64,000 nucleotides of DNA, taken from positions 41,540,001-41,604,000 of the forward strand of contig OZ260666.1 in assembly GCA_965285935.1 (NCBI GenBank). The letters are read 5' to 3'. The position numbers were made by a program, and so were the translations under genes. The stretch is from Ophelia neglecta (taxonomy: Eukaryota). The notes beneath the pieces were generated by a model. The model worked only from the letters and a program-made list of their open reading frames with translations, searched no databases and had not been told where the DNA came from. Shown here one piece after another: positions 1 to 64,000 of this stretch (positions are counted from its first letter, which is position 1; the number at the start of each line of letters is the position of its first letter).

Positions 1-336
1 TTGTATTAATTATAAATGAGGCGTACAGACGACTGATGTAAACATGCTGCTGGGCGTTCCGAAATTCCATTACCCATAACCCACCTTATTACAGGCCACA
101 AAATATGCACTATACTGCATATTATTGTAATCATTATAGATCATGGATCATTATATCACCCAAGTGTAACGGCATCTATAAATATTTACCTAAACAGGTC
201 ATCACCTTCTCTCTATAAGTAAAACGTTTATACTTACTTTAAAAGTAACATTTGTTTTCTTAATAAGCTAAGTTATTTATCGGTATTTTCTGTATTGTCG
301 GTGGCTGTGCACTGGTACATAAATTATAGCAATTTC

Positions 337-383
337 GAGAGAGAGAGAGAGCGTGATATCGAGAGAGAAAGATCGAGATCGAG

Positions 384-431
<48 letters not shown>
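337..431 (+). repeat. (GA)n microsatellite interrupted by GATCGA units
   Basis: Read directly; it explains the RERERE run in ORF 353..739. Confidence 0.95.
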
Positions 432-436
<5 letters not shown>

Positions 437-849
437 GGGGTTGAGGGGTTCGCTTTAATGCTGAAGAGTGGGGTTAGGTGCCTGCTCTCAGAGGAAGAGG
501 CTGACTGTATAGACTGTCAGGGGTCACCTGAGGAAGAAAAGCTCCTGTCTCCAAATTCGCCCTCTGTCCTGTCAGAGAGGACATGCATAGAGATTGCGGC
601 AATAAGCTGTATGCATCACGTTGTATATCTACACTTACAAATGTACATGCCGACTTCGTCAGTGCCTAGCTCTCCGTCAACTCAGAACGCTGCCAAGAAG
701 CAGCTGTGGATAGTCAGAATCACTCGTATTGCTAATTAAAGGGCGCCAAAACCACGAGCCGTCTGCTCAGGAAAAGTGATGGACTGGTAAAACATGCAGT
801 CATAATAAGTACGTTCTTTTAACCACATTTGACAGAATGTTGCGCCTAG

Positions 850-1720
850 ATGTACAGGCATCACACTAGGATCAAGTTTATGAAATTCCCACTACAACTA
901 AAACAAGATTAAGGACGCAGCGAAAGCGGCATGAAAATCATAAAAATTCAATTTTGCCCCTCTTACTACGTCCCTGCCATGGACATGTGTGCCAAGTTCT
1001 CAACGCGTCTAATACGGTCCCACTGCATCCATAATCACGACTGCACCACGACCAATGCGATAGCATGGCGTCTTTGTTGCGTCTAAGCAGATTGCAATGT
1101 GTCCGCCGCCCACCAAACCACGTCCTTACCCCGTTCGCATGGATTCGTGGTAGCGAATGGGAGATGCAGGCATTGTAGCCGCTATAAACACTGTTATCTC
1201 CCAGAAATTGTTACGAAGTGGAAACATCGTATGGCGAACGTGCTACTGTCGTGGCGAAGGCTTCAACAGCGTTGTAGCATCTTGATGATGTCTTCAACAA
1301 CGTGGCATTGACTTGTATGGGTCGCTGCATAGTCCTTTTAAAAACTAAACATAGATGTTTCAATAAGAACCTTGTGACGACGCAGTAAGATTGACTTTCA
1401 AAATTTCCCAACTGTGGTACGATCTTACTAACTCCATGAAGTATTTCAATACTTATTCTGCCTTCGGTACGTTGTTATTGCGTCTGTTGCGTTGTTTTCC
1501 AGTCCTTAGCACGATAGCACTATACGTCTGCACCCGGCCAAGTCCTCACGGTAATATATTGAGCTTGTCCAAAATGATCGGCGCGCAACCACGACCATGG
1601 ATTCCATACCACGTCCTACACGTCTCAACTGGGTGCTTTAATCGTTCTAGGCAACCTCGCCGCATTCACCCCATTTTTACCGGTCGCAATGACAACGCAC
1701 CTTAGTGTATTTGGGGTATA
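850..1720. mobile_element. Possible old non-autonomous DNA transposon
   Basis: CpG-rich block with recurrent CACGAC/GTCGT-type motifs and imperfect inverted ends (..cacactagga at ~862; ccttagtgtatttggggtata at ~1700-1720). TIR match is weak. Confidence 0.3.
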
Positions 1721-4700
1721 AACCCGTGATGATTACGTTAAGACATCTTATAAAAAGTCAGGCCACGTGATGAACACGTGGCTAATTTTGCCAACATGAT
1801 CTAATAGACGCGGTCCTAGGTTTTCAAAACAAAATTTCAATGTGATCGTGGAATAAAAAGCATTGCTTTCGAAGAACGATTCGTGTTGCAGATTTCCAAT
1901 ATTAGTTATAAAGTGGCAAGCCATCGTTGGCATCTTCATTTGATCCACGTGAAACGCAGGACTTTCCCATAAGTTCAGTTTTTCTATAATCTTTTTCTGC
2001 TGTTCCTTCACGTCAACATCTTTGCAATATTATGTCTACCTTGATAAATCCACGGTTAAAGGTATAACGGAGTGTCTCCATACTAACGACTGGCGGATTA
2101 CCCCATAAAGCCCGTCGACTCCAGCCTGCAATATTTGTGCTTTTCCTTTGACAGAACCAGAAGGTGATGATGGCCGAAGTAATCCGTTGACTGCTTTCAG
2201 GGCTGTGGTGTGGTGAGTATTGCGGTCGTTGCGGGCGGCCTGATCCCTGTTGAGTTGTTACATATACAGAGAAATGCTTCCATAAAATGCAATGACACAC
2301 CCCAAGCCCCTCGAATGATAACTATCCCCGTGAAATCCACTTTATATGGCCTCTGCCCTTTTTGGGATTTCTTCATGAGACCAACAGGAGGCGGAAGTTA
2401 TCTAGGTTTTAAGAGAGTGGCAATATGGCGGCTAGGAGAAGTCGAGTCTAGATTAAGCACTACGGAGGTGGAATTTAGTGTCTTCAGCTAACTACGGGAA
2501 ATCGCTCCGGTCATAAGGCCAGTAAGTGGGGAAATTAGGCAAAATATTTATAGCGTCCTGTAGTCATTAAACAATTCTTGGCGGTTCCTATGAGCAGACG
2601 AACGGTGAAATGCTCTTCTCATATCTCAGCCTGAAGGTGCAAACGCGACAGCTTATACATCTTCGTTTCAGCCCCCGCTTTTGACGATCCTTTGCAAACT
2701 CAATTCTATTCACCGTATTATTATTATTTTATTGACTCACCTGCGCTTAACGGAGAGCTACACACACACACACAAGTAGGAAGTAATATAAAAAATTAAA
2801 AAAAAAAATATTTGAAAGTGAAAACTAAATGCAAGCAAATAAATCTAGTGTTAAGGTGCAAAAAAGGAAACAGACAAAAGGCGAGCACCACACAAAGTGA
2901 GCACACCCGGGCACCAGGTACACATGTCTCACTGATTAGGCCTTTTACTATACATATCATAGATTACCTGCAATGCTGATTGGCGACCGGTACCTGTGTA
3001 TGTTTCGCAAGACAGAATCACTGACACAGGACTCATGGAATGCTCAGATATTTGTCTATCGCGGAATAGAATTTGCCTCTCCTTGGTTACTGATGGACAT
3101 CGTAAGAACAGGTGTATTTCTTTTCGTATCTTGGCGGACTAGGGGACGGTGCTGGGTAAGGACCCGCCTTTCCTGAGCTCAAGAATCTCCAATTGGCTGG
3201 AGAACTTCTTTATCGTGAGCAAGAGAAATCTTCTCTCGGTGTGGGTAGCTTCTCGGTGGTGGAGGGTCCTTTACCCCCAGCCTCTATGACAACAAACGCA
3301 TCCCAACATCCTCAATATTATAGCGGACACCCCTTTTTGGAAATGGAATATTATCACCCAATGCGCTATTTTCTAATGATGAATTCCGCGGTTTTCTGGC
3401 AAATTATGTACACTTAAATGAAATATTTTATTGCAGATTGATCTTTTCAATCTCACAAAGAATGTGGACTGGTCCTGATATTAGGTTACTGGTGTTTTTT
3501 TTTATCTATTGAAGAATTGCATCCATATATTTTAGATTACCTGCTTGTAGCGAAGATTCGGTGGTTTTTTTTTATTTCGGGGAACACCTTACGAAAAAAA
3601 ATTCGAATCGAAGGCTTTGTTTGGTGAAATGGGGTTCAATTGCTCAGTGATGTTGTATATGTCTTCATGTGGGTCAAAGGGACTTTCTGGTCAGTTCGTC
3701 TGCCAGACGGGTCATCTGGTCTGTACCGATGATAGCATATTTGGCTGGCGCTAATGTTCACTATGCCACAATGCGAGGAGCAGGTGCAATGAATATTTGC
3801 CTTTACATTGGCTTTAATTCCTGGCAGATTGGGATCGGTGGTGGCCGGGCGACAATCCTTTCAGACAGTAATATGTGCACAGGTTGCAACAGACTAAAAG
3901 GAAAATATTGAAAGGACATTGGTGATTTGTCTTGACACTGGCGGATCTGGCGAGGGGGGCAAGGGGGTCAGGCCCCCCTATTGGTCTCCCCAAGTTGACA
4001 AGGGCGCCAGGACCCGCCATTCTCACACGTTGCTCCAGGTAGCCTCTAGTGGGGGTGTGATTCGTGCCCCCACGGAAGCGGGGCCTGGGGTCACAACATA
4101 TGCCCTTGAAAAGACAGTACGTGGAGCCCAACCTTTTTAAGGTCCTAGAGCCGTCAGTGATTGGCTGGCTGATGTTGCAGGAAGTTCCACACTACTGAGG
4201 CAGCCACTCTCCCCACCTTTAACATAAAAAATATACCAAGTTTATTATTAAAAGCAGCCCCCTTCCATTTTGAACCTCAGGCTCATAAAACTATAGTGGT
4301 GAATAGGCATTAAAGCTTTCCTATATAAAAGGGGCACTGAACTAAAAGGCTGGTCGTATTAAACATATGCATAATTGCACATGCATATTATCATAAGCCT
4401 TCATTAGCGTTGGCGACAAAAGTCAATCTCTTATGGTATTGGCCCTCGTTCTCATAACAGCAAGGCCATCAAATTGCTTTTACAGCGAAGAACGTAATTT
4501 TCGTGGGAGCCAAAGTGCCACCCATTAATTCATCACTTACACGCTCATAACAATGAACGCCTTTCTTTTGTCATCAACTTTGTGTCATCATAGTATCTCT
4601 CTAAATAATGTGGCATTTCTTCTGTATTTTGAATGGGCAGCATTAGCACATATTTCCGGCAAAATGCCGCCTTTGAACAAAAAAGAGCACCGCCGTGTAA

Positions 4701-7700
4701 CCTTTCTTTTGTCATCGTGGCGATCTATCGAGGGCAAGAAACAATATATATTATATCAGTATACTAAAGGTACATCGTGACCAGGATGAAGCCAAATATT
4801 TACACTAGCTTTAGTTGCATCATGTTTATTTTTATTGTTCGATTATCGTTATAAATTTTCTATAGACAATTTTTAAGACTAGTTTTTTTTACAACATATT
4901 GCCACATTTTGTTTGGACAATGATATTCGTCCAATTGTTGTATTCATGGATAGACGCCTTGGTAAAATATTTGGCCGGAAGAGAGCACCTTAAAGTTTGG
5001 AGATTGCGCACAACTCTGGACCCACTTCCATACATAAACTAAGCTATATACTGTGTGAAAGTGAGGCCAGTGTGGTGTGGGATCTGTACTTTCAACGAGT
5101 CGCCAAGCCTATAACCAACAACATGGTCGAACTGGAGAAGATCAAGGGACAAGACACCTGAATCAGCTGCAGGTCATGGCGGGCGGTGGCAGGTTTCAGG
5201 TGTCGAGCATGGAGACTATCAAAGGTCACTGGAGCCGCTGCCATCTTCAATACGGGCGTCCTGGTTTATACGCAGCCCCCTTATAACTGAAACAGAACGC
5301 CTCGGTCGTTATTAATGTACACTAGGTATAACATGCCTCTTCTGATCGCTCTCCTATTCTTTTTGTTTCTTGGCATCTGATCTTTCTGTCGAGTTATGAA
5401 ATATCCGCAGGCGTATTAAATGCAAGTTTGCATGTCTAGAAAACGTTACCTGTCGAAATGACTGGAAATATAAGTAAAGTAAGCAAGCCAAGGCTTCAAG
5501 ATAGACGAAGCTGCCTTTTGGCAAAAGCTTGCAAAAGTACACTGATGTCAGAGACAGGGTCTCCGACTGTAATTGCAGTGGCTAAGAGGCTTACAACTGC
5601 CATAACCAGATTTGTTCAATGACTTCCAGTAATACCATAATAAGATAAAATGAAAACCTAGGCCAAGACTGAGGCGCAGGTCTGCAAGAATACCGTCACC
5701 ACTCAGAGAAATTGTTATTTTATGAACTAGGAAACATGTTGGGGATTACATGTTGTATTGCGAGAAAGGCTACGAACAACACTAGGTCATGCATATGAAA
5801 GCTGAAAGGACAAAGCATCTGTCACTTGGAATTCTGTTGCTGCTTTGGCGTCAAGGGACAACAAGAGTCAGTATTGTATTGCAGTACTGGCACTACCAGA
5901 CTAAGGAAAATACTTGAAATTCAACCCTACATGGTAATGTACTGCAAAGTCGCCATGTTGTAAGTTTATAGCCCAATGCGGCTTCAACCTTGAAATACAC
6001 GGATGTAAATATGCTCTGAATAAGAGTGGCATTATTTATACCCTGACCAAAGTTCGATTGGGCAGTGCAATTAACCGATGATCAAAGATTTTCCCATTTT
6101 AGATTAAAATGAACAGAAAAAAGATGGCATAAAAATAGATGCAGCGAAAGATGTTCTTTCTGATGAAAGGTTGAAAGTCACCTTGTCACTTTAAATCATT
6201 TTCACCAGGGCGCCTGGTATATACCCTCAACTTACAACGTGAATGACAAAACACACTGCCCACCATGGCTTGCATCGCCAATACTCCTTGTTTTTCATCA
6301 CCTAATGTCTTAAATAACCTTTGCTGTCTCTCCACCGGCACCACCATACAGCGTTAGCCATGTGATTGTCACCAATGTCGTGTACCCCTTATGTAGTACC
6401 ACCTTATAAGTCTTATATCCGGTGTTAGCCGCCACCTATCGGCGACACCCGGTGTTTACGTTTGTCAAACCATTAAGTCAAAAAGGCCGTTGGGCCCACC
6501 CACCGTTTGTTGCCTCGTAACGTGGTTAATCCGGTGTTTGTCGTCACCTAAAGTCGTACACACCGTGCTTGTCGCCTCTGTCACGAGGTGTACCAGAAGA
6601 TTTTAACTTTGGCAGCTTCCGGTTCTGAACAAAAACTCTCGCACACGTTTCGGCTTCATAAAAAGTGACTGTATACCTTCAACAATAAATAAATGCAATT
6701 AACAAACATAACAAACCGCCAAGAATGATAGGTAAGTAACATGACTTGACCTTCATCGAAAGAGTTCTCGCTTTCACATGTCTTTGATGTCGTTTGGTCT
6801 AAAGATAGCAGCTTTGAATGCATCGACACGTGTTCTTCTCTTGCATATTATACCGATTAAATGGTGATCGATTTTGACTGATGTCTACAGAATGGTTGAA
6901 AGATAAGGCAGAAATGTTCTAAATCCATTAGGCATAACCCGTATGACTGCAAGGACACTACCAACTTGGAACCGACACAAGCTAATTAGGTGTGGTTAAC
7001 TCCATACGCTTGTCTCATTGTCTCGGCAATTAGGCACGTTGGTCGTCTGATTTCACCGCCTAGAGACGCGCCCCATCCTGTCACTCTTCGCGCCTGTCGA
7101 GGTCTTATCGCTGATGGTCTGATTCTCAAAAAGGGCGGAAACAAACTAAAGATACGAGGCCATCTTAAGCTTAGTCTCCAAATTTTACGTACCGCCTCAT
7201 TTTGCCTTCTACAATACTCGGTGTTGCAGGTAACGCTCTTCAAATATGTATTGTGAAGACGTATATATGTGAAAAATGCTATTAATGTGTGTTTAGCTGC
7301 TCACCCCGTCATAAGGCGGTATGACCTGCCTTGCTGGGGCGTGTAACGGCTAGACGAGCAGGCGGGTTCAGGGACGAGATGATCAAGCTGCCCATTGTAC
7401 CACGATCCCTGAAGCCACTCCGTATTGACGGCGCAACGCCAAATTCTAAAATAATGAGAGTCGCTAATCCACTTTATATCAATTTGCTCAGATGCGGAAT
7501 GAAATACAGAATTAAAAGTGACTGTAGAGTGGAGCGGGTCAATGCATGTCATATTCAGTTATAATATTTCCAAAATATTGCAAAGCCACGCGAGGGTAGT
7601 AAAATATACAATAATTAATTTTGAAAAGTACCTCTTCCTTTTCATAATTTTCTTCAAAAAGAGGCTTGACGAATGTTCCTCTTGTAGGTGTAGCTCTCAA

Positions 7701-10700
7701 TGGTAAGAATACAGCTAGACGCCGTAATGGGGTTATCTCTTCAATTACTTACATTTCCTGCTATTATAATGCATCGCTATGGTCGCACATCAAATTAAAG
7801 CATTATTGCATTTATTTGTGGAGAACGAAGTTAGAGCACTTTGCCCGGACTAGAGAGAATAATCCAGTTAGGCTAACGTTGTATCATGCTTTCACTGTCT
7901 CGTCTGCTACCCCACTCACGTTCGCAGCTTCCCGCCTCGCCAACTGTCGGTCGGGCCCCTGTGTCTGAAACGCCTTTCTCTCGCTTTATTCAACAAAGTC
8001 AGCTTTGCTTGCTAATATCATTGCAATGGCATTTGAGATTGCTGGCGAGTGGTTTATTGATATTTATTCCTATTTTATTCAGGATCAGATGGGTCCTAGA
8101 GCGGCATTTACACCACGGCGAGCGTGCATGAGTAAATATGGCGAAATGCATTTAGGCGGGAAACTGCTTTAAATTACTGTTCATCGAAACAGTGTCGTCA
8201 GCACAATGGGGTTTCCCGGTTGCTTTTAGGTCGCATTGTCAGGGTTGCGTCTGCTTGTTGTCAACACATTAAGTCCCACACTATCTTGACATTTAGGGGC
8301 CATTAGTTAGGACAACATTGAAGCATTATTATAAAAATAACCTTTGCATTCTTTGACATATGTAAAGGATTTAGTTTGGCCCGCTCAATAACAACCAGTT
8401 TTCTGCCACCAGTTACAGATTGATGCACCGATGGAGTATTGATGGTTTTGATCAAAACTTGTCATTAAATATTAATGGAAATAATGTAATGGGGTTGAAC
8501 ATAGTCATAGAATCATTTCTATTCAATAGCCCCTGAACGTTTATGCCTGGTCATATCCTTAGATAGTGTAAACTTATGGCCAGTGTCGATATAAATTAAA
8601 AACAGAACTAGTACTAGTTCCTATTGGCATCGTAGAAAATTCAAAGATATCAGAAAGGTTCAAGCCTAAGTGAACTCCAGGACAGAAGCCGGAGTCAAAA
8701 TGGATAGGTACCATGACTTGTTGTATTAGAGGAGGCCACGGGGTTAGGACCTATCTTATATTTTCCTATATTGTTCCGTCAGTCATTATTTAAAAAGTGT
8801 TATAGATGGGTGCTGCCGCCCCTGCACGTTCTGAGGGTTTAACCCCCCCCCCCCAACCCCGCCCCGTGGAGGGGACTCTCATCCAAAACCTTCACCATAA
8901 TAGCGTACCCAAACCCCCTACCTTCAAACGACCTGGATCGGCCGCTGGTTTAGACGTGTAACCCCGATTTGATCTACCACAGGATATTGGCTTGACCTTG
9001 ACATATTTCTGTTGAGATATCCTGCTCGTTTTGTGTCCTATACAATTTATCAAAAGAGAGTTATTTCATCAGAATCTGCAGTTCATAAAGTGACTGAACA
9101 GTATTGTCCGCCTCAATCTGATTGCGATCGAGTCGAGGTCTCGCGATAATATTAGAAAACAAAAATAGAGCAACATTGGTCGACCATCATGCTCAGTCCA
9201 TGCAATATTGGCTCATGAATTAGAGATGACTCTGCTGCTCTTAGAGCGGATGGAACCCAGTGAAACACCGCTCAACTGAACCGATATCGCCATATGTTAT
9301 ATTATATTAGATACCTATAAAACTTATTGGTTCCAAGAGCAGTTAAGACTAGTGTAATAACTGTTGTATTTCATTTCTTCTTTTGTTCCTCCGCAGAAGA
9401 ATTGACTGAGTATAGTGTGTCTATTTGGTGGTGAAATATAATGGAATAATACGACCAGTACTCATTTCCGGTAAAATTGGCCATTAGGCAAACAAAAGGA
9501 AAGGGAACGACCTCGAAAGGCCTATAGTATGTTCTTGACTTTTGCATGGTTTAAAATTCATGACGATTTAAAGAGAGACACGTACTTTGTGTTTTATTTT
9601 ATGAGCTCAATATTTTATTCATTAAGTGAAAGCATAATCTTCATGCAGCCCCAATCTTAATGGCTGATGATTGAGTAACGATAATAGCTACGATAATATT
9701 AAACTCTGATGGCAATAAAATATTTTTCTATTGCACCTTGATTGAGTGCATGAATTGTGACAGTTGAAAAATAATTGAACGAAATGACAATATTGCAATA
9801 ACCATTATGAAAGTCGCCAATTATTGTCGGCTGCCTTCTGTTAGTCGGGTACAGCCTCTGTGCCGGCCACCAGGGTTAATCGATAGGCATTGTAGGTACT
9901 CAGGGTATAGGGGATTGGTGATGATTTCTTTCATCGCCTTCTAGCGTGTTAATAAAACCAGTGTGGACAGGCAGTGCCAGTTATTGAGATATTTTGTGTA
10001 TTACGGTCAGCCATTGACTGGGGTCGTTGAACAAAAGCGAGATTCATTAATGGCGGAAAACTGAACTATGGGTCATGTCCATTAGGTCTAATTCTGTTCG
10101 GCAGACATTTCCACCACAAATTGTCGTCTGCTTTGATTTTGGCGCGCTTGGGAAACCATTGATCGTCCCACACCGATCTCACTTTGCTCACGCGAGCGTT
10201 AACGTGTCGCGATGGTTTCATCAAGTTGTGCCTATAAACAGAGTCGTCCTACATTATTAAAAATAAAGGGTACATGATATTTAAATTGACGGCGACAATA
10301 TTACGATTTTCAGCAAATTATTCAATTGATTAATATGCATGCTAATTTTGATAGCTGCAGGCACAAAGGATGATGTCTTTATAAGAGAAAACGTTTCTTT
10401 AAAAGTCAGCTGCAACATATTCCTTCAAATTATTCACATGGACGGAAAATCAGCTGGTTTGTGTTCATTAGCGGCCCCAAATATAACAACCACTCCAAAA
10501 CAATTTTTCTCTAAACTTATATATGCCAATATGCAACAATGTTTGTATAATTTGGGATAGGAATTAAAACCGCCCTAAATCCTAGAATAGGGGTCATTTT
10601 GAGAAGGACTTCAAGCCAGCCTATGTTACCATGACAACGGGACGGGTATTTTAACAGAGTATGGTTTCGTTTTCTTAAAAAAAAGTACAACATTTTTCAA

Positions 10701-11349
10701 GTAGGCCTATCTGAAAGGCCTGAGATTGTCTTGATATACGCTTAATTTCACATTGTCGACTGAGCAATGTTAGGATATAACCCTTAAAAGAAAGATATAG
10801 ACTAGTTGAATTGTCTTGTGACCAGTTAAAAAACAATAAGCCACTTAATATTAGCCCAACGAGTATTATGAATTATGACATCAAGATGTTTGTTAATAAT
10901 AATGTTATTTTGCATCAAAACGTGTCATTAAAACAAATTAACAATGATTGATCAACAAGCAAAAAAACTTTCTGTGTAGGATAATTTAATTTTTTTAAAG
11001 TTAAATTCAAGATAGACTGTAAGCAGTTATAACTAGAGTGTTAGGGTCAATATAATTTGGAGAGACTTGTGCAAATTAAACCCATGCTGGGTTACCAATG
11101 CAAGGACTCCAATGTTTTAATGTTTAAAAACAATATGTAGATTCAACATTGTACATCGTCCTTACAGTGGACCGTGTATATTCAAACAAATGTAAGCCCA
11201 CGTGCAAAACGTGATGTGCTTACGCGTGGGAAAACTTAAGTTAAAAATTTAAGCGGCATTCAAGATTAATAATATAATGCAAAGGTCACGTGTTATACAT
11301 GTCTGGTCCTGGTAGTAACACGTTTGATTTCAGAATAATACAAACAACA

Positions 11350-11610
11350 TTTTAGACTCCACTGTCTCCTTTTAGTCGCCCACTGCCTATTGCTGTGCCG
11401 CTGTACGTTTTCACTGACCATTTCGAGGTGGTCGGACTCGAGGTGTTTGGCGGCACTGTAAAGCTCGGCACGCCGAAAGACGTCTGCCGCATTCGTCTGC
11501 TTCTTCTCCCGGGACTCGTAGACAGGTAGACTCTTAAACAGCCTGAATCTAGAGCGTCCATCAATAACTTTTCTTCACTGACACGCTTTATGAGGCGAGA
11601 GTTACTCGAC
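11350..11610 (-). pseudogene. Frameshifted coding-like remnant, probably transposon-derived
   Basis: GC-rich island. Removing one 8-nt duplication (gtagac-ag-gtagac, 11518-11531) joins two frames into NSRLIKRVSEEKLLMDALDSGCLRVYESREKKQTNAADVFRRAELYSAAKHLESDHLEMVSENVQRHSNRQWATKRRQWSLK. Confidence 0.3.
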
Positions 11611-11909
11611 AATTACACGTTAAGACCAGGAGATATCCAAGGCGGCATAAGAGGCTTAAATTTCGTATATGATGAGCTACCCGGCCTAAAGCAACTAGTC
11701 ACTCTGCATGTAGGCAACAAAAGCGATATCTGAATGAAGATATGCGAGCTCCCCTACGCGGCCATGCTGGAGAGAACGTTACCGTACTGTTTTATTCGTT
11801 CATGTAATTGACTGATATGCAACACGAAGACGGCTGCAGTAATAGAATATTACGATTAAAATATTTTCCCCAATATCAGTTAAATCTGGTGCCTTCATTA
11901 CCCATTGAC

Positions 11910-12106
11910 TTTCCACGTTTCTTAAAAAGAAAATTTTTTAAAAACAAGAATAAAATACACCACCATTTATTTGAGTTTCCACGTTTCTTAAAAGAATTTT
12001 TTTTAAAAACAAGAATAAAATACACCACCATTTATTTGAGTTTCCACGTTTCTTAAAAGAATTTTTTTTAAAAACAAGAATAAAATACACCACCATTTAT
12101 TTGAGT
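11910..12106 (+). repeat. Three near-identical tandem copies of a 65-66 bp unit
   Basis: Units start at 11910, 11976 and 12041 (tttccacgtttcttaaaa...tacaccaccatttatttgag). Confidence 0.95.
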
Positions 12107-15100
12107 ATTAGCTCTGCTTGGCGGCTGCAATGCCAAAATCATAAGCCAATGACCTAGTTCTCGTTCCCTCGGATGCTGGGGAGTTTCGTATGTGTCGACC
12201 CTATGGGAAATGACTGCGTGACACAATGCTGTTGAATACTTAAGTAAGTAAAACAATTTGTGATAGTGATGTCCTTGTAAATGTTCGTGAGCACGATTCG
12301 CATTATTGCTCCCAACGGAAGCTCATATATCGCTTACAACAGCCACATGTTGTTCCTAATAGCAATATCTTCGCTCCGAAAAACATGAGAATCCACTAGT
12401 GACCACAAAATCCAGGGGGCGCTGTTATAGAGGGCACATGGTTAGTCAACATTGCATCGAAGCTACAGTACCGTTGAGATTCGGGTATAAAATATTCGGT
12501 TGGTGCAAGTCAATTAACGGGAAGCTGGTAACAAACTTAGAGTTCGCATATGGGATCTGGATGTTTTGTTTAACCTCACTAGCAGTTGCTTTGAAGTAGG
12601 GCCGAATAAACGCGGGTCCTTTCGTGGAAGATTCTACCGGCCTGGCTATTGGGGTTCACGTAATGAATTCTCAATATCCAAAATGCCTCGGGCTAGTAGT
12701 ATGCGCCTATAGCACTTGATTTTTCGAACTTCCTGGTCGACCACACGTTCTGCCATTACTGCGCAGCCCGAGTGCGCAGCTTCATTGAAGGCGCTGTTTA
12801 GCTGTTGTTTGATAGATCGCGGATTTCTATCCCATAATAATGATAAGTAGGAACCGGTAGACTCGCAAAGAAAGCCCAGGAAATATATGAGTTCGAACCG
12901 TCCCAGCAGGACGTATCGGAGGCAAAAATAAGACAGCATAGCATCCATTTTAAAAGCCAAACTTCGGCAAACCTTACTTCCGGCTCACCGGATAAGCGAA
13001 GCTATGTCTTCCCGGATTGTCTCCCAAAGCAATTGCCACGTGCTAAAATCTGCCCGAGTCTCAACCGTGATCGTGGGAAAATAATTTCCCACGATAAAAG
13101 CGCTTTCACGCTTTAAACGTACTAATTTGATACCGTCCAGCGGTGTCAATGACCGTCTTTGATAATCTCGACGTGTTTCGCATGTAGTGGCACAAACTGT
13201 CCTGTATCGATGTGCATGGAACAAGGGACATCTTTTCATTTCAATAGCTATCGATGTGTTATCGATGTGTTGTCCTTTTATCAATCGCGCAGCGGCCCTA
13301 AACTTTTACACACTTCTGAGTGTCACACAAACCATTTCTGTGCTAGAAAATTTGCATATACTATATCGAAATTGTCCCTGTCTCGTTTTGGCAGTTCGTC
13401 CGCCATCTTGTAAAGAAAACATTGCCCCTTATCATAAATATGCCATGGCTAATGAAAAGGCACAAAGCTTGCCGTATAGATGTAGCTAAGTTCCTTTTGG
13501 GGGAATTTGCTATACCTTCCTTCACACACGATATATTCGCCTCGCATGTCCCTTTACTAGCTGCTACCAACGATTAAACATCAAACTCGAATTTAATTTA
13601 TATTATAGAAACCGGCACCGGGCGGTTTTACTGTCTGCACGTCAAAAGCATGGGCCAGGACCGGTTAATATTAATTGTTTCCCTCGTAGTTTAAATGACT
13701 ATTGTATGACCACATCACCAAACCATGTGTAAAGTTTGATTTTATTTATCCGCCTCCACCGTTTATGTTTTATTTTGAGGGAAATTCTTATTTATGTTGA
13801 ACTTAATATTTGCTTATGATTAATATAATATTTTTATTTTTTTTTGTAAGTCTATTTTTCCGTTCGTCCATGTTGTACCTATCTGCTCATTTTTTTCTAA
13901 AATTGAATGGAAAATAAAAGGGAGAGGCCACTAGATTAGTCCCGCGCTACTTGGCTAATCCCAGTGAAAAATTGTTGAAAGGAAATTGCTATAACTAGTC
14001 CGTAACCCAGTCGCTCATGGCAAATTTCAAAGAGTCACTTTAGAACAAATAGTCTAGTTAAAATAATATTTACAGTTTATTCCTATTTTTGATCAAAGAA
14101 GAGAGCCTTGGGTGTACGTTGTGATGTACTATGCGGCTCTTTCTTTAAATAACAAGCTGCAAGATTAGGCCATCCACCGTTTCCTCGTTATTGGTGTGCT
14201 ATTGTATCATTGCGCCGGGAGATGAAAAGATTTTGAAATTCCCGGAACTACTTTGCCCGGAGGTAACACCATAAAGAAAACGACACGCAGCTTTACTGGC
14301 ACGTAGCCTAAACTAATGACAATTGAGGGCGAGCCGCCGTCAGCTTATACAACCTAGGTCCAGTGTTCAATGCCTTACTGAAGCCCTTGCCAGATATCAT
14401 AAATAGTTTATGGCGGGGTGCACCAAACCGTCGACAACGTTGAAATTGGTTGCATGACATGGTGGTCATGCCAAGGTAATGTTCCGTGTGTTCAGCTATC
14501 ACTGACCAACTCGTTAGGCTTGCCAACAGGCAAAAGATGATGGGCGTTACCCTTTCCATACATACATATATCAAATGATCTATGTTTACATGCATAATTT
14601 AAGATTGCCTTATTCCATGGGACACAAGCCACATGCTAGTATGGTCATGACCCCCTTTTTAGTCAAAGAGTTACCCTCGACAGTCTCTGTGTGTTGTTTG
14701 ATATCTGGGATCTCATACAGGGTTTGGGAAACCATGATAGAGGAACCAATCTTTTCGAATACCCTAGGTCGGCCACACAATCCTATGTAGCATTGCTCTC
14801 CAGTTTTATTTCCTTACAAGGTTCTTTCGTTATTAATGTTTTCCTATATAGTCTCATCGAAGCTCAGGGTGGAACTTTTTTGTACAGACGTTTTATCGCC
14901 TCCCAGCTGTGGATCGGGCATAAACAAGTTGACATTTAGTTCTCACCAGCTACCCCATTAACCCAACGAGGTGTTATGAATAAATAAAACACCCAACCTG
15001 AAAGACCAATAGGCGCCGATCCCCTTTAGAGGTCTAAGCTGCCACAACAGACCACATTTTATTATATATCTAATGATATTTTAACATGGCAGACGTTGAA

Positions 15101-16891
15101 ATTTTTACTGACTGAAGGCATCAATATTATTCTTTGAGGGAAAATCACATTTGGCTTTCAAATTTGATCAAAAAAAGATATGTAGTTTACACATTTGTAA
15201 CTCATTGCGTTTCTGGTCTGCCGCCACCGACAAAAGTTTGCCAACAAAATTAACAGCTAACCGTATGGTGTATGGATACTGTGGCATTTCTAGTGTTATC
15301 TTAGTCCTCTGAGGGAAGAAGAACGTGAATTATTTATGGTTCAATTGCTTTGGAAGATGTCCCTCTCACCGCCAATCACGCAAGAGTTGATGTAGTTTAT
15401 TTAGAAGCACTCGAGCGACCATGTGTCCAATACTCAGCGCTATTTTAGATAATGTATACAACTGGACCAACTCCGACGCCATGAAGACCACTCGAAGCCC
15501 ACCGGCTCAATGGCTTGGCGTTTACCGCGGTCCTCAAGTGAGATGTCGAACGAATTAAACACCGGCTGATTGGAAACGTTCAAACACAGCGTTCTGTGTA
15601 CAACGTGGTGTATTCAGTTTGGAGGACTAAAAGCATTCTCCAGACGAGTGGCTCAAACAACAATCTCTCTTCGATAGGCATTTCAATAGCGTTTCCCAGT
15701 CAATATCAGAAATTTGTAAGCAAATTTGGAGCACTTAAACTATGAAACACCTGGCAATTAATTGTACGGTGTTCTACATCCGTGATAGAAGCGGGTTGCT
15801 GTCCTTTCAAACTCATTCGAAGATCCGATTTCTATTTATTGCCAGAGAATAATTACAAGGAAAGTAATCAAGCTTTGGTTCTGTGGCAATCAGCTTACCT
15901 TTAATGGGCATTGAGAAAGAACTTCATACTTGTTCTCACGCAAATATCCCAGATGGGGCACTGGGGTTGATCCCGCAACTGATTTAAGTCTATGATGCCT
16001 AAGACACAACTGGTGATTGTCGAATTAATATGGTTAGATGTATACGTTATTCAGAGTGACCCGGCGTTTTCAAGTAATCAGCTTTAGCGCTGTTCCATGT
16101 TGGGCGCGTGAGATGGTAACATTAACACGCCTATCCAGAGCCCACGGGTATGGGGGATTCTCCACAGAAAGAATTATGATGGAAAATTAATCAGGATTTG
16201 AGTGGCCGCGGACAAGGAGATGGATGACTTGATGAATTTGACATAACAGTAGCACTATAATCCCTAACTGGCCTTGGCACCGGAGATAGCACTATGAGAC
16301 ATGATATGTTTATTGAATAACATTAAATCTGGCTCAGGTACTGTTTGTCCTGCCAGTCAAATCATACTTTTGATAGAAAATCTCATATAATTAAACTTTT
16401 ACCGAAGGTTTGCCAACAGTTTGGCTTCTCTATATATGATTAGAGAATGTCAGTGCCATGTAGACTCTTCGTGACTCGACACCGATCGGGCATTCGAAAG
16501 TGACAAGGACAGTCTCGAGAGGCAGTCATTGTCGTCTGCCTTTCACAAATCAATTAAATCCACGAATGTAATGAATTACTTTAGGCATGACTTAGTTCAC
16601 GATCATAGTTAATATGTCTGTAGTACGCAACCGTGCGCGAAAGTTGTATGAACTGGTTTCTGTGTAGTATGAATGATAATACAATAAACAAACTTATTAT
16701 TCAAACCAAACCTTGTTGACTCTACGTCATATATTAATGATTACTCTTGGTTCAGTCTATACGAAATAACACGGCACGTACAACTTCAGAATCTATATTA
16801 GAACGAATTGTTTTGGTAATATAAATAAATACGTTAATTAATTATTGCTTACTTAAGATCTTTAAATAATCTTACAAGTCAGAGAGACATA

Positions 16892-17059
16892 NNNNNNNNN
16901 NNNNNNNNNNNNNNNNNNNNNNNNNNNNNNNNNNNNNNNNNNNNNNNNNNNNNNNNNNNNNNNNNNNNNNNNNNNNNNNNNNNNNNNNNNNNNNNNNNNN
17001 NNNNNNNNNNNNNNNNNNNNNNNNNNNNNNNNNNNNNNNNNNNNNNNNNNNNNNNNNNN
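16892..17059. other. Assembly gap (168 N)
   Basis: Run of N. Confidence 1.
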
Positions 17060-20000
17060 GGGGCAAACATTTTATGGACAAATCCGTTAATTAACTACAA
17101 GTGTAAATTGTATGACAAACAAAGTGTGTAAGATTATATCATTGTCAGCTTATAAAAGACACAGTAAAACAATTAATTCTAATCAAATCTGGCCCCATTG
17201 CGTATAGATTACAAGAATTAGTAGCGCATAAGAATAAATATATCACAATATCACCATTGGAACATGGAATTAAATGTGGTTGGCTAAGTACTGTAACATT
17301 TGACGGATTGTAGTTAAATTTGGACTGGCTTAATGGAAATATTCCGAATTTTTTTTAGGTTTTTCTTGTTTTTTTTTCGGTTGGATTCCCCCTCCCCCTT
17401 TTTGTACAAGTAGAGGCAAGAACAAATAGGCACACATGCATAATGTGAGTTGCAATTAGTTTTCAATGAACACGCAAAATGACAATTATTGATAACAGTA
17501 TTGGCCACTTTCCATAAACACGCGCAAATACAATGCATGCGTCATTTGAGACATCTGAAATGTGTTTTCCCGGTTCGTATAAATCGTCAATGTTCTTAAT
17601 AGGGTTCAAATGCAGGAACGAGTTTATGAATAACACCTTAATGTAGATACGTATAGCCAATTTAATGTTCTGTTCATGAACGCTAGCAATTTATGACATA
17701 AATGACATCTTAGTTCACGTATACGGTCATTGAGTGCAAGACAAAAGAAGGAACAAATATCATGTTTACATAAATGTTTTCAGAAGAGGCATGAGCGTCG
17801 TCTTTTTAGTCAAAAACGGTCGAAACTTAACGCTGTTTGGTTTCCATGTACCTTACGTGTTGGCCTATATAGATACAGATAGTATATATATTATGCAAAA
17901 GGGAACAATCGTTCGAATGAAAGTCAGCTTCTCCTATCGCCGTGCAGTCTAAAGTCCGGTCAAGGATAAATTACCGTGAAACTATGTTTATTGGTATATT
18001 CAGGCCAAAAAGATGAAAAAGGTATCCAAATAAAAAACAAGTACACTATCCTGTACTCTTACCACAAGTTGTTAATCATTAAAAGTTCGAGGAGTCATTG
18101 AGTAAAAGAAAGGATTAGATCCAAATTGTCTTTTCCTTGCCAAGAACTTATCGCTCTTTGACAAAGTGTATCTTCTCCTGAATAAGGCTGATTCTGGATT
18201 GTACACACAGGCGGGAGTCAGGTGATTTGTTTGGTGAAGTAGCGGTACCCGCCCCCACCATTGAAATGATCCCATTTATTTTGCATTAAGGTGGGTTCGG
18301 GATCATGTCCAATCGGGTTCTGACTAACCCAGCATTAACCTGGTCTTAGTTACCATATTCTGAGTCCTGAAGCCGATAAGCCTAAAAATTAGTGGACCTT
18401 GCCATAAACCAGACAATGAGATATTCAGTCGTTGAATTTTTAATCAGATAAAACTCGCTGACCTTGCATCAGGTGCACTTGAGGTCGTCTCTCGGCAATG
18501 CGGTGAGGTTGAACGGTGCAAAGAAATTGGCGGCAGACAACCGGAAGTCGAGCAGTTGAACTCTCACGTGACCAACAGAAGCGGTCGGCGGAGATATAAT
18601 CACCAGTAATTGTCTGCATTGTACCTCAGGCAGGAGTTTTTATGAGGAATGACTCGTCACGCGAATTTGATTGATAACAACAGCAAATGAGGCGAAACAA
18701 ATTTCCAGAACCGGGTTGCCTTGTATTAAAGAATGACGACTATGGTGGATATTAAATGCAAGTTTAAAAGCCAGAGTGGCTTGGAACTTCTTTTTTATGT
18801 TTTGGAAATTCATCACATCGCGCATGTTGTTATTTGTAGCCCAATCTTTATATTGTGGTTCTTTAAAAAACGTGCGTGGGCGAAATTATTCCGTTCAAGA
18901 TAGCCCTTGATAAAATGATCACATCATTCGATTGAGTAGACCACCGCAGTATATCTGGCAAAGAATTAGATGTTAAATCGATTAAAGAACCATCTGGCTT
19001 AAGGCCATAATTGGTTAGTAATAGCTTTTATTCACCCCTTTGTCGCTGCCAGGGGCGGAATAAAGGTTCACCGGTGATATGAGAGACTCCCACCCCCTCC
19101 ACTCCTACATCATGCCCACTAGAGAGCGTCTCCAAGGTGGGTGACGGCTGTCTCCAATAGGGGGGCTCGGAGACCCCGTCCCAGAACCAGGGGGGGGGGG
19201 GGGTCATGTTTACCACGTCGTTTCCATAATAGCTACCCCATCCTTTCCGAATTTCCTGAAACAGCCATTGCACTTTGGCCCTCAAGGGTATTTCATCCAT
19301 TGTGGGGATTTATTCAAGGGCGCTTTAGAGCTAGTCATAATCAACAGCTGAATATTTAATATGTCATACCTATATCTTCGTGACACTTGATTGAATTTTG
19401 AGAGCTGTGCCAATATTTTTTTTTGTAATAGATCTATTGTGTAGCTGGAAGTGCTTGGATCCTAAGTACATTCCATTCATAAACAAATAATGTTTAGACA
19501 CACAAGTAATACGTGTACAATAAATAAATAACTATGAGACCTATAATACACGTTGTGTAACTATGCATGTATGCCCCTCAGCCTAATGACTAATGTTTCA
19601 GTAACATATATCTTTACACCCAACGGAGATGGTGGAGCGTTGACAAAGTTGTACATTCTCTCATACGCCTCTAGCCTAACAGTCCCATAAAAAACCAAAG
19701 GATCAAAACAAATGAGCGATTTTAGCAGATATGCTTTCATCAAACATAAGATTATCAGGGCTATAAAATCTCATAACAACCAAAAAACAAAAATAGAATC
19801 TGATTAGGCATCAGTGTGTTACTTTTAACTACAGATCAGCCAATCCTTCTCATTCAGTGAATTGAGCAGTAATCTGTTAGAGTAGCATTCCTCCCAATGT
19901 CGATTTCTAGTCAGGTAATCTGCGCGGATTAATCTGAAACGCTTGGCTGTGTCCGCATTAAAGAATGGCGAACAGGCGAGACTGATGAAGCTATAGATTG

Positions 20001-22743
20001 ACGAACCGGCGAGACCGATGAAGAGTCGCCGTGTTCCTGTTAGCCTCAGAAAACAAGAACGCTCTGTTTACATAAAATACCCATAGAGGGCGTTGGTGTA
20101 CTCAGTGATTTCTCTATGCCAGCTAGGTCTTTTTTGGATGATGACTACATTTCTGTTTGTAAGTGAGCATTTCACTGCAAACATTAATGCCCGTCGACAT
20201 TTAGCGGGTCATGTACAAAATCGTTGCTGCCTGTTGAACGATTCAGCATTATAACAGGAGCGCGCACTCCATTTATGTTATTTTTTATTGGTCGTGTGGA
20301 TGATCAATTCATAGTAGTCTGACTGGTAACATTGTAAAATATATTGCTATGTTGTGTTCTTAGAGTAATGTAGAACTGTTGTTACACGTCAGAGGCTCGT
20401 ATTTGTAGTCTGTTTCAGTGCGTCGAAGTCAATTCCCAACTTTCAACAGGCTTGGGCTCGGTGGTGCAATTTATTTATACAACCGCGCCACTTCCGCTCC
20501 CACGGCGCCTTCTGTACCCGAGTATTATATAGCTTTTATCGTGAGTGTTTTCCTGTCGCCAGTGTATTAACGTTTCGAGACTTGGATGGCATGACAGACA
20601 TGTGTCCGTCACCATGAGCAACCATGGCTGCAAGCCCTGCGACTGATAGGCCCAGGTCAGCGACCGTAGCGCGCGCTATGCAAAAATGTGGGCGATTTCC
20701 GGCACTGTCTTTCCTCCTATGCCGTATTCCGGGCAGGACGCGCCAACTGCCGGAAATAGCGAGGAAATGGGTGGGATTAGTTGACCCACACACGACGTGT
20801 CGTAAACGGTTGACTGGCCTGCAGTGCTGTTTAAACCGAGTACATTAACCGTGGTCTACTGTAGCTGCCGAGGGTTATTTGTCTGTGGGAGTCTCGGTTA
20901 TAAGATAGGCCTGAGAGTCAGGTATACTCACATGGCCTATAGCGTTAATATTATACTGACTTCGATTCTCCGGGTGGCCCTGACCACTACAATATAGCCT
21001 ACTAGTGATTTTCTTATAGCCTTGCAATACGGTGTGGACTGTATATATTGCATACTTACGAGTAGTATTGTATTATCTTATTTTCATGATTTTTTTCTTC
21101 AACTGCTCACTAGGCCACACATATTTGGTCCCCCACTAAAACTTCCCATTTAGTCCGACACATTTACTTAAATGCCAACCAGAGGAAATAAATTGGTTGT
21201 TTTTGCTGGTAAAAGGCGGATTATAGGACATTTGGTTATTTTAGTTTCATTTGTATTGAATCTAAATATATATGTACTTATTCGCAAGGTCATTGACACT
21301 ATTCAAAAAATCGAAATTTTTGTACAATGTCATGTTCATGGTTTCGAAACGGAAGAACAAATCCCTGACACGATTAAATTTCCTAGAGTATGCGTTTGCA
21401 ACATAAAATCTCTGTCTGGAAACTGCTTCAATTGTTCCCATCTCTCTCTTTCCTTTTCATATAAAACAAACATAACAATGGTAAAAAGAACCTTGCTGGT
21501 TTACCGAATAACTGGCCATTTACCTCGAGTAAGAAAATAAATCGATTCACGTTTTCCTTCCTTGAGCCATATGAGCTCAGTTTTCTCGAATTCTCCCTTG
21601 TCCATTCCTTTACAAGAACATTGTATCCACGTGGCTTTGGCAAGTCGACTCTCCTGAGCACCCTTCTCTGTACCCGAGGGAACTGGGCTAAATTAGGTTT
21701 GGCTGATGCTCTTACGGTAACAGCATCGAATCTCAAAGCATTTACTCGTTCTTGCCTTAACCCTTTGGCGCCAAAGCATTGTGTCGTCTGCTTTAATGGA
21801 AAAAAGGCCTCAACGTCTGACAATGTATCTTATCTCATTAGTTTAGTATTACAGTGGGTAACATTTTTTTATGTTGTGATTATTATTTGCGCAGGATTGG
21901 GCTTGTTTGCAAAGATTGTAGATCTGGTAATTAACTCTAGACACAAATATTTTGTATTCTATTCACTGGTTCAATTACAGCACCAAACAGTTCCTACTGT
22001 TTGATGTTTTTATCATTTACCTAAAATTCGGGCCCATTATAAATGAAACATTCCATTTTTATTATTTTAACTATTTATTTGTTGTCAACTGTACATTTTG
22101 TGATAATAACTCAGCAATGAGTGGAAAGTACTGAGGCGACCAGTAAAAATGGGACTCGTGCGACATCTTACTCTATTATTCAGTAACGTGAATCGACAGT
22201 TAGCCGTGTATAAAATATTCATCACACTTGTGAGCATGTGTCGTTACAAGTTTATCGTTTTAGAATGCACATTAGGCTAGTTGAGGGACATTAGTTTCCC
22301 ATTTGTGACAAGTTGCTAAATCTGGATTGTTTCAATCTTGCGACAACACTGGTTAATTGTTTGTCATTTCGTAACCAATATCATGTTTAAAAGACGTGAA
22401 CGTATTCGAAATTCTGCAAACCACGTGTACATACGTGACTTCATGCGAGAACAGTCCAAATAAAACTGCTGCTCTGGTGAAACAAATAATAGTTCTCTAG
22501 GATGAAACAACAGAAACAAGGAACCAGTGCCTTCTTGACTATTTTCAAGTTTAAATTGTGCGTTAACACTTATTGAGGCCGTGAGTTTTGGGGCTAAAAG
22601 CACCGAACGTCCATATTCTGCCATTAAATGCGACTCGGTTTGCGAGACCCGGACGAACAGCGAAACCGTTTTAAGAGCTTCCGCCCTCTCTGTGCCGATA
22701 TGGCCGTGGCAAGGCTGTGCAAACATCGACACCCCACCCATAA

Positions 22744-22838
22744 ATGAGGACAAAACCGGAAGTTAAACTTTGCTCCGAGTCTTGCGCCTGTTTTGTCGCG
22801 CTTCGGTTGCCACGATGTTGTTTAATCCGGCCTGGCAG
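22744..22838 (+). CDS. Candidate alternative first exon of VGLUT (candidate A; may be non-coding 5' UTR)
   Basis: Strong donor CAG|GTAAGC at 22839. ATG at 22744 reads MRTKPEVKLCSESCACFVALRLPRCCLIRPG(R) open to the donor in phase 2. Lies in a CpG-rich stretch. Confidence 0.3.
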
Positions 22839-23786
22839 GTAAGCTAGACGGAATATGCTTTTACTCGATCGAACGTTTTTTTATGGACAAGGAACAATGT
22901 CAGTGTTTTTCCCAAACGACTCGGTGCATATTGCCGTCTCGAGCCTATTGAGACATAGGCTTTTGTTAGCTTTACTCGTTTTGCCCTTGATAATTTAATG
23001 TGTCTGGTTCTTTAGAATAAACCTGAATATGGCTATATTGATATAGTGATGGGTGAATTTATGTACTCCTATGAGCAAAATGTAGTTTACAAAAGCAACG
23101 CCATCATTAAGTCGTCTGCTTGTGTAACGCATGGAATTCGAGGAGGTGGGTGAAGTTGTGTATTCTGTCCACTGCTGACCAGCAGACGTGTTACCCGACA
23201 TGCCAAATACCAGTAATGGCGGGCTGTATTGCTTCATAAATATTCTAGTGTATATAAAGCTCTAGGGAATGAGAGACTGCTGGCATTGTTAAAGTGATAA
23301 ATATATCATGAAAGACTGCCTGGCACAATAGCACGCATTATCTAAACGAGGATATTAATGCGCAGTCGATATAATTTGTTTGGGTATAATATAGGCTGGT
23401 TCTTTGCCGGAATTTAAACAGTCCCTGTTCCAAAGCCACATGCAACAGTAACACAGGGGGAGCTTTGTACTTGACAACTTAAGAGGAATCTAGTTTTTAG
23501 CTGGTGGATAATATCTAGTCAGTAATTAGTGTAAACCGGAAGTATAAAACCATGTTTACTTCTTTGGCGTCTGCCACCTACCGACCAAGAGTGCCACCCA
23601 GGGTAAAACATCAGGTGAAAAGGTGAGTTTCCGAGATAAGCCCAAAGCCATTGCGGAAGTATATTTCTGACTCAGTGCATCATCATTCTTAATATTCCCA
23701 GGTCCCAAAATATAACAGTTTTGAATCAGAGTAAATAACAACAAGCGTCACTTTTATAAATGTTATGAATGATTGAAACTTCCGGT
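22755..23786. promoter_or_regulatory. Cluster of three perfect ETS-family motifs (ACCGGAAGT); possible VGLUT promoter region
   Basis: ACCGGAAGT at 22755-22763 (+), at 23535-23543 (+, overlapping TATAAAA at 23543-23549) and at 23778-23786 (-), around the two candidate first exons. Confidence 0.35.
23552..23622 (+). CDS. Candidate first coding exon of VGLUT (candidate B)
   Basis: aaaaccATG in good Kozak context; open frame MFTSLASATYRPRVPPRVKHQVK(R); consensus donor AAG|GTGAGT in phase 2, which exon 2 requires (AG+A = Arg). No homology support visible. Confidence 0.45.
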
Positions 23787-26700
23787 TGGATGAGCGTGTC
23801 ATATTAAAAGCAAAATATTTAGTTGAAAAAAAATGTTACTCTTTTTTAAGCTAAAAGACTAAAAGGAATTTTGTTTTTCATAATATTTAAACATAAGCCA
23901 TGACGTCTATGAATCTTTTTAGCTCGAAATGTGTGCGTGGTAACCGTGCAAACGCATTATTGATTAAATATCTGCATGTTTGTAACATTAGCCGCATTAA
24001 AAAACAATGCTTAGACATGTTTGTATCCCTGCATAAGCAGACAGTCACGAACTAGGACATATAAAAAATTAATCCAGTCAACTGGCTATATGCTTAGTTC
24101 TTAATATATGCCTTTTGGGACCCATTTGAAGCGTTGGTATGATGTTTTTGATGCACTCCTGTTGGTTGATCACACACAGCGGGGGCTCCTTGCTGGAGAA
24201 GACAACACCAGGCATCACTCGGGCCCCATCGCAGCGGAAATCACTCAAAATGCAGTCTGTTGAAATATTTATATCTCCATTTTAACATGACTTTATTTCT
24301 GCAAATGAGGGAATCTCTAACTGTGAGGGCGGTCTAGGGTGTGTATTAAAATACAGTATATCACGAAAAGAGAGCTATTTGGTGGGCGTGAGCTGGCACA
24401 TAGTTAATATTGGTGGCAGCATGGACTCTTCGGAGGAAAATTCGACACCAGCTATGAAAATTCTATTAAGGTGTCAATTAGTACACCGGGCCTATCGATT
24501 GCAAATATTATTGTGTACCTTTGCCTGCAGTTATATCAATTAGTCAGAACGACGTGTCATGACTTACTATCTAGGTCCTACACGGATAGTTAGAGTATTG
24601 TCTGGTGACTGCAGGTGGGAGAAAACAATGGTCATATTGCTACTCTCCTCGGCGTGCTAGGACACTTGGCGGACAGGACGCGCCTATATAGCATTCATTC
24701 ATTAGTCCAATTCGCCGTGGAGAGCTACGGATCAGTATCCCAGTGTCATTATTGTCAGTTTTCCCTTTACTAGATTAGGGGGTACGACTAAAATATTCAT
24801 GAAGAATGTTGCTCTGTTGTTCAATTTTCCCTTTTTGGCCAAGATAAAATCCACAACGCATGGTTGAGCATGACACATGGATAACTCAAAAGCTGTGTTC
24901 ACATCTGACAACTGCTGCATAGTTTAAGACTTAAGTCGAAATACATGTCTGGACCAGTCTTGTCACATCAACCATCTCCAAGCAAACACACAAACCTAAT
25001 GGAAGAAATTGGCACCAAACAAGACATTTCATTGTCAAACATACAAACCTTAATCCTTTCTAGTAGATAGGGGAACATACGAAATAATGAGCCTAATGAA
25101 CATGCAATAAGATTTTGACATGACACTTATGCGCGAGATTAAGTGAACATAAACTATGTAGGCCTATATATAAAAAGGGGGAAGGGGGATTTTATTGAAA
25201 ACAGACTTTGTTATATAATATATTGGAAGCCCCGGCTTCATTTGAGACATTTTCAACGCCAAATCAAACTCTACTATAACTATCTTAAAACAAAAGGAGC
25301 TTGGCTAAAGTCTCGTATTTTATCTTTCTTCAAGAAACTTCTTGGTTGATGTTTCATGCTGAAAGATTTGTATGGGCATAAAATTTGTATTCGATAACTG
25401 TAAAAGTTTTGTAAGTATATCCTATAGGCCAAGTAACTGACCTATTTAAAATCAAAGTGACCTTGATATACATAAGAGGTCATGCTGTCATTTAAACAGG
25501 GAGACTTGGTCAATACAATTTGCAAATACGAAACCGTGCCCGATCAAAAGGGACACAACTTCGGTTCTGTCATTCGGTAATGAGAGTTCTGTAGAAGCGC
25601 ATGATGCCAGAAATGTCCATGGTCATTGGGCTCCATAGAGCCAGTCGGATATATCATAACTAAGTCTAGTCCAGCTTCTATTCTATCAGGGAACATCAAT
25701 GCAGACGACCCGACCACAGGTTTATTTAAGTGATTTTACAACGATGGCCTACTAGTTCCATAGGCATAATGCCGAAATAAAAATTACATATTCTACTAAT
25801 TCTTTTATGCATTAATAACTGCTGAAGATTTTGTTTCGGGTACTTCAACGGGTAGAAAGAAAAGCTCAGTTTAATAAATTCTCAAAGTTAAAACCCCAAG
25901 CACAATTGAAAATAGCTCCACCAACCTCTTGCTTGCCATTTGTTTCTTTTATAGCAGCCAGGCTTTAAAGTGAGAAATGTGGATACTGGTTAGCAGCATA
26001 TAGTATCTCCGACTGGCCGTTTTGCAGAGAAATTGAATCAGTGGCCGGAGATAAAAGGCGCCGTGTGGTAGACCATATTAGCCTAACAATGATAAATATC
26101 AACCCAACCACATGCGAACCATAACGGCCATCATGGTATCATGTGGGCCACATTCAATCTCATTAAGCATAGAAGACGATAGAGGTCATATTCAATAATA
26201 ATTAAAGTTATACATTTTATTATGATGCTAGAATTGTTATTCGCGGAATCACCACAACAGTTTATGACGATCAGAATGCAAAAAAGGAGTAGTACGTTGA
26301 ATTCAAAGTTAAAACAGATGAGCCATCGTTTTGGGACGCGCTGTAAGTCTTTATATACCTGCAAGAGTATCAGCGTAGACTTTCGTCTATAAATGAAATA
26401 AATAAAATAGCTAAGTTAAAGCTTTGAGAAGTAGAGGATTATATCTCTGCTTGGAAGGTTCATAACAATACATAAAACGATTTAAGTAATAAAATAAAAT
26501 TAGGAAAAAGCGAGTGAATTTTTCCTCATCAATTAAATTTGTAAATTTCACGATTTGCATGTTTCGTTTTTTTCGTTCTGACTGGACGTTATGCACTCAA
26601 CCGACACGCTGGACTAGTCAAAGCAATGAAAACATACGATCAACACTCGGGGAACCTTGTCACGCTTATCCGTAAAACTGTACATACTCAAAAAGATCTC

Positions 26701-27049
26701 CCTTTCATGCACCACTTAGGTTCTGAGTGATGAAGCATGTTTCGCAAACCTTCGTTCATTCTCTCGAGTTACATGGGGTACAAATTTCGAAGTTCTTTCG
26801 TACGAATGCAACTGATGTAATCTGTCAAATGTAGCATTACACAGTTAAACCATTGGGCAAGCTGTGAATGGCGACAGCATTAATTATAAATACGTATGGT
26901 GATTGTACGACCGACGAATATTCATCCTAATTTTGTTACAACAAATAACGACAGTCGTTGATAATCCAATGTAGGCTGTAATAAATAGACAATTTAAAAA
27001 CAAAAACTTGAGTATCTTATGCAATTTAAACATAAAAATAATGATTCAA

Positions 27050-28100
27050 TTTGTATTTTATTAGTTAAGTTGTCCAATAGGCCAGTTGTGTTACCATTAT
27101 ACCCTGTAGATGATGAGTAGGACTGCTCTATTCCAGCGCCTAAATAGTGCATTGATTACATAACCAGAGGCAGAGCCCAAACCTCAAAAAGGTCAACAGG
27201 TGAGATATGGATATAAAAATATCTATAATTATCGACAATCAAGATTAAACAGTTTGAATGTGTTTCAACTAGTTTATATAAAATAACAACATATATTTTA
27301 TTTGAATAACTCTTTCTAAACACTCAATATTGATACACAAATTTTAGATGTAAAATTGCATTTGTTAGTGAACAAACAATATGCAAGTTTATAGGCATTG
27401 AACCATTCAAGGAGTTTGTTAGTTCAAGTTCATTTTGTCTTTCAAGGCATCCAAGTTTATACCTTTAACATGAACATGATGATCGTATCGTAGATGTATA
27501 AGAGAAAATCAAGGGCCCCAAAATCGATCCCTGGTGTACATCACAATTAATGTGTCTACTCTCTGAAATAGAAGCAAGAAAGGAAACAACCTGAGACAGA
27601 TATGTTAAATAATTGCTTATTTAATCAGTAGAAAATTCCCATTCACATAATATAGTTTCAAGTAAAATAGAATGGTGAACAATCAAAAAGCATTCCTAGA
27701 ACAATGCTGCCATTTTAGAGAGCATTTGCTATTTTCTTAAGAAGTATTGTATTTTCGGATAATCGAATTGTTTTGATTTAAAGTTTCATTGGCATAAACG
27801 AATTCTAAAGTATATTAATTTCTTCAAAATATTTGGAGAAAATGGGGGCAACGGCCGGTTAATCTTCACCAGAATGTAATTGCCATTTTTGTATAACTTA
27901 AGGCTTAATACATACACTTTTCTCTTCATTATTGCAAAGATTGATCGAAGCTCTACTTAAAAGGAAAAAAGATTAAGGTTTTTACAAGTGCCTTTATATC
28001 TTACAAACTTTTAATGTCTTATCTGAACGCTTTGCTGAAAGTGGCATTTGCTACAGATATTTCGTTAACAATGGAAACATCTTAGCATCATTTGGTCTCA
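27050..28100 (-). mobile_element. Degenerate CR1/L2-group LINE reverse transcriptase fragment
   Basis: Minus-strand translation with stops and frameshifts shows ordered RT motifs: NRP..P.FS..(L)KKLIYFRI (~27800-27870), HHSILLE...NYLTYLSQVVS (~27580-27680), CDVHQGSILGPLIF (~27505-27545, cf. GVPQGSILGPLLF), LLEWFNAYKL (~27385-27415), YPYLT...GSA (~27170-27215). Confidence 0.8.
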
Positions 28101-31100
28101 AACTGTGTCCATTTTTTTTGAGAAGCCATGCGTTCTTAGTTCCGCGAAATTTCATTGATGAACCTGGTCCTCGTCACCCTCGCACAGATAACTTGATCGG
28201 TTCCCGGCGCCAGTACTTTAGACATTAGATACCCACTGACTTCAATCTTAAAGAGGCGACTGTGAATGTATGAACTAGCATACTTTGAAGTACAAACACG
28301 CTAGCCGTACATCAAACGTCGACTCTGTGACAAATACCGCCCACGTATAATCAAAATCAATATACAAACGCCGATGAAAGTTTCATAAGATACGAAGATC
28401 GGACCGTAAACATGGCAAAGCTCAGAAATTAGTTTATTAATCACAATTTGATTTACAATCACCACCAACCCCGGGTTTAAGATTACAATAATATAGTAAG
28501 AAATCAAGAGGCAATGAATAAACTTAACTGAAGATAGAAACTGATTTAATCGCCTTCGCACTTGGTCCACTCTCATTTCGTTCTATCATTTTTAGCCGGA
28601 GACCGGCGATAACCGGTTGAAGAAGATTTCTCGGCTAAGCCAGAATTGGGCAGGTTTAAAACTTGTATTACGGTAACCTCTGGGCATGAACCTATGCGTC
28701 GAACCCTCGAAAGCAACGTATGTTAGCGATCGAATCTAATCGGAAAGTATAAAAGAACGATACATCTAAATTAGTGTCAATTTCCAGAATTTCGAGCGAG
28801 GAATATGCCTAGTGTGGATACAAAGGCAGAAGGTTCTAAAAGGTGCTGCTGACGTCCATTCAATTGCTAGCGGCAACAGAGAAAACCAAGCAATCTAACT
28901 AATGGCTTTTCTTTGATCGCTGCACGATTGTTTATAATCACAAACAAAGATGAATTGCTTACGCGATTGGTTTTATAAACAGGACAATATCCGGTTTGTA
29001 TAATAAAAATAATTATAAAGAAATAAGTATCCGATATGACCAATGAAATAGTGGGTTGAAGTTTGGCACGGTGCTGTTATTTTTATCTGGTTTCCGGTAA
29101 AGCTTAGGCGAAATCTGCTATTAACGAAGCCCAACACGAATACGAATCTCGACTCTTTCATGAATATTGCATTTGATCTATGAAGCGTCAAAGTGAATTA
29201 GATTAATTGGGTTATACGGCTTCAATTTGTGACAGATTAGAAAGTCCCATCAGCAAATGTAGCTACAACAACTTACGTAAAGTAATGAGAGCTTTGTACT
29301 CTCCAGCTTGGTGAGTTTTCCAAGGTCTCAGGCCAGCATTGCGCTGCCTGTGTTCTGTTTAACCATGTTGGGAACATAAAAGATGAAATTTGGCATTTTG
29401 ATAGTGCCACTGTCTTTATTAAGATGCTTATAAATATCATCATGCCTTTTTAATTTATCTTACTAATTTACATTTTAAACTATCATTGGAAATTGTATTT
29501 AAAATGTTTTTGATGAATTTATCAACTATTCTTTCATTTTACTCTAAATGCATAATTATTTTTATCTAATTGATAAAAAGTATTTAAGTTTTGAAAATAA
29601 GCACGTTGTGTAATGAAATGTCAAGCAGTAATTTCTTAGAAAAGGAAGTGAGAAACGAAGTGACAAGATAGTCACGCCAACAATGCCATTTCGAAAATAA
29701 TTACGATGGACGCTATTTAATTTGAATCGACTGTGACACGCTTTTTTAACCCTACAACGAACTGGCATCCATCGGTTTTGTCACTTAGTTTGTTTGCACC
29801 AGTGAGACTCGCAACACATCGATCTTAGTTTCTCTGAAAATTACTAGGTTATCTTTTGTCACAGAAAATACCTCGAACTCTGAACGGTTATTGGTGATTT
29901 ATGAATGATTAAACAGAATGTGCTTAAAAGATTAGCTTTGCCTGGCGGATATTCACTCCCGTATTTTTAGTATTTTATTTTTATTTTATTATGACAAACA
30001 TTATTTGAAATTATCATACTCTCATGTAGGGAGCGGCGCCCGACTACCTCTTCATGTGATGATTTATAAATAATCCACATTCTATTTAAGCAAAAGGATA
30101 CGCTAACAGGGAAATACGCCTGACTGTATGCTTTTAATGCAGACAATAATTGTTGACGAGTAAACTTTACGTGTTAATACACACTTGAATTTCATTGACA
30201 CAAACTTTCAACAGATTTGAGGCAGTTTTGCGCATGCGCAACCCATTATCCCGGAAGACCATTTTATTGCATGAAGAATGTTTAGATATATGATCTACCC
30301 ACGACCAAACATGCATACGATTCAGACACGTGTTCGCAAAATAAGCATCAGTTATGATATATATTTGTTCATTAACTTAAATTATTGTAGGATGGTAACA
30401 TTTTTCTAAGAGTCTACCCCCAAATAAAAAGGCAGCGATGAACGGTGACCTTTGTGGGGGAAAGCGGAAGTAGTTACCTGGTAGACAAAGCGAGTTTTTT
30501 TAATCAAGAACATTCCATACACATAAGAGAAGAATGTACTGTTGTGGTATAAACCTGTAACAATTGGCAGGCCAAAACTACCCATGTCCCATGCGAGTGC
30601 CTTAATTATTCCTGGCTGTTTATAATTCATTTGATAGCCATTAGTTCGCGAGGCTGTTCACGAAGACACATGTTGACATACTGGGGGCTAGGTAATAAAC
30701 CAACACGTCTTGGTCAATGCTGTCTATTTTAGGTCCACGACACTGACATTTCACCTTGGTAATACTACCTGAGACGCAGTAATCTAGAGTAGCCTAGTTG
30801 GTTGGCTGTGAAGGTGGATTGTGCTAATATTGTATTTGACATCTGTACTCTGGCAAGTGGATCATAGGAAGTTTGGGGACGCCTGCCTTCATCACAGAAT
30901 GCAAAGTAGTCGTGAGAGTTACCAAGTTCACGAGGTGAAGGCTGTGTCTGTTTCTAAGAGCCAGCAAATGAACAATGTCAAGGATACTTAAATCTACTGT
31001 AATTACTTTCTGTCATTTCCAGTTTAATTCGAAATTAGTTTTCTATGAAAGAACATAAGTAGCGAGCCCAGCTGAGTGGTATTGCGTGCCACTTCACACC

Positions 31101-34100
31101 CTTTCAACATTGAACGCTTATGATCAGAGTAGATGATTTGGAAAGAAATACAGATTAAGTGATGCACACGGCCTCATTGGTTTTCAGCCAATCAGAAGCC
31201 TGCTTTAAGGCTTAAGTAGCTTAAGTAGCTGACTGGGCTAAAGTTATATCCTCCCTTTTTTCAAGATCCTGCTGGGTTGGTACACATAGTGTATGTCCAT
31301 TTTGTACCAAGGTGGTCATGGGGATCTTGGATTTTACTCCAGTGGTCTCAATACGCAGACACATTTTCATGTGACAAACCATTCCGTAGCTGCTGTCACG
31401 GGAAATTAGTTTCGCTTGAGTCTGGGCGTGTGGACGAGAAGTGATGGGTTCATGACAGCCCAGGTTGCGTCTTCGGCGTCGTAGAAGAAATGTGTAGGCT
31501 CGTCTTGTAAACTGCGTTGAGAATTTCCTGAACTCTGTCAATAATTATGCAAATCAGCAACTTTTTATGTTAATTTTTTTTTCTTTTATCGACTCATTGA
31601 AATAAGCAATAGGATTTGAGTTGTTGAATTTTCATGATGCGCATTATAGACGAAGCATAGGTTTAATTTATTTGAAAGGATACACTTGAGTGGATTTGGC
31701 AATATTATTATGATGATCCTCGTTCGTAAGGTTAAGCAGTTAGTACAGCAAATTTGTTCGTCCCCGATTCAAATCCTAAAATGGCCCCTATTATCATTGC
31801 TGTTTTTTATATGTCATTGACATAATTCTGTGGACCTCTTTCTGGTCTTTGGATGTTGCACCATTATTTTGTTGAATCAAAAAAAATTAGGCCTAAATGT
31901 CTTTTCATTTCTTTTTTTTCATTCATTATATTGCTACATGACGTGCGGCCCTTGTACAAATGCAAAACTTGTCCTCTGATCCTAAAGGCCGGGCCCTCTC
32001 AAGGGAACGCCGCTGGGTTTATGTTCATAACGGGAGGGCCCTTTTACACGGAAATGCCCAGAACTTCGCATACAAATCATACAGATGGAATTTTCTCTTT
32101 AATGAATATGTCCAACACTGGGTCTTGACATTTTGGAGCCTATGATTAAAGTGGTGTTGTTTTGGGGTCGATTTTCCACTTCATATCTCGCTATGCCTGT
32201 TGTATTATTCCTAGATATTCTTAGATTTTACTTCGCACTTTAAATAGTTTTACAAGCACAGAAGTAACTTCAAATAGTATTAATTCAACCATTATACACA
32301 TAATCATATGGTATAAACCTTTAGAAGTACCTCATCTACATACATAACATTGTCAATATCAATTTATACCACTATCAACAGGGGGCCGGAGGGGGGTAGG
32401 GCGCATATTGTTAATGCCCTCATTGATTACACGATTACCCAGGAAAGCCCAGGGCTAGGCAATTTATGCGAAAAGCTTATATATAGTTTGAACGAAAACT
32501 GGAGTTTTCATCAATCTGGGTTCAGCCTATTCAAGTTTCATTTGGCTCCCAACGCGTGAGTGATTCTAGATGACAAGGCGTTCAGGTTTTGATATCACAA
32601 TTCCGTGCCGGCTTCAAATCATTTATGAATAATAGATAAGAACGCACCCACGCCAGTTGCATCGCCAAGAAATTTCATTCGGCGGTAATTGGTTCACTGT
32701 CATGGCTAACTTGATTTGCCTCGGTTTGATTTGAGGCAAATAGCGATGAGAACATTGGATTTTGACAGAAACTCCCGAATGAACCACGGCTATTCGGAGA
32801 AAAGCCTGCCTAGAAATGAAGATAAATGGAGCTAGCAACTATTTGAGCTGTAGGTTTCCTCTAGCCCAATCGCTCTCAGCAAGAATATAACCTTCCGCGC
32901 CCTGCACGTCTGAAAGTAGTCCGTTCATCCCGTCTGACACGCTCGCGATTGTCGTCTGATGATGGTCCGGCTTGTTTCTGATAACCTTCGATCATCACAA
33001 GATTGCCTGTCATCACTGGCGCGTTTTCAATATATCATCCCGCCATATACAATACAGACCACTCCGTGCCTTGGGAGTGATTGGACTTAGCTAATAATTC
33101 TTTTGTCTAGAAGTTGATAGATTTCCAACACTGCTTACGAACCTTGAACTCAGACATGTTAAGGCCCGAAAGACATTTTCGTCTTTATTCAGATAATTAT
33201 TGGACATTCATTTCTAAATTGGTACTTCTGTAAAACATTTTAAATATTGTTCCGAATTGTAGTATTTTTATAGGCCTAGTTAATCTGCTCTCTTTCCAAT
33301 AGTATTCATCTCAGTGGATTTACAGTCTATCCCCTCAGATGAAACTGGGATAATTGCCTTTCTAAGAGCACTTCCCGGAACAATTACCAAAGACGAAATC
33401 TGCCACAAGTAATATATCAGCACTGCATGCCGACGGGGAAATATGTCCTCCGTGGCTCGTGTCAGAGGGGACGATTACACCAAGAGCCCTAATGATCGGC
33501 CTATATTCCCAATTAGTGCTCAAACAAGATCTTTACATCAAGTGATCCTCTCGTACAATAGCGTGGAAAAGATGACACCGGTGTACAATAAACAGCAAGC
33601 ATCTAATGATAATGATAATTTGAAACCAAAATCAAATTTTCTATTTATAAGACTTCTGTCTTGCGTAATAATCCACCTAGCGGTGAATCGTATGCTATAA
33701 CAATACTACTTTCTAAGTGCGAGTAAGCCTTGAGCTATTGTGGCTCTTCGAGGGTGCTTGCTAAACTGTGCTGCCTTGTAGTGTGGCTCTGTGTTGATCG
33801 GAATAGGTTCTGATATAATTTGTTTGGGAGCAGGCGGTTAACCTCTTGTTCTCTGACCACATTCAGCTACTAACTGGTATACGGACAGGGTAATACTGAC
33901 AGGAAACTTAGATCATATTTAGAAAAGGAAATCATGAACACGCTGTTGTGTAAAAAAAAACCCTTGAATCGTCACTAATTGAGCTAAATCAACGTAAACT
34001 TTGACCCAGGGGCACGCGGTAGTTGATTTGTAAATTTGAGGTGCATTTATGTAGGGCATAATGTTCTATATATTTATAAACCCAACTAAAGACTTGATGG

Positions 34101-35050
34101 GAGACGCTTTATAACCTTCCTCGTAAAAGATACAGGTATTTACCTGCCGTATATTACACGGGTCCCCGCTAGTGTGGTAAAATAATCTAACACACTGTTA
34201 ACGTATGTCATTCTAAATTTTGTAAGGACCATTTATGAAGTTTTTTATTATAAAAAAGCTGGTTTTTGCCTTTCGGTTTGCACGACCGATGTAAACATGG
34301 CTTGCAAACTGACAATAATCCAATGTTGTAGATCTAAAAAAAGCTTGCGCGAGAAAAATCACTGTTCATTTAGTTCTAGAAAGAGAAATCTTTTTATCCC
34401 CGTATTGAATGATTTATTGATTTCTTTATTCAGAAAATAGAACAAATACGATAATAATGGAATAGCACATTTGAAAATGAACATAGCACCAAAATCTATA
34501 TACTATTGGCTGAATGGGGTACATAATTAGCAATTATATATTTCCATTATGGCCTCTCAAATAATTCTAGAATTTGAATGCACCATGATGAAATACCAGT
34601 ACAGAGAGCTATAACATTGTTATAATCAATTTAGCAGCTTTCAGCAAATTAAGGCTTGCGAAAAAATTAGGCCCGCTTTGAATGTAAATCTGTTTGATAA
34701 TTATAGCACGTTTTATAGATACAGGCATTTATATCTCAACGACGGATGTGTGTCGTTTGGGGCAGCGTTGATACCGTCCTTTTTAGTCCTGGGGACCATT
34801 ATGACCTCTCCTTTATGTCATTTATGATTGTTGGAAGCGGCCCGGAGAATGACAATATGTCAGCGCTTCATTTGTTATGTATGAGAGGAACGAAATTTCG
34901 TGATAGGCTTATTAGTGCCTTATTTGTCTTTTCTTATCGTGGCTATAGTTTAATTAAGTGTTCAATTACCTTCTTGATGAGGAAGATATTTCAGCTGATC
35001 ACGGGCCGGCATTTAGACGAGCTGAGAAACTCGGGAAGACACCAGCTAGC

Positions 35051-35129
35051 CTAAATCTGCCTGTACTTTTTCTTAAGTCTAAATCTGCATGTCCTTTTTC
35101 TTCAGTCTAAATCTGCCTCTACCTTTTTT
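35051..35129 (+). repeat. 28-bp tandem repeat, about 2.8 copies
   Basis: ctaaatctgc units start at 35051, 35079 and 35107. Confidence 0.85.
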
Positions 35130-37201
35130 CCATTGTCCGCAAGAACATGGACCCTATTATAATTGCCTGTTACAGAGAGGAACCGTCGACTTTAAAGTCA
35201 TACACTAATAAAAGCTTAGCGAAATGCAACAATTCTTGAACACACATCCACCACACCCCCCTCACACACACACATATATATGTGTGTGATATTGTTACCC
35301 ACTGGGAGTTGTTTTTACCAATTTATTCAATGAATAATGCCAATTGAAAAAAAGTAACCCGTTTAACGATTGAGAAGTATTGATTACCTAACTAAATTAA
35401 AGAAAGATATCTACAAACTCCAGCACTTTGAGCAAATTTAATAAAATTCCCTTTTCAAATAGATCTTTAGTAAAAGCCCTAACTTTACTTGTTTTGCTCT
35501 CGGGTCACTGGCTCCTGGGACAACTACAATCAATATAATAACCTTTTAAGAGATTGGCTAAGATATAAAATAAGTTGCAACGAATGACTCTCTTGTATAG
35601 TAGCCATATTGAGATCAAGGTTTAAAAAGTAATCACTAAGTGTAGCGTTGTTACTTTTTTAGCAGACTATAAACCCTAGGCATCAGCTATGGTATCAATA
35701 TAGGTGGGTTGAAACCAGGCCCAATACACCGGCGTAGATTGAGGTGCAGCGCAAGGTACATAGTGGTCGGGCCCACTTCTCCTTCCCATACGTTGCAGGA
35801 CAGAGAACCACTAGGTATCTTGGGATGAGCGTCGCTCCAAATGGGCTTCCTGAAATCCCAAACTCCCACCCAACCCCCACCCCCAACCCCCGCTGCCCCT
35901 TTGTGGTCAGTTACCGCCCACGAAATCTACCACGAAATCAGATGGCCTAAAAAGCCCACAGCATTACCCAAAATGGTCGACTCGCCGTTGCTGGCAATAG
36001 TTTTCGCTCGAAGAATGGAATTTTCATCCAAAGACAAGAAGTCTTTTTCATAGTTTTTTTAATATTTAAACAGAGGTTCCCTATCACCTGATTATCCGAA
36101 TGTAACATAAAACTCGAATACACCTAACCGTTTAGTAGTAAACGATGTCCAAATTGCTGGAAGAAGCCCAATATCAGAATACAAATGTTATGATTTGGTC
36201 CCTTTTTTTAGGCAAACCAGTGCTTGACCGGTCAGCGTGGCTACGTGTCCCATCCCTACCCCTGCCCTCTATAGCAGAACCCCCTCCTGTTCAAAGGCAT
36301 GGCAGCTCCGGGGTCCAACACCCAGCGGGGCAACCTAATCTATCTAAGTGAAGTACTAAAAAAACACTTTCAGTGATGGTTAATTTAAAAAATATCCCTC
36401 TAGATCTACTCCCAAAATAATCAACTTCCACTTTTAATCTATCAAAAGTATATGACTTTGTTGGCGATTGGGGGTTGGTGGCGCCCTAACAAGATGTTCG
36501 ATACATTATGGTGATTGCCGCATGTCCAGAATGACCCAGAAGGGGAGGGTTTTTGTAAACTTGGGCATACACAATTCATATTACATCCTTGACGGTCACG
36601 ATAGAAGCGGCTGTTGATTGAGGTGAACATGCCCCAACACGAGTCGCGGTTTAGGAGTCGAGACTTCGAGTTGATTGCAATGCAAATCTCTTATTTTGGT
36701 TGGCAAAGCACATGATATGGCTTACAGAGACAGTTAATTATTTGGCAGGCCAATGAATCACCTTCATTCTACCAAAGGTCCCATATAATACAGATAGTAA
36801 TGACTTCATTTTAGGGTCGCAGACATTTGGAGTGAAGAAGCTTTATTAGAATAGATTAGTTTCTCGTTACTTTCTTTTAATAAATGTCAGACTAAATGCA
36901 TTACATGATAATTATTCCCAAATTAAATACTAACAAAATCAAAGCTGTTGTACCTGTGCTGATTACTCTCAAAGTACTTTAGTTTTCATATGCATTGTCT
37001 GATATAGAAATGTTCGTTCAACTACATATATAATTGCCTTAGCTTCAATAAAATTAAGCCTTTTTAAAGTTAGAAAAATAAAAATAAACTACACCTTCTT
37101 TGATTCGCATAAATATAATCATTTCCTTTGTAATAATGCTACGTAATATTAAGCTATGTTAGATAAACTTATATCGTTAAAATGGAACCATCTTTTTTCA
37201 G

Positions 37202-37529
37202 ACTTGTTGGTAAAGGCACAGACGAGAAATCCCTGGTGAGTTACGATGAGCTGGACGAGGCCTCGGAGTTTGCCGATGACAGCACACGGCCACCGAAGAA
37301 TGCAGTGGACCACTGCTGCATGCGGACAGAGTATCTCTGTACGACTATCAGCCCCTGCTGCAGCTTCAGCACCAGGTTCACCATCGCCCTGTGGAGCAGT
37401 ATGGGATTTATCATTTCATTCGGCATCCGGTGTAACATGGGCGTTGCCATTCTGCAGATGACTGACCAGAAGGCTACCAGTAACTCGAGCACCAACGGAA
37501 ACGTCACAAACATCACACATGGATTCACG
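37202..37529 (+). CDS. VGLUT: VGLUT coding exon 2 (328 nt): cytosolic N-terminus, TM1, start of luminal loop
   Basis: Acceptor tcttttttcag ends at 37201; donor ACG|GTGAGT at 37530. Translates (R)LVGKGTDEKSLVSYDELDE...RFTIALWSSMGFIISFGIRCNMGVAILQMTDQKATSNSSTNGNVTNITHGFT. Starts phase 2, ends phase 0. The 3' end is the first of many tandem donors and the only one upstream of the TAA at 37548. Confidence 0.9.
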
Positions 37530-38126
37530 GTGAGTCACCCAGTAACATAATCAAATATCACACATGGATTCAGGGTGAGTCACCCAGTAACATAATCAAA
37601 TATCACACATGGATTCAAGGTGAGTCACCCAGTAACATAATCAAACATCACACATGGATTCAGGGTGAGTCACCCAGTAACATAATCAAATATCACACAT
37701 GGATTCACGGTGAGTCAGCCAGTAACATGATCAAATATCTCACATGGATTCACGGTGAGTCAACCTGTAACATAATCAAATATCTGACATGGATTCAGGG
37801 TGAATCACCCAGTAACATAATCAAATATCACACATTGATTCAGGGTGAGTCAGCCAGTAACATGATCAAATATCACACATGGATTCAGGATGAGTCACCC
37901 TGTAACATAATCAAATATCTCACATGGATTCACGGTGAGTCACCCAGTAACATAATCAAATATCTGACATGGATTCAGGGTGAGTCACCCAGTAACATAA
38001 TCAAATATCACACATGGACTCAGAGTGAATCACCCAGTAACATGATCAAATATCACACATTGATTCACGGTGAGTCACCCTGTAACATAATCAAGTATCT
38101 CACATGGATTCAGGGTGCGTCACTCA
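37507..38126 (+). repeat. 45-bp minisatellite (about 13.7 units) spanning the VGLUT exon 2/intron 2 junction
   Basis: Consensus GTGAGTCACCCAGTAACATAATCAAATATCACACATGGATTCA(G/C)G. Donor-position registers fall at 37530+45n (n=0..13) with no indels. Confidence 0.98.
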
Positions 38127-38399
38127 GGATTATAACCTGATGTACGAGCTGTGATCCGTCAGAGGGCAGGTTTACTCTACCTGAGTGTTAGTCCTCTTTC
38201 TGATCCAGTTTCCCTTTCTCTTAGGCTCTTTGTTGACCTTGCCCTGACCTCCTTTAGACCTGCCTTATATTATGAAAAAATAACCTTATTTGGCTACACC
38301 GTTCGAAGTTTGTCCGCGTGCGGTGGCGCAAACTTCGATCTTTTATTGATAATAAAGATAATCATGTAACCCCATGGAAATCGCTTGGTGTTATTGGGG

Positions 38400-39350
38400 A
38401 CTTTGACAGAAGTTTTGACCACCGCATGTATTCATAAATCCACCCATCAACTATATAGAAAATGACCTGTGCGTCGAAGCTTCGTGTCAGCTGGTTCCGT
38501 AGCCCATAGACTAGCGTGTCTCTACTGATCAGCATAACAGTTGGTGACCAACTTTCAAGCCCTGACCGAAAGTAATGTAGAGTAAAGAAAACTGGGAGCA
38601 AGATATTAATCACATATCACTAGCCTCTATATCTACATTGTTCTAGGAGAAATTAGTCATGAGTGGGTGATAGTGCCAATATATCTCGCATCTTTACCGT
38701 CTCCATTACACATCTGATTTTTCTGGTGTCTTCCCCTTATCAATGCAATTCTTTAAATAAAACTAATCGACGGTTGGTCTCCCTTCAGACGAATTATTGT
38801 CCAGATAGCTCTCCTTTCTCTTTCTCCTTCATAGGGTCCGTTTCTTTCTATTTCTATTTCCGCCGATTGCCTTCATTAGATACCCTTCCAGGTTCCGCGC
38901 GTCCTGTTCAGTATGCGCGTTCATAACACTGCCCTCAAATGATTCTTAGGTAGAAGAACGTTCCCCCAACTCTCGTTATTTTGATATTGCCATTATTCTT
39001 CAATGGCTCTGTCTTCTTCGTGTCCATTTCTCCGTTCGACCTGGGCTATCCCCATTTCTCTCTCTCCTAAGACCACCTATATCTGCCCCCTTAATATCCA
39101 ATACCCTATTGATCTCATACTTTTGCCCTGCTCACTCAAATTATCTGAATTTTACATAACGCGAGTAGCTCTTTCATAAATCAAATCATGTCCTTGTCAA
39201 AGTAAGCTCCTTTATTATACATTGGTTTTGATGTATATTCATTTTCCCCTCGTAATTGTTTTAAGCTTCTTGTATTGTTATCCTTCCGTTTTCATTTTCT
39301 TTTGACTTATTCGGAAGCCTAGACTCTATCAAGAACAGACACTTGAGAAA
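38400..39350 (-). mobile_element. Highly decayed LINE RT-like remnant(s) in intron 2
   Basis: Scattered minus-strand motifs: VLDIKGAD (cf. FLDIKGAFD), EMGI, RVGG followed by a GSVM-like segment, NCIDKGKTPEK, NILLP...YFRSGL. Many disablements; probably more than one fragment. Confidence 0.35.
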
Positions 39351-40462
39351 AAGTGGTTACCAGCTTTACTTCATAAGGCGTATTATTGTATGGAACAAAT
39401 CGTTTTCTTTTCGACTCGTTCCTGCTTGCAACTGTCATCGGCTGGGGGGACGAACTCGTATTGTACAGCCTGCCTGGAAAATATGTTGGATTCATTTGAA
39501 AGTAATAAGTTATTAATAAACTAAACATCATATTTCAATAACCTATCTCAATTAGATCATTGTTCTTCTTATCGTTCTCTTCTCCTTCTGACAAACGAAA
39601 TTGACCTATTATTATTATTGGACTGCGAACAATGAGTGCTCGACCTAGTTGCAAGAGGTCCAGGCTGATGGGGCTATAAGTCACTGGCATGTTGACATAG
39701 ATTGAGCGCGTGTCGGCCAATTTGCCAAGTCTCCCAGTAGAAAACCAGTCCTTTATAGGCAACTCGCCTGGGAGTTGGCTCACCCATAGAGGAGGAATGA
39801 CTAATTTCAAGACAATACTCCACTCAGGTTAGCTCTATCGCCAGCTAATTAAGTTTGGCACCTTTATGTCATCCATCCAGTTCTCCTGACCGTTACCATT
39901 TATCATCACAGTCTTCTAAAATGGCGGACAGGATACTGATAGCGTCTGCTAAAGGCTGTTTTTGTCTCACCTTATCATTCGTCTGCCAAGAAGAAAATGG
40001 CAGAAATATTCACAATGAGAATGCACTTCATTTGTTCATCGGTTCCAAACATCTGTTTTTACTGGTTTGTTTCTCCACTATTCGGTTAAATGGTTATGGA
40101 AATATTCCATGTTTTACCATTTTGCTTGAAACCATATTAATCCTGATTTCTAGGCGATTGCTTAGCTGATATAAGAAGGTGTCCGGGGTGGATCAAGGGA
40201 GCACGCACTTAGTCAGTGTCTAAGGAGCTAATTTGAGGTCATCTTAGTTTAATCTTGACTGGACTTACTATTATTAATGTTAAATGAAAATTTCTTTTAT
40301 ATCAAACTACCTTTGATGTATAGGTTATCGTTGCCGGTTTAACAAGATTTCTCTAGCGTCAGTGTCTTGTAGAAAAACAGCTAACTTCCAATTCTGGTGC
40401 CACTAGCAGTCACCAGATGGTCTCTCAATTGATAATGGTCATCAGTCATCTTCGGGGATTCA

Positions 40463-40614
40463 CCCCCATTACCCTCAGACCCACCGCCCCCACCCCACAA
40501 CCCCCGCCTTCTCCATCCCACCATCCCCACCCTCTCCAACACCTCCCAAACATCCTCACCTTCACCGCCCCCACCCCCATCCTCCTCCCGGGCTCACGCC
40601 CACCCTTCCCCACC
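40463..40614 (+). repeat. C-rich low-complexity tract
   Basis: Many CCC/CCCC/CCCCC runs with short spacers; G-rich on the minus strand. Confidence 0.85.
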
Positions 40615-42128
40615 TGAAGCCAAACGCCAGATATTATGAATTCCCCACATTACATAAGTGTGCTAGGTGACACACGATACCGTCAACTCACGCGAGTTGC
40701 CAATCACATGAAATTCATCTCATGACGTTGTCCATTGATTCCTATTAGGATATGCCTTGTTCACATAAAGTCATATTTACAGAGAATCGCTGGCCATAGA
40801 CGACTCAGTCAATGAGTCAACGCGTGTAGCGCGATATGGTCGTGAGTCACAATAAATTTAACGTCGGCAAGCACCCACAGAGTGCCATTAACCAGAAGTG
40901 ATTCAATTGCATTTCCCAGAGACGATTTCATAACTATCGTTTTATAGCTTCAGACCTGCTCACGAGAGATTCTAATATTTCAATTCTACTTCGTTCGAGC
41001 TCTTTTGCTGTGATAGACTTGATGACATCGACGTTCTAGGCTGTCAATATTTATGATCCGACAACAAGATTGTTATGGATCGGATTGATCATGAATGGCC
41101 CACTTCATGGCTTTCTCTAATACTTCCGTGACCCCATTCGGCCAGCTAGAAATTCTGAAGTCATGTCTCCAGAAGGTATTTGGTTCAACGTCCACTAAAA
41201 AGCCATCATCGGAAGGCTTCGCAATTTTGGCTTTTATTTTTCAAGGTCTTCATGCATCTAATTAGAAATTTTATAATTTATTCTAAATGGCCAGAAACAT
41301 TAATGTGCAGCATATTATAAGCAGTAGCAGTCATTGGCTATGGGCGGTTATTGCCAGGCTTTAAGCACATTTGTAAGAAGTCTTTATCGTGTTTCTCCCG
41401 TGTATCAAATTTGGAAGCGCAATACATCCCGGGAGCATGAAACTTTTTTTCAAGATCAGCGTATAATAATTCACATGTACTATTGTATAGCAGTGCTCCC
41501 ACTTTAGGCTTGGGTTATTTTTACTTCTTGACGTGACACTACCCATTTCCGACCATAGTTTCGAGTGTCCATTTGTCGTGTGGTTTAAAGATTCGCTTTT
41601 GTGCCACTTCCGCCTGACAGCAGCATCAAAACATATTTTGTTCTCTTTGACAGATCATGAAAAAGTAAGAATAGTTGTCCAAACCCGATTTAGCTGATCA
41701 ATAGGAATCCATTTGGGTGTCCGTTAAAGGGGAGGAGGCGCTCCCATTATGCGGTCAAGCGGCAGGAATGCTTGACGACACTTTATGTCGTTTAGCTTTA
41801 GATAGATCTAATGGAATCAATGACTCAATCCACTGTTACCTATTTTATATAATCATGTCGATTTTTTGGCGTTCGGGGCACAAATAAAATACTAGGCCTT
41901 ATTATATTTATGCATTCAGAGCATCTATGGATATACTCAGGGAGAAAGAATTTATAAAAATAACTTTGAAATAACTGGTTACAAAAATACAAAACACATT
42001 AAAATCTGTTTAGGTATAGTTGTAGTGGAGTAATGAAGATTGGTGCATTTTCGCGGGCAAGAATTTGAGTGAAATTCACAAAAATATCCTGCTGGCGATT
42101 ATTTCATGCGGGTTCGTAAGATTTGGCG

Positions 42129-42288
42129 ACTTAGGCTTAGTCCCTTACTTTTCCCTAGTCCCTTATTTAGGGACTAGACCTAGTGCCCTACTTAGGCCTA
42201 GTCCTTTACTTAGTAGTCCCTTACTTAGGCCTAGTCCCTTACTTAGTCCTTTACATAGGCATAGTCTCTTACTAAGTCCTAGTCCTAA
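42129..42288 (+). repeat. Degenerate ~20-bp tandem repeat (cttaggcctagtcccttact-like)
   Basis: Repeated tagtcccttactt / cttaggcc motifs, including an internal inverted pair CTAGTCCCT-tattt-AGGGACTAG. Confidence 0.85.
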
Positions 42289-45200
42289 TTTTGCCGAGGA
42301 AATCACATTCCTCGTTTTTAAAGGAATGGCTTAAAATATAACCAGTTAGAATTTTCTTGCTGGTGATCACTTCTTAGCAGAATTTGTGTTTCCTTGCTTA
42401 TACCAGATACATCCAAAGTCGTCTGGAATATGAAAACATCAAATTTCTCTTTGAACTCGTGTCCTTTAGCTCAACACTTGACGCACTATCGTTTTTGTTC
42501 CCGGATTCTGTTGCATTAAAGCATTATAATATTGACATGCTTTATAAGAGTAAGCAATTAGTAGGAATAATTTGATGGCGATCTTCACAGGCACCCCTTA
42601 GCTTTGTTCAGTTAACTAATACAACCCTGTCGATTATTTACGAGTGCTTTTTGCGTATCCCATAAAAATGCCACAAATGTCCTATTGAAGTTGGTTTAAT
42701 TATTGACTAGGTAGAACATGTCATTTACTCTTAATGTATGAGCTGTGTGTGGGCTTTTACGTGTACAAGAAATTGAGCATGCGGGTTGATATGATCCTTT
42801 TTTGGTTGGCTGTTTTCCAAGGGTATCATGTTTCATTCAGTTTAAGCCAGCGGTTGCTATAAGCCCTGATTACGCCGCGTTGCTTTTCTTTAAACTGTGT
42901 CTATATATACAAGATAATATACAAAATACATATAAACAAAATAATTTTATTATTTAGACTAATCTCTTCTGATCATAAGTAATAATAAAATTCTTGGTAA
43001 CAGGGGCACATTATGCCAAATACAATTTTACAAATGGTTTAATTGGGGAGGCTGGCAATTTGCCATAACGGAAGGGTTAAAGTGAAACGATAGGCCTACA
43101 TAAATGTAAATATTAACAACCGCTCGGATGGACGCAACTTCCGGGATACCCGGAATGTAAATTATACAAGCTTGAATTAAAGATTTTATTAGTTTGATTC
43201 ATTTACACTTTCCTGGAAATTAAGCAATAAAGGACTATTCTGTGAGCACTCACACCTCGCTTTGGCACAATCGGAAGTGTCAACATGAAATCAAAGCAAT
43301 TATTTGTTTGACCTTCTTTTTTAAAAGGACAATATATCAAACGTTTTGAGGTGTCAAATGGAAAGTGATGGGTTGAAAGATCGTCTAGGCCTATGAATAT
43401 TTGATGTAAGCCCGCGCTATGCAATGAAGTCAAGCTCACGTCGACAGATTATTGCGCGTCTCGCCACAAGTAAAATGTACCCTGTCTCTTTCAACAAGCA
43501 CTTAATGGCGGCACCTGCATCGATCTCTCTTGTTCCAGCTATCTTGACACTGAAACTCTTTTAAATTATGGAGTCAACAAATGTCACTTTGATACCTGCT
43601 TTGTTTGTGTGACTCTGTGGTCGATATGCTAGTTTCGTTTGACCCTAAAAGCAGACGACATGTGGATGCACACAACCCTGTCTTTGCTGCACACGACCCG
43701 CCATCAGATGAGTATGAGATCTGTGGGTTGGGAGTCGATGCAGACGATCACATAACACCTGAGAGATCTCACATCGATTTATTTAATGGCTGACTACACC
43801 ATTTATCAGCGTTTTTGAGAACCAAGCCTGAATTTTGACTGCGAAATTTGCATTTTGTCGCCAAACTGGGTTTATAATCTCGTTGCTCAAATGCTCATGT
43901 ACCTGTTTTGTCCATCTTAGTAATAATGCATGTAATTAAACTATTGGTGTTAATATATGCGAGCATCACTACTGTATATTTTAAATATAGCATGCAGTTA
44001 AATGGCATTTTTACAAGTTGACATTTGTGTGAAGTGTTTAATGTGTTCCCAAAGTGTGTGTCAGTATTTGATTGTGAAAATCGTTTGGGATCGACTTCAC
44101 AATCAACCCCAGTAGAAATATAATACACGTTGGAAATTGGCTTATTCACTCTGCAGAGAAGAATAACCAAAAAAAAAAGTTTGCCTTCCAGGTATAAATA
44201 TTACACCTAATATAAAGCCATTTTGTTCATACTAGTTTTTCGCGATCTGAACTTATCTGATGGTAACTCCGGTAGTGTGCGGGACTGCCTTGCTCAGTAT
44301 CCTGGGGCGGGGTGGGACACTGATGATTTAAGTGTATTATTCTGTTAGTGGGTAAATTCATTCCAGGGCCGACCTTACTAGGAGGAGAGTTAAGGTATGG
44401 AAGCTTTGATCCGATGTGCAACTTCATTTATTATTGATGCCCTCATATATCATGTCGGGGAGAGAGTGTGTGCATTACCTGGCCCATTGAGAAGAGCTGG
44501 CTAAAGTGCTCCGCTAACCCCAAATAAAACTACCAAATAAAAACACAGTGTCCAATGCTAAAAGCATACATATGTGAGTCGTGTAAAAGGCCGGCGTAAA
44601 CACCTTTTTGAATTATTAACGCCGCCTTTTTAAGCGCTTTTGAACTAATTGACTGGTGCAGCAATACCTGCAAACAAATCTGGCCTTCTTTCGAAATACA
44701 CTTTCAGCATAATATTTATATTGTTCTAAGCGGAATTGTTTATAATATTGTTACTTTATCTTGTAAGTACCATAGGCCTTATATCTTAATTATTGCTAAC
44801 AAATAAGGCCTTTTATACGATTGGAGCGGTTGTGTCATACTTTTGTCTTTATGTCCGTCGAATATTTATGAAGTAATTAAAATATGGAGGCTTTTAGTGC
44901 TTAATATTTGTGTTGTAAATTACTCTATATATATTTATCTTCATTAATATCATTGACCCTTTTTTATTCAGTTTACAATGAAAAGAAATAAAGTAAAAAA
45001 AACAAATGAAATAACCCCTATTATTCATTATGATTGTCTCTTCAGAAGCACTTCCGGCCACTACATAAGTGACAAAAAATCATAGAAATGCCAACAACAC
45101 TATCAACATTAATATTGCGACCATTGTGAAACTTGTGAAGGAAGAGGTTGAGGTTTATGAGATTATACGATGATATGATCGCTTATTTCGATCCGATTGA

Positions 45201-48200
45201 TAAATTATGAACTCTTTAATTTCAATAGAGTCAATATTAACAACACAATTAAAATAGTACAACGTTAATCTGCATGAATCTTGGCACATCCTGAAAGATA
45301 TAACCTTTTATAATATTGAAATCGTCCATTTTGATATGGGGGCAGCATAGGGTTTTGTGATTGTTTTTAATAAATATATAAATATGAATTTCAGATGCAA
45401 CTATAAAATTGCAAAAGTTACACAGTTTAGCCAATTCCATGGAAAATACGAAAAATACCATTTTTTTAATGGACGTCATCACCATTTGTTTAATGGACAT
45501 GTTATTTATATGACATGGAAATTCCTAATGATAATAAATACGTCCACAAAAATAATATGAATCCTTGTGGATGTAAACATTTACATCACCTAATAGTGTG
45601 CTAAGGTGGTTGATAGAGATATTAACAATAAATGTCCGGATGATGTGTTTTCCGTATGCGAAGTATGTTGATTTCACAAAGTTTAATTTCCACCTTGGCA
45701 CAAATATGATCGAGTTCTAAACACGTACGGAATGTGAAGTTTTCTCTATGACCCCGACAATAAACAAACTGAGACTGTTAATGACGTCCAATTATCTGGC
45801 TACGGTGGGATACATATAGGCAAAGAAATTACATTACTATCATTTGTAGTGAGGCAGCACGAAATAAAATCATTTCCGTCAAAATGAATAAGGCTGAAAG
45901 CAATTATAATGCCATGCTGAAAAAGGGTGGTATTGTAAAATATGCTACTGGTAAATGAAATAATTCCATCTTTTCTTCTCTGAAATGGGTTCTACTTACA
46001 TGTATGTATGTCTTAGTGTATTATCATAGTATGAGGCCTGAAGATGCCAATTACTCTTTCTCATTCTAAGAAGACATACGATATCTTAAAGAATAAAGTT
46101 TCGGACAGACAAACCATCATGGGAATATTAATATTCATTTGAATGTAACTTACTTGACATTTAACATATTAATTGATGTAGACGCACTATTATCTACTTT
46201 ATAAAAATTAGTGTTTCTCCAAGGGGATGCAATGAAATAAATTGGATTAAACAAGAACAGATGTGCAAGCTATGGGTGTGGCAGAACGTCGGGAACGCGC
46301 AGTTCATATTTTATTGCGTGCATCGTTTTCCTTTGGCCGCCATAACTCATCTTTTCTTGTCGTTATATTTTAATCATACAAATTCTAAAGAAATACATTA
46401 CTTAGCAGGATAATGTTATAACGTTGACTCCCTTGATGAATATTATGACCATAAGTGTAAGAATCTTTTGCAGTTCAAATGGCGAGGTGGAATATGGTTC
46501 TATTTTCTGGAAGCTGGATCAGTGGTCACATTAACTAAAATTGATTTCGCGTTATAATTTGATTTCGGCGAGATGGCGCCACCGTCCTGTATCACCAAAG
46601 CTTTAATGTGTTTGACTTTCTCTGTTCTGGCAGTCGAATCAAGCCAAGTTTGCCTTTTTCAGGGTTTCCAACCGCAGGTTGTATGATTGAGTAACGATGC
46701 GTGCTCAGGGTGACTCAACGAGTCATAAACGCCAATGGTTTGACTATTTTAGCCTCGTTTAATACGGTTTCGATAGCCAGGGGTAACGTATGGTAAATTA
46801 TCTCATTATTGACTGACGAACAGGGCTCAATAGCCTCAAAGCTTTGATTACACCATGTGACAGTGTACAGGTTAATGCAGTGTACTGGCCTCATGTAAAC
46901 ATTGTTGACAGTGATCAAAGCCTCCCAGCCACATCACTATGAAACCCGCCGAGTCAGCATCGATTTCGGATACATCGACATGTTTATTGTCACGCCAGCA
47001 GCGATTCCCGCTCCAGCTTTTGTTGGCTATGTTTGCTGACAATTTGTTGCTGTTTCTGATGTGGTTTTGAGTCTGCCATGTAAAGTAAATGCGTTTTGCC
47101 AAATACATTTCAATCAATCATCCTGGGTCCTTTAATATGAGTGACCCGGATGAGCGAATAACGAGACAATGCCCAGTCTGTTCAAGTCATTTCATGGAGG
47201 AATAAAATAAAAATATATAATTTAATGGTCCCAAATGAGCGACTTTTTTTATCTAAGAAAGAATTTTTTTTAGGGTTCGTGGGTTCCCTTAGAAACATCT
47301 CACGCTAGGAGGAGCAGATTTCATTTGCGATAAATCTCGAGTTGTATCTCCCTCACACTGGTACTGTTGCACCGTTTGGTCGGCCGTGCGACACGAATGA
47401 TTTTCCCTGTTGCTGGCATGACATTTTATCGGGGGCAGGTCGAACAACATGTAACAAAGAACTAGTTAAACAGTGTTGAAGCCAAAAAGCTTTGCCGGTC
47501 GATGTCGGGGATAGATTGCCCCAGGTATGTTGAAACCGGCACGTTTGACAGTAACTTTATTAAACGCGCTAATGTGATAGGCTATGGTGTATGGTGGGCT
47601 GATGTTGATTGGATTTGAGCGTGGGAGCTGTAGCCAATAGTTTGGCATTCCCCTGCGAAATATCAATAAAATTTAGGGACGGAAGCAGAAGCTCAGAAGA
47701 ATGGGTACATGGAGACAGTAGAGTATACGTTCAGGGGCAGCTCCCTGGCACCCTTGCCATGCACATTAAATCCGTCCCAGAAATGTACAAACAAGTGGGC
47801 GGCCATGGTCGACTCAGTTGTCCTTTATGTCTTCAGTATTAGGAGGTTTGCTCAATTTGGCCTTCGGTGTATATAAACCAAAATGGCTCCCAGCCCTCTT
47901 CCCGATTAACTTTGTAGGAGTATACTTTTTATAATACAAGTTATTTGTAAATAAGGGATACCGCGCCGTTTTTGGATCAAACCATATTTTTAGACTTATA
48001 AACATGAGGGAACATTTGTGTGCCCATGTGTACATAGTCACTTCACATCAGTTCAGTCAGCCCGTTGTGTATCTGCGGAAAATAGGGCATGAATATTAAT
48101 ATTAAATCAAATATCTCAATATGCCCCAATGTGGGGCACATTACGAAAGTCCCTGGGCCCTGAGTGACAGTATTTACGAACAAATAAATCCGTTGGTGTT

Positions 48201-50199
48201 TTTGATATTATTTTGTTTGTTTAAATGGTCCTTTTGTTGCCAGTAATATTATTTGACCTGCCCCCCGGACGATGTCTTGCCAGCCACATGGGGAAATGAT
48301 AGGATGTTGTGAATGGCTTAAATATATTTCTTCTCCCAAAATACCCCGATCTCCATCCCTTATTTACAGAATCTTGCATTACGCAATGACACCTATATGA
48401 GCTCTAAAATAAATCGTGAACAGAACGGGGAGAACGCTGTTTTATGTAGATTGTGGAACCAATGAAGCAAACCCCTAATACAACAATGTAAATATTCCCG
48501 GCCACTTGTTTAATAATTCCAATATCTGAAATGATGCTCTGAAATGATGCCACAGTTGACATTCCAAAGAAGAATTATATGGCCATATATTGTAGTGTCG
48601 AGAATTCACCCATTTGTTGCAGAAACTTGGACTAGATATGACTTCAAAAATTTAAGCAAATGCTACAATAACAACCTCAAAAGAAGATGGTCATCTTTGG
48701 GGTTTTATTTAGAATTTGTGGCCATTTCATAAATATTAAATTGTATTAAAATAGTCAAACTTGAACTTGGAGTATTGAACTTGTTCACAGTCTAACTGAA
48801 TATTGTCCCGAAGAGCACCGAGTCCCAGTGCTTCCAAGATGTCAACGTGTCCTTATGAGAAAAACAAAACAAAATATGCTCTGAAAGATGGATTTGAAGT
48901 TAAAAGTAAATATTGATATATTTCAATATAACTTGATAACACTGGATATTGCATAGTTATAGGCTATTATGAAATAGAACTCTCGATAAAGCTTGCTTAA
49001 TCACTACTTGGCGGAAGAAAAAGACATATTTGCCTCCATCGTCTTCCTTGCCACTCGTTTTTGTATATAGACTTCCTGTTTGAAAGGTACGCTTTCCCTA
49101 CTCATAAATCGATGACACCATCAAAGTCAGGGGTTATTGGACCGAAGCCATATAGTAGGGTAAACCAATGAACACCTTTGCTACAAATTACCCCGGTGTC
49201 TTCTCATGTGGATTGCTCATTTTGTATCCAAACCCAGTCTATAAGCCTAGAGACATTTTTGTCAGGTTTTAATTTCCTTCAAACTATCATTATGGAATTC
49301 TTCGGTCGGCAATGCATATCCTCGGGCATATGCGCCTTAAACTTCATTATTATATATTACGTTTACTCATTATATATATATTTGTATATTGCCTGCTATT
49401 GACAGGAAATATATTGCTAGACTGGATGGTACACCTTATGGGATCAGCCAAGGAATATAAACCCCCTCTTTGATGCTGATTAGTTTGCTAATTAGTGCCT
49501 TTTTAAGTCCGAAATGGATGTTGTTCCATTCTACCGCATGGTTCTATTCCTCAAAAAGAAAATGATATCATAAATATGTACCGTAAGAGATTGATCGGGG
49601 CTATAAATAATCTTTAGATTCTCATATGCCCTCCCAGATATCTGTCACCTGAAACCAAAGGTATCACAACTACAAAAGGTAGTGTTCAATGCAGATGCAA
49701 TGATAGACCGCGTCTAGGTTTACAGAGAACTGCTGAAAATTACCATCCGAAAAAGTCACAGCAGGAAATAGATCAGGAACCGCAAAGCCAGTGATATGGA
49801 ATAATCATCTCGGAAGGATTTGTAAGTCGGGAGAGCATGGGGTAGGGCCCAAACGACCAGGTGGCTGAGCGCCCGGATCAATAGGAGTTGAGCAGATTAC
49901 CGTCTTTTATCTCCCCGCCGCACCTGATCGGGGACTAGGTATGCAGGCTAATTAAAGAAGCTGATTATATTACCGCCCATTGTTGCCCGACCAGCAGCTA
50001 TGTTTACGTAAAAACCATTGATATAAAAATGCTGATTCCTAGGCAGGTAAACGTGTAGCCATCAGTGCTGTATACTCTGCATGGCAAGATGTCTATCGAT
50101 GAGAATGTACCTCGAGGTACAGTGACAATAGCTAGCTGGCGTATCGGAAAAAATCATCTGTTTCGTGATTATAAACGAGCTCTAGGTCTAATTAACATT

Positions 50200-50930
50200 T
50201 AAACGTCTGAAAGCTGCAATTGTCCAAATGATAAAAAGCCTGTAATTTTCCGAAAGCAACCATTAATGACAAGCTGAATGGCACGCAGGTATAAAGCTAC
50301 GTTACATTCATGTGTATCGATCAGTCCCAACTCAAATATTATACTTTTTGTTCTACTAGAAAATGTAGGAGGTACACGGTGAATGCAACAATCTACTGGG
50401 CTTTGCCTGGAACCCAATTTCCTTCTTCCTGCTATGGACGTTTATAAACTATCTTTGTTCGCACAAAGTGCCTTCTTTACCAGCGTTTATGAATATTAGT
50501 ATGTAACCAGATTATCCAGGCAATTGTGTGATCCAAATGTCAAACGCATTTGCGATATTAACAAGTTTATTCTATATTAAACGTTTATAGCTCACGAATC
50601 GCGCTTCCGCCAGGGAATGGCTAAATGGGTCGACATTTATCTGTGATGTTTTGCACTTATACACCCCGATCACCAGAAAGTACATTCCATTAGAGAACTT
50701 CCTCGGTAGAGGTGAAAGAATGCTTCGCCAGGCGACCATCTACTACAAACATTCTCTAATATCCTCCAAGCTTCCAAGCTTCCTCTCCGTTCTTTTACCT
50801 TTGATAACGTACGATCCTTCCAAGGTGGAAAACACACCGGTAAGAGGGTGTATTAGTGTATCAAAATCCGAGACTTCTAAGGAAGTATTGTCATCACTTA
50901 TGTTGATAAATGCATTTGAATAATGATTCA
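50200..50930 (-). mobile_element. Decayed LINE RT-like remnant
   Basis: Minus strand, in the expected order: DKCRPI (cf. DLRPIS), LVNIANAFD (cf. LVDFSKAFD), WVPGK (cf. GVPQG). Many stops. Confidence 0.4.
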
Positions 50931-53061
50931 CAGTGGCATTTTTTCAACTCATCATTCGCACAACAAATGATTCTAAATAGTAAATAAAACCCTTCAATCA
51001 GATATAAACGTATAAAGCAATTGAAAGAGATGAAAGCGTTTGTTGAATTTAAAGAACATAATTGTAATACCTACTATTTTTTGGAACTTGTACATGATTA
51101 TGGCGCTCTAATAGCTCCAAGGCCAGGTGAACTATGACGGCTTCAGCCCGGGACAGGTGGCTCAAAAGGCAAAGTTCACCTATGCCCATCAATTGTCGGG
51201 CTTAAATTAGATTTTTTCCCATCATGGCATATGTAATACTCAAGGGAGTTGTCTTATTGTTTCTGAAAAGGGCAATAGTGTATTACTGCATGAATGAATT
51301 GCTATCGCTTATCTTCTATCATAATGTGGGAAAGGCCTTAGGACTACAAGTACCATAAAAGAGACAATTGAAGCAATAATTTATGAATAAGTAACACGCT
51401 TTTTTATAAAAAGGTGTGCGTCGACGTTGATTCATATAATGTAAGGCGGCACAGAAATGATGAATTTAACCTTTTTACGATGATCAGCGTCCAAGATAGA
51501 ATGTTCAAAGTGTATAAGAACAACCCAAGAAAAAGTATTATTTGTAAAAAATCAAAAATCTTCTACTGCGTGAATCGTACAGGAATAGTCTGTAATGACA
51601 TGATTTGATTTTATGTTTAATGGAAGATTTGAATGGTTAAATTCCTCATACAATACAACCAAGTTAGAGTGCTGTGTGGGAGTATACAAAGATTAAGAAG
51701 TTATATTTAGAGAAGAGGATCGGATCAATACAAAGCCAGGCCTCCAGCGATACCCTCCTCCTACTCGCCCATTGTCTCTGCTTCGATCCAGATCACATTT
51801 AATTGTGTTGACATGGTCGGTGAACGTGACAGATTGTTAGAATTTGTATTGGTCGCGTGTTTCTTCTCTTTGATTAAATGTAGTTTATCTTATCATAACT
51901 TCTTGTCCCGTTGCAAGAAAACTTTTTCTTTGAGAGCCTAATGGAATCCACGGGCGTGGGTTTGTCCTTCCGGTCTGCTCCTCTACGCGCGGCCATCAAG
52001 TCATTATGAGTGATAACTCCTGTTAGGATCTTTAAGGCCCACGTGTGTTATTTAATCAAACAGCTTTCATCTTAAAAAAATCGTCTGCTAGACTGCTACA
52101 ACCATTCCTCTTCTTTAAGTCCGACCAATGACCTTGTTGATATGTTGCCAATGTAACTCAGTTTCCCGATATTCTCACACGATATGTTTTGTATTAGACA
52201 TATATCAATCTTAGGACACACATCTTCGATGTCATATACTAGCTTTTGTTGAACAGCATACTGGTCTTAATAATTGTTTAATGTCTTCAGATTTGTTACC
52301 ATGACGCCCCATGTCGCCCTTAATCACATGTAATTATTTTTCCTGGATACAAGCAGTTTCGTTATTCTGTAGTGACGGTATAGTAGTTTCGTAGAGTTCC
52401 AAGAGAGAAAAGATTCAATTGGTCAACTGATAGAACTGTAGATATAAACGAATTAGCCCATATAGTAATGTGCCCACTGAGTGTTGAGTTGTTTCTCATA
52501 AATTCGTACAGATGCGGCCATTGTTTTAGGAAGAGTGGTGCCTCTTCCCTTGTACGAATTATTATCACAGAAACATTTTTGTTTGGAATTTGTGAATCAA
52601 CTACGTTCAGTCAAACTTTAAAGGGCAACGATGGACACGTAAATCATATTGTTTGATAAGTATTCTCTTTTCTAACGCGTTTGCTCAGTTTTAGGGCAGG
52701 TTGTCATGGAAACCATCGTTTGGCCATTCAAAACTACACAATAACCAGACGGTATTATCTGAATCATAAAACACACTTTATGTATATTTGGATCAATAGT
52801 CCAAATGTTGCCCATATGAAGACATTTATAGATCTAACGATACAGTCCTCAAATTTCATTGTATTAATAATTTTGTTATGTTGGCCATTTATCTGATCTG
52901 GGTTTAGAAAAAAACTGTTTTGAAATTAACCATGCTCTGATTAGGGATCTTTCCAATGGGTAATGAGCCCATAATGGTTAATTTCCATTAATGTTTCATT
53001 TAATCTTATTTATTGGAAACTGGTTGTGAAAGAAGTTGAAATTTCATTTAAAGAACTTCCC

Positions 53062-53353
53062 TGAAGCGTGGCCGAGTGGTCTTGTCCGCCTCGCAAGTGG
53101 GAGATCGGGGTTCGCTTCTCGATCGCGTCAAACCTAAGAGGTAAAAATAGCTCCCCTGCCAGGCGCCCGGTATTTCAGGACTGGTTAACCCGGTGTCAAT
53201 ATAATGTGACTGGGTGGGGTTCCCTGTCTGGTGTCTACGGCAGTGAGGCAGCACTATAAAGAGGGCACTGGGCCCACTGTCACAAGTAGGCACTGTGGCG
53301 ATATGACCGATAAGTGTTGAAAGCCACGAAAAACCCCAAACAACAACAACAAC
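53062..53353 (+). mobile_element. tRNA-derived SINE (about 290 bp) with a central domain resembling V-domain SINEs
   Basis: Pol III box A TGGCCGAGTGG (53069-53079), box B-like GGTTCGCTTCT (~53109), body GACTGGTT..CCCGGTGTCAATATAATGTGACTGGGTGG...CAGTGAGGCAGCACTATAAA, and a (CAA)n tail. Possible short TSD CCTGAA at 53060 and 53353. Family assignment is from recalled resemblance only. Confidence 0.85.
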
Positions 53354-56300
53354 CTGAATAATAGGGGGTCTTCCATGTACCTTTCTCAATAAACACTTTC
53401 GAAGTCAAAAAATGGTAATAATCATCACAATTGTGGCATTATTTGGATTAATATGGAGAGTTTTTGCGTATTACCGTTATATTATTATGTGCCTCTATTT
53501 GTTTAAGAATATAGCCTATATGAAATAAGTATATTGTTTTCCTAGCTAAGGCTTATGTTCGCTTCCTTTGTTGTCATTAATTTTACAACATGTTTCAACG
53601 GCCGGCTTTCTGTGAATAAAAGCTAATTATGAAAATTGATGTGTATTGCACCATGCCGATGCCAGGACTTCATAGAATTACTGCCAAAGGTCCATGATTA
53701 ATTACAGCAAAACATTCCTAGTTTTCTCACATGAAAACATATGATGATGCAAATCCAGTTTCATAGTTATGAACGTGCCCTGTTCTGAGTTTTGGCCCCT
53801 AAACCTCAAGGGTTGACCCTCGGGCTACCCGCACCACTCTTATAGTTTTACTGGAATATGATATTTTGTTTTTTTTTTTTTTTTTTTTTCAGTTGTTGCT
53901 TTGTTTAACCTTTTCCTGGCTATTTTGGTGTTTCTTCCGCGTATTTACAATATCTTTTGTTTGATAAAAAAACAATCTTGACTCAAGCACTGCCCTGTAT
54001 TTTTCCAACTCTTGCCATTGGCGACGTTGTGCAATCTATTGTTTGTGATAGGTGAATAAGGTAGGCATGTTCTAATTTGAAAAAAAAACCACAATCAGGT
54101 TTTCAGAGAATTTGAAGTAGTGTGCACAAGCTTTTAACCTATTACGGTGTGAAGAGCTGAGTCGTGTTTGGTTAGAAAATGATACGTGGCCCTGGAAAAC
54201 AAGATGCGAAGTAGTGTTCCTCTGCTTATACATGACCTGTATTGTACTCTTCTATCTTACAACCTCTCGTATATTTGGTCACATGACCATATATTTTTGA
54301 CCCCTATAGATCAGAAAGTGGAGTGTTAGGTTCATTATATACATACAAAAGAACATGAGGTCAACTTTATGTTTATTAATATGACAAGGCTTTCACCAAG
54401 GCGATATAGGCCTAGAATGACCGTTAAGTAAATATATGAAAATACAAAGTAATTAACCCAAAGCATTGAGTTCACCGTAGTTTTTTTTACTTATTTGTTT
54501 GATAATCGGGAAGAAATTGGCTAATTAAGTTGTCGTCGTTAAAATATTTACCCTAGAACAATTGTATCCAAGCCAATTTTCTTAATTACTTTTTAATGTA
54601 CCACTTTAAGGAGTGAATATCCTTCGATTATGTATCTATAATGAATAACCTGTTCTTTTAACAACAGATGTTGCGCAATAAGACTGCTAGTTTAAGCTAA
54701 TTGATTGTTTTATTGAAGTGGAAGAAGTTGGTTTTGGATTGTCTGCTGAAACCAAGTTGTCCGTATTTAATTAAATAAATGAGGAATGAGTAGCAGGTAA
54801 GAAGATGATTTTGGAACGTTGTTACGTCATCGCCGACCCTCGGGAGTAGTTTGTGTCCAATAATTAGACGTTTTGGCTGACGTGATTATATTTAGACAGC
54901 AATTGGGTGACCATTATCTGTTTAATGGCGAAGCAATGCATTCTCCAAGTGAGCTGTGACCTCTTGTTAAAGCAATGACTATAAACGAACAGGCTGACAT
55001 TTTTATTTCTCAAACATGAAAGCAGGCTGTACAAAATAATGTCTTGTGCAGAACCACCTACATAATTTGATTTATAATGATATATTATACATTTACAGGT
55101 TTGGCATTTTCAATGTGAATAGCTAATGCGTTCCTCCGGGATAGTAATACTATTCAAGGTATTAGCAGAAGTATGTTTCGCCTCTTTACATCTACGCCGT
55201 GAGGCTGCAAGCGCCCACACATTTCCTTGCATGGCTTCAGAAAAATGCAGAGCCTCTATTGAAAACTGCTAAGATAAACTCCTTGCGAAGGTTCATCAGT
55301 TAATGGGCGGCTTTATGGTGATCTTTAGCTTGCTTATTCAGTTTTTATATAATAAGGTAGGGGCCTGTAGGCGGTATTTACGTCGAACTGGTTTGAGAAT
55401 CTTAAGAATTGTATCAAAGATTTGGTAACCCATGCCGACGTATTTTCTTTCACCTTCCGCTTAGAGCTTCCCACTCAACATTCCGAACTTATTTACATCG
55501 CGAAAACAATGCAGTTCTGCATTATAAGGCATTGTGTTATCGCCAGCATTGTTTGATTTGTGCTATTCCATTATCCATTTTTATGATATTAGCTCTCCAC
55601 GTTTTATTTATCTCTACAGGGCTTTTGGCCTTGGATAGGTATCGCTCCTTATACCAATATATTCAGCATACTTATTGTTAATATTATTACGTTTCGAAGG
55701 TTGTCTTTCCCCGACATGGTACAATACCACGTTCCACCCCCATATGCCTTCACCCTTCGGGGGCTGCTGTATGAAAGGAATTTCAGACTGTCACCTCCTA
55801 GCCCATATACCCAGGAAGAAGACATCAAAAATGCCAATATTTATGCTCATACTGAGGGAAGGCAATTCTGTGTGTCCTCTAGCCATTGCCGCTGGTGAGA
55901 CAATAAAGAAGGTTATAATACATTCAAAGGCTAGTCTGCACTAATTTACTCCAAGTCATATAGGAGCGCATTGACAAGAGATGAGATATTGGCCGGCGGC
56001 ATGACTTAGGAGGGCTAATTTGGTAATGAATGAAATATGGGATAAAACCAGCTTTACTGACTAATTATTGCCAGAGGGAAGAAACTGATGAACCCAAACT
56101 CAGAGTTATTTATTCATGGCAATCCCTTTCCATTCATGAGAAAAATAGCATGTTACCAGACTCTATGCTACAGGCTATAGTCCTTCAAAGATCTGTATTG
56201 GTGTTATCATGCATAACTCCTCATGCTGCTCTATACAAATTATTTTTCATTTTTAATATTTTAAAGATTAATTAGTAATTGGTTTTTTTTACTGTTTCTG

Positions 56301-56744
56301 AACATACCGGTCCGTATGAAAATATAATCCGCGCTATAGAATAGTACGAAAAAGAGCTCATAAAACAGATAGGCCTGGACAGTAAATCATACGAGATCGA
56401 TGATAGATAAGCATAATTTTATAAATATTGAAAACCAGCTGGTTCGGATTTTTGATGTTATACCAGTTTAATCACTATAAAAAAACTTCTTCAATAAACC
56501 CTGCCTATTTGTCGGACATCTGCAAAAAGGGGTCTTAATATAAAGATATCTTTGAATTCCTCCCATGATATGATTCGAACAAAGGGTATAGCCACATATC
56601 GGTTTGTAGGCTATCATTAACAATATATAGTCAAAGTTGTTTCCTCCAGAAAGCATACCGCTATTGAGCAAACTTTTTTTCTATCTTTGAAAAACAATGC
56701 TTAAGCTTGTCCTTGTCCTTGATAACAAAGTTCTATCTTTCTAG

Positions 56745-56863
56745 AAGCCGGAATTCGACTGGAGCCCCGGAACGATAGGCTTAGTGGACAGCTCGTTTTT
56801 TTGGGGTTACCTTATAACCCAGCTACCAGGAGGGTATTTAGCTTCTAGATATCCAGCAAATAG
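56745..56863 (+). CDS. VGLUT: VGLUT coding exon 3 (119 nt)
   Basis: ttctatctttctag|AAG...AATAG|gtatgg; [39 protein letters not shown](R). Confidence 0.95.
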
Positions 56864-57034
56864 GTATGGCCTCAAATTCAAACAGTATTAGGTAATATAT
56901 ACACATCATAATAATTGTACAATAACTAGTTTTCGGCAAATATTTGTTTTATCCTATATTTACTGCAATGTTAATCAGAAGAATATAAGGCAAATACATT
57001 GGGATATTTCTATATGTTTTCTTCTTTTTTACAG

Positions 57035-57149
57035 GATATTTGGGGGAGCAATAGCAATATCGTCTTTCCTAAACCTTTTTATACCAGGCGCTTGTCAAGT
57101 CCACTTCAGTTTAGTAATGTTTGTCAGAATTCTACAAGGCCTAGTAGAG
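57035..57149 (+). CDS. VGLUT: VGLUT coding exon 4 (115 nt)
   Basis: ttcttcttttttacag|G...GAG|gtaagt; (R)[38 protein letters not shown]. Confidence 0.95.
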
Positions 57150-59610
57150 GTAAGTGCCCCGATTAATATGTCAGTTATACTTGTACTATCCTGAATGATA
57201 GTGACATTATTTAACTTTAATTTTCATTGTATATAGCTGACCTCGTTTTCATAATGTTGTATTCTTCGATTCAAATAAAATACACGTAACAGTCCTGCAG
57301 GTATAGGAACAACAAGGTAGAGCAGAATAACTGTAGATCCTAGTGTACTTCAAGTAGGACCTAGGATAATTTTCGAAAGTGCAATAATATAATTGGTTTC
57401 CACAAATAATTTTCACGGCGCCATTCCGACTTTCAAGGCAGAATGATTCATACTGTAATCAGTGAGCTCTGCACCTCTGAGATTCCGTGTGTGTTGACAA
57501 AACATGTATAGCAAGCACGTCTGCATGCAGCACGCCTGCGCGCGTATTGATCAATCAGTTTCCGGCGTGGTGCACCTCTGTTCCTTTGTATTCCTACCCA
57601 CGAGAAGAAGCAGGCATCGCTGAAAAGTGAGGCCATCCAAGCTCCGTGGCAGCATTCTTTGTAAAAATGTAATTTATGTGGCATGATAGATCGGTTTCTT
57701 TACACCACTAGACTGTAATATCACCGAGATAAGATATAGCTATTGCAAAGGGGAGTCTGTAATAGTCTTTCATCACCTCCTCCCGACCAAAATGGCGGAT
57801 GTGATTCATTTTGATGGGTCGCTTTCGAGTTTACCCAAGGTGCAAATGCAATATCGTTCCAACATCCTCGTATGAGAAATTCCCTTGCTGGCGATTGCTT
57901 ATGAATTTTATATTAGAAGCAGTAACACTCTTCCTGATCTGAATAGGACTAAAGTGTGTGCTGCAGGTTTCTAGATCTTTCCATTGGCTCTATAGTACAG
58001 TTTTAATGATGGTTTATGTTCAAGGCCCAGCACTATAATTGTGCGAGCTAATAAACTCTACGCTTGTTAAGGGTTTATTTCTTTCTTGTTTGATTGTCCC
58101 TAGAAAAAAAAACGCTCAACAACCTGAAAATCAAGAAAAGAGAAAACCAATTAATGCTGAGCTCTATGGTTTTGAGGCTGCTTAGCCCATCTCGTGGAAT
58201 GATATTTTCTTCACATGGACTAAACTTTCAACATTTAAAGTAATGTTCAACCATTGATTATGCATCGGGCAACAAGATAGAGTTTACTTCATCGCTCGCT
58301 TTATTATAAGTACAAACAAAAGATTAAAAAGTGACATTCATTTTAAATAATCTGTGATATATAAATATATCAAAGGTTTGAATTTTGAAATCCTAGCTCT
58401 CTCTAAACTGAACAGTTGGGTTTTCTGTATTTTCTAAAAAAACAATTGGTATACGTTTTCGATGTCACAGAGGACGGGCGGCTCTTACATAATATGGGAA
58501 GGCCGCCCCATACTAAACGCCTTTCTTTTGAAGTTTGGCTAGCGGCCTTTGTTTCAATTGATGGAAACGTTAGTGATTAAAGTAAAGTGTCATGAAAAAA
58601 GTGGAAGGTGCGCTGTCAAATAAGTACAAAGTTGATCGTCTATGCGAAAGAAGGATATTATCCAATAGGACGCCAAAATGGTAACATTAGTGGTCCGTGA
58701 TTTGCGCAAATTTGCTAAATGTAGCACTGAGAGTGGTCATACTTAGAACACAAATAAAAATGAAGTTAGAGGGTGACATATTCGACATTATTATGGAGTA
58801 ATGTAAACTGAAATGCACTTGTAAGGAGAATAGATCTGTTAATCTATCTCAGACGACTTTTGACGTTTCAAACAACGTCATGTCTTCGCTGCTGACCAAA
58901 ATCACACCCTGTGCTCACACATTTCTAAATGAAATAGATCGAAACATAAATAATTCGACTAAAACACTGTTTCCTGCACAGTATTCATAAGTGTGCACCG
59001 AAGTACAGCCTATCTGTCCATTTCTTATTTGCCAAGGTAGTAACCTTGGCTCATAAGAAATTAGCACAAGACTGTCGAAAATAATTAAGTAGGATCACGT
59101 TACCATGGCAGTGGGACTAGGTGACTTTGGTAAATGGAATAAAGTAAAATTTTAAAAAAGTAAAAGGAATAAAACATAAATTTCCTCGCGCGTTTATGGC
59201 ACATTTGTCTTCCACATACCAAATGAAGGCTTCCTTAGTGTCTCAATTTTAAGAGAAGCCTCAAATAACAGCCTTTTAATTGCTAATGAATAGTCAAATA
59301 TTCATGTGCTGGCTTTTAATGGCCTTTTTTTGGTTCTTCATATTCTTGTTTAACCTAACATACATAGATACATATACGCACATATGATTTACAAATATCA
59401 TTAAAGCTTTGTCAGGCAATTTTAAAAGTAAAAGAACACTTTCGAAAATGTCATGTTTGGTGATTGAAGATGTAGGAATTTCTTATCAATACTAGTGTAT
59501 TAATGATTATATTAATGATTATATTTGTATAAAGTATCATGAAAAATCCATTTCATTTAGCCTTCCCCGTACATTATAATAATATTAGCTATCAAATTTA
59601 TTTTATTCAG

Positions 59611-59698
59611 GGCGTTACCTATCCTGCCTGTCACGGTATTTGGAGACATTGGGCTCCTCCTTTGGAACGATCCAGACTAGCCACAATGTCATTTTGCG
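59611..59698 (+). CDS. VGLUT: VGLUT coding exon 5 (88 nt)
   Basis: tttattttattcag|GGC...TGCG|gtgagt; [29 protein letters not shown](G). Confidence 0.96.
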
Positions 59699-60507
59699 GT
59701 GAGTATGCTTAATGTCTTGTTTAATTTACAAATTTTAAAGCAAAGTGTTTCAAGAACGCTTTTAATGTGACGTGCGCATCCATTCAATTCACATCTTACG
59801 AACTGAGACCAATTTAGCTCACATAAACACAAATGGAATATGGTCAGTGTGCAATAAAATTTATGAGAAGATAAGTGTGTCTGGCGGTTGATGATGGGGG
59901 ACAGTGTGGCCGTTGAAGACAAGACCGGGCGGTCGTCTAACTACCTTCTGACAGGCACACCTTACAAGGACCGTCCCCCGAGGGCGAATCACAGAGCCAC
60001 CTTTGCAGCAACAGCAGAAACCAATTACTGCAGAGGCATAAACCCCCAACTAGGTCTGAGCAAAAATCTAAACATATTGCCGGCAATTGCACTTGGTCAC
60101 AGAAGCTAATGGTAGCAAATGGCACTAGAAAGACGGCAATAATTCTTAATTTGCTCAGGGTAGAACATTAGGCTAATATTGTAGGAAAACCTGTCTTCGC
60201 TGCGGGTAGGAATACATGTCTCATTACTAGAAATCCGGCAGGTGCAACCCCCTAAATATATGAACCTCCACTTTCAAATCTGCGGTGTATATAGGAATGC
60301 ATGATTATCATTTGAAATGCCCAGTGATTATATTTTCTAATCAATGATTATCATGTTTAGGTCTATTGAATATTGATAAATAGAGGGTACCATCTTCAAG
60401 TAATTGAGCAGCTACATTTAAGATGATTTCAACCTCTCAACCGTCTATACATATTATTAGAAAATATAGTTTAAGGCTGAACAATTTTCACCCTAATTAT
60501 TCAATAG

Positions 60508-60594
60508 GTTCCTACGCTGGAGCCGTTCTAGGTATGCCCTTGTCCGGTATATTAACTGAAAAGATAGGTTGGCAGTCTAGTTTTTATTTTTACG
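60508..60594 (+). CDS. VGLUT: VGLUT coding exon 6 (87 nt)
   Basis: ccctaattattcaatag|GT...TACG|gtaagt; (G)[28 protein letters not shown](G). Confidence 0.95.
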
Positions 60595-60777
60595 GTAAGT
60601 CACTCACAACAATTTATACTGAATCCAAACTTAAATAATTGTTCAGCTTATCACCAGAAACACATCATTTATTCATTAAAATCGTAAAACTATTACTCAA
60701 TAAATTACTGAGATTTGCCATAAAAGCCCGCAATTAAAAAAATATGAAAAGAAAACTTTGTCTATTTGACTATAAAG

Positions 60778-60917
60778 GTTGTTGTGGTATGATATGGTTC
60801 AGTATATGGTGGTTCATTGCGTCCGAGAAGCCCGTCAATCATCCTCGTATAACTGACCAGGAAAGAGATTACATCGAAAAAACACTCACTGCGAATACCT
60901 CCTCCGTTTCTAATAAG
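60778..60917 (+). CDS. VGLUT: VGLUT coding exon 7 (140 nt)
   Basis: atttgactataaag|GT...AAG|gtaagg; (G)CCGMIWFSIWWFIASEKPVNHPRITDQERDYIEKTLTANTSSVSNK. The HPxI...E..YIE loop motif is typical of SLC17. The acceptor is a weak AAG. Confidence 0.9.
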
Positions 60918-61179
60918 GTAAGGAAGCCCTCTTGTCGTGCCTGATGATGTTTGTGTGCATCTATAGATAGGGCCTTGAACTTTCATGAAACCCTACCGGA
61001 AATGAGTTCATTTAGTTTGTAAACCCTATGCCTTTTTATAGGGCTTATTAAGGAGCAAACAACTGATTTATTGTGTACTGGTTTACATTTAAAATACTCG
61101 ACCAGCTAAGAGTTATTCTTCGCAGTATGTATAATGTAGAAACATCAGGTTTGATAAATAAATGCTGTTTTTTTTCCAG

Positions 61180-61329
61180 TTCCTGAAGACCCCCTGGAAG
61201 AAATTCCTCACCTCGCTGCCGGTTTATGCCATTATCGTGGCAAATTTCTGTCGTAGCTGGAGCTTTTACCTGCTCATCATTACGCAACCCAAATACTTTA
61301 AAGAGGCTCTTGACTTTGACATCGCCAAG
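61180..61329 (+). CDS. VGLUT: VGLUT coding exon 8 (150 nt)
   Basis: ctgttttttttccag|TTC...AAG|gttagt; [50 protein letters not shown]. Confidence 0.96.
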
Positions 61330-61381
61330 GTTAGTAGACTTAGAAATCTACGTATCTGGGGGAAGACAAAGGGATATACCA

Positions 61382-61508
61382 TCTCTCTGTCTCTGCCTCT
61401 GTCTCTGTCTCTATCGCTCTGTCTCTCCGTCTCTGTCTTTATGTCTGTGTGTCTCTGTCCTCGTGTCTCTCTGTCTCCGTGTCTCTCTGTCTGTCTGTCT
61501 GTCTCTCC
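61382..61508 (+). repeat. (CT)/(CTGT) compound microsatellite
   Basis: Read directly; starts about 50 nt into the intron after exon 8. Confidence 0.92.
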
Positions 61509-62484
61509 TTTCATCCAGCCCACAAACTCCTCCAGAAATTGCTATGACCCCCTTTTATAAAGCCACCCTTTAACATAATGTATGTATGCGATAATGTATT
61601 GCCCATCATAGGCTGTTTACTGTGTTTTGTGTCAAAATAAAAACACATTCCATCGATTGAAAAAGGAACTTTTTTATTTCATTTTGTCACGCAATCTCGT
61701 GTGAACAGATGGAACTACTTTGGCCAACAACACGTGTGAACGGAAATAGACCCCGATCACGTAAACCAAAAAGTTTAAAGAGGAAAGTTGATTTTTATTG
61801 GTCTTCATTTAGTCGTGCGTTATTCTGCGTCTCGAAAGTCTACTTTATACGCAAACTCGACCAGTGCTATCTATTTTAGTGAGCATTAACCAGTAGCATG
61901 AATGGTGATCAAACTACCAACAAGAGAGAGCAGCCATGCGCGCATGCTTTAATCCAGGCGTCAAAATTAGTTCCGGTGTCGCATTCAAATGTTGTTCGAA
62001 TTCCACCTCCAATTTTACACCTGATTGGCTAGACGGCCAATCAAGACGTAATCTTTTGACGCATCAATTCTACGAAACCTTCGCTGGGAGTGTGCCCGCC
62101 ATAGACGACAGACGGATTAGTAAGAATCTCCACCAAGATCCTTCTCTCGGGATTAATCAGGTCTCGGCAGGATGCAGATGAGGCGCTCTCACAGTTGGCA
62201 GAAAGACTTTTCGTCAGAACGGTATTCCGGCGCTGGAGTCGTTTCTCGGAGCTAGGCGTTGACGGTTCACTAATTACCTTCAAAAAGATGTCTGGGTGAG
62301 GAAACATAGCCTTATTTCCTGTCGGAGGAATCTACTGACTCACCTGACCCAGTCGCTGCTAATTGGGTCCAATATGGCTTCTGTATCACAGGATGCACGA
62401 GACTACAAATTTCATGGATGTCAACACTCAGAAAATAGAATAGAAAATAGAATGTGTCTCCCCGTGTACGCCTTCCTGTATATA

Positions 62485-62662
62485 CAGTGAAACCTGTGAA
62501 TTAAGACCACCAAAAGGACCTGAAAATACTGGTCTGATTATGGAGGTGGTCTGTTAAGACAGGTTATTTTACATTGAATGTATGCAGTATGGTCTACAAA
62601 AAAATGGTCGGACTTTCCAGGTGGTTTGAATATAGAGATGTTCTTTAAGGCAGGTTTTACTG
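62485..62662. mobile_element. 178-bp MITE of the Tc1/mariner (pogo/Tigger-like) class
   Basis: TA-CAGTGAAACCTG...CAGGTTTTACTG-TA: terminal inverted repeats match 11/12 with TA target duplication (62483-62484, 62663-62664). Internal AGACCACC / GGTGGTCT sub-repeats. Confidence 0.88.
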
Positions 62663-63356
62663 TAACTAGAACATTTTTTGGCAAACACTATCAAACTATA
62701 GGCTTAGTGCTGTACATGGCGCTGCAAGGGCAAGAGTCTTTTAAGCTCGTCTACTGATCATTGAGGACTTGGTCGGCGTCAGGAATTAGAGCAGTTGCTG
62801 GTCTCCATAAGTATAGCAGGGAACCAACAAGCATTCATTTTCAATAATCTACTGGGTATTCGGCACCAGAAAAAATTCCTTTGATGCAAATATATGTAAG
62901 AGAAGAACCTTAAACTTCTAACGATGTCGTTCTGAGTACAGCATCTCCATCCGTGATGTGCTGCATAACTAAGAGTCTTAAGAAACCCACGGTAAAATCG
63001 TTGTCATGATCACTCAGTTTCTTTAGTAGGAACTGGTTCATTTATAGACTGGGCCTGTACTTAGCATATACCCCTGTATAATATAATATGTATGTCTGTT
63101 GATTGGCTGCCGTCGAAGTCAATTACTTATTGACCTCTCCTTCCTACCGTTATACACAACTCGATTTCCTTTCAGTGGCGCAGGCATTTTTGCCTTTAGA
63201 GTCCTCGTTTTTATGTCTTTAAACCGCTTACCTAAAACTCACTCCATTCTGACATTGACGCCTTTATAATCTTGATCATATTCCATGTGTGATATACATC
63301 CTTACAACTACATCTTTAATACCAATAGAGGAATTTAATTTATTTTTCTTAATCAG

Positions 63357-63489
63357 GGAGGCGTTCTCTCTGCCCTTCCCCATCTTGTGATGACCATGAT
63401 CGTACCTATTGGAGGAAATCTTGCCGATTTTCTGAGAAAAACCGACACATTGTCGACTACATCTGTACGGAAAATATTCAATTGTGGAG
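63357..63489 (+). CDS. VGLUT: VGLUT coding exon 9 (133 nt)
   Basis: ttatttttcttaatcag|GGA...GGAG|gtaagt; [44 protein letters not shown](G). Confidence 0.95.
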
Positions 63490-64000
63490 GTAAGTCGTCT
63501 GCCCGTTTCTAAGAACTTTGAACTTTATTAGATACAGCAATTCATTTTCCTAGATAAAAACTGCTTGCTTCATCCTCAACCTGTGAAAGGACGAGGCGAC
63601 TGGGATCACTCAATTCAATACAGTCACCTGCTAACACCTCATGATCACCCAATTTATGAGGTCAGAGGAATTAAGATTTGCAATGACTTCCCCAATACCG
63701 TATGATGGATTATCTTTCCCAAAATCCCCCCGGATGGCGAAGCTGTTGAATAGAGAAGCGCTTTGCAAAATACGAGAGGAGAGATCTTACAGATAAGGAT
63801 TCCATTCTGATCACGCCAATTTAAGACTCGCCAACAGGAAATTAAAGCTTGCATATTCTCCTTCCCAAACAAGGAAGTACTTGACGAAGCTTCAAACCAC
63901 GTGCAAGGCATCCAAACAAAAGGCAATCGAGTACTGTTTGCAGACGTCACACACCTCAACATTAGTGAGTTACACCGGAAGTGGCTCTCAAACTGAGCTG

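Follow-up and report, generated by a model that had tools for sequence, protein, structure and literature searches.

In the lophotrochozoan Ophelia neglecta (assembly GCA_965285935.1), the 5' splice site at the head of a long intron in a VGLUT gene is repeated many times over at a fixed interval. The question raised by this locus is which of the donor copies is used, and how such an arrangement came about. The stretch of DNA analysed, referred to below as the window, is 64 kb of contig OZ260666.1 (positions 41,540,001 to 41,604,000), and nucleotide coordinates are those of the window, the features of the gene and of its array all lying on the plus strand. TRF reports one array, a 45-bp minisatellite (nt 37507–38127; 13.8 copies, 90% matches, no indels, score 1004), which is the strongest tandem repeat of the window, the runner-up scoring 374. 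Its repeat unit consists of the final 23 nt of a coding exon followed by the opening 22 nt of a 19.2-kb intron.

For the counting of donors, the array was divided into 45-nt units and each was set against the consensus. Fourteen donor positions result, at 37530+45n (the slash in the motifs below marks the exon/intron junction). GTGAGT is intact at ten of them (37530, 37575, 37620, 37665, 37710, 37755, 37845, 37935, 37980 and 38070), and the GT dinucleotide at 13, the exception being 37890, which reads AT. The nonamer ACG/GTGAGT occurs at 37530, 37710, 37755, 37935 and 38070, and a copy reading AAG/GTGAGT is found at 37620. No higher-order repeat structure was seen, unit identity being flat over lags 1–8. 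The period corresponds to 15 codons and all copies are in phase. The frame of the exon (...NVTNITHGFT) would continue across the first donor as VSHPVT and then meet an in-frame TAA 18 nt inside the intron (nt 37548–37550); each subsequent unit also carries an in-frame TAA or TGA. Among the 14 donors, a stop-free, in-frame join to the next exon at 56745 is available only from 37530. The initial annotation of this DNA had described the same unit composition, the recurrence of the donor every 45 nt, the same tallies of intact and altered copies, their common phase and the inclusion of the TAA by any downstream donor, and all of these were reproduced by TRF, the unit table and the frame translation.

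Two further features of the array may be recorded here. Its 5' edge (nt 37499–37517) lies on a 9-nt direct duplication, AAC-GTC-ACA / AAC-ATC-ACA, whose halves encode NVT and NIT, neighbouring N-glycosylation sequons of lumenal loop 1, and which could be the microhomology at which slippage began. In addition, the AP-1/TRE heptamer TGAGTCA is present in 11 of the 14 units (nt 37531–38077), within the near-palindrome GGTGAGTCACC, and the window as a whole contains 19 occurrences where 8.1 are expected. The heptamer appears in the units because the donor GTGAGT continues with CA. The outcome is a homotypic cluster with regular spacing where the intron of a neuronal gene begins, and it probably came about incidentally, as the unit was amplified.

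The exon that ends at the first donor (nt 37202–37529) specifies the N-terminal cytoplasmic tail, TM1 and the start of lumenal loop 1. Three exons of the gene were each compared singly with PDB sequences. The first of these, nt 37202–37529, matches VGLUT3 (2e-10), VGLUT2 (1.5e-7) and sialin (2e-3). The next exon (nt 56745–56863; KPEFDWSPG..., 39 residues plus two bases of the following codon, ending at the donor TAG/GTATGG) matches VGLUT2 (4e-14, residues 114–153) and sialin (2e-6), and an exon near 59.6 kb matches VGLUT2 at 4e-18 versus sialin at 6e-8. Pfam MFS_1 is found on two exons of the gene, with a value of 3.9e-8 at the exon starting at 56745. Eight open, conserved exons could be followed up to 63.5 kb, typical VGLUT motifs occur in the downstream segments, and the gene extends beyond the end of the window. 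Judged by these matches, which lie nearer to VGLUT than to sialin in all three exons, the gene is assigned to VGLUT (SLC17A6-8-like), in agreement with the identity first proposed for it. A word search with the exon for a protein of this species returned none; its matches were all read-through ORFs on genomic contigs belonging to relatives.

The intron that the array heads is a phase-0 intron (nt 37530–56744), lying between the exon ending in GFT and that starting with KPEFDW and closing at the acceptor tctag/AAG at 56745. On VGLUT2, the upstream exon aligns with residues 63–102 and the next with residues 114–153, so that the 19.2 kb contain no further coding exon; the join GFT/KPEFDW falls within the variable lumenal loop 1. 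The upstream exon itself opens at an acceptor, ttttttcag/A, at 37202, which is common to the closest relative found (see below), so that at least one exon must precede it and the label 'exon 2' is plausible. An in-frame ATG at 37179 (MEPSFF...) was considered as a start and rejected, as it lies ahead of a polypyrimidine tract and acceptor and is missing from the relative; ORF-based gene callers would nevertheless set a false start there (stretch nt 37179–37201). Elsewhere in the window, a TC-rich repeat (14 bp × 7.7, nt 61382–61492) lies about 50 nt past the donor AAG/GTTAGT of the exon ending in FDIAK and is not donor-anchored, and there is a run of N at nt 16892–17059.

Tandem repeats are readily mis-assembled, and none of the contigs from the public runs reaches from one end of the array to the other, so that mis-assembly of the array, or of its length, has to be considered. 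The array was checked against Logan short contigs from three runs of one sample, the only public runs found to contain the stretch, none of them recorded as RNA. The contigs break inside the array and cover its flanks on both sides, and from all three runs they match different combinations of array-internal variants exactly (for example nt 37678–37762 and 37733–37803). The depth of array contigs relative to the flanks was 4.2, 2.5–3.3 and about 1 for strings that occur 4, 3 and 1 times, respectively, in the assembly. Since both variant junctions and depths in the reads agree with the assembled array, it is not an artefact of assembly and its copy number is about right; the initial annotation had named such an artefact as an outcome that would undo its reading, and we now regard it as scarcely credible. 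One unitig of the array is at half depth, hinting at a heterozygous variant in this one sample. Across nt 36155–39440 there are about 16 single-base differences between reads and assembly in 4 kb, some of them present in only one or two of the three runs, which points to either high heterozygosity of the individual or pooling of the sample. The same comparison drew attention to nt 38587–38642, further into the intron, where about 50 nt are held in common with several contigs that continue into unrelated sequence, at doubled depth; this is a small dispersed repeat.

The 45-bp unit is confined to this locus. When the whole 762-Mb assembly was searched with eight units, only the VGLUT array was matched, so that derivation of the unit from a transposon or a dispersed repeat is ruled out. 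The exon at nt 37202–37529 likewise occurs once in the genome, and no SLC17-like exon from elsewhere in it exceeds 52% identity to a conserved exon of the gene, so that this looks to be the only close VGLUT gene of the species.

Comparison with relatives gives the direction of change. The closest relative found is a contig of an ENA assembly with 74% amino acid identity. Its exon is of equal length, aligns without gaps and ends homologously (NVTNITRSFS versus NVTNITHGFT), and a single donor, TCG/GTTAGT, is present at the homologous position; no tandem repeat was found near this exon, and the array is also absent from two more distant relatives. Because the relative shares the exon end and the donor without having the repeat, the exonic half of the unit is ancestral and the array derived; on this comparison the array is a later, lineage-specific growth. 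Exonisation of an older intronic repeat was considered as a source of the exon end and is ruled out by the same repeat-free relative, with its equal exon end, length and donor position. Between the two species the exon has a dN/dS of 0.10, which points to purifying selection; dS is about 1.9 and saturated, so it provides no useful date for the array.

The strength of each donor copy was predicted as the duplex energy with the U1 5' end of this genome, whose U1 genes carry the canonical sequence ATACTTACCTG. The authentic site (ACG/GTGAGT, nt 37527–37535), identified as such by its being the sole donor to keep the VGLUT frame into 56745 and by its homologous position in the relative, has a predicted energy of -9.4 kcal/mol, as do its four identical copies. 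Four AGG/GTGAGT copies reach -10.1 kcal/mol, and the AAG/GTGAGT copy at 37620 (nt 37617–37625), with eight contiguous pairs and a full fit to MAG/GTRAGT, is the best U1 match of the array at -10.7 kcal/mol. That this copy suits U1 better than the true donor had been noted beforehand and is borne out by these energies. The four damaged copies range from -2.8 to -6.5 kcal/mol. Seven other donors of the gene could be placed, at -6.1 to -11.8 kcal/mol. By predicted duplex energy, then, the nine intact pseudo-donors match real donors in strength and five of them exceed the authentic one.

Nothing in the copies suggests that they have been protected or destroyed. Substitutions in the GTGAGT core number 4 in 84 positions, compared with 34 in 546 in the rest of the unit (Fisher p = 0.8), so that neither decay nor protection of the pseudo-donors is supported, and the absence of any excess or deficit is as expected for copies that are neither selected for nor harmful. 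No conservation signal was found on TGAGTCA within the units. Masking of the pseudo-sites by RNA structure was also considered. The unit contains the near-palindromes GGTGAGTCACC and TGGATTCA, and the array folds better than shuffled sequences (z = -2.9); the predicted ensemble is diffuse, with all donors similarly, and mostly, paired. The first donor is predicted to be slightly more open on emergence (0.43 versus 0.12–0.33), and masking was rejected because predicted folding does not set this donor apart.

Minisatellites that straddle an exon boundary are known from other genes, and by its anatomy the VGLUT array belongs to this F7-type or 'mirage' class. In human F7, the junction of exon 7 and intron 7 lies inside the first monomer of a 37-bp minisatellite that is polymorphic (Borensztajn et al. 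2006, PLoS Genet, PMC1557585). Of its 5–9 identical donors, only the most upstream is used. The pseudo-sites work once the upstream sites have been destroyed, and they still fail to compete when raised to a consensus value of 91, yet in minigenes a full-consensus CAG/gtgagt placed downstream does compete, with 70–90% use and partial retention of the upstream site (PMC1557585). Pseudo-sites that keep the frame are likewise unused (PMC1557585), so that 'latent site suppression' by reading frame, to which the initial annotation had alluded, does not fit F7. The F7 VNTR resembles the VGLUT array in having the authentic donor in the first monomer, with pseudo-donors of the same or nearly the same sequence recurring behind it at constant intervals, and in the premature stops that would follow from use of most downstream sites; it has served as a model for 5' splice-site choice. 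It differs in that its unit includes 4 nt of exon and a weak TGG/gtgggt donor (consensus value 74) in 5–9 copies, whereas the VGLUT unit includes 23 nt of exon and a strong GTGAGT at 14 positions. Unlike in F7, the VGLUT period preserves the reading frame (45 nt, 15 codons) and the authentic site is surpassed by a pseudo-site. Donor use has been measured in F7, whereas in the VGLUT array it is predicted.

Donors are also reiterated within the intron by the minisatellites of IFI6 (6-16) intron 2, CBS IVS13, LMNB2 and PDGF intron 4. In the account of these genes given with the F7 study, the authentic site and the first two pseudo-sites are used in IFI6 (which has 25 pseudo-sites) and in CBS intron 13, and the authentic donor alone in LMNB2 and PDGF (PMC1557585). 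The extra-donor isoforms of IFI6, as that account has it, are in frame and translated, whereas the VGLUT array presents a stop in each extra unit. Amphioxus provides an invertebrate parallel: its 'mirages' are outlined as minisatellite-like tandem duplications of exon/intron boundaries in globin and Adh3 genes, unstable in length and without disturbance of normal splicing (Ebner et al. 2010, PMC3087553, citing Canestro et al. 2002). They resemble the situation in Ophelia in that, so far as that outline goes, several genes of one invertebrate carry such boundary duplications. According to the same outline they differ in belonging to a cephalochordate, in involving both 5' and 3' exon boundaries and in having units of up to about 160 bp, whereas the cases observed here are lophotrochozoan and all donor-anchored. 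An opposite rule comes from artificial globin substrates tested in the Eperon laboratory, in which duplicated strong 5' splice sites at least 45 nt apart show nearly exclusive use of the downstream, intron-proximal site (PMC3413131). These substrates resemble the VGLUT array in having strong U1 sites at least 45 nt apart and a single 3' splice site. However, they are artificial, with two sites and short introns, and they favour the downstream site, whereas natural minisatellites favour the upstream one.

Taken with these precedents, the VGLUT array is probably best explained as a lineage-specific minisatellite of the F7/'mirage' type that is near-neutral and spliced almost only at the first donor, 37530. 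A 45-bp segment across the exon/intron boundary would have been duplicated in tandem, and slippage or unequal exchange would then have enlarged the duplication to about 14 units, a growth that would have left a 19-kb intron headed by 13 copies of the donor motif. The spliceosome would take the authentic donor almost exclusively, leaving the nine other intact GTGAGT copies silent; leakage, if any, would be slight, would most plausibly come from 37620 and would yield transcripts carrying a premature stop. The array itself would be without function, a near-neutral by-product of a mutational tendency common in this genome.

Both the choice of donor and the neutrality of the array are points that we infer. 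First-donor use is most likely by analogy with other species, mostly mammals. Strict choice of the first donor was one of two alternatives offered in the initial annotation, and it agrees with the published findings for this type of repeat; the donors that the title of that annotation calls 'competing' are candidates for competition. The gene itself is intact and constrained and the next-closest exon has only 52% identity, from which it follows that productive splicing from 37530 must predominate. Four observations count against exclusive use of the first donor. The predicted energies of the pseudo-donors (-9.4 to -10.7 kcal/mol) lie within those of the genuine donors of the gene (-6.1 to -11.8 kcal/mol). 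The site at 37620, AAG/GTGAGT, is nearly the CAG/gtgagt that competed in F7 (PMC1557585), and since it fully matches MAG/GTRAGT it is the sole copy with a published reason to compete. Predicted RNA folding does not distinguish the first donor from the rest. Finally, the intron-proximal rule of the globin substrates, which is the opposite of the F7 pattern, applies at exactly the 45-nt spacing of the array (PMC3413131).

The second alternative of the initial annotation is appreciable use of the downstream donors. Any later donor would add 45n nt containing a stop, and at least seven exon junctions lie downstream, so that the product would be a target for NMD or a one-TM fragment. VGLUT pre-mRNA would then be lost in proportion to copy number, and array length would act as a heritable rheostat. 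In its favour are the ten strong donors left intact at a 45-nt spacing, of which five surpass the first in U1 match, and the in-frame stop in each unit, together with the intron-proximal preference of strong duplicated sites at least 45 nt apart (PMC3413131), the competition by a near-consensus downstream site in F7 minigenes and the use of the first two pseudo-sites reported, in the brief treatment of those genes, for IFI6 and CBS (PMC1557585). We nevertheless consider it unlikely. Since this looks to be the only close VGLUT of the genome and purifying selection on its exon is strong, it is improbable that the animal could tolerate losing much of the product. The natural arrays studied, as far as the F7 report and the outline of the mirages cover them, confine use to the first one to three sites, and the donor cores give no indication that selection has either maintained or eliminated them. 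Arrays of the same kind also occur in unrelated genes of this genome (see below), which a by-product fits better than a gene-specific regulator.

A near-neutral by-product must also be weighed against an array that is kept because it is beneficial, either as a platform for U1 snRNP, aiding 5' splice-site recognition or guarding against premature cleavage and polyadenylation, or as an intronic enhancer with 11 AP-1/TRE motifs. U1 'telescripting' protects long introns, and repeat number in F7 has been linked to F7 expression; here ten U1-complementary sites start a 19.2-kb intron, and the enrichment of TGAGTCA in the units and in the window has been given above. However, the relative manages with one donor and without an array, and neither the donor core nor TGAGTCA shows a conservation signal within the units. 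The AP-1 motif, moreover, amounts to GTGAGT plus the CA behind it, and was copied with the unit. A beneficial role of this kind therefore appears very improbable.

Donor-anchored arrays are not restricted to VGLUT. In a sample consisting of the window and 200 kb adjoining it, ten minisatellites were found (period at least 15, at least 4 copies), and two of the ten are anchored on a donor, the VGLUT array and a 43-bp array (7.7 copies; L026:7737-8066, G000:C9:41447737-41448066) about 130 kb away. The unit of the latter consists of 10 nt of exon end and 33 nt of intron, with the donor AACAGG/GTAAGT, and the exon beside it matches BBS2 (PDB 6vbu, 1.3e-8). A further case lies 9.2 Mb upstream of the window on the same chromosome (L010:2592-3001, minus strand; G000:C9:32.31 Mb), where a coding-like, Ser/Thr-rich open frame runs into CAG/GTATAT and this is repeated each 35 nt (35 bp × 11.5). 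The initial annotation had treated the array as singular to VGLUT, a view that does not survive the finding of arrays at the BBS2 exon and in L010; its suggestion of a scan for other repeats straddling an exon boundary was taken up in these stretches, and it is for them that the answer is positive. Two other arrays carry donor-like motifs. In L010 a second array (nt 430–833, 25 bp × 16) has a unit containing CTG/GTAGGT on the opposite strand, and at L018:7963-8548 a 39-bp × 15 array has a unit containing CAG/GTGTAT, with no upstream open frame seen. The latter may be a donor-like motif to which no exon belongs, or else an array of some age with an exon that escaped notice.

If donors are assumed to occur once per 5–10 kb, a density that was assumed and not measured, a random array would span a donor in less than 1% of cases. 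By this rough estimate, two of ten is far above chance. The excess might reflect a genome-wide process that seeds minisatellites at 5' splice sites beyond chance. Such a process could be mutational, with polymerase pausing or R-loops at donors leading to template switching, or selective, if stacks of U1 sites heading long introns aid recognition or curb premature polyadenylation. As a general explanation this is quite improbable at present.

Taken alone, the VGLUT array is a further boundary minisatellite, of a kind known from a few human genes and amphioxus. It offers a clean natural test of 5' splice-site choice, in that ten strong, near-identical donors stand 45 nt apart and the upstream-scanning and intron-proximal rules predict opposite outcomes for it. 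It is also a caution for annotators, since in arrays of this kind the donor can be put in the wrong place by gene prediction and by RNA-seq alignment. The frequency of these arrays in this genome points to an unexplained tie between splice donors and the birth of minisatellites, and why minisatellites should arise at donors so often here is the more interesting question, one that the small sample supports. Were the selective version of such a process true, copy number would tune the expression of neuronal genes such as VGLUT.
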